A stretch of 53,322 bases of DNA, taken from contig CAJVPI010000109.1 of NCBI GenBank assembly GCA_910592345.1, positions 1 to 53,322 of the forward strand, given 5' to 3'. The notes under the pieces are model-generated. The model did not search any database, was not told the origin of the DNA, and saw nothing but the letters and a program-made list of their open reading frames with translations. This DNA comes from Paraglomus brasilianum (lineage: Eukaryota). Made by a program: the position numbers and the translations under genes. Shown here piece by piece: positions 1 through 53,322 of the stretch. Position 1 is the stretch's first letter, and the number at the start of each line of letters is the position of its first letter.

Positions 1-75
1 CAAACATGGTGTGCTTATAAAGAGGTTTTTATATGATGTGCTTATAGAGGGGGTGACTATAAAGAGGGTTGACTG
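1..75. mobile_element. Right end of a pogo/Tc1-type MITE or DNA transposon (rest lies upstream of the window)
   Basis: Ends ...GACTATAAAGAGGGTTGACTG followed by TA. The reverse complement CAGTCAACCCTC resembles the other CAGT-type TIRs in the window, and there are repeated TATA(A)AGAGG subterminal motifs. Confidence 0.6.
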
Positions 76-237
76 TATATGATTAAGTATCAAAAGGAAT
101 TCGCAATAATTTTATTTCCTTGGATAAGAACAAATCCTTGGATTATTAGATCAATTATTTCAAACAATGTATCGAACCGAACAACAAACTACAACATGAG
201 GTTTTGATGATGAGAGAAGCGCTACTTATATAAGACT

Positions 238-369
238 TTTGCCACCAAAATTAGGGACGAAAAATTACTAGTTTTGGTCTCGTCCCGCCACCAAAAAGAG
301 TGACGAAAACTTACTAAGTTTAGCTATTGTTTGTATCTTGTTACTGCCACCAATTTCCGTACTCTAGTG
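238..369. mobile_element. CACTA/EnSpm-like transposon terminus with subterminal repeats
   Basis: Ends in TAGTG at 365-369 (reverse complement CACTAGAGTACGGAAATTGGTGGC). GCCACCAA occurs 3 times (about 241, 287, 346) and GACGAAAA-TTACTA twice. No partner end was seen. Confidence 0.5.
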
Positions 370-426
370 TACAGTACTAAAATTAGATCGCTGCGGGTAG
401 TATTTTGACTGCGGAGGAAGATTTTA

Positions 427-1200
427 TCACCTGACTTGCTCGACTGCATCAGCAGACCGACTCGTCGTAACATTATCTTTTCTCACGTCGATCTCCCTCG
501 ACGTAGAAACGTTAGATAAGGTATCAATTGCTTGATCAGACGTACCTGAATTATTTAGAAACATCGCAATATCCTTTTTCAATGAACTGATATGTTTGTT
601 TCCAATCCCCGCAAGAAAATAACATAAGAACGAGAGGCCTTTCTGCCGTGTGTGGTACATCTACCACTCGGATTAATTAACTTCTCGAGGTTGAGGAATG
701 GTTTAAGGCCAATATCCTTTGACTCCAACTCCAGCCGAAGTAACTTCCAATCATATATTGGTACCTTTTTTTCTTTCTTTTCTCTTGTATAAAAAATGCG
801 CCATCGATCTACACATTCAATAAAATCAATCTCTATCGTCACTTACCTCTGATGTCTCCATTATTAACTCTTGTTGACCATCATAACGATTAACTTGCTC
901 TGTCATTGCATCCATCGTCGCTTTGAAGAAACTGCATTCTTAGATGTCTCAGAACCTTTAGCAGTACCGCGTACAATGTAACTCATGTAGAAGCTAAAGT
1001 TCCATGCTGCATAGCTTTATGATAAGCGTCTTCAGTAATCTTTGGAACCTTACTTCAACCCCTTCTGCTCCACAAATAACACATGGACCAACAAGCTTCT
1101 TCGGGTGCGTGCATTTGAAATTTCCATTCTGTCGTTTAAGATTGTCGAAATCGCTTGTTCTAACTTGCGTGATCAACTGGATCTCTTCGTTTATAACGCT
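427..1200 (-). pseudogene. Frameshifted relic of a repeat/TE-associated gene (Cys motif CVICG; IAMFLNNSGTSDQAIDTLSN segment)
   Basis: Three overlapping short ORFs in different frames (994-1176, 579-842, 427-660) look like parts of one protein. The family assignment is from memory of fungal repeat-associated proteins. Confidence 0.45.
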
Positions 1201-1279
1201 GTAACAGTTGTATAAAATTGGGGGTTTTTTATTGTCACAAAGTTTTTACATTCTTCAAACTGTATAAAAATTTCGTATA

Positions 1280-1412
1280 CAAGTGGCTCTCGATATAAGA
1301 AAGTGATCGGGGCCCGACAAATTCCTTTCTTATAGTCATTTGTTATAAGATTTTAAATCGGGTCCAGCAAAAATACTTTCTATCGAAATTTTCTTATATC
1401 GAGAGCCACTTG
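1280..1412. mobile_element. MITE, 133 bp, Tc1/mariner-pogo type
   Basis: Perfect 23-bp TIR CAAGTGGCTCTCGATATAAGAAA / TTTCTTATATCGAGAGCCACTTG, with TA on both flanks. Confidence 0.92.
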
Positions 1413-1466
1413 TATATAATGTTACACAAATAAATTCCAGCCAATCATGCAAATGTCCGGGATGCT

Positions 1467-1573
1467 CCTCAGTTCGGGACTGAGATAACTGAGTTCTGGA
1501 CCGAGACAACGGAAATGTCTGAGTTCCGGACTGAGATGACTGAGTTCTAGACTAAGATGGTCTCGAACTGAGG
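1467..1573. repeat. Short inverted-repeat element filled with ~21-bp CTGAGTTCyrGACyrAGA units
   Basis: CCTCAGTTCGGGAC ... GTCTCGAACTGAGG (1 mismatch) encloses three degenerate direct repeats. Confidence 0.65.
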
Positions 1574-4500
1574 TACAACAATTATATCCCCGGTGGACTA
1601 CAACTACAGGACAGAAAAAACAGTCAACGACTTACCAAAGCATATTGCGGTGAACTCTGTCCCACAACTGTTGTCATCGATAGGATTGCCTTCTCTAGTC
1701 TTTAGTCCATAGAAATCTTTTCCTAATTGCTCTTCACAGAATGCTCTTGTGCAATTTTGCACATTCACTGTTTGCGTTCGTCTGACTTGAAGGTATTATT
1801 TGTGGCGGTTTACCAATGCAAGAACGGAAAAAAATAACAAGGAAGTTTTCCCGATTATAACTTACCGAGTAATATCAATATATTAATATTACTATGTACT
1901 GAGAAGATTCGTGTAGCAGAACTAAACAATCGCTTGTAATTAATGGTTTCTTTAAATGTAAGCTCCAATAAAAGTAAGTAATCGATTATTAATAGCCATA
2001 CTTTCCTTTGTTTGCAAATAGCATGTCATTCCTCAGGAAAAATTTTTCTTACACATGCATGCAAACACGGTGTAACTGTTTGCGATTCGTGATGGCTTCT
2101 TCCCGGACACTTGTCAATTTACCTCGACGCAGTTGAATCAGACGAGAGCGAGAGCAACAAGTTCGTTTTCAGTTAGTTATTAACACCAGGCGGTATAAGT
2201 GAGACTGCGTCATGTATCTAACAGGATGACACTGCATATTTGATATAAGACTAGTTTTTTGGAGCCAAGTTATGCAATTTTTAATTGCAAGTCCCGTTTA
2301 CTATTAAATTGTTGTGTGCAACTTGACATTCTTCAATATAGTTATAGCTCGTGGTAATAGTAGTAGTAGAAGTGGGACTCCGCTATAATTTGTAGTGCTG
2401 TAGATCCATAGTAATATTAGAATTTTCGAATTTGTTCTACGCCACCATTCTAAGCATGCATATAGTTGTACATGCATCCTCAGGAAATGCTGAAAAATTT
2501 TTTTGTTGTACAAATAATTTTACTGTTAATCTTAATCTTGTGCATCTATATTAGCGTCCCGTGTAACTTTTAAAAATTTAACTCATAACAGTGCGTGCTG
2601 TAGGCCACACCTTTATTCCTGGATTGAAGGTATACACTCTCACGAGGTAGCCTTCGAATCTGGAAACTTTAACTTTTCGACTCAACAATTGTTAAACAGT
2701 TCCGCTTTCGAAAGGAATGCCTGCCTATAAGGCATGACACTATACACTACAGTACAGAAGCATTTTAACATACGCTTTGCATTTTACTTGAATAGCCGAC
2801 ATGTCGATTGACCGGGAAATTTATCACTATCTAAATCCACTTCACCAGCCGAAATCAATGTCCACGCTGTTATCTATAAGGCTTCTGTAGAAAATTGTTG
2901 GATATCGCGAGATGACTTAAAATCAATTATACAGAGAGCAATAACCGCAGCCCAGTTTCATTATGAAAATAGCTCTCCAAATTCGGAGGTTTTGCAGATT
3001 TTGACACGAGTTGCGTAAACTGTCGAATGTTTCTATGCCGAAAATGTGAACTAATTCATAATTGTTTTTATAAAGTTTGATAGCGTTTTTCGATGGAATC
3101 TGCTGTATACCGATACGTGACATGGGGGACTAAACTTAGATTTGGAAATGTTTAATCCAAATGAACAAATTGAAAAGAATGTGGAAGAAAAATTAGAAAT
3201 CGCGGTACAAGTCATTATACCATTACGTTAATTGCATACCCGTCTCTGATTTGACGGTACTCTCGTATTGGAATCCCAATGCAATTCGGAATCTGCGTCG
3301 GATACGTTCTCTTCTTCTTCTTCTTCTTCTTCTTTTTTTTTTTTCTCTTTGGACAATACGGACTCTTGCCATGGTAGGTTGCTGAATAAAATAATTATCT
3401 TCTATACGTGACTGACTTAAATCATACCTTTAGAAGACAGATAGAAATGTTAGATGGATTCATTTCAGATGACCGTTGGTTATTATTATAAAGTAGACAA
3501 TGAACTAATTAATTAAGCAAATAACGTATCTACTTATCTTTTTCATGTACAGTTTTGTTCTATTAATTCTCACAAATATTTTCGTTCATATCGTAAATCC
3601 ACAAAGTTTCCGCGATAACTAGTCTTGAGTTTATCCTGTACTAAATTTAGTACAGCAGGAATAAGACAAAGGAAAACATGTCATTCTCAAAAGAATGGCC
3701 ACTAAAACAGTTTTTGCACACGCATTAAGTATATATTGATATCTCGTTCTTGCACTACAAATATCTGCAATGTAATCGTGGGTCTAAAAAAGTACTTCAG
3801 CAAAGCAAACAATTACAGAGATGCACTATTTTTAGTTTTTCTTTTTAGGATAATGTACCAGCTGGTGTTGCGACTCTGCTTCCATTAATCTCGTTAAGTA
3901 TATAAACTTTTTTTTTACGTTCAATTAATGGAAGCGATAAGGCATCTCAGATTTTTCTAAGAGAAACTTTCGACAAGAAAGAACGATTAAATAGTTAACC
4001 TAAGCAAATTGGTTAATAAAGAATTATTATGCCATATTTTACGTGACTCAAATAATTTTACTACAGCAAAATTTTTTGTTACGATAATAATATGACTGTT
4101 TTAATCCAGCCCGATACCTTTAACTCATCGAGAGTCATTATGTACGTATATATTTCAATAGCGTAGGCAAAGATTTATTGTTATTTAAGTGTATTTCTTT
4201 CTTTATTACATTAAAAGGATTATTAATCAACTCAACCGACAGCTGTTGAGTTTATTTCGATTGTACTCTTTCTAATTTCTGTTAAATGGCAAGGAATTCC
4301 ATCCGACGAGTGTTAGTAACATTTGAAAAAGTTAATAAAAGAACATTTAAACAAATTGTGCGCGTTTATTGTTGTTTTAGCGGCATTAGTTTACCCAACC
4401 TTATATCCCAACCCTATATCCCATTTCACAGCATACTGCGCTAATGAAATCTCGCATGAGAATAATTCAGCTCATTTACGAAATAATTTAGCTCATTTAC

Positions 4501-4730
4501 GAAAAAATTAAATCTTGCATGTAAACATTGTGACAGACTTTGCATTATGATTTTACACTATATTTCTACACTTTACATTGTTCTGTAAAAAGATATTTAA
4601 ACCAGCTGGATTTCTACGTTCCGATTCAGCAAATCCTTGTCTTCTGATCTCTCTCTCTTCTCTTCTGATCTCTCTCTCTTCTCTTCTATTCTCTTCTCTC
4701 TCTGCGCTCTGAATACAGCTTTATCCAATC

Positions 4731-5376
4731 ATGAAAATGAATCGTACTACTCTTACGTATTTGTTTTTCCTGCTTATTTTTACCGTTGGTGCCTTTGCCA
4801 AAGACCCCGTTGATGTGAACGTCATAGGTATTAAATCGATTTCTTAAATATGAGATTTGCCGAGATTAAAAGAAATGTCTAATTGTCATGTATCAGTATT
4901 GTGATTAAAATTATTATCGCTATTATATTAATATTTTCAATCATTCTAAATCATGACACTTAAATATAAATATCATTTGTTAAACCCGGTAACTTCTCCG
5001 CTAAATTTTCTCATCATATTATATTATTTAACAAAAACAATAGAGGTCGGCCTTGATCATGTGACCGTCAACCTCTGCGCCAACGTTGCACTAAACACGC
5101 GGGTGCAACTAAAGGTGCTTTTGGAGCCCGTTCCCGTCGTAATTGCATTAAAGAGTGAGTAATATTACCATTACTGTTATCATTAACATCAATTGAAAAT
5201 AATAGCTAATACAGTATATCATTCCAGCTCTCCAACTGCACCTGGCAGCGCATGTGTGCCTCAAAGTTAAGATCTTCGCCATACTTCAAGTCGGCAAACT
5301 CTATGAAGTAGAATGTGACGAGGATAAGAGTGGAAACCGTCTGGGTAGTTCCAAAGAATTTAGTCCTTCTTCTTAA
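4731..5376 (+). CDS. Small secreted protein, 118 aa, 3 exons (4731-4827, 5044-5154, 5228-5376)
   Basis: GT-AG introns splice in frame (97+111+149=357 nt) to give MKMNRTTLTYLFFLLIFTVGAFA|KDPVDVNVIEVGLDHVTVNLCANVALNTRVQLKVLLEPVPVVIALKTLQLHLAAHVCLKVKIFAILQVGKLYEVECDEDKSGNRLGSSKEFSPSS*. It has a classical signal peptide (AFA cleavage site) and a CT-rich leader at 4640-4705. Confidence 0.8.
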
Positions 5377-6130
5377 GTGAAGCAACAACCGTCACGCTAA
5401 GAGTCCTACAGGCAGTCGTAGTTGAATATATTGGTCTTTCTGTTGTTCGTAACTGTGTTAGAGGGGAAATTCTATTCAGATACTTGTCCAATCACTTGTC
5501 CAATTATCAAAGGATGTCTTTGATCAAATGTATTGACTCTTCAGTTCTTTTTTAACCGTAAGAGTCGTTAATTTCCTTAATAATCTGTGCGTATATATTG
5601 AGCTCTGAATAGTAAAGTGATATTAAAATAATGATGCCAATTGGAAAAAAAATGCTGTTTGTCCATCGCTGTTTTGTACCGTGTAAAATGTAGCTTTTTA
5701 ACAGCATCGAGTATAAGAATGCTGTACATACTACCAATTGCGCATAGAACTAAAATATGAACACGTCACTAACATTAATATTAATCAACCATGCTCGTAT
5801 TTATTTATAATTATTAGACGTGTGTAGTGTGCCACCCGATTTCATCGGTCGGCCTTTATAATTTTTACCGTTGGATAAATTTAAGCTAAAATGTATTTCG
5901 CGACTACTAGTGCGAAAAATTTATTCCATGAGAAAATGTTGGAATCATATTTGTATTTTGTGTTCAGTAAAAGCAAAATTATGCTTTTTCATAATTACAT
6001 CTTAAGGGGTTTTTCCAAATAATTCTAACCAGCGTGGGCTATTTTTTTTTGTGGGTTAAAGTATAGTATTTAAATGCGTTTGAATGATGGTTTAGATCGT
6101 ATGATTGCTTTTGAAATGTTAATCATAACT

Positions 6131-6277
6131 AAATAAACTATTGTTGTAACAGTGAGTGTATGTAAGACGTATTAGTATTGCTGATTTAAACAGCAGTTTA
6201 ACAACAATGGCTTAGATTTACTTTTTAAATGTCAATCACAACCAAATAAACTATTGTTGTAACAGTGAGTGTATGTG
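6131..6277. repeat. 33-bp direct duplication AAATAAACTATTGTTGTAACAGTGAGTGTATGT
   Basis: Identical copies at about 6131 and about 6244. Confidence 0.8.
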
Positions 6278-7200
6278 CATAAGATATATTTCATAAGCTA
6301 AAGTTGTAAAAGATTCAATCCTATGACCTTAGAAAATGAATCTGCTTGAAACCCAAAATGCTAAGGTAATAAGTAGCTATGACGGAATAGAGTACTTTAT
6401 TATACGTTTAGTCAATAAACTATAAATAAAAATTATGTTATACGATTTCTTGATTAAACAGGAAGATGCATAGTAATAAATGTTTGCTTTGGGTAACAGT
6501 CGTGCGACACAGAATCGCAAAAATTTAAATTGGCAGAATCGACGCCTCTAATATCACAAGCAAACAAGTTATTTACTGATATTCGGACGTCACAAGCCGC
6601 AGCTACACCAGAGATTTACTATGTTGTTATTATCGATTCTTGGGAATAATTCATCGCTATTCTTATGTTTAGTGGCAAGGCAATAATATTCTGGAGAACC
6701 GTACGGTGATTATTCAGCAAATACGAGATACACAGTGAAAACAGACGCAGCGATCCAACATTTTTATCCATTAAATCAAGAAACTAATCGCTAAATCGAG
6801 TTTTCAAATATATTAGATGTTGGAAAGCGAACCGTGTGGATTGGCCATGAAAGTTCTCCGTACCATAAGATAGCAATAGACGGTAAAGCGACATTGAAGG
6901 CTCGCAAGGCCTTTTCCCAGAACTTTTTGTTGTAGATCGAAAGAAATTCGTTCGTTTCACGACGCTTCCCTGTAGATCAGAATGATTTCAAAGCGGTCAG
7001 ATATTCTCGAAAATGCAATTTTCGTTCCCAACGCAACCGTTTTAAAAATTCTCGCTTTATGTAATAATAATAATAATATATAAGAACGACCCACCTTTAG
7101 GTCGATCTTTAACCATACATAGTGAATTTTTTTGTCGATATATATATATCTATAAATAGTAGGATTAGCATCCAATAGAGATCAAAAATCATCCATAAAA

Positions 7201-8245
7201 GGGTCAACTCTCCCTAAATGCACGCCTTGGACCGAGCGTGCATTTAGGGAGAGTATAGTAAATTCACGTGATTTCGATACTTTATTCATTTATTGGTTGA
7301 AATATTGGTCTATGCTTGTTTGTCGCACCGTATTAGCTTTTTTCTCTCTAATATATCTCTCGAGAATATTTGTCATTTTTATGTATTCACTTGCATTTTC
7401 TGGTTGTAGTAAAAATGATTGTACAGTTTCCAAGCCTTGTAATGTTGTACTGGCACTGATAGCTGCTATTTCGGTGCTTGTTCGAGTTCTGGGTATGTAA
7501 CCGATCTGTGTCTCCTTGTATTTGGAGCAATGATTTCTTCTTCAGAAAGTAACTGGTTGCTTCTTTGCAAAATTCGTGTTATGGTAGACTCATTAACCCT
7601 GACTTGCCATTTATTTTCGACCCAATTAACATACTCCGCACGAGATTTCTTATTATCGCGAGCATACAGGCAAAGTTCGTATTTTTGCGAATCTGTCAAG
7701 TTGTCTTACTTTTTTGGCGGCATGATAAAATATTTTTATTAACGGTGAAATTTCAGTACAATTCTCTAACTAACAATTAGTTATAAACGATTTTTATGAC
7801 TGTGACCACGATGGCACGCTTAAATGGTGGCTAACTGTTACAATCGTAAATTATTACAGAATATGATATTAAGATGTTGTCTAAATAAATACATGACCTG
7901 ATGTTAGCAGATAATGTTCCTACAGAACTGTATTCTCACATCTCGCATATAAGTTGACGCCAGAAAATGGTTCGCTTGCGTAAAGTGGAATGATTATAGC
8001 ACGGATTCTTTTTTTATGATCCGATAATTTGTTATTTTCTTATGACCTGGGAATGGTAAAGTCTTCATATTTAGTTTCTGGGTCACGTGCAGTGCATTTA
8101 TGTAGATTATTTTCATATAGTCGGGACCGCAAAATCCATTGCACGTGCAGAATATAGAGAGTGTGCATTTAGCATTAAGTCCCGAGGTTGGGACCATCAA
8201 ATCTCGTGCATTTAGGGAGACTGTGCATTTAGGGAGGGTTCACTG
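7201..8245 (-). mobile_element. Internally deleted pogo/Tigger element (CENP-B HTH fragment joined to transposase C-terminal tail)
   Basis: TIR-like ends GGGTCAACTCTCCCTAAATGCAC and GTGCATTTAGGGAGGGTTCACTG+TA. ORF 7466-7699 (QKYELCLYARDN...NESTITRILQ...YPELEQA) is followed by ISASTTLQGLETVQSFLLQ...QTSIDQYF. The DDE core is absent. Confidence 0.8.
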
Positions 8246-8537
8246 TAATGTCAATTACGAGAGTAGTGGTGGTGGAACATGATTTTGGGACTAGTAGTAG
8301 TCGTAGAGGTAATTAATGTGTTGCTTGCTCTTGTTCTTGTTGTCACTTGAAATGGTAACGATGTGTTTATATTGGCTCAAGATTTTAAAAAATTCATTTG
8401 CCTGCAGTATAATCAATCATTTATTATTAATGGATGATTTTACATAGTATCGGTTTAGAATAAGAATGACATGAACAAGGTTTGGTAGTTTTCTTCTATA
8501 ATATTTGCATGTACCGACAAGTAATGATTCTAGTTGT

Positions 8538-9895
8538 CAATAAACTTGTTCACATGATGGCCGATTATAAGGATTTTCATCCCAGCATTTGGAATACAGT
8601 GCAATATATTCTTTAGGTATATCGCAAATCTTATTATCCTCACGTAATCCGCGTAGTCGATGCATGACAATATCATGACTTTGAATATATCCGTTACATG
8701 GAACCTGACCGCTAGCAATTTCCCAAAGTACTAAAAATATCAGATTTTTTCCCTCGTTTATACGAACTCGGTCTTAAAGCACATTGGATCTATGTATGCT
8801 GCGTGTACTCTACATCTTGACATAGACGCTTCTTGGTTAGGATTACCAGACAAACCAAATTCCGTTATTTTTTGCAACGCCTTTTTTAATAAGAATATTA
8901 GCAGATGTCTGCATAAAAGCGATAAAAATCAGTCTTTATATAACACACATATAATTGCAATGCATTTATATTAATGTTGAGCAAATGCAGTAAAATAGTT
9001 GTAAATACCAGATCCTTGTGTACAATATTGAGATTGTGCAAATGTCTTAATCCATTGGTAATATCCAAGCCAAGTCTGCATTTTCTTTGCCAAGTCAGAA
9101 TGCGAACATACTTTGCTAAGTAATTACACAAAGTTCCACCCTCGGCGTACTCCAGAATCATGTAACGTGTATCGTACACATCTGTTTGTATTAAATTCAA
9201 CAATTTTAGTTTGAATTGTATCAATACGAAAGCAGTACAAACAAAATTAATCTATGACAGAAATCAATCAAAATGTTCAGGTATGAAAATTGTATACTCA
9301 CCTTTATAGGAACCCAAAAACTGAATGATGTTGAGATTATTACACACTTGCTTGTGAATATTTAGCTAATACACGATAACGAAGGTAAGATCAGTTTACG
9401 AAAAATATGTGAACAACAAGTAACATAGTAATAGGTAACAACCTCTTTGTCAAACTGTTGGTCGTGCTCTTCTTTACTTTTATATTGATTTGAGAACAAA
9501 GTTTTCATTGCGACTATTGTTCGAGATTGTTTTATTTCTCCTTTGAATACTGTTCCGTATCCACCAACCGCCAAAATTTCACCGATTATTACATCGCTTT
9601 CCTGATAGACATTAGCCATCGTTTGAATGTCCCCTGTATGCTGGAGCATGTTGGCGACGATTAATTTACCATTGTTATTGTTACTGTTGTTGGCGTTCTT
9701 CTTTGACTGGCCATTTTTGTGTGCTCGTTCCATGTGTCTGCTGAGTTGGCCCAGTCTGCAAAAGGTTCTGTTGCAGCCATTGAAGGACACTTGTACTTCT
9801 TTCTTTGTTCCGCGCTATGTTGACATCGGTGCGGTTTCTCGCCAGTGTGAATTCGTGTGTCTTGTCAAATGTTCGAGTCGAGCAAACGCGTAGGA
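8538..9895 (-). pseudogene. C2H2 zinc finger + tyrosine-kinase-like (TKL) protein kinase pseudogene
   Basis: Spliced motifs: AFARLEHLTRH/RIHTGEKPHRC, YKCP/FNGCNRTFCRLGQLSRHMERAH, LAVGGYGTVF, VAMK, NIIQFLG, LEYAEGGTL, IVHKDL, ANILI, ITEFGLS, KKSDIFS, CWDENPYNRP. There are several frameshifts and DFG has become EFG. Confidence 0.8.
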
Positions 9896-10141
9896 GGATG
9901 ACGTTGCTGTAGTTTGTGGCGACAATTTCGGGAGAAGAGGAAAAGTCTGCGAATCACTGTTGAGGAGGTTTTGATAGTTGCGTGTTGTTAGCGAACTTTT
10001 AATAAGAAGATAGAATTTGCTGGGCAGATTTAAGGTCTTGTTGCGTGATGGTTAAATCTTTTTGACACTTGTAGTGATATTCCTAAGTGTAGCACCATCC
10101 CAAATATAGTAATCTATTAATATCATACCTCGGTTATACTA

Positions 10142-10688
10142 CATAGTCAACCTCGATAAAATAAAGTCACTTTAAGATAAAATCACTCTAAGATAAAGAA
10201 TTTTCCATAATATAAATTTTTTATAAAACCTCGATAAAACTGTAAGATAAAGAGAATTCTCTCACGCTTATAACAAACGAACCTCCATAAGTCAAATACC
10301 TCGATTAGTTAAAGATTTACCTCTTTAAATTAAATAATTTGCCATTTAAAGAATATGTGTTACCAAACAATCTTAATTCTTGATTCGAAAAACCATGAAT
10401 ACCACTGCTGGTCCTTCTATTAAGAACAAACGCAAGAATATATCTAATTCATTATCTGGTGGTAAAAAACCCCGATTAATTACGAGAAAGACTTTAACGG
10501 GACTACAGAAAAGAACCTCTGTGAAATGTTCAATACGCGCTTATATCAAAATCAAGAACTTGCGGAAAATTTTCAATTACAGTAACTCAATATTTCCACC
10601 AATAATAGAAATTTGTGTCGATGCCGCAGTATGCCATATAATCCTCGACCACCAGCCCGTCGACTTTATCTTATCGAGTTTGACTATG
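10142..10688 (+). mobile_element. Non-autonomous pogo-type element carrying a degenerate N-terminal HTH fragment of the transposase
   Basis: TIRs CATAGTCAACCTCGATAAAATAAAGTC / GACTTTATCTTATCGAGTTTGACTATG, with TA on both flanks. Internal RKTLTGLQK..LCE...NQELAENF resembles a pogo HTH. Confidence 0.85.
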
Positions 10689-10748
10689 TATATGCGTTGT
10701 GAATAAAAGTTCCTCGCGATAGTTATACTATATGATACTATACGAGTA

Positions 10749-10905
10749 CAGTTGACTCTGTTTATAGTGAACCGGGCTATACGGAACTCTGGTTATTATT
10801 ATAGTGGACCAAATCATCAAGAATCGAATTTTCTATAATAATAAATCTGTCTATAGTGTCTGTGAACTCATTTTTCTAAGCCCAAATCGATTTTTCTATT
10901 GTGAA
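10749..10905. mobile_element. Truncated MITE end
   Basis: TA+CAGTTGACTCTGTTTATAGTGAAC, followed by repeated TATAGTG(A/G)AC subterminal motifs. Confidence 0.5.
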
Positions 10906-11241
10906 CTGTCACACAAACAGTGTCAACACGTGTCATACGCGTTCAATTTGATGATGCAATACAATTATTCCATGTGATGCAATTGAGCACAGATATAACT
11001 GATAAGTCTAAATCTTTGAAACGTCGATGTTGACGCGGGGGGAAAAAAATAAAGGTAAAGGTAAGGTAGAGATATGCTCAAGCTTTACTTGCAAATGAAA
11101 CCACTGGCTAGAATTAATGAGAGATAATAATAACTATAGCTTTTGCTCAAGCAACTCCTCCGTTACGAACAGAACTGTCTAGCGGTAAAGTAGATTTATT
11201 ACGAGTACTGTTTTGTAGAAGGTTTATTATTAATATTGTCT

Positions 11242-13018
11242 ATGAACAAAACAGCTATGGAGGACGTTCACTTGAGCTCTTCGTCATCTAAAAGAATCTG
11301 GGTAAAATATGGTGACGGCCGGCCGGTAAAGGTTGCCTTCGACGGAAGCGATGTGGACGACTTGAAAGAAGCAATAAAGAAGAAGTTATCGCCTGATTTA
11401 GATGATGTGGCCGTTAGCCGGATCACCCTGAGGAAGCACGGCAAGGAAGAAGACTTGGATCCGGGACTAGTTATAGATGACAACTTTAAAAACACCTCGA
11501 AAACATCTCTACAGCTTATCATAAATGCACCTGGTATGTATTCAAGTTTACTTGAAAGCATCATAGAGTTGATTTGCTGAAGTCGTTTTCTCTTATGCGT
11601 CTCTGTCTTGTTTATCTGCGTTATCGTCGTAGCGTCCAACAAGAGAAAACTGTCCCCTCATTCGCAATACATGGAAGACCTCAAGTGCATTAAAATGGAC
11701 GAGCTATTTTGGAATCATCAGCCCCCATCAGCACAAGGCATTCCGACTGAGTTGCTGCATTCCGTGTTTGGTCAATTCCTAGATGACTGCACGGCCATTC
11801 AACCAGAGTTCCAAGATGTGCAGTTTACATATGAGTTCAGTGCTGAAATGTCCAGATACTTTTGCACTGAGGGTGCACGTGCAGCGAGTTTCCGGGATCT
11901 ATTCAAGAAACACTTCGATATTGATCTTTGCTGTGTTGAGTTGTCTGCCTCAGATGACAAAAATAATAAGCTGAGGACTGACAGTACCTTATATGAGGGT
12001 AAATTCATGGTGATAAATGTAGAAGTAAAGTCAGAACTTTGCACTGGCACAAGCAATCCATATATCCAGAACATTGCATATTACAAGGAATACCTCCTTA
12101 AGAATAGTAACATCACCAAAATGACCAGGCTTCCCTGTTTTCTTATCGTTGTGTCAGGACCACTGTTCAGTATCTCAACTGCCATTTATGGTGAAAAGGT
12201 CACTGTGGATCCATATCCATATGTCCTTTCCCTTGATTGCTCTTTATATCATTATATGAGTCTCACCCATGTCTTTTGTGCTCTAAGGAATGCATTAAAG
12301 GTCTGTAAATCGAGCATTGGTTGAAGGCAATGACATGACAATTAACCATTTGTTCCTTATATTAAAGGCCCTGCAGCAGTATTACATCATGCCCCCACTT
12401 ATCGAGCCAGATCAACAACCATTTCCATATATTGACTCTTTTTTGTTTGATGATGAAGTCTGTGTTTACTTCAAGTATCAAACTAGGCTTAACCCATTAG
12501 TGTTTGTTGTTCAGGTGGTGAAAGATGCACCAGAGAACTTTCCGGAATATGTTGTTGTAAAATTCACTCATTGTTATGATAAAAACATCCATCAGGCCTT
12601 TGCAAAACTCAAGATTGCACCACAGCTCTATGGCTTTGAACATCTACCTGGTGGATGGAAAATGGTTGTGATGGCATTTGTAGGTTATGATTTTAAGATA
12701 CTATTAGAATGTGAAAAAAATCAATATATCAAGCAGGCTGTGGAGGAAATGGCAATGAAGATGCATGGTGAAGGGCTTGTACATGGTGATCTACATGATT
12801 GGAATATCCTTTGCTGCTACAATGACAATGACAATTCAGCAGATATATTTTTTGTTGATTTGGACTGGGCTGGCCAAGAAGGAACAGTTCAGTACCCCTT
12901 AAATATCAATCCAGATATCACTCGACATCATGAAGCAACAGCTGGTAGTCTTATTCATAAAGAACATGATTTGTATTTGTTACAGGAAATTTTCAAAACC
13001 TGTAGAAGTTGTAAATAG
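11242..13018 (+). CDS. Crinkler (CRN)-like protein: ubiquitin-like header + PD-(D/E)xK REase + APH/RIO-like kinase, ~536 aa, 3 exons (11242-11533, 11633-12300, 12368-13018)
   Basis: GT-AG introns splice in frame. Header: IWVKY...DVDDLKEAIKKKL...LQLII. REase: RTDST...VEVKSELCTG..NPYIQNIAYY. Kinase: VVVKF, APQLYG, VVM, HGDLHDWNIL, VDLDWAG, YP..IN. Confidence 0.85.
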
Positions 13019-13380
13019 CGGCTGCAAAAAAATAAGCATCAGTTTTATGTAATAGTTATTTTTCACAAGACAAAGAATCAGGAGGCTTGCAATTTAATAA
13101 AGTCTTTTTTTGCTGCATTCGTTTCTGGCAAAAAATCCCTCCAATTGTAAGGTAACGATTTTATTGTCCACATCCACTCGAAAACCATAATGTAGGACTA
13201 CGTTGTATATAGATGAGCTACATATACATACCATAGCTGTCGTTATTACCTGCACGAAAATGAAGCGTAAAACATTAACTCAAACATTCTAGCAGTTCCC
13301 GAAAGGTTACTTTGAAATTATTACATACGTAATCAGAATAAATCGCTTGGCCAAAAGCCTTGGCCGTTCAAATAATATTA

Positions 13381-13844
13381 TTAAAACTTTCCATCAAATG
13401 CATTTTCGGGCCTTGGAACACGTTGGCTCTCCCAATTTTTAAATTGTCCTTCTTTTGCTTGTAATCTCTTAGATAAACATACAAGAACATTTTAATAAAG
13501 CCGTATCGATCATACAATTTTAGTAGAGTTTAATTACCCAGTATTCTTCCTGAGCATTCAGCTTTCTCCGTTTCGGATCCATCTTTAATTTTTCCTCGCT
13601 ATCCAACTAATCCCATCACTAGTCAGAAAATTTATTCCATTAGAAAAACCTCATCGTTAATTTTACTTACAGACTTGACGCGCTTCGCATAAGCATCATA
13701 TCTTGTTTGCGTCATAAAGCTCAGCCCATATGAACCAGCTATTACAGAAAGTATGAAAGGCAATCCGACCACGAAGAACGGATACTTTCGAACAATTGTC
13801 TTCAATGGAGGCGTTTTCAGTGGTCGACGTCTGAATACAACCAT
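13381..13844 (-). CDS. COX16: Cytochrome c oxidase assembly protein COX16 (3 exons)
   Basis: KYPFFVVGLPFILSVIAGSYGLSFMTQTRYD, then exons LDSEEKLKMDPKRRKLNAQEEYW and RLQAK...WESQRVPRP. Confidence 0.92.
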
Positions 13845-14280
13845 TGTGGGGCAAACATTTCAGGTTGATCAAATGTTTATCCGCAATGATCGACATACGA
13901 ACCTTGACTCCATGACTATTTTGCCAACTCCTCCACCGGCCAGATACACGTATTTGATATCCAGGTATTTCGAGACAGACAATGATATGTACATACATTG
14001 AACGTTATATTCTAATTTAAGTTGATCGCTATTACCAAGGCGAGGCGACATAGCTTTATCGGTCTTTGCGGGGACATTGTCCTATTATTACTACGAACGC
14101 AACAATCCACGAGAACCTGGAAAGTCGTTACACGAATTGATTCAGAAAAGAGTTCGAAAAGTTCGCCCACTAGGGAATCGCATCAATCAATAAGGTTCAA
14201 TATCAATCATGTTCACAAACGACTTTTGTAACATAAATCAAACATTAGCATTTTTTGTTTAGTCAATCACTATTCGTCTA

Positions 14281-16667
14281 TCATTGCGGTTCAACGTTCA
14301 CTTTGCGATTCCATTCTCTACTTCGAATCAAGCTGTCAATTATCTTAATACCACGGTGTCCCCAAATCGGATTTTTCTCCCACGAACGCTGCTCAGCCAA
14401 TTCAATAGATAATTCTTGAGGAGTGCGGTTTTTCCTAGCCGATTCTGCTAGGATGCTCTTTGTCAGATTGTAAATTGAATTCTAAGGTGCATTATATATG
14501 TAATAAGGTTGTCGAAATTAAAACATGGAATTTGGAGAAACGAGAGAGATTGGTGCAAAGGAACGCTTCAAACTTACATCCCACGAATCACCCAAATGCA
14601 TTTCAATGTTGGGATCATTATCGACATATCCTACCGCTTCATCTGCGCAGTTTACAATTCCTGGTCGTATGGATGTTTTGCATTAATGTTGAGATTAATG
14701 TTCATTTCTGTGATATCAGTATTAACCGTACTTACCCATTCTGTTGGCCAAAAAGTCTGTTAATAACAGCAACCGTATTAGTCAGTCTTGTATGAATAAA
14801 CAACCAGACATCCCATATGCTAGTCTCCTTCCTTACCGGGTACATAAATGATCCCTCGTTCGGCCAAAAGCTTGTCATCACTCGTTAAATCTATGGTATA
14901 ATCACGAGATTGAAAAGTTTAATGCCGTGTCTTTGCCATGAAAGCTGTCTTATAACATTATCACGCATCAACAGACATATCGATGAGAATGATTTATGGC
15001 TAGTTTAGACATACCATTAAGTTGATTGTTTGCGGCGCCGCAGATAACCTTTGCTTTTATGTTGGGAATTGTCTGTGGGTTCAGAATGCCACCAACCGCA
15101 CATGGTGCTAACGCGTCTACATCTGCGTATTGAGACTGCGTTAGTCTGCCCTTACACACACGCCCATCATAAAATTGCATTCCGCAAAAAATAAATACCC
15201 TCATATAGTATCATATCGTCTCGAGACAAAACACTCTCCAGCCTAAGCCGTCCGCTAGCAGTCCACCTTCTCAATTGTTCTGCAGCCAAATTTATTCGCG
15301 ATGAATCAATATCGGAAGCGATGATATGAGACACTTCTTTCCTGAGAAGATGTTCTATGAGTTTGATGCCTACGTGCCCAACACCCTAAATGAGAAACAG
15401 ATCGTTTGAGATGAAATGTACTATCAAACTAATAGCGGTTAAGAAAGTAGCAAACCTGAACAGCGATTGTTGCGCCCTCTAGTGATTTCCCAATATATGA
15501 TAGAGCAGCTTCTAAGCCTCGAAGAACGCCTCGAGCCTATCGATTATGACATATTACCTGAGATGCAAAAAACAAACCGAATATTGCATTTCATGTGTCC
15601 AGACTTACCGTTGGCTCACTTGGATTTCCTGATCCGCCAAATTCATGTGGAATACACGTTGTAAAACGCGTCTTAGAAAACATTGCAGCCATGTCTTGAT
15701 CTAATAATGCGATGGGAACTTTAATGTTATAATTTTAGAAAATACTAAAGATGCTCATGACAAATACCCATTGTTCCTACGTCTTCAGCAGTCACATAGC
15801 AACCTCTCAATGCACTTGAAATTTAAAAATGCAACAATATAAATAGGCATGTATTCGAAAAAATCTGTACTTTCAAGAAATGCCAAATATCTTTTCCAAC
15901 GTACGTCATAAAGCTGCCATACTCTTCATACACAATTTTTCTGTCGTCGGCCTTACTGCCTGGCCCTCTGCATGCCACAATTATTCACAAGTAATTAGCT
16001 ACAATGAAATAACTTCTTCCTTGTGCATTCTAATTTTAACGCGATACTCACAGTCCGACTCCAGTATTCCTCGCCAACAAACCCTTCCCGCCACCCCACC
16101 ATAACCCGGCTAGAGCATTCTTATGGGTCATACCACGAGACAGACGTAGACCGTCTCGGAACCAGTCTTCTACAGTCCTATAAGTCCAGTTACGGACGCC
16201 TCCTGCGCCAGCACCACGACATGTGCGATGTATGAACGCTCCCTTTTGAAGCGTTGGAATAGAAGAAAGTATGAGCGATGGAAAAATAGAAATTGTGTGG
16301 TTTGAACGCGTCACTGAATTTTTCACCTGCAAAACACCTGACTTTGGACCGATCTGGATAAGAGAGATAGTCAATATATAAACATTTCGTAATCACCAAA
16401 TCTATGGCAATTTTTGAATCCAATCCAATCCAATCCAATCCGTCGCCACGAACACATCCGTACCTGGCCAAAAATACCTTCGTGTGAATCGAAATCTCTT
16501 CCTTCATTTCTAAAATATTCTACAATTGGATCTAATGCGCTATGTGATGTTGCAAACTTTCTTGCATCCGGTTTATAGACAGCATGGAACGTAGATATCC
16601 CGCGAGATCTAAGGAAATATATAAAGTCCGGGAGATTTAGTGTGAGAAGCGCTGGTTTTGTAGCCAT
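14281..16667 (-). CDS. Glu/Leu/Phe/Val (leucine-dehydrogenase-like) NAD-dependent amino-acid dehydrogenase, multi-exon
   Basis: [41 protein letters not shown], Rossmann [36 protein letters not shown]. Confidence 0.9.
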
Positions 16668-17655
16668 TAAAAGAGAAGTATGATATATAGACAATACTAG
16701 ATAGACAATACATGATGAAATATTCGATGGTTTTTTAAATAGGAGGCAGGGGCCAACAATTCTGAAAAGGGCTTTTTTTTTCAGTGTCACAACAACGTGA
16801 CTAGAATGTATGTTAATTCGTTTGCTATATCTCTAAATAAACATAGCGGTATTGACTTTACTATTCTGTAAGATGTTTGTAATGGACTATCCCCATGCAA
16901 TAATGTACAATATTCGTTTAGTCGAGATTATAAATGCCTAAACTGGATTTTAAACATTATTATATTAAACGTTTATCAACAACAAAATCTAACACGCGTC
17001 AAATTGAAAGAGATTATTTAAATTTTAATTCTAAGAGGGCGATGTCTTCGAGTTGGTGTTTTGACTAATCGGGTATCCTTTTCTCAATTGCGTTATAAAC
17101 TAAGCTGTAAGGGCCTTAGCTAATGCCAGGGACTATGTATTATTCCCTATCGTTGGATATGTTTAGGCTGATTAAGCCTACTTTTACCACTAAAATTCTA
17201 ACTCTTGTTAGTGAGTTAGAATACCTTCCTGAATGAGTATAATTCAATTTACAGTATGTGTAGACTATGAATTATTAATATTTAATTATGAACTATTAAA
17301 CGTGCTATTAACACATGAATGGCACACCTCTACACACTAACTACACTAATACTAATGGAATTTTTACGCTCCTTATAAATAATCGCGTTTACTAATTTTA
17401 GCCAAAAACTCTATGCGAGTATGTCTCGATTTCATTGGGTCATTATTATGACTCAATTTCATTAATTTATACGAACATTCAGATGTACTGTCGCTCCACT
17501 ACAAATGTTGTTACCTACGAAACCAAGCTCACAAGATAAAAACTTTTAATGCAATAATTGTAATTGTACAAGTGATAATCATTATAATTTCAATCACGTG
17601 ATATGATATTTTAAAAGTGACATTTCTTCAAGTTTATTTAAATGATCACCTTCTA

Positions 17656-18632
17656 ATGAAAAGCTCTTCAGTTGAAAAAGACGACCTTGTCGTGAGTAGA
17701 GCTTTTCCTACTTCAAAAAAAAAACCTCTTGGATCACTAAACACGCGACCACCAGCTAATGGAGAAGAGTATTTGCGCCTGGTTAACGAAGAAGCAAATA
17801 AAATACCAGCAGTTAAAATTGCGCCTTCACCAGCAAATAAACAATCCGACGATAAGATAGCAGGATGGGTGAAGAGGGGTTGGGCTGAGATGAGGAAAGA
17901 AGAAAATGCAGTCGATGAATTGATGCCCAATAAAGAGTGGGAAATAAAGTTTTTGGACTGGTTTGAGGACACGAGACAAGTCAGTGTTTGTGCTAGACGA
18001 TGGTTCAACATATGCGTGCTTAATTGTTAATTAATTATTGTGCTAAAGGAGCTACGCAGGTGGATTGATAAACAAGCATCCAGTATTAACCAAGCAGCCG
18101 AGGTGTTGGAAATGCCTAAACACAGGAATAAGACTGCTTGGTACAAGTTCTGCTACGGATCCGCAGGGACATCCCCCACCCTTTCAATAATCTCAAAGAT
18201 AGATCAGGTTGGTATGTAAAATCTAATAGCACTCAATGATGTCTTCAACGATATTTATCAAAAACTGATATGTATAATATGTGCAAATCAGCAAACAACT
18301 CTTTCTTTAATATCATATCATACTGAATGGCTCTCTGGTAACGAGATCTCTAAGGCACAATCACAATGGATCTTTGCCCTGCTGCTGAGAATAGACAAGC
18401 TGTTGACTCCTAATCAGACTTCACTGCTGAGGGAACTTTGTAGAAAATGTATAGACGTTAGGAAAAATTTGGTAAGGTAACCGCATATGTTATTCTCTAT
18501 ACATTGTTACAAGCATTACTAAATGGTATCTACTCCAAACAGTCGGCCTGTGACGTTGAAGACATTAATTTCGCCTCTGCCAATATAATAATTTCAATAA
18601 TAAGAGGTAGCTTTGGCCAAAAAGATCTTTAA
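17656..18632 (+). CDS. GEMIN2: Gemin2/SIP1 (SMN-complex, Brr1-like) protein, multi-exon
   Basis: PPANGEEYLRLVNEEA motif, QWIFALLLRIDKLLTPNQTSLLRELCRKC, and C-terminal FGQKDL*. Confidence 0.88.
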
Positions 18633-18779
18633 CAGCGTACCAAAAAATCGGCATTCTTTTAAACTCAATCGACATCTTTATTGACTTATTAGCTTGATCA
18701 AGTTTAGCTTGACGAATCAACTGCAATAAATACTTTATCTCCATTAAGAAACTCTGTCACAATCCCCGTTACATTTGTG

Positions 18780-20807
18780 CTAATGTGCTAATACACTAGT
18801 ACTGGTAACACTTTTCTCGACAAGATTTCCGTGTACCAATCTTAATTGCTCGTCAGTCCAGATGGGCGCAGGTTTAAGATCACCAGTACCCACTCCAGCG
18901 CACCCTCCTTCGGCCTCCCAATCTTTAACACGCTTTAATCCATTCCTACTCCAAATGGACTCCAACACATCTACCAAATAATTAGCCATCTCGGGGGTAT
19001 GACCCGGGGTAGGGGTAATCCGAAGACGTTCCTGTCCACGAGGAACAGTAGGATAATTGATACTCTGAACATATATGCCATAATCTCGCAACAGCTGGTC
19101 AGAAGCAAACTTACAACGTTCAGCATCACCGACAAGTACAGGAACAATATGAGAAGGATTAGGCACAACAGGAATATCAATCTCGGCTAATTTAGCCTTA
19201 AGAGAGCGAGTGTTTAACTGTTGCATCTCTCTCTCTTTCGTGGATTGCTTAAGATAGTTGATAGAAGCCTTAGCACCGGCCACAACGGCGGGTGGCAATG
19301 AAGTAGTAAAGATAAAACCTGGCGCGTACGATCTAATCATATCTACCAACCGAGCAGACCCGGCAATGTACCCACCAACAACACCATATGCCTTCCCAAG
19401 AGTGCCAGAGATAATATCTACTTTATCCAAAATGCTTCCATTACCACCATAAGGATGTCTAGCATTTAACTCATAATCTAGGTGCTCAGCCACGCCAGCT
19501 CCTCTCGGTCCATACATTCCTACAGCGTGGACCTCGTCAAGAAACGTAATTGCACCATATTTCTTTGCTAAATCACAAATCTTTTCAATGTGCCCTACAG
19601 TACCACTCATAGAGTAAACGCTTTCGAAGACAATAATCTTTGGAGTACTAGTCGGTACAGTTTGTAACTTTTCTTCGAGATCCTTAAGGTCGTTATGCTT
19701 GAAGATTAATTTCTTGGCTCCAGAATGACGAATACCTTGAATCATCGATGCGTGATTAAGCGCATCGGACAAGATGACGCAGTTTGGGAGTTTGGCAGCG
19801 AGAGTGGAAAGAGCAGCATCGTTGGCCACGTAGCAAGAGGTAAAGACTAGAGCGGAGGCCTTGTGATGAAGATCCGCCAATCCAGCCTCGAGTTGTAAGT
19901 GGAGGTCGGCATTACCGGCTATGTTGCGCGTACCACCTGCACCTGCACCGTATTTACTAAGAGTTTGTCTGTGAAGAGCGAAGCATGCAAAGTGCCCAGG
20001 AAAAGAATAAAGGGAATGCGGGACAAAAGATTAGGTGGCTTGGTAGGAAATAATTAGAGGAAAACAAATACAAAAGGAAATGAAAAATTCTCAAAGTTTG
20101 CTTACTTCATAGTTTCCAGGACAGTAGGGTTTCTTCCCATTCCAAGATAATCATTGCTGCACCAGACAGTGACTTCCTCATTGGCATTAGCAGTATGGGC
20201 TCTAGGAAATTTCTGAGCAAGTCTATTGATATTGTTAAAGTAACGATAGCTCTTATCCTTGTGCTTTTTATCAAGCTCTTCTTGATATAATCCTTCATAA
20301 TCGAAAGATTGAGAATTGGTCTTGTGAGTTACTGGAGGGTGATGGAAGGGGCAAACACCTGTTGATTGGTAGTTGGGTCGGGGAAAGCGTAATTAGTATA
20401 AAAATGGTTGTTTATCAGGATGCTGAGCCAACAAAAGTTATCAAATTCTCGGACAACAATATCTAATTGCATAATATTCTTTTCTTACCTTCGTTTCTTT
20501 TTTTCTTGGTTTCTGTAGGATGGGTAGCAGGAATAGCAGCAGGAAGTTGACTAGTGTCGTTCACAATGCTCGCATGATTTAATTTCAAAGTCGGCTGCTG
20601 AGCCATAGGAGCACTGCTATGAAGGTAACGGTTACTTTGAACCGCCATAGCTTTACCCATTATTGGGCATTTCTTCGCCATTGACAACAACCCGTTGCCG
20701 CCATCAGCAACTGGGGCTGGAGTACGGGCAAGGTTACGGAGAGTAGCGGCGGAATTACGGTATAAGAATGGACAAGCCTTTCTAGAGGTTTTCAGAATCG
20801 ATTCCAT
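18780..20807 (-). CDS. HEM1: Mitochondrial 5-aminolevulinate synthase (exons 20807-20489, 20358-20106, 19968-18780)
   Basis: [68 protein letters not shown] (PLP Lys), [10 protein letters not shown], and CP motifs in the presequence. Confidence 0.97.
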
Positions 20808-21895
20808 CGAGGAAATACCAATACAAATTTTTGAAATTTAGATAACAAATCTTTGTTCGAAACAATGTTTAGGAAAACAGGTTTGAGCAGGGAAAATTTC
20901 ATTATTTATGTACGATAAAGATGATCGGCAAGTAAATGTGTGCATTGTGAATAATACTAAGCAGTCCCGCGATAGCATCATGCTTCTGCTAAATTCGTGT
21001 CACTAAATGGAGTAATTTGTATTCCAATTGGAGCAGGCGATCATGTATCAGAAGCGACAATGGTTTAGCGTAAAAATCGCAGTCTCGCATATTAATATTC
21101 TGTAAATGAGATGTGTTTGACTCAAATTGCAATGGTCCAATGGCATTTTATCTTAGTCACATGAATTCTCATCATTGGTAAGGTGAATGTGTGAGAGACC
21201 ACCATAACAGTAAGTAGTATAGTTTCCAGTATGAGATTTAGAAATATATTTTCAGTCTTGTCAACTACAGCGGGAAATTTAATTTCTCACATTATTGATA
21301 CAACCCTGATATTAACTCCATTGGTAAAATCGAAGACACGCTTCAAACTTGTATTTACAGTCGATAATTTCTGCAAACGCTGTTGGTTTTGCTTCTTGCA
21401 TATTTCTTGCCTTTGTTTCAATAGATAAATGCTGACAAAGAGTTTAAAGTTATTCCATTAATATTAATTTACGACTATTACTATCAGTATGTGACACAAA
21501 ATGACCCGACTACCCGAAAAAGGCTGCATGCTAAACAGTGCAAAGCTCCTGTAATAAAGTGTTTGCGAGTTCGATCGTTTATAGTCCTGACAGATAACAG
21601 TAATGATATTCACAAATTTCAAACGATTACATTGGGTGGGTGTTCCTGGGAAAAAAATATACCATTTTGCTGCCTACTTCTTATCGACATCAAAATCCAA
21701 TAAACGTTGCCATTCCAAGGACTATTTTCTTCCCAGGAGACTTACAATGGCTATTTGTATAGTTTTAACGAACACTCAATTTGCACTTTCCACATATGGA
21801 GTGTCGGGCGGAAATTAATATAAATTCGTGCAATCAGCCATGTCGATCAAACCATTTCCTGGACATGTTCGTTATTATTATTGACTGTTTAAAAA

Positions 21896-23226
21896 ATGGC
21901 AAGCATTTTCTCATCACCGCTTCCATTGACAGACCACAATTTTGTAGAACCTCGCAAGATGATCAGACAGCATAGTGACATTGACGTTTGGGTAGAGTCT
22001 AAGGCATTTGCACGATTTTTGATGTTCATCAAATTGCTAAATGAAAGCATTCTCAACAAGAAGATCTCGGATCCATGCACCGTTTCTGAGGTTTACATTT
22101 TCGATTCTTGCATTAAAATGTACGTGAATTAACAAAAGAATGAGTTATCGATGGCTAACTTTGGCTTTGAATAAATCCATCATAGACAACTCAGAAACTC
22201 GTGGACATTCTAGAGCAGTTATCGAATTGGATAGATGAGATCCCCCCATTACCAACCCCGCAACGGTTTGGAAACAAGGCATTTCGTGACTGGATTGCTC
22301 GCTTAGAGAATGTATTCAATCGTCTATTGTTTAACAACTTTTTAGTAAACAATTCATCAGCTGCCTGAGATTTAACCATTTTATTATCCAGAATGCAGTT
22401 GAGATACATAAAAATCTCCTTTTACCTCAATGGCATGATGCTATAGTTGAACTGGTACCACTGTTTAATGGAAGTTTTGGTCATGGAATACGCATTGATT
22501 ACGGCAGTGGTCATGAACTAAACTTTGTTACGTGGTTGTGTTGTCTTACTCTTTTGGGTGTTTTTACACAAGAGGATTATCATGCTCTGATCTTGAGAAT
22601 ATTTTCAAAGTAAGGTCAACCTGTTTCAGTCTTTTTTTTTTCTTTTGTGAACTTTAATTAACTTCAATATTTACAGATATCTGGATCTTGTGAGAAAACT
22701 GCAAATTGTTTACAATCTTGAACCAGCCGGAAGCCACGGTGTGTGGGGACTAGATGATCATCAGTTTCTCTCGTACTATTGGGGAAGTGCTCAGTTAAGA
22801 GGTTAGCTGCATACTGACAATTACGATATATTAACAATAACAATTTCATTGACTGAATTGATGAACGTACTTCAGATCACCAACGTCTCAAACCCAAGTC
22901 GATTATCAATAAAGAGTTTGTAGAAATGTTTGCTGACGATTACATGTATTTTGGATGCATTAAACATATTAACAAGGTAATTATCCATAACTACTGGCAT
23001 GGCTATGTAATAAGGCTTGTTAACTGTCTATTTGAACATATAGATAAAAAGAGGACCTTTTCATGAGCACTCGCCTATACTCTATGACATCTCAGGAGTG
23101 CAATCATGGCAAAAGGTTAATTCTGGGTTATTGAAGATGTATGTTGCCGATGTTCTCAAGAAATTTCCTATAGTTCAACACTTACTATTCGGTACTCTTC
23201 TTCCGTTCGAGCCTAACCAAGACTAG
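21896..23226 (+). CDS. PP2A phosphatase activator PTPA (Rrd1/Rrd2 family), multi-exon
   Basis: [66 protein letters not shown]...KFPIVQH. Confidence 0.95.
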
Positions 23227-23865
23227 TCAACGGATAGCAATCAGTCTTTGGCAATACTAAACGTCTAGCATAAATATAATTTATTTGTATTAATAATTAT
23301 TAGCGAATTTTTGGGTGCATCACTTGGGTGCAATTTCAACGTCCGAACAACTCATACCTACTGTATCTCGTGGATAAGTTTTAGCATTTAGCTAGCCAAA
23401 TGAGCATATTTCGAGTTATGTATTAAAATCCTCGATGACATCAATAACTGTCTTGGTTTGTGTGTTAAAAGCAAATCTACGTGCAAGCGCAAACTCGATC
23501 GCAATCTTGTCTTGAACGTGATGGATGTATTACCATAGAACAAGCTATTGCTATCGAGAGTTTCTACATATACGTATACCGATTGAGTACAATTTTATTT
23601 TCTTCTGGGCCGCTCATCAAGTGTATGACTATTCGGCTCTGTTGAATGCTTAAATTGGAGAATTCACCGTGATATCGCGTAATTATTTAAATCTCCGATC
23701 TCATATATACGCCAATTCATGCAACTGGAACATGGTTATGTGACCGAGTTTTCTAGTTGGCATTACATGCATAAGAATAGAACGCACAGAACTGACTTTT
23801 TTGATTAGACGCGTATTTTGGAAGGAAATAAAGCCTAAGCATTTTATTCCAAAAACACGAACTTA

Positions 23866-25091
23866 AAGCCTTATTGGAACGGCATAGTCTCAGAAATTGT
23901 GGTTATCCATTTGTGACTGACTCTGCCCCCCCCCCCCCCCCCATACTACAAAACTCATGGTTTTCGTCAAGGAAGAAGAGTCCCCCGACGAGAACCCCAA
24001 ACAAGGGAAAAAACGTTAATGAGCATGAGGACAAGAGACTTCAAAAATCATGCGCATGGGGTGAACGCAAATTCGTGCGAACTGTTGTGCGTATTGGAAT
24101 GTGATGAAGCATTAACTGCTAGGTATGATTGTTATTTTTCGATTCTTTTTTTGTTTCGATTCGTTTTGATTTATTTTATTTTTATTTTTATTTTTATTTT
24201 TATTTTTATTTGTTGTTTTATTGTTATTTTTATTGTAATTGTTATTGCTATTTTATTGTTATTGTAATTGTTATTTTATTTATTTATTTTTGACAATTTT
24301 AGGGGCAAGATAATTAACCAAAATATAGAAACCAGCAAAGTTCGATAAACGAGTATTTATCCGCCGCTTTCACCGTCATACTCGATTATCAAAGTTCGTC
24401 TTTGTCGAAATAATTCGTGCGCAGAATTTTTCAAAATCCACGTTTATATCCATGCTTTCCGCATACCTGTTATCACTCTGGACGACAAACGCGATTTGTG
24501 GCCGCTTCATTTCGAAAAAAAAAAAAGGCATAATAATAAGTGGCCTGTTCCTCACAGAATAACGTCCGACAAAACTAATGAATGGAAATTTTCATGACAC
24601 CGCGAAACCTAAGCGGATAGTTCTATTCATGCAGTTTCCTTCACATTGTACTCTCCTACTAAAAATTGGCCAATACAACATTGGGCGTCTATGCAAGCAT
24701 CTTCTATCTATAAAGGACAAGCTGGTTGCCTCTAGTTCAAAACGTAAGAAGAAAAATCATAAAAAGAGTGTCGCGTTTTTTACTCGTCGAATTTGATGCC
24801 ATTATCATTCTTCCTTTTGAGGTGTCGAATATGGTAAATCGTAAAACAAGAAAGATAACACGAAAAACCGTTCGTAAAATGCTCTGTTGGGGCCACTTTC
24901 GCCAACGTCTAATGGCTAAAGCAGAAGAATTAGGTTCATGTTATTATCCAAAATGAGGCATACACTTCAAAAACTTGCAGCTGGTGTGGGAGCGTTCAAA
25001 AATTAGGAGGGTCCGGTGCCGAAAATTGTGGGACTGTAATGGATCGAAATGAAAATTGGCGCTCGGGAATGCATTGCTTGATGGAGCCTAG
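23866..25091 (+). pseudogene. Degenerate Fanzor (IS607-type TnpB-like RNA-guided RuvC nuclease), with putative intron 24123-24302
   Basis: Collinear motifs across frames: KPYWN, SQKLWL, NSWFS, KVR*TSIYP, TLYSPT..KIG...RLCKH, HKKSVAF, EFDAIIILPFEVSNMV (RuvC-II), RKMLCWGH.FRQRL..KAE, NEAYTSKTCSWCG, CR.CG, MDRNEN-GAR (RuvC-III), ALLDGA*. There are many indels. Confidence 0.85.
24165..24292. repeat. (TTTTTA)n/(TTGTTA)n hexamer low-complexity tract inside the putative Fanzor intron
   Basis: Seen directly in the sequence. Confidence 0.85.
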
Positions 25092-25362
25092 ATTCTCAGT
25101 TATAGTAGTAATGCCTATTGATATGTTACAATCCATCCGGCAGTACCAATAGACACCACTCTACGTAAATATTTTAATAGTTGCTACGGTTTTATTAAAG
25201 ATTTAGTGAACAGTATGGTCTAGTGAAGTAGGATATATAATGCAAAATTCAAAGCTTCATGATAAATTTATTATACATTGCTAACAACACTCGCATTTCC
25301 AAGAACTTGTTTTCGACCCGCAAATAATTCGTCTATAGAATTGATTGTACGTTCTATCGATT

Positions 25363-31507
<6,145 letters not shown>

Positions 31508-32072
31508 TTTGACGTATAGTATCAACTATAAGAGAGGGCTGATTGCTGCGAAACAGGTAAATAAATACTGCTACAACAGTTACACATGTTTATATGCTTT
31601 CCCACGATTTGACAAACTGCGCCATATGAAAATTATAATAATTATTGTAATTGCCTTCTTCGATGGGAAAGCAAATTGGTTGATATATGATACCCCAATT
31701 TTATTCTCATTGCTCCGAGTTTACATTTACATCATACGATAGGAAGTAAAATGCTTCTTTTAACTTTGTTTTGCGCGTATGGTAGGCAACCTAATTGAAT
31801 CCTTTATATAGAGACATTGGCCTTGCGTGCCGTACGTTGTAACTAGACTGTTTTTCCAACGCAATTGTTGTTCCATACTGGATATTGACCTCGTAATATA
31901 ACATGATAATGATCATTACGCCAGTGAATAAAGAATTATCAGTATACTAACGTTATGGGGACTTGTACTACTTTAAGATCTGGCCCGGGATTAACGGCCC
32001 CTGGAATTAATGGGAATATTCACGTCTGCCGAAAACCCGATCACCTATTCTTGCGGATCAACTTGACAGATA

Positions 32073-35000
32073 ATGAGCGTGATAGAAGTAAAAAGATCTT
32101 CCACTGAGGAAATTGATGTTGAAGAGACGGAAATTGAGGTCACTCTTTTTTATACATTCGACTGTTTTGATAATAGCATAGGTGTTCACGCAATCTTTCT
32201 CTTAATAGACCTTTGAGTTTAAACAACTGAGTAAAGATATTACCAAAGTAAAGATCGCAGATAAAGAATTTGATCCGAAAGAATTTCCGTCTCGCGTATC
32301 ATTATTCGCATTATCGAATACGTTTGGGTACTTTGTTGCTGCTTCCACGGAAGGTTAGTTCAGAAATGATTCATGTAAATAAAGTTCACGGTTGAATGAA
32401 GGCGTACAATTACATTGATAATCATAAATTCCTCAACATACAATCAGGGTTTATCTTCTCTACGACGAAAAATCTGAGAAGCTCTTTCATCGATGCTACA
32501 GGACCGCAACCAACGAAGAGATCAGAAAGGCCTCCCATACAGCAGGCTGTTCATGTTAAAATAAAAGATGGAAGGATACGCTGTCTACGATTGTCCTTTG
32601 ATCAATTGACTATATGTGTTGCAGTATCGAACGCTGCGAATGCTGGTGGAGGACGTCTTTTACTTTACGATGCAGCGGCTTTATCTCGCGCTGTAATTTT
32701 TGTTTCCGATTGGCTTCATGTTTATTTCTTGTATTATATATAAAGTGACATTGGTACATTCAACAATACAGTGCAAGGATGTTGGCCCGTACCAAGAAAT
32801 TTTCCTAGATTCAGACATTGTTGAGATTAGACCAAATACCGGTGACAAACCAAATATTATAGCTGTTCTGTTAATAACTGGGAGCGTGATGATTATCAGC
32901 TTTGAGTCTAATAATGCAAAAGTTATCTCGGAGATTAAGGGAGACGTAAGTTCAAGTATGTTATCAAATTATTGTAAACCGCTTCATATTACATGAGGGT
33001 TATCACTGTACATTCTAACATTCTTCTTGCGTCAAGTTTGTTGGTCTCCGAAGGGAAAGCAGATCGCGTGTGGAACGTATTCTGGGAAGATATTACAATA
33101 CACACAAGACGCAATAGCCAAAGTTATATATCCACCACCGCCTAATTTACCGGAAAACCAATCAATGAAAGGTATTAACACAGAGTATATAGCCAAATAC
33201 GATTATTGTTTCTGTTTAATGGTGTTCGCTATAGCTGATTACGTCAATGCTATCTTTAGTGTTGAATTTATTCTGGTTAGAAACTTTCATTTTTGTGGTA
33301 GTATATTATCCTGTGGTACAAGATGAAAATGCGGAAGCGATATCATACGCCGTAAAGCGAGAATCAGACAGAGCTAAATACAACAAGATACCAGCACTAT
33401 GTCTTCCAGTCTTTGCAACAGAACGTGGACCTAACTTCTACATAGAAATATTTAGAGGATGGTAAGATAACAATTCTTATGAACCGTTCTGGAATAGAAC
33501 TCGACTTAATTATCCAACAATTATGTAGGGATAGTAAAAGTCCATTTATCTTAGTATGCGCAAACACACAATCTTCCGAAATCGAACTGGTTGCATTCAA
33601 TAACAATCGATGGACAAAATGGTTTATTGAAATTGAAACATCCCGAGCATCACTGCCATTATCAGATCTCCCAAACAATGACGAAGATACTCATATCGTC
33701 GGAATGGCTCTTGATTTCACTGATATTGATGAATGGATGATAAAGCTAGACGAAGACTCGACCTCATCCGTACCCCCTGCCCCAATACTATATATACTCA
33801 ACGACGAAGATGATGCAATAGCCTATAGGTGTTTTAATAAAGAAGCATTTATTGAAAACGTATCGTATTCACAAATGGCGAAAGCGCAGCAGCTGCCAGA
33901 AGTCGGACCATCAAACAAGAAAGTTGAGCAAGGCGAGTACAGTTCCGTTGTGCAGCAAGACAAGGTTGACAAAACAAGCCAGCCAACGCTTCCACCAGAA
34001 ACTCCCAAGGCACAAATTATTCCACCCCCTCAGATTGAACATGTTGGACAGAAGAAGAGTTCGCCATATTATGAACCTGCCATGGGACTGGCTCAACTGA
34101 TAGACGTAGTGAGTATAATGTATTAAACTGTATTGATTCGCGATAAATGGATTATTTATTTTAAACTATAATCAAACTATCCCCGAACAGGTTCTCAAGA
34201 AACAAGAAAATACTCAAAGACACTTTGAAAGCAGGAAGAGGGCTGCTGCTTATCGTTTCTCTCGACCAGAATATGCTAGTGCAGAAGATTTAAATTGTTA
34301 CGATTTGCGCAAAATTGAGAAACTACAAGATAAATTTAAACATCAATTAGAGATATTGGATGCAAACTCTAACCATCTGAAACAAGAAGTAGCCAAAATA
34401 CGCACGTCTGTTTACAAAGGTATGATGGCTGAATGAGCATCCATCGATCTAGCAATGTTTCTCAACCCTCTTTTATTTTACAAAGGTAGGACTACGTCAG
34501 AAATGATTGAACTTCTTCGAGAAGCTATGGAAAGACCTACTACTGGAAGACTCGGTATAATCCAGGCACGCGTTAAAGGCCAGTTAGAAAAGAGTGTCAG
34601 AGTAAGTAAAATAGTGTATTATTTTGAATAAACTTGCCTTTTTTGAGACCATTGATCTAACTCTTGTAACTTATAGGTATTGGGCGAAAATATTCAATTG
34701 TTGGAAACTCAATTATCGGCTTTGAAAAAGCAAATTGCAGAGCGCAAGGGTAAAAAGATATTAACGTAAGGTTCAATTAAATATCAATACTTATTGTCGA
34801 TTAGAATCTTTTAATCAAGTAATGGCTTTCACATAGGCCTCAGCCACTGGAATTTGTCGACCGTTCAATTTGTAATATTAGCAAGACTATATCAGTAAAC
34901 TCTTGTGCAATCGATCGTTTAATAGAGGAGATGGGACAACTTGCAATCTCGCCCAATTCTGCAAAACCAACCTCCTCAAGTGTAATCCACCACAGTTTGC

Positions 35001-36896
35001 GAGGCAAGAAACGAGAAATCTCGACACCCGATAACATTATATTCCCTAATTCAGCGGCGGCACCGGTGGCAACGTTCGTAACGCGCGAATACAAATCTGA
35101 TAAATTGCGTAATGCATTTGAAACACAAAGAAGTCAGCCAGTGCTGACGAAAATTCACCGTGAAATTTTCGAAACACGAACCGCAAGTGGAGTACATATC
35201 TCGCCAATCCGCACGCCTCCTAAAAGAACTATAACGCAACAACAGAGAACGCCATCTGCTAGACCTAGAACTCGATATGATCAACGGCGGAACATGGGAT
35301 TTAATGTAATAAGCTGGGATAAAAAGGTGAAAGAATTTATTAAGAAAGACGAGAAAATATTAAATGAAGAGGAGGAAGAAGGTGAAGAAGGTGAAGAGTT
35401 CTATGATGAAGATGAGGAAGAGGATGAAGTAGTGGAGGAAGTGGTGGAGAAAGAAGTGGTGGAGAAAGAAGTGGTGGAGGAAGTGGTAGATGAAGAAGTG
35501 GAGGAGGAAGAAATGGTGGAGGAAGAAGTGGAGGAGGAAGAGGAAGAAGTGGTGGAGGAAGAAGTTGTGGAGGAAGAAGTTGTGGAGGAAGAAGTTGTGG
35601 AGGAAGAAGTGGCAGAGAAAGAAGTGGCAGAGGAAGAAGTGGCAGAGGAAGAAGTGGCAGAGGAAAAGGTGGCAGAGGAAAAGGTGGCAGAGGAAGGAGT
35701 GGTGGGGGAAGTGGTAGAGAAATTGGTGGAAGAAGAAGTGGTGGGGGAAGTGGTGGGGGAAGTGGTGAGGGAAGTGGTAGATGAAGAAGTGGAGGAGGAA
35801 TATGTGGAGGAGGAATTGGTGGAGGAAGTGGTGGTGGAGGAAGTGGTGGTGGAAGAAGTGGTGGTGGAAGAAGTGGTGGAGGAAAAGGTGGCAGAGGAAG
35901 AAGTAGTGGAGGAAAAGGTGGCAGAGGAAGAAGTGGTGGAGGAAAAGGTGGCAGAGGAAGAAGTGGTAGGGGAAGTGGTAGAGGAATTGGTGGAAGAAGA
36001 AGTGGTGGGGGAAGTGGTAGAGGAAGAAAAGAAGGAGGATGCATATGAGGAAGAACAGAAAAAGTTGGAAGAAGAGAAATCAATTAGTGAAATGGCCTTC
36101 GGACAACTTGCAATCAGTCAACCAACATTTGGACAGTCTACAATTACTCAAACCACCTTTGGACAGACTACAATTACTCAACCTACCTTTGGACAGACTA
36201 CAATTACTCAACCTACCTTTGGACAGACTACAATTACTCAACCTACATTTGGACAGACTACAATTACTCAACCTACATTTGGACAGACTACAATTACTCA
36301 ACCTACATTTGGACAGTCTACAATTACTCAACCTACCTTTGGACAGGCTGCAGTTGGTCAACCTACCTTTGGACAGCCAGCATTCAGTCAGCCTACCTTT
36401 GGACAGCCAGCATTTGGTCAGCCTACCTTTGGACAGCCAGCATTTGGTCAGCCTACCTTTGGACAGCCAGCATTTGGTCAGCCTACCTTTGGACAGCCAG
36501 CATTTGGCCAACATGGATTTGGTCAGCCCGTATTTGGCCAACATGGATTTGGTCAACATGGATTTGGCCAGAATCCTACCCTTGCTGCTCAATCTTCTTT
36601 GAAAGCACCAACAACTGGTGGATTTGCTAGATATACAAGGTATGGCATGATATTGTCTTTATTCATACTTAATACAATATGAGTTAACGTCTTCCCCTTA
36701 ATGTTTAGTAATAGTAAACTTGGAGGCTTCGGTGCACCCTCAGCACCAAGGTTAGTCAATGAAATAGTATTTATTAACTGTTGAATTTGTAGTCTATTTA
36801 TATCTATTTGATCATATATTAATATCTTTCTTTTTCCAATACAGTGATAATACAAACACACCCCAAGATTCTCGTTTTACACAGCATCGAGGATAA
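32073..36896 (+). CDS. NUP159: Nucleoporin Nup214/Nup159 family, multi-exon
   Basis: N-terminal beta-propeller (SLFALSNTFGYFVAA, CWSPKGKQIACG, IVGMALDFT, PPAPILYIL), coiled-coil exons at 34.2-34.9 kb, an acidic tract, C-terminal xFG repeats, GGFARY, and the end FTQHRG*. Confidence 0.9.
35365..36075 (+). repeat. Glu/Val-rich coding low-complexity tract (EEEVV/EEKVA pentapeptides), nearly C-free purine-rich strand
   Basis: 15-nt GAGGAAGAAGTGGTG-type repeats, in frame in ORF 34931-36682. Confidence 0.9.
36118..36570 (+). repeat. FG-repeat array: 30-nt units QPTFGQTTIT, then QPTFG/QPAFG and QHGFG units
   Basis: Near-identical tandem 30-mers CAACCTACmTTTGGACAGACTACAATTACT. Confidence 0.95.
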
Positions 36897-37843
36897 TTTA
36901 GATGTAATATAATGGATGTATTTGTTAATGTAATGTGACTTAAATATATTCTTACTGTCATCTTATTAATTTCTACTATATAAGCCCCAATCTATTTTTT
37001 AAACAGCTGGCATGAATATCTTTGCCGTTCAAGCGTATTCCCATTACACTAAATGATTCGTCGCATTTGTAACATGTAGCGCATCAGCACAGAGATGTTT
37101 AATTGCTGAATAAACGCGGTGTTTGCAATTGTAAACAAGCGCTCATTTAATCAACTCTTCTTTTAAGAACGTCTGTTACAACGTTAGCTAGCGTCCACGG
37201 TAATGCAGAACAAACGCAAGACTGTTATCCACACTTATAATTACTTATATTCTATTCAAAGGACAGAAGTGTTTAGGACTATATGCTAGAAAACGTATCG
37301 GTATATATGCTGGATTGGGGATTTCCAAGTGTGTGAAGTTGTTTGATGCACGAGTAAATATACGTTTATCGAGCGTTTGCCGTCGATTACATTTGCGATT
37401 ATTGAGTAACAGTAAGGACCTTGTAATAGCAAAGAAATTTCTATTAAATATTCTCTGCTGATCGTATATTTCTCATCATAGGCCTTAAAAACAATGCAAA
37501 ATGATCTACAAATCGTCACGTAACAATTGTCTGCGTTATCTCTGTTTATTACATAATCACGAACTATTTCATATAAATAAAGTAATATATGACGTTGATT
37601 GTTGATGTGATAAGGGGGCTCATAACATATGGCCCTTATTCATGGCGACCTTTTTTTCATATGAGGGGGCCTTATTTACGGCAGATACAACTTGCTTCAA
37701 CGGCGTCCGGAGTGACATCATTAATTCCGAGAAGACATTGTATTACAAACAATTAGTCACACAGATCCTTGTATAAATAGACACTAGCGCGACTTGAATC
37801 AATTTCATATTTATTTTTAATTACGTATTCTTCCGCAACAATC

Positions 37844-40318
37844 ATGTCTGGACCATTTGGAATTCCATTGGGAGTATTGACTGATTCTTACAAAGCTTCT
37901 CATGCTTTTATATACCCGCCGGCTCTGAAGGTACCATTTTTTTCTCGGAAGGCAAGATAGCGCATTACTAGTATGACTTACCGGAATTCTCTTGTATTGG
38001 TGCAAACAAACTATGATAGACAGTTGCTTATGGGGAGTTTCGTTGCGGATATGAACGAGACCGGGACGACACACGTCTTGTATTTTACGGGATTAGATTC
38101 GTGTACGTATCAACTGCTTTGGCACCATACAGCGTTATGGATATAAACATTGGCGCGCGAAATATTCATATGTAATCATTTTCCATTCAGAATTGAAAAC
38201 TATATTGCAAAAAAATGGACGGTAGAAGATGTTGACTATGCAGACCAGTTTTATGCAACGCATAATGCTGGGTACACTCCATTTCCGTACCCAAGGGATC
38301 TTTTCCTAAAGGTTGACAACCGTTTCAAACTTGTTTTATATAATTATTATCATTAACTACTTTTCTTGTTCTCATTGATTTTCCAGTTTATAAACGAGAA
38401 CGAGGGATACTTTCCAGTGAAAATAGAAGCACTCCCCGAGGGTACCGTCTGCCATGCTCATACGCCAGTATATCAGGTCACTGCTGAGAAAGAATATGCT
38501 CCTTTGGTTACATTTATTGAAACACTGTTGACGATGGTTTGGGTATGTGAAGAACAAGGACAAAGAAAGAAAAGAAGCTATAAAGATTCGTTTTAAAATA
38601 CCTTTTTGTTTCCATATTAGTATCCCACGACAGTCGCAACGCTTTCGCGCAGAGCAAAGGATCTGATTCAGCAGGCGTATGACGAAACGGTTGATGAGGA
38701 TGGATATGCATCTCTAGAGAGGTAAACATTTATTGTAAATAATCATAATGGGTTTTTATATTACTAACTAATACAACCTCTCAATGTGACGTTCTCGTTA
38801 TATAATAATTTGTACATTTATGTAAACAGTCGATTACATGATTTTGGTTTTCGTGGATGTACATGCCTAGAACAGTCGATTATTGGAGGTTCCGCTCATC
38901 TTGTAAGCTAATTTTAAAGTTACATAATTGATACATAATACTATTTTACAAACTAAATTTGTTCTATTTACTAAAAAGTTAAATTTTACGGGTACCGATA
39001 CAATGAGTGCAGCTTTCTATACACAGTTCAATCTTAATAATGGCAAACCCATTGCGACATCAATCCCCGCAACAGAACATTCTGTTATGACTGCGCACAA
39101 GACTGAACGGGTACATATAAGTTATGTGCCTCACAACGGTGTTTCGTTTATATTGGCTGACAATGTTTTCTGGTATTAGGCGGCAATTATGCAGATGATA
39201 GAACATTTTGGCTCGGGGGTATTTGCCTGCGTTATGGATTCTTATGACTATGCAAATGCATTAGAGAAGGTTTTGCCATCTATCGCATCGGCCAAAATTG
39301 GAAAGGGTGGCTACATGGTGTTGAGACCTGACAGCGGTGATCAAGCTGAGGTTGTTTTAATGGCATTGAGGTAGTATTCTATCGTTCTAGTAGTACATTA
39401 AGCACATAATTTCTGACGTTAACTAATTAAAACTGTGTGGGTATTATGGCTTCAGAAAAGCTGATGAAGTTTTCGGTAGTTATGTCAACAAGAAAGGATA
39501 CAAGGTCATTCGGGGATGCGGTGTGATTCAGGGTGACGGTGTTACGACAACCTCTTTGAAAAAAATCATTTATGCTGTAAAAAGCGCTGGCTATTCTCTT
39601 CAGAATGTTGCGTACGGAATGGGAGGCGGTTTACTTCAGGTATGACACGGGTTAAACGTTGCTATCAATGCAATTTGCTAAGTAGTACCCTATATAATTT
39701 AATTCCAGAAATTGAACAGAGACACAATGAGTTTTGCAACAAAACTCTCACACATTACATACAAGGACGGCACAGCACGGTAAGCACTATGCTTTATAGA
39801 CCACTTTGTGTTAGGAAAGTCTTTACAACAGTCTGTTGGGTTCGTAATATACTCGGAAGCATATTTAAAGTTATATCACCTGATACCACAGCGATGTGAT
39901 GAAAACACCAAAAACTGATAATAGTAAATTCAGCTTGCCTGGCGAACTTATGGTCGCTAGGAATGCCGATTGGGTAGGATATATTTATTTACTTATTAAT
40001 TATCTGGTTGTTTGTTTTTTTCAAGTTGCTGAGCGCTAAATCAATTATATACGCAAATTTGCTCGATGTTAATAGGTTCCCATTATTTACCCGAAAGATA
40101 CGCCATCAATCCCAAGTGAAAGTAATCTCTTGAAACTTGTCTATAATTATGGCGAGCTGTGTTCGTGGGAAACCTTCGACGATGTACGGAAACGAGTAGC
40201 AGATCAATGGAATAGGATGCCTAAGCACTATGATAATATTAGTCCAGCGTTGAAAGAAAAAATTAGAAAAATGGTTGAGAGCAGAAAGAGCGCTGACGAG
40301 TTGCAGTTGGGAAGTTAG
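37844..40318 (+). CDS. NAMPT: Nicotinamide phosphoribosyltransferase (NAMPT/NadV type), many exons
   Basis: LTDSYKASH, LHDFGFRG, NFTGTDT, SIPATEHS, VMDSYD, LRPDSGD, VIQGDGV, YGMGGGLLQK.NRDT. Confidence 0.9.
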
Positions 40319-41025
40319 ACAGGGATGCTTGATAGCTCATAACATACTTGTTGGATTCCTACTGATGGGCTTCAAGCAGCAACCGCATATTTATCATTAT
40401 TCCTAATTTATACAATACAGAATTTGAATTGCTTTTCTGATTTATATGGACGTTACATTAGTCAGTACCAACTGGACCAGCTGATAATGATCTGCTTCAT
40501 TTGACCAAATACTAACATTTACTGTTATCGCTATGCAACTTAAGCACTCTTCTGTCTATAGCAGGCAGTCGAACGAATTCCAAACACTGATCAAGGCCCT
40601 CGTCACAGCCAATGTCTCGACTGCAATTCATAACGTGATATTGTCTAATTCGATGCTTCCGAGTTAAATATCCTTTTTTATAATTCAAACACGTGATCAA
40701 AGCAATCCACTATTCTATGATACTTTCATAATAATAATAGCCAGCAAATTGACAATGCTCTTGTTTCGAGTAAAGCTTTATGTTACGAGACCCTTGCCTC
40801 GAAAATTAGCCCAAGAATATTATATTTGGTCTTTCCAACCATGACGAATTTTGTTTACAGTCGCGTATGGCTGGGTATGGTAGACCGACCTATCGACTTA
40901 CGAAGGCCATGTTAAAACTTTGTTACATTACGTAGAGTAAATAAATGATAACGAAAATAAATATAAAAGGCAATCGTTAGACAGTAAGAACTTCCGATTC
41001 ATCAGAAATAAATTATATTAATTAC

Positions 41026-41132
41026 TGTTTGCAATACAACAGCTATACGACTTAATTACCAATCTACGGATTGTTTGTAATACAACATCTATACGACTTA
41101 ATTACCAAGCTACGGATTGTTTGCAATACAAA
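41026..41132. repeat. 46-bp tandem repeat, ~2.3 copies
   Basis: Unit TGTTTGCAATACAACAGCTATACGACTTAATTACCAATCTACGGAT. Confidence 0.85.
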
Positions 41133-41219
41133 CACAAATTATCTAATTATTGTGTACAAACAATAAAATTTATCAACCGCTACTAAAATAGTAATGATGT
41201 TCTCTAGAGTAATTAAGTG

Positions 41220-42223
41220 GGACCAGACAATCGTGTGCATTTAGAGAGGGTGTACATTTAGAGAAAATGGTTATGTGTGTAATTAATAATATTATTGTTA
41301 TTATTACACAGTCAACCCCGTTAATCCGAACCCGTTTAACCGAAGGACTAAGTAAAACCGCTAAACCGAAGATAAGTCAAGATTGTTTAATAGTCTTATC
41401 TGTTCACCTGTGTCTTCTTGCTGTAACAAAAATAAGCGTACATTTTCTAAGCTTTTTAATGCACTACTTGCACTAATAGTAGTAATCTCCTGTCATTTCT
41501 GGCATTACCCTCTCCTTAAACGTCTCTGTGATTTCTTTAATAAGTTGGTTATCATCGGGAATATCGTACACAATATCCTCTTCAGGAATACACAAAAACT
41601 CGTTAACCTGCATTGGATCCGAGAGGTGAAGCTTATTGATTATTTTACTCAAATCATCAATTGTTTGATCATCTGTAAGGTGTTTGTTATGGATACACTC
41701 CGCTGTAATTTTATCCTAACTACTATAACTATAGATCGAATAACTTGAAGACTATCCCATCTTCATATCTTGTATAAGCATACCATGAAAAAACAACTAT
41801 GAAAAACAACCACGAATAATCAACGGGTACTAGCAACTGGTACTACAACAGTAATCAATAATTAATACTCGCAAGATAATTTTGATTCAAATTTCGATTT
41901 CAAAGAGAATAATAGCACCGATCACGTGCATTTAGGGATACAAGTGAGTCTCGATATAACGACACTGCTATATAACGATAGAAATCTTAGAACAAAAATT
42001 TTATATTGCTTAGTTATCGTATGTAAGTTAATTCTCGATATAAGGACATTCTCGATATAGTAATAGTGACCATTCGGATTGGAACCGAGCATGTCGTTAT
42101 ATCGAGATCCGCTTGTAATAGTTTAATAGACAAGCACGTGCAGAATACGGGCGTGCATTTATCAAATCGTGCATTTAGGGAGGGTGTGCATTTAGGGTGC
42201 GTGCACTTAGAGAGGTTTATCTG
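41220..42223 (-). mobile_element. Nested pogo/Tigger relic cluster (GTGCATTTAGGGAG family plus Tigger transposase C-terminal fragment)
   Basis: GTGCATTTAG(G/A)GAG motifs at about 41235, 41926 and 42170-42215, ending ...GAGAGGTTTATCTG+TA. A CAGTCAACCCCG end at 41309. The minus strand at 41385-41670 reads ...DPMQVNEFLCIPEEDIVY...ISASSALKSLENVRLFLLQQE, homologous to 7290-7465. Confidence 0.7.
41941..42115. mobile_element. MITE, 175 bp, related to the 1280-1412 family, nested in the older element
   Basis: TIRs CAAGTGAGTCTCGATATAACGACA / TGTCGTTATATCGAGATCCGCTTG, with TA on both flanks. Confidence 0.88.
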
Positions 42224-42586
42224 TACATAGGCATTCTCGACACTCGATAGGACAAATCTTTTTAAAAAAATTCGATAAGTCGGACACACATACCGTAAAC
42301 CTGTAAGTCGGACAACCCTTTCAATCGGCTTATACAAATGACTCTCAATAAGTCGGACCACATGATTTTGAGAGATAATCTTTACCGTTTTAGTAAATAC
42401 AATACAATTAATTATCCAATAATTTTGCTTCAGTACAAGAAGTACCGGAAGAAGAGGGAGAAGAAACCATAAGCAATACGGTTATTTTGGATAGCATTCA
42501 AATATATTTGATATAAAAGTGGACCAGTAATCTCGAGAATAAATGACCTAAAACATCAAATTAGAAGAAAGCGAAATGCATTATTA

Positions 42587-42934
42587 CTATTGCTTATTAG
42601 CTAACTGTATCATTTCTGCATCAGACATCATTCTATCTCGACACAAGCTCCTATCTTTCTCAGTTGTAGTCATGAATATGTCGGGATCTTGACGGTGATC
42701 GATGGCCCGTTGTCTGAGACATTTCTCACATTGTTCACGGGTTAGGTGTCCGGAGACAAAGATATCCGTTGGGATGTAGATGCCTGGTTTTTTACAGATA
42801 AGTTGCGGGACTTTCAGCGCGAGCTTGTACATTCGTACTAAATATTTAGATATAGGAGTACGAAAAAAGTAATGAGAATAAAATGTATCATAATAAAATT
42901 TGTCATATTCAACCAGTTCTGTTAATAATAACAC
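42587..42934 (-). pseudogene. Orphan/repeat-associated coding fragment (LRQRAIDHRQDPDIFMTTTEKDR)
   Basis: 115-codon open frame with protein-like composition, lying between TE relics. Function unknown. Confidence 0.4.
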
Positions 42935-42962
42935 GTGTTAACAAAGCCTGTTAGTATTAGAT

Positions 42963-43165
42963 ATAATCAGGAATTAACCCGACACGTTGTACAGGCTCGA
43001 ATATTATGGGGTTAATAGTAGATCCTTACTGTTTTTATAGGACATAATCGTCGATGTGTGACCTGTCGGGTAACTTCATCCATTATGGGCTGTACGACAT
43101 GTCGGGTAACTTCCTATTTCTCTCCATTATGGGCTGTACGACGTGTCGGTTTAATTCCTGATTAT
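42963..43165. mobile_element. MITE with ~32-bp TIR and internal subterminal repeats (possibly hAT-like)
   Basis: ATAATCAGGAATTAACCCGACACGTTGTACAG / CTGTACGACGTGTCGGTTTAATTCCTGATTAT. CCATTATGGGCTGTACGAC occurs twice. The flanks TATTAGAT / TGTTAGAT resemble an imperfect 8-bp TSD. Confidence 0.75.
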
Positions 43166-43879
43166 CTGTTAGATAACGCGACTGCATTTTAAATTTTGTT
43201 ACACGTTTACTAATTTTACATTCAACACACAATGACCAAACCCTCGCTTAATCAACGTTAAAATAGATCAATTAGTCCGCTCGAAAGATATTTCAGTTAG
43301 TGTCAATAAAAGTGCATGTTTAGAATGTTCTAATTACCTTCGATTCCTTTATTGTAAATAAATGAGTAGTTCTTTATACTCTGATATACATTGTTAATAA
43401 TTCATTCCCTGGTAACTTATCGGTATAGCTGAGAAACCGCTAATCCCTAATCGATTAAGAATAATCGTCTCTTGTCCCGTGATTATTCGAGTGGCAAATT
43501 ACGATAATTAATTGTTATGTAGATGCGCATTATTATAATTAAAATACTATTACCCCAACTGGTAGACTAAGAATTAATCCCATCTTAGGAGCTGACAGAG
43601 ATACTCGAGTACAATTAGTATATCCAGGATTAGCGTCACTTTACGACGGGAAGGTTTTCGTAAGTGCAAAGGCTTGGTTGGACAAGGTCACTAACTGTAA
43701 CCCGAGGTTTACCTAGAGAAGGAGACGCCACGCTCTGCCGAAACTAGCTAACTTCCTAGTGTCAATTATTACCTGCTCTCCTGTGATAGTCGCCACAACA
43801 TTATACACGTATGACAATAACCTCTTTGTGGGAGGCTGGCACGCGTGATGCTGACACTTTGCACAAATTAACTTCTATT

Positions 43880-44600
43880 CCACTTACCACTGTATACAAA
43901 TATATCAAAATAATACTTCTTTAAATCCTCTGCCAGGCCAAGAAAGTTTTCCCCTAAACAGCGTTGGCATCTCGGCTAGCTTGCCTCAGCAAACAAATAC
44001 TCTACGAGCACTAAACTCGCGAATACTTTAAATGATTATCATTCCTAACTTAAATTTAGTAGTGACAGTACTCAATGAGCTCCATAATCTCCAATATCAC
44101 GCCACAGTTCCAAAACCCATCCCTCTTCTTACAGCCACTCATAACAAATATAGTGGCATTTGCCATAAAATACAAGAAACAAAATTGGAACAAGGTCATA
44201 TTTTCTGATGAAACTACGTTCCAGATGTTTCGAAATACTCCAAAAATATTTTACAAAAATGGCACTCAACCTCCAAGTAAGGCCACGGTAAAACACCCCT
44301 ATAAAGTTCACGCCTTCTCAGTAAAAGGTCTTGTTGGCTTTTTTCTTTTCACAGATATTATGGACAGTACGATTTTAACTGAAAATCTTTTTGATGATGC
44401 AAATGCTATTATGGGAAACAATTGGATGTTCCAACAAGAGAAGCATAAAGCTAAGGAAACTACTCATGCAGCGATACCCAAAAATTATGGATTAGCCGTC
44501 TAATAGTCCAGATATTACATCGCACGAAAGCCGACTACCACATTGCTCTTACCGAGGATATTTTGGAAAACTGCGCCGAGATGTAAAGAAAGTTATGGGA
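43880..44600 (+). pseudogene. Tc1/mariner (DD34E) transposase relic
   Basis: ARPRKFSPKQR HTH linker, NWNKVIFSDETTF (first catalytic D), WMFQQ(DN lost), PSNSPD, with stops and frameshifts. Confidence 0.85.
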
Positions 44601-44766
44601 AGTGATTGTGATAGTAAGAAGTGAGGACAAAAAAATTTTATTAAGGAATAATCGGTCGTAAGACATTTGTACATTAGTGTAGACATCACGTATCGCGGGC
44701 TGTGACCGATTTTTTTATGTGAAGGAATCGAGATGTATTTTGCAACTAGAATTAATGAAGGGCACG

Positions 44767-45028
44767 ATGCAAATTTGCGTTTGTAAAAGATTATAACGTA
44801 AGTGTAAGTGTTTAATTGACAACACTTAAGCGCAAATCTCACCTCTGGCTTCCATCTTTGCCTCGTCACGGGAAAAAATCTCGGGAAAGCGTCGCACTAG
44901 AATTATGATGCAAATTTACAATGTAAAGGATTATAAACGTAAGTGTAAGGTTAATTGACAACACTTAAGTTAAGTGCAAGCAAATCCTAAATCTCACCTC
45001 CGACTCCACCTTTGCCTCGTTACGAGGA
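44767..45028. repeat. Diverged ~110-120 bp direct duplication
   Basis: GATGCAAATTT...GATTATAACGTAAGTGTAAG...AATTGACAACACTTAAG...AATCTCACCTC...TTTGCCTCGT occurs twice. Confidence 0.8.
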
Positions 45029-45243
45029 TGGTGGTACAGGAAATCCAAGGAATATTAGAGCGAACACGGCGATGCTACTGACAATCAACAATCATCGAAT
45101 AAATTTCAGATTGCCTCATAAGTAGAACATTATATCATGAAAACAACGCGTTCAAATAAAGTTTCTATGAATAAGAAAAAAATAGTATCTTATTGAGTAA
45201 AAGCTCAGTCAAACAATCAATGAATGGGCTAATCTCACTCATA

Positions 45244-45395
45244 AGCCGGCCATTTATAATGACTCGCCATCACAGAACAAGTCTGCCCGCAGACGCTTTG
45301 GGTAACAACCAATTATGAGCAGTAAAATCTAGCCGGCCATCTTATAATGTCTCTCCATCACTGGCTTCCGACAGAACAAGTCTGCCGCAGACACT
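45244..45395. repeat. Diverged ~55-65 bp direct duplication
   Basis: AGCCGGCCAT-TTATAATG...CCATCAC...AGAACAAGTCTGCC-GCAGAC occurs twice. Confidence 0.75.
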
Positions 45396-45482
45396 TCTTT
45401 TATGCCTGATAGAATTGCTGATAGATTTATGCTAAAAAAAATTTTATTAAGCTTATTTGATTGTGAGAAATGTTGGAAGGTA

Positions 45483-45649
45483 CACAGGCAAACTCGATAA
45501 GTCGGTCATGCATGATGGACCGACTTATCGAGAGAACCGACTTATCGAGAGATTTTAAATATTAAAACTGAGGAAAGGGCTTGGGAAGTTTTGGCCTTCT
45601 TAGGCCAAAATTGAATCATCGAGAGACCGACTTATCGAGTTTGCCTGTG
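45483..45649. mobile_element. MITE, 167 bp, pogo-type
   Basis: Perfect 25-bp TIR CACAGGCAAACTCGATAAGTCGGTC, TA on both flanks, and internal CCGACTTATCGAGAG repeats. Confidence 0.93.
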
Positions 45650-46004
45650 TATAGCTATAGCATCTCTTTTTTCTTCTTCTTTTTTTTTTCTTGGACTTTT
45701 TTAGTCTTTAAAAGACTCTTTGACGCGGATTGTCAGCTGTTAAAATTTTCTATAATAATAAGAAGCATGTCACGTGATCTTATGTAAGTAGAATTCTGTG
45801 ACCGCGCTAAGGATTACTTACATATAGGTTAGGGTTAATTTGCTGTTTCTCATTACGTTGGTACAGATAGAAAATTGCAGCTGTATAATATGGGCATGCC
45901 AGACAAAGTGAACATTCCATTATGTGACATAAATGAGAAGCTGACGTGGCTGAAAGTAACTAAATTTGACTTATCACACTGTAACTTATACACGAATTTA
46001 TGTA

Positions 46005-46485
46005 CAGCACCCTCCAATAAATGACGGAGTGACACAAAATTTTAATAGTAATACATATAAAAAATCTTTCTTTTTAAAAATCTCTTCTGCTCTTGTGTAC
46101 TATGCAAAGTGAAATAATCTTTGTATGGTTCAGAAGCTAATTGATTATGCTTTTCGAAAAATAATAACAATAAATTTTTATAAATTATTGTTATAAGTTA
46201 ATAGCTCGACGAGTGTGAGTATACGTGCAATACATATACAATCATATATTTTCATATCGTAATTTAAATACAGCTGCTTCAACTTGCTACAGCTTAATAG
46301 TGATAACTTATAAAATTTTATTGTTATTTTTCTCGAAAAGCATAATCAATTAGCTTCAGAACTATACAAAAATTATTGCACTTTACATAGTACACAAGAG
46401 CAGAAGAGATTTTTAAAAACAAAGACTTTTTATATGTTTTACTATTAAAATCTTGTGTCACTCCGTCATTTATTGGAGGGGGCTG
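46005..46485. mobile_element. Foldback Tc1-type MITE, 481 bp, ~200-bp TIRs
   Basis: CAGCACCCTCCAATAAATGACGGAGTGACAC... pairs with ...GTGTCACTCCGTCATTTATTGGAGGGGGCTG over about 200 bp. TA on both flanks. Confidence 0.93.
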
Positions 46486-46939
46486 TATGTAGCAAACTTC
46501 TACTATCTAAAATTATACATGATTAATATAGGATTATTTCTATATAAAAATGTAACATGAAAATGTAGACATTAATAGCATGTATAATAATATATAACAT
46601 AGATTTCACTAGAGCAACCAAAGTATAGGGATACTCATCAATGGCTTTGGGTCCGAGTATTTCCCATGCAATCGCTCTAGTGAATCTTTGATATACTAGT
46701 ACATTGTTTTTTAAAGAATAATAAAGTCAATATGACAAATTACATGTATCAATTATTGTAAATATCTGATTATGTTAATCTTGCAATGCATATTTAAATC
46801 AACTTAATGAAAACAAGGTCTCCATTCATATCATTGTGCTGTCATATATACTACAAATAATTGTTATTACAATCACTCTAAATGTGATCTTTATATGCAA
46901 TTTCTGCACGTTAATTATCATTGATTACATTTTGCATAC

Positions 46940-48782
46940 AGGGAATAGTAAAAGGTCTAGAAAGTTCCTCATAATACGTCATTGATTAAGCCACTGATCA
47001 GTATTAAGTAGTATATTAGATCACATTGCACAGCACATCTTCCCATCAAACTTACATGTCTTTGTCATCATGGAAGACTTCAAGAAACTTCCCCAAGACT
47101 TACAAACTCAAGAAAACCTTGATTGTCTGTTGGAGCTCGAGCAGAAAAAGTTGGAATTGGAGAAGCTCCACCTCCAACAAAGTTCTGCAGGTAATGACTT
47201 TGTGACTCAGGCATTATAATTAAGGACATAGAGTAGTGTGTACTTAGGGTAGAGTAGACATATGGTTTTAATAGAGCAGCAGAGAGAGAATAGTTCAAAA
47301 TGTCGTTGCATGCATTATATGTTTGGTCTCCTACACATATTAGGGGTCATAGAGTGGTACCATGCTTATTGGGAATTATTCATACATCCCATTAGACATA
47401 GTAATACTGTAATATGTTTACATTTTATCTACAGAGTAGAGCAAACCAAATTATTTTCAGTTTATTCTTCCTACTGTAATATTCATTGGAGGGTTGACTC
47501 ACCTTTTAATATTAACAAGACTGCATTTCATGAGATGCCATTCTTTATGCATGCAGAGATGGGCAAGCTTTTTGACCTGTACAAAAAACTATGCAACCCA
47601 AATGGTCTCTCTCAATATATTCAAAGCAAGATTGTGGATGAATCCAGTGGTCACCTGGCATCCTTCATGATTTTGTTTTGCAGTGTCAGCCAGACCAAGG
47701 CAATTGGGTTTATATGTTGTAGAAGAATCTCAATTATTACATGAATGGGACTCACAGAAAAGTCAAACAGACACTGGACTCAATGAATACCAAACAAAGG
47801 GCACATGTTTATGACCTCACAAAAAATCAGATGAATCCTTGGAAGCTTGATCCCAGCCAGTTCCATGATCTCATTAAGTATCTCCTCAATATTGGCATCC
47901 TCATGTCTACCAACGAAATGGTCTGTTTTACAAGTGGCATCCTCTTGTGTGTTAGCATCAACAGTGTTTGGCCACAACTAATATATCACCTATCAAAGGA
48001 AGATATTGGCAATCTCTTGGAGCTTGGACTCCAAAATATCTCTCCTGCCACAATCATTGATAGGCTGGTGCAAAACAAGGATGGTCCACAGGAGTCCAGT
48101 TTTCAAGTGGCACTTTATTCTGCTCTCAACAGCATACTACCTGACACAATGGTGTGCTTATTTGAGACCTGAGGGCTGAACACAGCTTGTAGGTAATCAA
48201 ACTTTTAACAGTGGAGATGGAAAACCAACACAACTAACATATATTAAGCAGATACTCATCTTTGAGGCACATATAATAATAAAATGATGAATCAGGGCTG
48301 TCTAAAGTTGCTGTAAAGTTTACAAGGAATTACTCTGAAATGTGCCATTCTGCCTGTTACCAAGTACAAATGGGGATAGCACCAAAATTGCTAGCCTTTA
48401 TAAAAATTCCTGGTGAATGGTATGTTGTTGTGATGGAATTGCTTAAATTACAACACTCTTTGAATCACTTCTGAAGTTGAGACTGCAGTGAAAAAAACCA
48501 TAAAGTTATAACATGATAGAGGTTTTGTACATGGAGATCTATGAAGCCCTAATATCATGGTTGGGAACAACAATCAAGTAAAATTCATTGACTTTGATTG
48601 GACAGGAAGAGAGGAGAGGCAACTTATCCAATCTTTTAAATCTGGAGATTGAATGGCATGAAGATGTTGCTGCAGGAGGGAAAATTAAGTGCATTCATGA
48701 TGAATACATGGTGAAAAAGGAACTTTTATATCTAGTGACAAGTGAACCCAGTGAAAGACATAAACTACATGAAACCCGTTAA
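46940..48782 (+). pseudogene. Decayed Crinkler-type gene (NTPase/REase-like segment + APH/RIO-like kinase)
   Basis: SPFNI, QESSFQVALYSALNSILP, then VAVKFTRNYS...IAPKLL...WYVVVMEL, FVHGDL*SPNIMV, FIDFDW.G, LNLEIEWH, HDEYM. Multiple stops and frameshifts; paralogous to the kinase at 12368-13018. Confidence 0.8.
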
Positions 48783-50679
48783 ACCGGAGTGGGTTGGGAA
48801 CATAGTATTTACCGCGTTATTCTGAATGGTATTATTACAGCTGGATTATTTAAGGAGAATTTTTTGTCAGTTGCTGGATTCTATGTATCATTATAACTCA
48901 CTTTGTATTATTCATGATAATCCTATTATTAAAAGTAAATGATCACAGAACTCCAGAACTCCAGAACTCCAAAAGACATATTATTATTAAATACATTTAG
49001 AAAGTAAACAATTGCAAAAGCATCTAAGTTTAACATTTACGATTCCATTCACATATCAGCACACCATCTTCTCGTGGCCAAATTTTACTCTTTATATGCT
49101 GGATACCCAATCACATACTAATGTAAGACTATGCAGTGATACGTGAATGTTATCCCGTAAATAGAAGTTTTAACGAAATGACTCACCGGTAGTAGATAAA
49201 TGGACACATAGTTGAGAATTATTTTATCACTTCTTGCACAGCTGAAAAGACGATGTGATTATTATGAATTTAGCAATTGGTTAAAAAATTTACTACAGCA
49301 ATTAACATGCTAAATAGAATACAACAGAGTATCGTATAATAAGAATAATAATAATGTTGGAAGCAATTTCTATGCTGCCGTTGTTATTGACACTTCATAT
49401 CCGCATGATTTAGATAAAATTTCGGCCATAAATCACATTGAAAATTTCGCCGAATCCTATTTTTAATTTCGTCTTTGAAAAATTCGCTGAAATCATATTT
49501 TTTTTTTCTTAGTTATTATTATTTGCTTACCAACTATTTATATTATTTATATTTGTCAGGACTCCTCGAAATTTCCCTAGTAGACAGGCTCTGCTATTAT
49601 CTAAACATTTTAGTATTGGTAATGAATAAACTGGTTCATATAATAAATAAAGGCAATGTCTCTGTGTTAAAATTTATCAATATTCAGCGTTGTAGTAATG
49701 ATAGATTATGCTCCCTTCCGTGGATATTTATAAAAGTTATGGTTCTAAAAAATGCTGGGTTGAGTTTTTATACCATGTCGAAATGGATCAAGGTTTCAAA
49801 TTTTTGCAGCCATGCACGCGATGCATGCGTTGGCATTACATGTTATGCTGTGATAACTTGGCAGCCCAGTGTACAGCTATATCAACCGCTTGATAAGTTA
49901 CTAAGAATAGATCGCATATTGAAAGCAAAAGCTAATAATATCTGACAATGAAGTCATGACTTTGTTAACACTAATATGTTTAGAGTACGTAAAGAAGTGT
50001 TGTACAAAACCAATCTAACACACGAACATTTTAATTTCTAACAATCAATGGACACAAGTTTTCCTCTATCAGGAGAGCGATTATTTACAAACTACGTTCT
50101 CTAGAACATATCAATATTAAAATTTGAACGTGTTACTGTTACTACACATTAAAAATTTATACTCAGTATTATTGCCGTTATTTCTTGTATGATTTATTAA
50201 AATTATATTAGCATTATTAATAATAGTCAAAAAGTGCATTTTAATTTACTTATAGATAATAGTAACGATTAATAATATATACAATTATATTTACATAAAC
50301 TTAATATGTACATTAGCTACGTTCTATAACAATTAAGAGTGTAGATGTGGCGTCTTGGATATTGAATTGTCGCATGGATTGACGTCATACCGAAGCAACC
50401 TGCGTACGTTAAATACAATTTCTTCGGCACGTATATTCACTATTAAAGTCAAGTCATTTTTTTGTCCTGCTGCATTATATTATGGGGACGCATTTGATAC
50501 CTGTGTCAGTAATAGTAACTTCAAAGAATCCGTAAATTACAAACTTGTGTCAATAAATCAATTTTAGAATCACTACCGTTTTTTTATGAACCGTTTGCTG
50601 ATGTCCTAGTACTAGACTCCATCGCAAAATAACTGAAGACAATTCCCGATATAGTAATAGTAACATAACAAAATTATCG

Positions 50680-50720
50680 TGGGCCGAATTAAAGAGGGAC
50701 GAATTAAAGGCAGTTGACTG
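50680..50720. mobile_element. Solitary pogo/Tc1 TIR end
   Basis: CGAATTAAAG occurs twice, then GCAGTTGACTG+TA. Confidence 0.5.
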
Positions 50721-51546
50721 TATTACTATAAGCGATTATTTTATAAACATACCATTATAGAATATGATTAGTATTAATTTTTGTCTAATATCGACGTTGG
50801 TGATAAGATGTTTATGCAATCCGAATTAAACTTAAGACAAGAGCATGCAAACTTACTAGCTAAACTAATGTCAGCTTGGGGAGGGGCATCGATGTTCCGC
50901 GTCACCTACATAAAATCCAGGTTAGAAGAGGTTGGTTGTATCGAAAAGGGAACGGTTTTGTTTAATTATACGGAATGGGCGAAGCCCAGAGCCTTGGATT
51001 CATCTAAATCATCAAAATACAGTGTGTTTTTCGTTACGAAAAAAAGTGGACGATTAAAAACATACATTACTCGCTCAATTTTACATCGAAAATACTTGAC
51101 AATCATATTAATGAGATGTGGTAGTAAATGGCAAAAGGCAGCTTAGAGAATCGAGGAGTGCGAATATCTGTGCGCAATATAACTACTGATACACAATCGA
51201 CAAAAAACACACACTTATAATGTGGGAGTAAATTGAACGACAAGCTTATAGTTTTGTAAGCATAATACAGTATATCATATTAATATGGGAGAAGCGATTA
51301 TAGTGTTTAATAATTTATTTCTATGCATAGAGACTATAGTATATGCATATACGCTCTGCATTCATATTCACAAGTTAAAAATATGTAAGCAAACTTTATT
51401 ATCAACAAGCTGTTTATATACAGAATCACATTTATTCTTTTAGATGGATAATTCACACTTATTCTTAACTGCAAATTTTTAGCTGACAAATGTGCTAGAC
51501 TAAGAATATATCCAATGTGATTCTATAATTTCGAATAAATTTTACT

Positions 51547-52760
51547 TCATAAAAAGAGCTCATCCATGTCATTATCCGCCACAGGTGTTAAATTGTCGTC
51601 GGATAAATGTAACCATTCTCGCAAATCCTCAGTATTATCAGCAGAAGGAATAAACGAACGAATTTTTCTCTGTAGTTTTTCTTGTTCAATAAATTCATTT
51701 CGGATAATCGCGAAAAAATTAAAGATTCTTGTGTAGCAGGTGATTGCTTCATATGAAAACGGAACTACACATGACGCCAACTCAATGGCTAAATACTTCT
51801 TTTTCGCGGCAAGGGAAATGGCAAATAGCGTAATCCGATTACCAATGGCTTGAATGCTGTATGTTCTTACTTTCTTGGCATCTTTAATTGGACAATTTAA
51901 ATTGCTGGCAAGTACCCTACACAGACTGCAAACAGCCATCATAAGTAATTTTTTCGCGTCGCCCACTGTATGTCTTCTAGTAGATTTATGAGGAGGCCCT
52001 GATACTTTGACCATTAATAATTCACAAGCATCTGATAATCTCAGAACAAGTAGTTCATTAAGTTTCTTAATTGATTCAACATCCTTTTCAATCCATTCAT
52101 ACTTCACTTCAGGAAAAGCATTTCGGAAAGCACGTAGAATTGGTGAAAGGCATTCGCCTATACAGTATATGACCTTTCTTTCATATCCCTATCCTAATCC
52201 AGAACCTTCGGTGTCAGATACTTAAACATTGCGACAAAATCAAGTAACGTGTGTCTTATGAAAAAGAGAAACCTTGATTCTTCAGTTGCTTCATTGTCTT
52301 TTTCAGTTGCCGTCTCCTCGATTATTTTGGAAAAAATTTCTGAATAGTCCGACTGAAAAATTGCTCCAAGTTTCTTAAGCATAAAGTCCTTTAAACCTAA
52401 TTTATTTCGTGTCTGAAGAGTTCTTTCGATTTCCTCGTATAAATTTTTTTCTGTAGTTTGTTTAACAAGATACATTGTTGCATTGAAGGCACAAATAATG
52501 TGCGCGGAATATTGATTAAATGTTGCCCTTGTAATAATGGGCTTGTTAAGCATTATGATCAAAGTATTTGCGGTTGCTGTTGTGGTGTACAAGTTTTTCA
52601 TGTTGCGAAACATGCTCCCGGTAGTACTTAACAACGTTTTCACATGACCATTCAGAAATATTTGTTTTGTCAAAGAAATCGTTAAAATTTGATGTGCCAG
52701 TTCGAAAATCATATAGATAACGCGGACAATTGTTACGTGATGATTGGTAGATCATTTTGC
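51547..52760 (-). pseudogene. Frameshifted gene for a probable PD-(D/E)xK nuclease-fold protein of an expanded fungal family
   Basis: ORFs 52546-52755, 52194-52712 and 51547-52107 join across small insertions (PKVLD/RDMKERSYTV/ECLSPILRAFRNAFPEVKYEWIEK). Motif LLMV(K)VSGPP...HTVGDAKKL. Confidence 0.6.
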
Positions 52761-53168
52761 ATTGTTTTTAAGCCACAGCCCCCTTATATGATGAAGGGGA
52801 CCCTTATTATTAGTTTACGGTAATAACGAAGTCGGAGTAATCGACCAACTGCATATAATAATAATTTGATGTATCACGCATTTGGAGGCTTTCATATCGC
52901 GACGCGTCGCTTCCGAAAAACGTCTTTAGCGATAAACATTTGGAGCTCATTAATTAACGTTACTTATGAGACAACTGACAATTGAAGGTAAGACATATGC
53001 ATTTGAACGCAAAAGAATAGACTTTTGAAAGTCCAGTGTCTGTTTATCGATGCAGATGCTGTTGGAATAGTGGATTTTGCATGGTTAACAAATTCTCTAC
53101 ATGATTGAAATACATAATCAACAGACTATTGCAAGTAGATATTTATCAATAGGTAGTCGCTTATACAG

Positions 53169-53322
53169 TTAATTAACAGTACTAGTGTATACTGGTGACT
53201 TGTATTCATACATTCCAATCTTACATACTGTATCTTCAATCATACTAAGCCTATCATCCAACCTCTCAGCAACTTTAACATCTAAATTTTCAATATTTTC
53301 TTCCATATCCCGTGAAGCAATT
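53169..53322 (-). CDS. Possible 3' end of a gene running off the window (coiled-coil-like IASRDMEENIENLDVKVAERLDDRLSMIEDTV...)
   Basis: Open frame to the window edge ending in TAA at 53169. No motif recognised. Confidence 0.3.
   Translation of the reverse strand, partial: IASRDMEENIENLDVKVAERLDDRLSMIEDTVCKIGMYEYKSPVYTSTVN

Follow-up and report, generated by a model that had tools for sequence, protein, structure and literature searches.

The locus examined here raises the question of what lies between two convergent genes of the arbuscular mycorrhizal (AM) fungus Paraglomus brasilianum, PTPA (forward strand, stop near 23225) and an ABCC transporter gene (reverse strand, stop near 25363), in the window, i.e., the whole stretch of 53,322 nucleotides that was analyzed. 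A sequence-only reading had placed there a relic of an IS607-type Fanzor, an RNA-guided nuclease, visible only when reading frames are switched. The motifs it had named were found at the positions given: KPYWN at 23866-23880, SQKLWL at 23888-23905, NSWFS ending at 23966, NEAYTSKTC from 24952 (24952-24978), DRNEN at 25042-25056, and LLDGA* ending at 25091. The zinc-ribbon/RuvC-III signature was likewise confirmed, as Pfam PF07282 matched positions 24934-25149 with an E-value of 6.4e-08, better than the cut-off; NCBIfam guided_TnpB matched two pieces of the relic, under its whole-protein cut-off. With a 62-aa piece of the relic, 29 of 46 candidate proteins were matched at E<=0.001, with identities of up to 84%. 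A frameshift-aware alignment was performed against the intact relative P0184, and the two were collinear from PYWN to LLDGA, with 349 aligned residues, 209 of them identical, and 9 frameshift events. On 23800-24010, the N-terminal 130 aa of this protein reached a score of 107; the highest score among 143 random stretches of the window was 34. The supposed linkage of the N-terminal motifs to the RuvC part was also observed, since both occur in one protein in the full-length relatives.

One motif did not withstand this analysis. KVR*TSIYP (about 24337-24365) is a chance look-alike inside a scrambled stretch (24322-24409) with a local inverted repeat (I2); as a candidate WED/HTH motif it was ruled out as non-homologous, the stretch being unalignable to the metagenome loci L001-L003 and L005. 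The true KVYPNHPQKQLLKRWMG motif is gone with a deletion near 23975-24006. The first reading had also missed an exon-1 piece, GKNVNEHEDKRLQKSCAWGERKF, 84% identical to P0009 by tblastn, together with the intron, the tnpA frame, and both ends of the element. Collectively, the reading as a dead IS607-type Fanzor relic is supported, and the nuclease is more precisely a Fanzor2. We consider it very probable that the relic, which extends over ~23747-25139, derives from a fungal IS607-type transposon present in many copies, whose Fanzor2 gene, with a likely intron, begins in the +1 frame of tnpA; in this decayed copy, both genes are broken.

The relatives of the nuclease were searched with a 469-aa relative as the query, and 679 proteins were found among 7995 scored. 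Named close relatives came from Diversispora, Gigaspora, Cetraspora, Glomus, Rhizophagus, Geosiphon and the chytrid Borealophlyctis, and cluster members provided full-length proteins of 601-643 aa (P0154, P0167, P0184 and P0195). A DPG motif, DRDxN, and a Glu lying six residues ahead of the zinc finger were all present in 25/25 close relatives checked; PMC10711439 gives these three motifs as Fanzor fingerprints. A quick tree was computed over the RuvC part (85 rows, SH-aLRT, no Fanzor1 or ApmFz2 reference row), and two long branches meet in it. It placed the relic beside P0004/P0139, their group (support 97) also containing rows of Gigaspora, Cetraspora, Glomus and Geosiphon, and every one of the 25 labelled prokaryotic rows fell beyond a branch of support 100. 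Over an 89-residue RuvC piece, the relic was 81% identical to Rhizophagus-type and Gigaspora-type proteins, as high as the 79-80% of the conserved ALA synthase, and horizontal transfer between AM fungi is a candidate reading of this identity. The ALA synthase exon at 18783-19964 of the window is 100% identical to a Paraglomus brasilianum protein and 75-80% identical in other Glomeromycota. One scan of viral contigs with P0154 gave no match, which is weak evidence against a viral origin. Separately, the Borealophlyctis gene model P0051 carries FHA and HMG-box domains ahead of a full Fanzor2 of this group, either a fusion or a model error.

The exon structure was examined by comparison with six metagenome loci (L001-L006); over 24410-25139, the window DNA is 88.9% identical to L001 and 92.1% identical to L005. 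All parts of the element lie on the forward strand. The exon 1 remnant, encoding part of the REC region, spans 24006-24122 and follows the loss of about 300 nt that carried the HTH/WED start; at this joint, other copies skip 30 letters of the window and have 326 letters between. A T-rich tract of 180 nt (24123-24302) opens with GT, closes with AG, and has been swollen by T-rich repeats. The same codon position holds a tract of 76, 76 and 94 nt in L002, L003 and L005, respectively, and L001 starts inside it. With the tract removed, the reading is DEALTAR|GKIIN, in agreement with DEALTARDNIIN of P0009. Judged by its sequence, it is likely a spliceosomal intron, in phase 2. Full-length relatives are without it, and these could be spliced transcripts or intronless copies. 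Introns are already known in Fanzors, including Fanzor1 (PMC10530073). The exon 2 remnant (24303-25097) comprises WED, RuvC-I, RuvC-II, zinc finger and RuvC-III, with the shifted Glu at 24955-24957, the place of the lost DPG at about 24637, and an Asp-to-Asn change in RuvC-III at 25048-25050.

These data bear on whether the relic is simply an IS607 tnpB of bacterial origin that came from an endosymbiont or contaminant through mis-assembly or recent transfer. The DPG motif, the shifted Glu, the overlap of the two genes and the pseudoknot described below are indeed common to bacterial pro-Fanzors. Nevertheless, the likely intron stands at a shared position, the element is continuous with the fungal genes in that one mismatch-free contig spans from the PTPA gene into it, and the nearest named relatives are Glomeromycota: intact relatives are 81-87% identical over the same 89 residues, against 47-57% for the bacterial ones. 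A bacterial source is thus largely refuted, and we regard it as barely credible.

For the family, the best PDB match was ApmFz2, the mimivirus Fanzor2 (9b0l), with E-values of 4.7e-19 by sequence and 3.2e-54 by profile. The fold was analyzed on the intact relative P0154, whose model had a mean pLDDT of 67.7, and Foldseek ranked 9b0l first and SpuFz1 at 30 or lower. Superposition on 9b0l gave a VIA Z of 21.1 and an rmsd of 4.8 over 429 aligned residues, model residues 44-612 lying on 53-517 of the chain. Only 9b0l aligned from model residue 44 on; the next 39 rows began at 147-155. Within this N-terminal stretch, the pLDDT was 60-82 in the 41-60 blocks and 64-75 in 81-110. The model therefore predicts for the family a compact, TnpB-like fold with an N-terminal domain (RuvC-R, thumb), nearer to ApmFz2 than to Fanzor1.

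The DNA that encodes this N-terminal domain also encodes something else. Read one letter earlier, KPYWN becomes KALLER, SQKLWL becomes VSEIVV, and NSWFS becomes KLMVF. The dual-coding remnant at 23857-24005 accordingly holds ELKALLER, IVSEIVVIH, D*LC, HTTKLMVF and QGRR in the tnpA frame, and KPYWN, SQKLWL, PFVTDSA, ILQNSWFSS and KEEE..DEN in the +1 frame of Fanzor2. The first of these frames encodes the catalytic domain of an IS607 serine recombinase and matches the fungal gene models P0192 and P0048. In L003, which is fungal-type DNA, frame 1 carries the end of TnpA and frame 2 reads as Fanzor, and the loose ends of other copies in sequencing run X1 included TSDEHKLSQ and RPPTSTNFPK, one in each frame. 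The gene models P0192, P0069 (Rhizophagus) and P0048 (Cetraspora) blend both frames. At the level of the family, a tnpA with a MerR-type HTH and serine recombinase stands upstream of the nuclease (P0069, with PF12728 and PF00376; P0192; P0048; L003). In the window, only a short remnant of the TnpA frame is left: no match came from a tnpA HMM run on the six frames, and no tnpA 5' part was found upstream of 23857. The P0192 piece scored 30 on the window, where the random maximum was 33 (of 144 random stretches, 1 scored as high). The piece of P0048 scored 45, the best of 149 random stretches reaching 40, and this match is partly coincidental. A poly-C tract reading PPPPP was considered as the PPPP linker of P0069 and rejected in favor of a local deletion plus a homopolymer.

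The bacterial relatives allowed us to generate quantitative data on the overlap. We used the best 80 of 547 loci, ranked by likeness to a query bearing the extension. A pattern search yielded 43 bacterial loci with both ORFs, and 42 of these had a +1 overlap, usually of some 500 nt. With no overlap filter, one ORF held the tnpA catalytic domain nearly in full in 47 of the best 80; among these, the +1 frame was open in 47/47 (0 stops in 4736 codons), a count biased upward because the loci were picked by likeness to a query with the extension, and the +2 frame had 273 stops and was open in 0/47. Selection for a full tnpA with overlap gave 31 non-redundant loci, which had 5 stops where 254 were expected. 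Moreover, wobble positions were fixed where the +1 frame reads W or F, Leu being xTG and Val GTT in 31/31 each. The profile aligned SWF of the N-terminal domain with N82-S83-W84 of ApmFz2, where N82 and S83 contact the omegaRNA pseudoknot (PMC11832414). The overprinted stretch is thus likely a real part of the nuclease, corresponding to the RuvC-R that grips the pseudoknot in ApmFz2, and overprinting of tnpA likely explains the origin of the extra N-terminal domain of Fanzor2.

It could be argued that, in the fungi, the PYWN/LWL/SWFS stretch is a mere by-product of tnpA coding that is left untranslated in the nuclease. These motifs are what the codons of conserved TnpA residues give when read in the +1 frame, many database gene models begin downstream of them, and eukaryotic ribosomes seldom translate nested frames. 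This reading is nonetheless improbable in our judgment, for the open +1 frame and its motifs have been retained in P0154, P0167, P0184, P0195, P0037-39 and P0045, the wobble fixation and absence of stops are seen in the bacterial relatives, and the stretch is predicted to fold and can be aligned with the N-terminal domain solved for ApmFz2.

The openly available papers covered contained no account of a Fanzor2 N-terminal domain overprinting tnpA, and no paper on this IS607-Fanzor2 family in AM fungi was found among them. In the text available, PMC3673617 states that IS607 has two overlapping ORFs and nothing beyond that on the overlap, and the part of PMC10691335 at hand has no passage on a tnpA/nuclease overlap.

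The claim that this copy is dead was borne out at every level. In the nuclease, RuvC-I (IDPGVRTP) has been deleted, the second Asp of DRD is now Asn, and there are about 20 deletions; the comparison with L001 over 24410-25139 shows 18 of at least 3 nt. That second Asp aligns with the catalytic D501 of ApmFz2 (profile alignment; residue from PMC11832414), and the shifted Glu, aligned with ApmFz2 E467, has been kept. The window copy is thus without two of the three catalytic residues of Fanzor2. Its tnpA is missing the 5' part with the HTH and the catalytic Ser, and deletions in the omegaRNA region take parts of two inner hairpins. Because tnpA, Fanzor2 (both its frame and two catalytic residues) and the omegaRNA are all damaged, this copy is capable of none of excision, insertion or cutting.

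Microhomology-mediated decay was considered for these deletions and rejected, since 1 of the 18 had at least 3 letters of microhomology, against 7.8% expected. As a side observation, deletion lengths relative to L001 (window 24410-25139 and L002-L006; at least 5 nt, n=30) were 9-11 nt in 18/30 and 21-24 nt in 4/30, and just 3 fell within 5-8 or 13-18 nt. The lengths thus bunch near one and two turns of DNA, in counts that are alignment-based and may include some deletions shared by descent; this clustering may point to some peculiarity of DNA repair in these fungi. The observed/expected CpG ratio was depleted in L001-L003 (0.54-0.61) and was 1.18 in the window relic, 1.23 in L005 and 1.01 in L006, so the hosts of these copies may differ in the methylation of repeats.

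The right end of the element could be fixed precisely. The window, L001, L002 and L005 all terminate in CAATCCATCCG, after which their flanks diverge. This places the right end at 25139, after CCG in these four copies; in L006 the end reads TCCG and follows a short deletion, and L003 and L004 stop short of the right end or have lost it. The left side was analyzed by aligning contigs of four sequencing runs to window 22600-24120. The flank was single-copy up to about 23730, and beyond it many diverged contigs appeared: in run X1, 54 contigs aligned, 46 of them less than 99% alike, and the summed contig depth was 69 in the flank, 4906 at 23773-23823 and 3071 at 24028-24078, a depth that does not equal copy number. 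A Fanzor family in this fungal genome had been anticipated, and what was seen is a multi-copy family whose diverged copies number in the dozens within this one sample. The copies are many and their flanks differ; neither an intact copy from this genome nor an empty site was seen among these contigs and loci.

The left end itself was fixed only to about 12 nt, as two contigs align from 23735. Position 23747 is the likely left end because the sole CG there (in 23722-23750, where multi-copy cover starts) is in the ACCG at 23743-23746, and three bacterial relatives that end in ATCCG (L068, L084 and L086) start after ACCG. The other bacterial relatives start and end with GG. The ACCG is likely the target core and TAM side of the left junction, which makes CG the likely core and CCG the likely TAM; a CCG TAM has been reported for NlovFz2 (PMC10432273). 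An identical left junction was present in a soil run from another study (contig 17 of X4, 23402-23822). Within the window, we found no terminal inverted repeat between the element ends, no further copies of these ends, and no second match to the guide. L068, L084 and L086 are themselves of note as Dehalococcoidia IS607 elements with a CG core among GG relatives, i.e., a change of core specificity within one group.

The 110 nt from the likely left end to 23856 (23747-23856) are a high-copy stretch, by contig depth, with a hairpin at 23816-23854 (inverted repeat I20). They could instead belong to a separate repeat (23735-23856), the nuclease relic being real but 5'-truncated and its family possibly moved by another transposase, as in the Fanzor2* type. 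Contigs begin at 23735; among the contigs listed, the high-copy stretch is joined to tnpA in the window's own contig alone, none from another copy bridging 23856/23857, and other copies depart into different letters behind 23829 and 23854-23856. Fanzor2s do exist in non-IS607 transposons (PMC10711439). Set against this, tnpA belongs to the family (P0192, P0048, P0069 and L003), contig depth in three runs is of similar magnitude over the left stretch and the nuclease part, and the ACCG mirrors the right end at the expected place, as in the three Dehalococcoidia elements, with no terminal inverted repeat. We hold this alternative to be unlikely and keep the IS607-type element with its own tnpA as the preferred reading. 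The tip of the hairpin in 23735-23856 varies between copies, and the several continuations behind 23829 and 23854-23856 are seen also in organism B; they suggest non-autonomous derivatives or subfamilies.

At the other end, the degraded omegaRNA scaffold (25030-25139) overlaps the end of the ORF. A loop, GATGG, at 25080-25084, within the L-D-G codons, can pair with CCATC at 25133-25137 as a pseudoknot, directly before the core CG at 25138-25139; such a pseudoknot has been described for TnpB and Fanzor2 (PMC10711439; PMC11832414). The pairing covaries, being kept with other letters in bacterial relatives: all five pairs were present in 41 of 50 scored loci, with 37 of the 87 sequences unscored and three of the five pairs fixed by the search pattern; pair types were AC/GT, GG/CC, AA/TT, TC/GA, AT/AT and GA/TC. 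The fold of the last 150 nt of L001 was better than that of 200/200 shuffles (z=-3.59); z was -2.49 for L002, -0.55 for L005 and 0.06 for the window. An omegaRNA with a pseudoknot and a variable guide at the right end is thus predicted from sequence. The predicted guide is 25140-25155, the first flank letters past the right end, which vary among copies; its placement follows the TnpB/Fanzor architecture (PMC10711439, PMC10432273).

One might suppose that this protein-less copy was kept as a donor of guide RNA for Fanzor2 from other copies, since the pseudoknot loop and the right end are still there, along with most of the closing stem, and the same left junction recurs in the independent soil run (X4). 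However, parts of the two inner hairpins are deleted, the fold is no better than that of shuffles (z=0.06), and the 3' end is no better preserved than the coding part, which makes such a role very unlikely.

For working copies, the following cycle is proposed from the biology of IS607 and TnpB (PMC10711439, PMC13565253, PMC10690162). TnpA would excise the element as a circle, as inferred from the IS607/TnpB family, and would insert it at a CG core with no target duplication and no scar. The omegaRNA would be transcribed from the last about 150 nt plus flank, the flank serving as the guide, and Fanzor2 would cut the empty site (predicted TAM 5'-CCG, then the flank), so that repair restores the element. 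The empty allele of this locus is predicted to read ...GTGACCG^GCAGTACC. Leaky scanning, a second start site or splicing are candidate routes by which a eukaryote could make both proteins.

Fanzor2 in IS607-like elements has been known since PMC3627910, so the type of element is not new. With IS607EU/ApmFz2 (PDB 9B0L; PMC11832414, PMC10530073, PMC3627910), the fungal family has in common the DPG, the shifted Glu, the zinc finger and the RuvC-R 'NSW' domain, as well as a serine recombinase partner, a probable absence of inverted repeats, and a predicted right-end omegaRNA with a pseudoknot. It differs in being nuclear, in its likely intron, in a likely core of CG instead of GG (predicted TAM CCG), in an omegaRNA that lies mostly within the ORF, and in an N-terminal domain encoded inside tnpA; the window copy, moreover, is dead. 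Bacterial pro-Fanzor (TnpB2) IS607 elements (PMC10711439) share the active-site signature, the ~500-nt +1 overlap with tnpA, a right end of ...ATC-GG or ...ATC-CG, and the same pseudoknot, whereas they are without the intron and, at the identity given above for the RuvC piece, stand on the other side of the tree. Fanzor1 (SpuFz1, PDB 8GKH) is also fungal and RNA-guided and has the shifted Glu, yet it falls outside the 18 sequence matches of the profile and is without the pseudoknot and the serine recombinase partner.

Members of the family have been listed before. Tables S2 and S5 of PMC10711439 list as 'Fanzor' CAG8580437.1, our P0048, and KAJ3297308.1, our P0054, and Gigaspora, Rhizophagus, Diversispora and Cetraspora appear in its tables. 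P0048 is of the same family and in the relic's tree group, and its gene model fuses the TnpA and Fanzor frames. In the rows covered, the listing consists of automatic hits, and in the text available the ends, intron, omegaRNA and overlap are not described. The element type is thus known, the family is listed but undescribed, and what is distinctive is the dual coding kept in a nucleus, the likely intron, and the likely CG core. On balance, we lean toward the view that AM fungi hold an undescribed IS607-Fanzor2 family that has kept the bacterial dual coding in the nucleus through intron gain, that the whole transposase catalytic domain is read in a second frame as RuvC-R/thumb in a Fanzor2 domain born by overprinting of tnpA, and that intact fungal members are working native nucleases with a CCG TAM.

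Four other features of the window were recorded. Positions 11194-13018 encode a Crinkler-like N-terminal domain (PF20147, just under the cut-off) followed by a RIO/kinase-like domain, an effector-like layout that is common in AM fungi. At 34823-36682 (forward strand), a NUP159/214-like gene, with PF16755 upstream, has a long Glu/Val-rich repeat and QPTFG repeats, and accounts for the GC-skew peak at 35001-36000. Frameshifted pieces at 16048-16832 (reverse strand) resemble a Glu/Leu/Phe/Val dehydrogenase in one motif, and a Pfam scan of one piece gave no match. An ORF at 44066-44503 (forward strand), which resembles a Tc1/mariner transposase relic in its 'VIFSDET' and 'FQQ' motifs, likewise gave no match in a Pfam scan.

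The dead copy matters as a pointer to its family. Many Fanzor2 and pro-Fanzor constructs may be incomplete because gene callers trim the N-terminal domain or fuse the frames, as in P0048, P0069 and P0192. To our knowledge, there are no good genetic tools for AM fungi; P0154, P0184, P0167 and P0195, being full-length with intact catalytic motifs, a short omegaRNA and a predicted CCG TAM, are testable candidates. How a eukaryote would express two nested frames is a question that the family raises. The family also offers a likely origin for the N-terminal domain of Fanzor2, called unique in the cryo-EM structure, in an overprinted transposase frame. It would then be one of the few examples of a folded domain that arose anew within another gene and passed from bacteria into the eukaryotic nucleus.

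Follow-up and report, generated by a model that had tools for sequence, protein, structure and literature searches.

Positions 24123-24302 of the window, the whole 53,322-nt stretch of DNA analysed here, very probably hold a real spliceosomal intron, as judged from sequence comparison across a fungal transposon family of the IS607 type that encodes TnpA together with Fanzor2. The intron was likely gained once, in one sub-lineage of this family, and the host spliceosome likely removed it while the nuclease gene still worked, a splicing event that would join ..ACTGCTAG to GGA/GGG.. in the mature message. The window copy decayed afterwards, and a T-rich repeat lengthened its insert.

The insert and its element in the window

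The element occupies positions 23847-25139 in heavily deleted form. It lies in a eukaryotic genomic context, between the intron-rich host genes PTPA and ABC transporter, whose best matches are found in Glomeromycota. The features of the region are listed below, where L numbers denote loci of relatives.

23044..23223, plus strand: last exon of PTPA, an intron-containing host gene and the left neighbour (Pfam PTPA, E 1.6e-25)
23847..23995, plus strand: remnant of tnpA, an IS607-type serine recombinase gene (blastn to L003, L006 and L001)
24006..24122, plus strand: surviving part of Fanzor2 exon 1 (..KRLQKSCAWGERKFVRTVVRIGM / DEALTAR; tblastn 84% over 32 aa to P0009, and pairwise alignment with L013)
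24123..24302, plus strand: very probable phase-2 GT..AG intron, 180 nt, GC 0.14 (same-site inserts in L001, L013, L017, L020, L057, L073 and L005)
24303..25097, plus strand: decayed Fanzor2 exon 2 (many small deletions, RuvC-I IDPG lost, NEAYTSKTC retained)
24336..24398, no strand assigned: window-specific 45-nt insert (24345-24389) with its flanking repeats, the source of a spurious TSIYP motif
25098..25139, plus strand: conserved non-coding stretch at the element's 3' end, terminating ..AATCCATCCG (common to 15 loci, sequence variable beyond) and predicted to be the end of the omega-RNA scaffold
25369..31406, minus strand: ABC transporter, a multi-exon host gene and the right neighbour, also used as host-intron control

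The best matches of the ABC exon are Glomeromycota in 15 of 15 cases (54-66% identity), so that the host is likely an arbuscular mycorrhizal fungus or a close relative of one. Six host introns predicted in this gene, each backed by 6/6 homologs, measure 74-107 nt with a GC content of 0.23-0.41. Farther to the right, positions 35422-36570 of the window contain long purine-rich tandem arrays, built of 15-nt and 30-nt units and strongly skewed in GC and AT, which look like coding-like repeats, e.g., FG-type units. The window copy of the element itself is dead. Besides numerous short stretches, it lacks its left end and the aspartate of RuvC-I, and in exon 1 the WED/HTH start is deleted together with about 48 nt preceding DEALTAR.

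The features of the insert on which the original prediction was built, namely a donor AG/GTATGA at 24123 (the slash marking the splice position), an AG end at 24302, a length of 180 nt and phase 2, were all confirmed, and its joined translation, ...CDEALTAR-GKIINQNIETSKVR followed by a stop and TSIYP, was reproduced. The T-rich hexamer interior corresponds to a period-6 array at 24170-24291 with 20.5 copies, spanning 122 of the 180 nt, and the branch-like site is found as TTGAC 13 nt ahead of the insert end; overall, the insert is ~70% T. It had further been proposed that removal of the insert brings a downstream motif into frame. This does not hold, since 180 nt is a multiple of three and exons 1 and 2 already share one frame, so that excision leaves the frame unaltered, the only loss being 60 codons and one stop. 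Moreover, TAGG is present at both ends of the insert, and the GT..AG ends alone are weak evidence for an intron because any insert that starts with T and comes with a 4-bp duplication at this place yields them. After removal, the window junction matches the DEALTAR/D of relatives.

The reading of TSIYP as the start of the WED domain had to be abandoned as well. In intact relatives the true motif, IKVYPN (VYPN; Pfam HTH_OrfB_IS605), precedes the intron by ~120 residues and is deleted from the window copy, while the stop followed by TSIYP (24346-24363) sits in the separate 45-nt insert. The latter has 12-bp inverted ends (11/12 match), lies between 9-bp direct repeats at 24336-24344 and 24390-24398 and is missing from six aligned relatives; its limits were set by these direct and inverted repeats, MAFFT not isolating it. 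No second copy was found in the window or in 80 loci of relatives. In its organisation it resembles a tiny MITE or a Mutator-type footprint.

The transposon family and its same-site inserts

A search with positions 24714-24953 returned 21 longer relatives (56-84% identity), and a profile built from 14 of these 21 gave 844 matches, among which the named organisms are Diversispora, Gigaspora, Cetraspora, Rhizophagus, Glomus and one chytrid. The best PDB match is 9b0l, the mimivirus Fanzor2 ApmFz2 (E 3e-23). Intact relatives consist of a tnpA gene with MerR-HTH and resolvase domains that overlaps the 5' part of a Fanzor frame of ~630 codons; in L001 and L003, Pfam detects Resolvase (E 2e-9 to 3e-9) plus the MerR HTH on the ORFs that correspond to the tnpA remnant. 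We then considered the alternative-Glu/DPG fingerprint of Fanzor2 as it is defined in the available part of Yoon 2023 (PMC10711439). Of 20 aligned rows, 16 have IDPG at RuvC-I; the window copy has lost it, and in L017, L057 and L073 it is altered or cut. The alternative catalytic Glu, which precedes the zinc finger by six residues, is retained within NEAYTSKTC in most relatives as well as in the window. The full pattern is found in 23 of the 55 matches of at least 330 aa and fails in P0009, which carries a Cys change. A quick tree of 55 proteins, midpoint-rooted and with long branches, places the fungal group beside cyanobacterial and other bacterial TnpBs, Moorena among them, and this position and the IS607-type tnpA both agree with the prokaryotic derivation originally proposed for the nuclease.

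The right end of the element, ..AATCCATCC(G), is common to 15 loci, with a flank that varies beyond it; one G after this end is kept in 14 of the 15, and GG is found in three of them and in the window copy. IS607EU elements are characterised at their termini by a GG dinucleotide at the ends and by the lack of TIR or TSD, and the window copy is without a left end. Pattern scans of GTDB genomes and IMG/VR found no relative; nine viral pattern matches were discarded as chance, as none of the nine was upheld by tblastn.

Several structural peculiarities were seen in individual members of the family. The Fanzor2 frame and tnpA overlap by ~500 nt in different frames in L003, L007, L001, L006 and L012 (coordinates 594-1271 and 760-2640 in L003, and 2-838 and 222-2138 in L007), and a (CAC)n tract there encodes either poly-Thr or poly-Pro, depending on the frame. 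L016 has an internal inversion of ~150 nt inside tnpA (499-954), and L011 has a tandem duplication of ~150 nt immediately upstream of the tnpA start (601-760), which replaces the left-end sequence common to L003, L006 and L016. Five copies, L002, L006, L008, L013 and L017, share an in-frame stop at codon 151 (numbered in the L001 frame), where intact copies have Arg; this stop is spread over different clades and may mark a CpG-deamination hotspot. Finally, the Borealophlyctis protein model P0054 joins FHA and HMG-box domains (Pfam) to Fanzor2, a fusion that is either real or a gene-model artefact.

A metagenome scan yielded 147 relatives, of which we examined the best 80. Twenty of these are family loci that cover the insert site; the other 60, i.e., eight family fragments that stop short of the site and distant TnpB-like loci with ~30-50% identity, were excluded from the site count. 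Of the 20 site-covering loci among these best 80, seven have an insert at one and the same place, DEALTAR/D in phase 2, and 13 are without it. The inserts measure 91 nt in L001, 76 nt in L013 and in L017, 52 nt in L020, 94 nt in L057 and 144 nt in L073, while in L005 the contig end cuts the insert off and leaves the acceptor side only. The ends are GT..AG in the window and in five of the six complete relatives, the sixth (L073) having a GC donor (GC..AG). Across the seven complete inserts, window included, hardly any change is seen in the 8 positions at either end, while the length varies 3.5-fold (52-180 nt), with 3n+1 lengths in five of the seven. The interiors are T-rich and variable, and their tandem units differ between the window and L073. 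A YTRAY motif lies 10-14 nt before the insert end in 7/7, though such a motif is weak in T-rich DNA. The GC content of the inserts (0.08-0.17) is below that of the host introns, and the 76-94 nt forms resemble the latter in length.

Aligning family copies had been part of the original prediction, and the alignment gives what it anticipated, conserved insert ends around an interior of variable length. Its converse, that relatives which read through the segment or lack GT-AG would reveal a simple microsatellite insertion, is too blunt, since intronless and intron-bearing relatives both exist. A 20-nt pattern taken from the 5' end of the insert has one exact match in the 53-kb window and one match with three mismatches (0.06 expected), and it is exact in 4 of the 80 loci, always at the DEALTAR/D site.

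The most informative relative is L001, in which exons 1 and 2 are open around an insert whose 91 nt are not a multiple of three, with all catalytic motifs and no stops. Once these 91 nt are removed, the ORF is unbroken and equals that of the intronless L011, which shares 98-100% identity with L001 over the CDS (150-nt windows) and is without the insert to the base. L001 is the sole intact intron-bearing copy, stops or frameshifts being present in seven of the eight copies that have the insert. Most intronless copies are broken as well, with L003 and L007 among the intact ones. L013 and L017 are near-copies (95.7%) with identical inserts, so that the family offers about six independent examples. 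Sequencing runs were compared with L057. The DNA run of the best-matching organism (X4) gave 160 family contigs, of which one, 118 nt long, spans the site and carries the insert in a form shortened by 14 nt; no joint that skips the intron was seen among the 15 of 17 joints listed, contigs of this kind showing presence and not absence. Three RNA or possibly-RNA runs (X9, X13 and X19) touched 15, 2 and 4 of 30 bins, and the insert site lies outside them.

Probable gain, selection and loss of the intron

The bases at the insertion site bear on the age of the intron. All eight intron-bearing copies read AG/G, as do, among intronless loci, only L002 and L011, and the site is AG/A in 10 of the 12 aligned intronless loci. 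Because the intronless outgroups have AG/A and every intron-bearing copy has AG/../G, we infer a single gain. Either a silent change would have created AG/G before the insertion, or the G would be a footprint and L002 and L011 would descend from intron-bearing ancestors. The intron itself may have arisen when a short T-rich sequence was inserted at a TAG(G) site and 3-4 nt were duplicated, as in intron gain by break repair. That the intron is instead old in the fungal Fanzor2 family and was repeatedly lost, rather than gained late in one sub-lineage, is unlikely: L011 and L002, which lie inside the intron clade or next to it, lack the insert exactly and show that loss (or passage through cDNA) happens, but the deeper loci L006-L010, L012, L019, L075 and L003/14/16 are all intronless, AG/A prevails over AG/G among the aligned intronless loci, and many losses would have to be assumed. 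Eighteen protein matches that read through the site add little, biased as they are to intronless or already-spliced models.

A late, single gain nevertheless has to be reconciled with copies of mixed ancestry. L001, L011 and L002 are mosaics, ~90% like L013 in their 5' halves and ~91% like L003 or L006 in their 3' halves, a pattern which suggests that subfamilies have recombined. As a result of this mosaic make-up of the family, local trees require 2-3 changes of intron state, and a single change suffices in 0% of bootstrap trees. The intron of L001 is close to that of L013, and L011 has the mosaic make-up of L001, which makes exact loss or a spliced cDNA the simplest account of L011; a later exact loss, or cDNA origin, may thus apply to L011 and perhaps to L002. 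The 5' flank of L011 seems to contain an unspliced host intron, AT-rich with GT..AG ends and an in-frame stop, and this would favour a DNA route as a lead. For the exon downstream of this flank intron, Atlas gives SH3/Tudor-like leads (sub-0.9) and Pfam gives nothing. L011, L002 and P0009 could each be of cDNA or of DNA origin. It is tempting to speculate, though only tentatively, that these copies capture the life cycle of an intron within a still-mobile IS607 transposon, i.e., gain, spread under selection on the nuclease, and exact loss (L011 versus L001, 99% identical) via spliced cDNA or TAGG microhomology. If true, the family would offer a natural system, present in many copies, in which both gain and loss of introns can be measured, the element itself generating double-strand breaks.

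We next turned to selection on the nuclease after the gain. The intron-bearing sequences fall into subclade A (L005, L013 and L017) and subclade B (L057, L073, L020 and the window), which together form a 7-row clade with a support of 100/99, or 100/100 on the 3' part; L075 was omitted from the local trees and from dN/dS. Comparing the majority codons of A and B (261 codons) gave 32.5 synonymous and 29.5 non-synonymous changes, corresponding to a dS of 0.22, a dN of 0.05 and a dN/dS of 0.22 (Fisher p 4.8e-8), and exon 1 alone gave a dN/dS of 0.26 (p 0.019). Private tip changes are not distinguishable from neutral (1.87, p 0.49; 0.63, p 0.07), and the ratio for the window alone (0.48, p 0.11, 128 codons) is uninformative. 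The test assumes that the intron was already there when A and B split, which is probably the case, since the intron sequences differ by subclade and no peak of identity is seen near the intron. Purifying selection between the two intron-bearing subclades suggests that the nuclease gene was likely functional after the gain, and an insert that breaks the frame of a selected gene would have to be spliced. With the nuclease likely under selection after the gain, the Fanzor2 of this fungal IS607 family would be expressed via the spliceosome and would matter to the element. Taken together, the same-site inserts of variable length, the L001 reading frame and the low dN/dS support the original idea that a Fanzor gene gained its intron before it decayed. 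The accompanying notion of adaptation to eukaryotic expression goes further than the data, as what they show is tolerance of an intron, with 13/20 loci intronless, including the intact L003 and L007.

The same observations make it quite improbable that an unspliced T-rich filler with a TAGG duplication killed one Fanzor copy and was spread by TnpA, with GT..AG as a by-product. Such a filler would account for the TAGG direct repeat at both ends, the low-complexity interior and the stops or frameshifts in nearly all insert-bearing copies, but not for purifying selection between two insert-bearing subclades, for an L001 frame that is intact on either side of a non-3n insert, or for conserved ends around a middle of such variable length; intronless copies, moreover, are mostly broken too. 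The insert is very improbably an introner, that is, a mobile intron also present in unrelated genes: it shares with introners the short direct repeat at its ends and a recent gain, but the 5' end conserved among the inserts was found a single time in 53 kb and, within the 80 loci, at this site only, and no inverted ends were seen. Expansion of a simple microsatellite confined to the dead window copy would fit the period-6 array, but as the source of the insert it is refuted, with practically no probability left to it, by the six other loci that share the insert with a different tandem unit or none and by the 5' pattern that is exact in four other loci; it holds only for the extra length, the hexamer repeat being a late expansion within an older intron of 76-94 nt.

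Relation to known systems

Introns are known to be gained at (A)G/G sites flanked by short direct repeats, either through break repair or from transposon-derived DNA. The spliced, late-gained intron that we favour shares with these cases a phase-2 insertion at AG/G and TAGG at both ends; it differs in that the inserted DNA is untraceable, being of low complexity, and in that no sister copies were seen in other genes (53 kb and 80 loci). It offers a clean case for intron gain, namely a bacterial-type gene with zero ancestral introns and a gain restricted to one sub-lineage, and the near-identical plus/minus pair L001 and L011 suits tests of intron loss. On the practical side, gene callers that ignore introns split these Fanzor2 proteins in two and so overlook compact nucleases that are intact, L001 among them.

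As with the published intron-bearing Fanzors, we deal with a TnpB-derived gene that has acquired a spliceosomal intron. According to the available portions of Jiang 2023 (PMC10530073; 10.1101/2023.06.13.544871), Fanzor genes captured introns at up to about 9.6 introns/kb, with RNA-confirmed introns in Chlamydomonas Fanzor1c, and Fig. 1D gives intron density by family, Fanzor2 among them, so that Fanzor2 introns may already have been counted there; two of its supplement files contain no Glomeromycota names. Bao and Jurka 2013 (PMC3627910), in the sections at hand, describe multi-exon Fanzor1, including CRe elements with 5-10 EST-supported exons, and the occurrence of Fanzor2 in IS607-like elements, a group named IS607EU in the accessible part of a 2026 review (PMC13565253). 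In the main text of Yoon 2023, "intron", "splic" and "glomer" have 0 occurrences, and a literature search that left most subscription papers and Repbase outside its scope found no paper on this fungal IS607/Fanzor2 family. As far as the portions available of these sources go, the named confirmed cases of Fanzor introns are Fanzor1 in Helitrons, whereas here a Fanzor2 lies beside an overlapping IS607 tnpA and, unlike in those cases, near-copies with and without the intron exist side by side.

With IS607EU, as portrayed in the parts available of Bao and Jurka 2013, Yoon 2023 and PMC13565253, the family shares a serine-recombinase tnpA, a Fanzor2 with DPG and the alternative Glu, and a right end that is conserved next to a variable flank; it differs in its host, likely a Glomeromycota fungus, and in a window copy that is dead and has its left end missing. 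IStrons, in the account given by the accessible part of PMC13565253, likewise combine an IS607 element with an intron, but there a group I intron, a self-splicing ribozyme, excises the whole element from host mRNA, whereas here a short internal GT..AG insert lies in the nuclease gene. Intron capture by Fanzors is already published, and what the present family adds is a datable gain in a Fanzor2 lineage together with near-identical copies that do and do not carry the intron.
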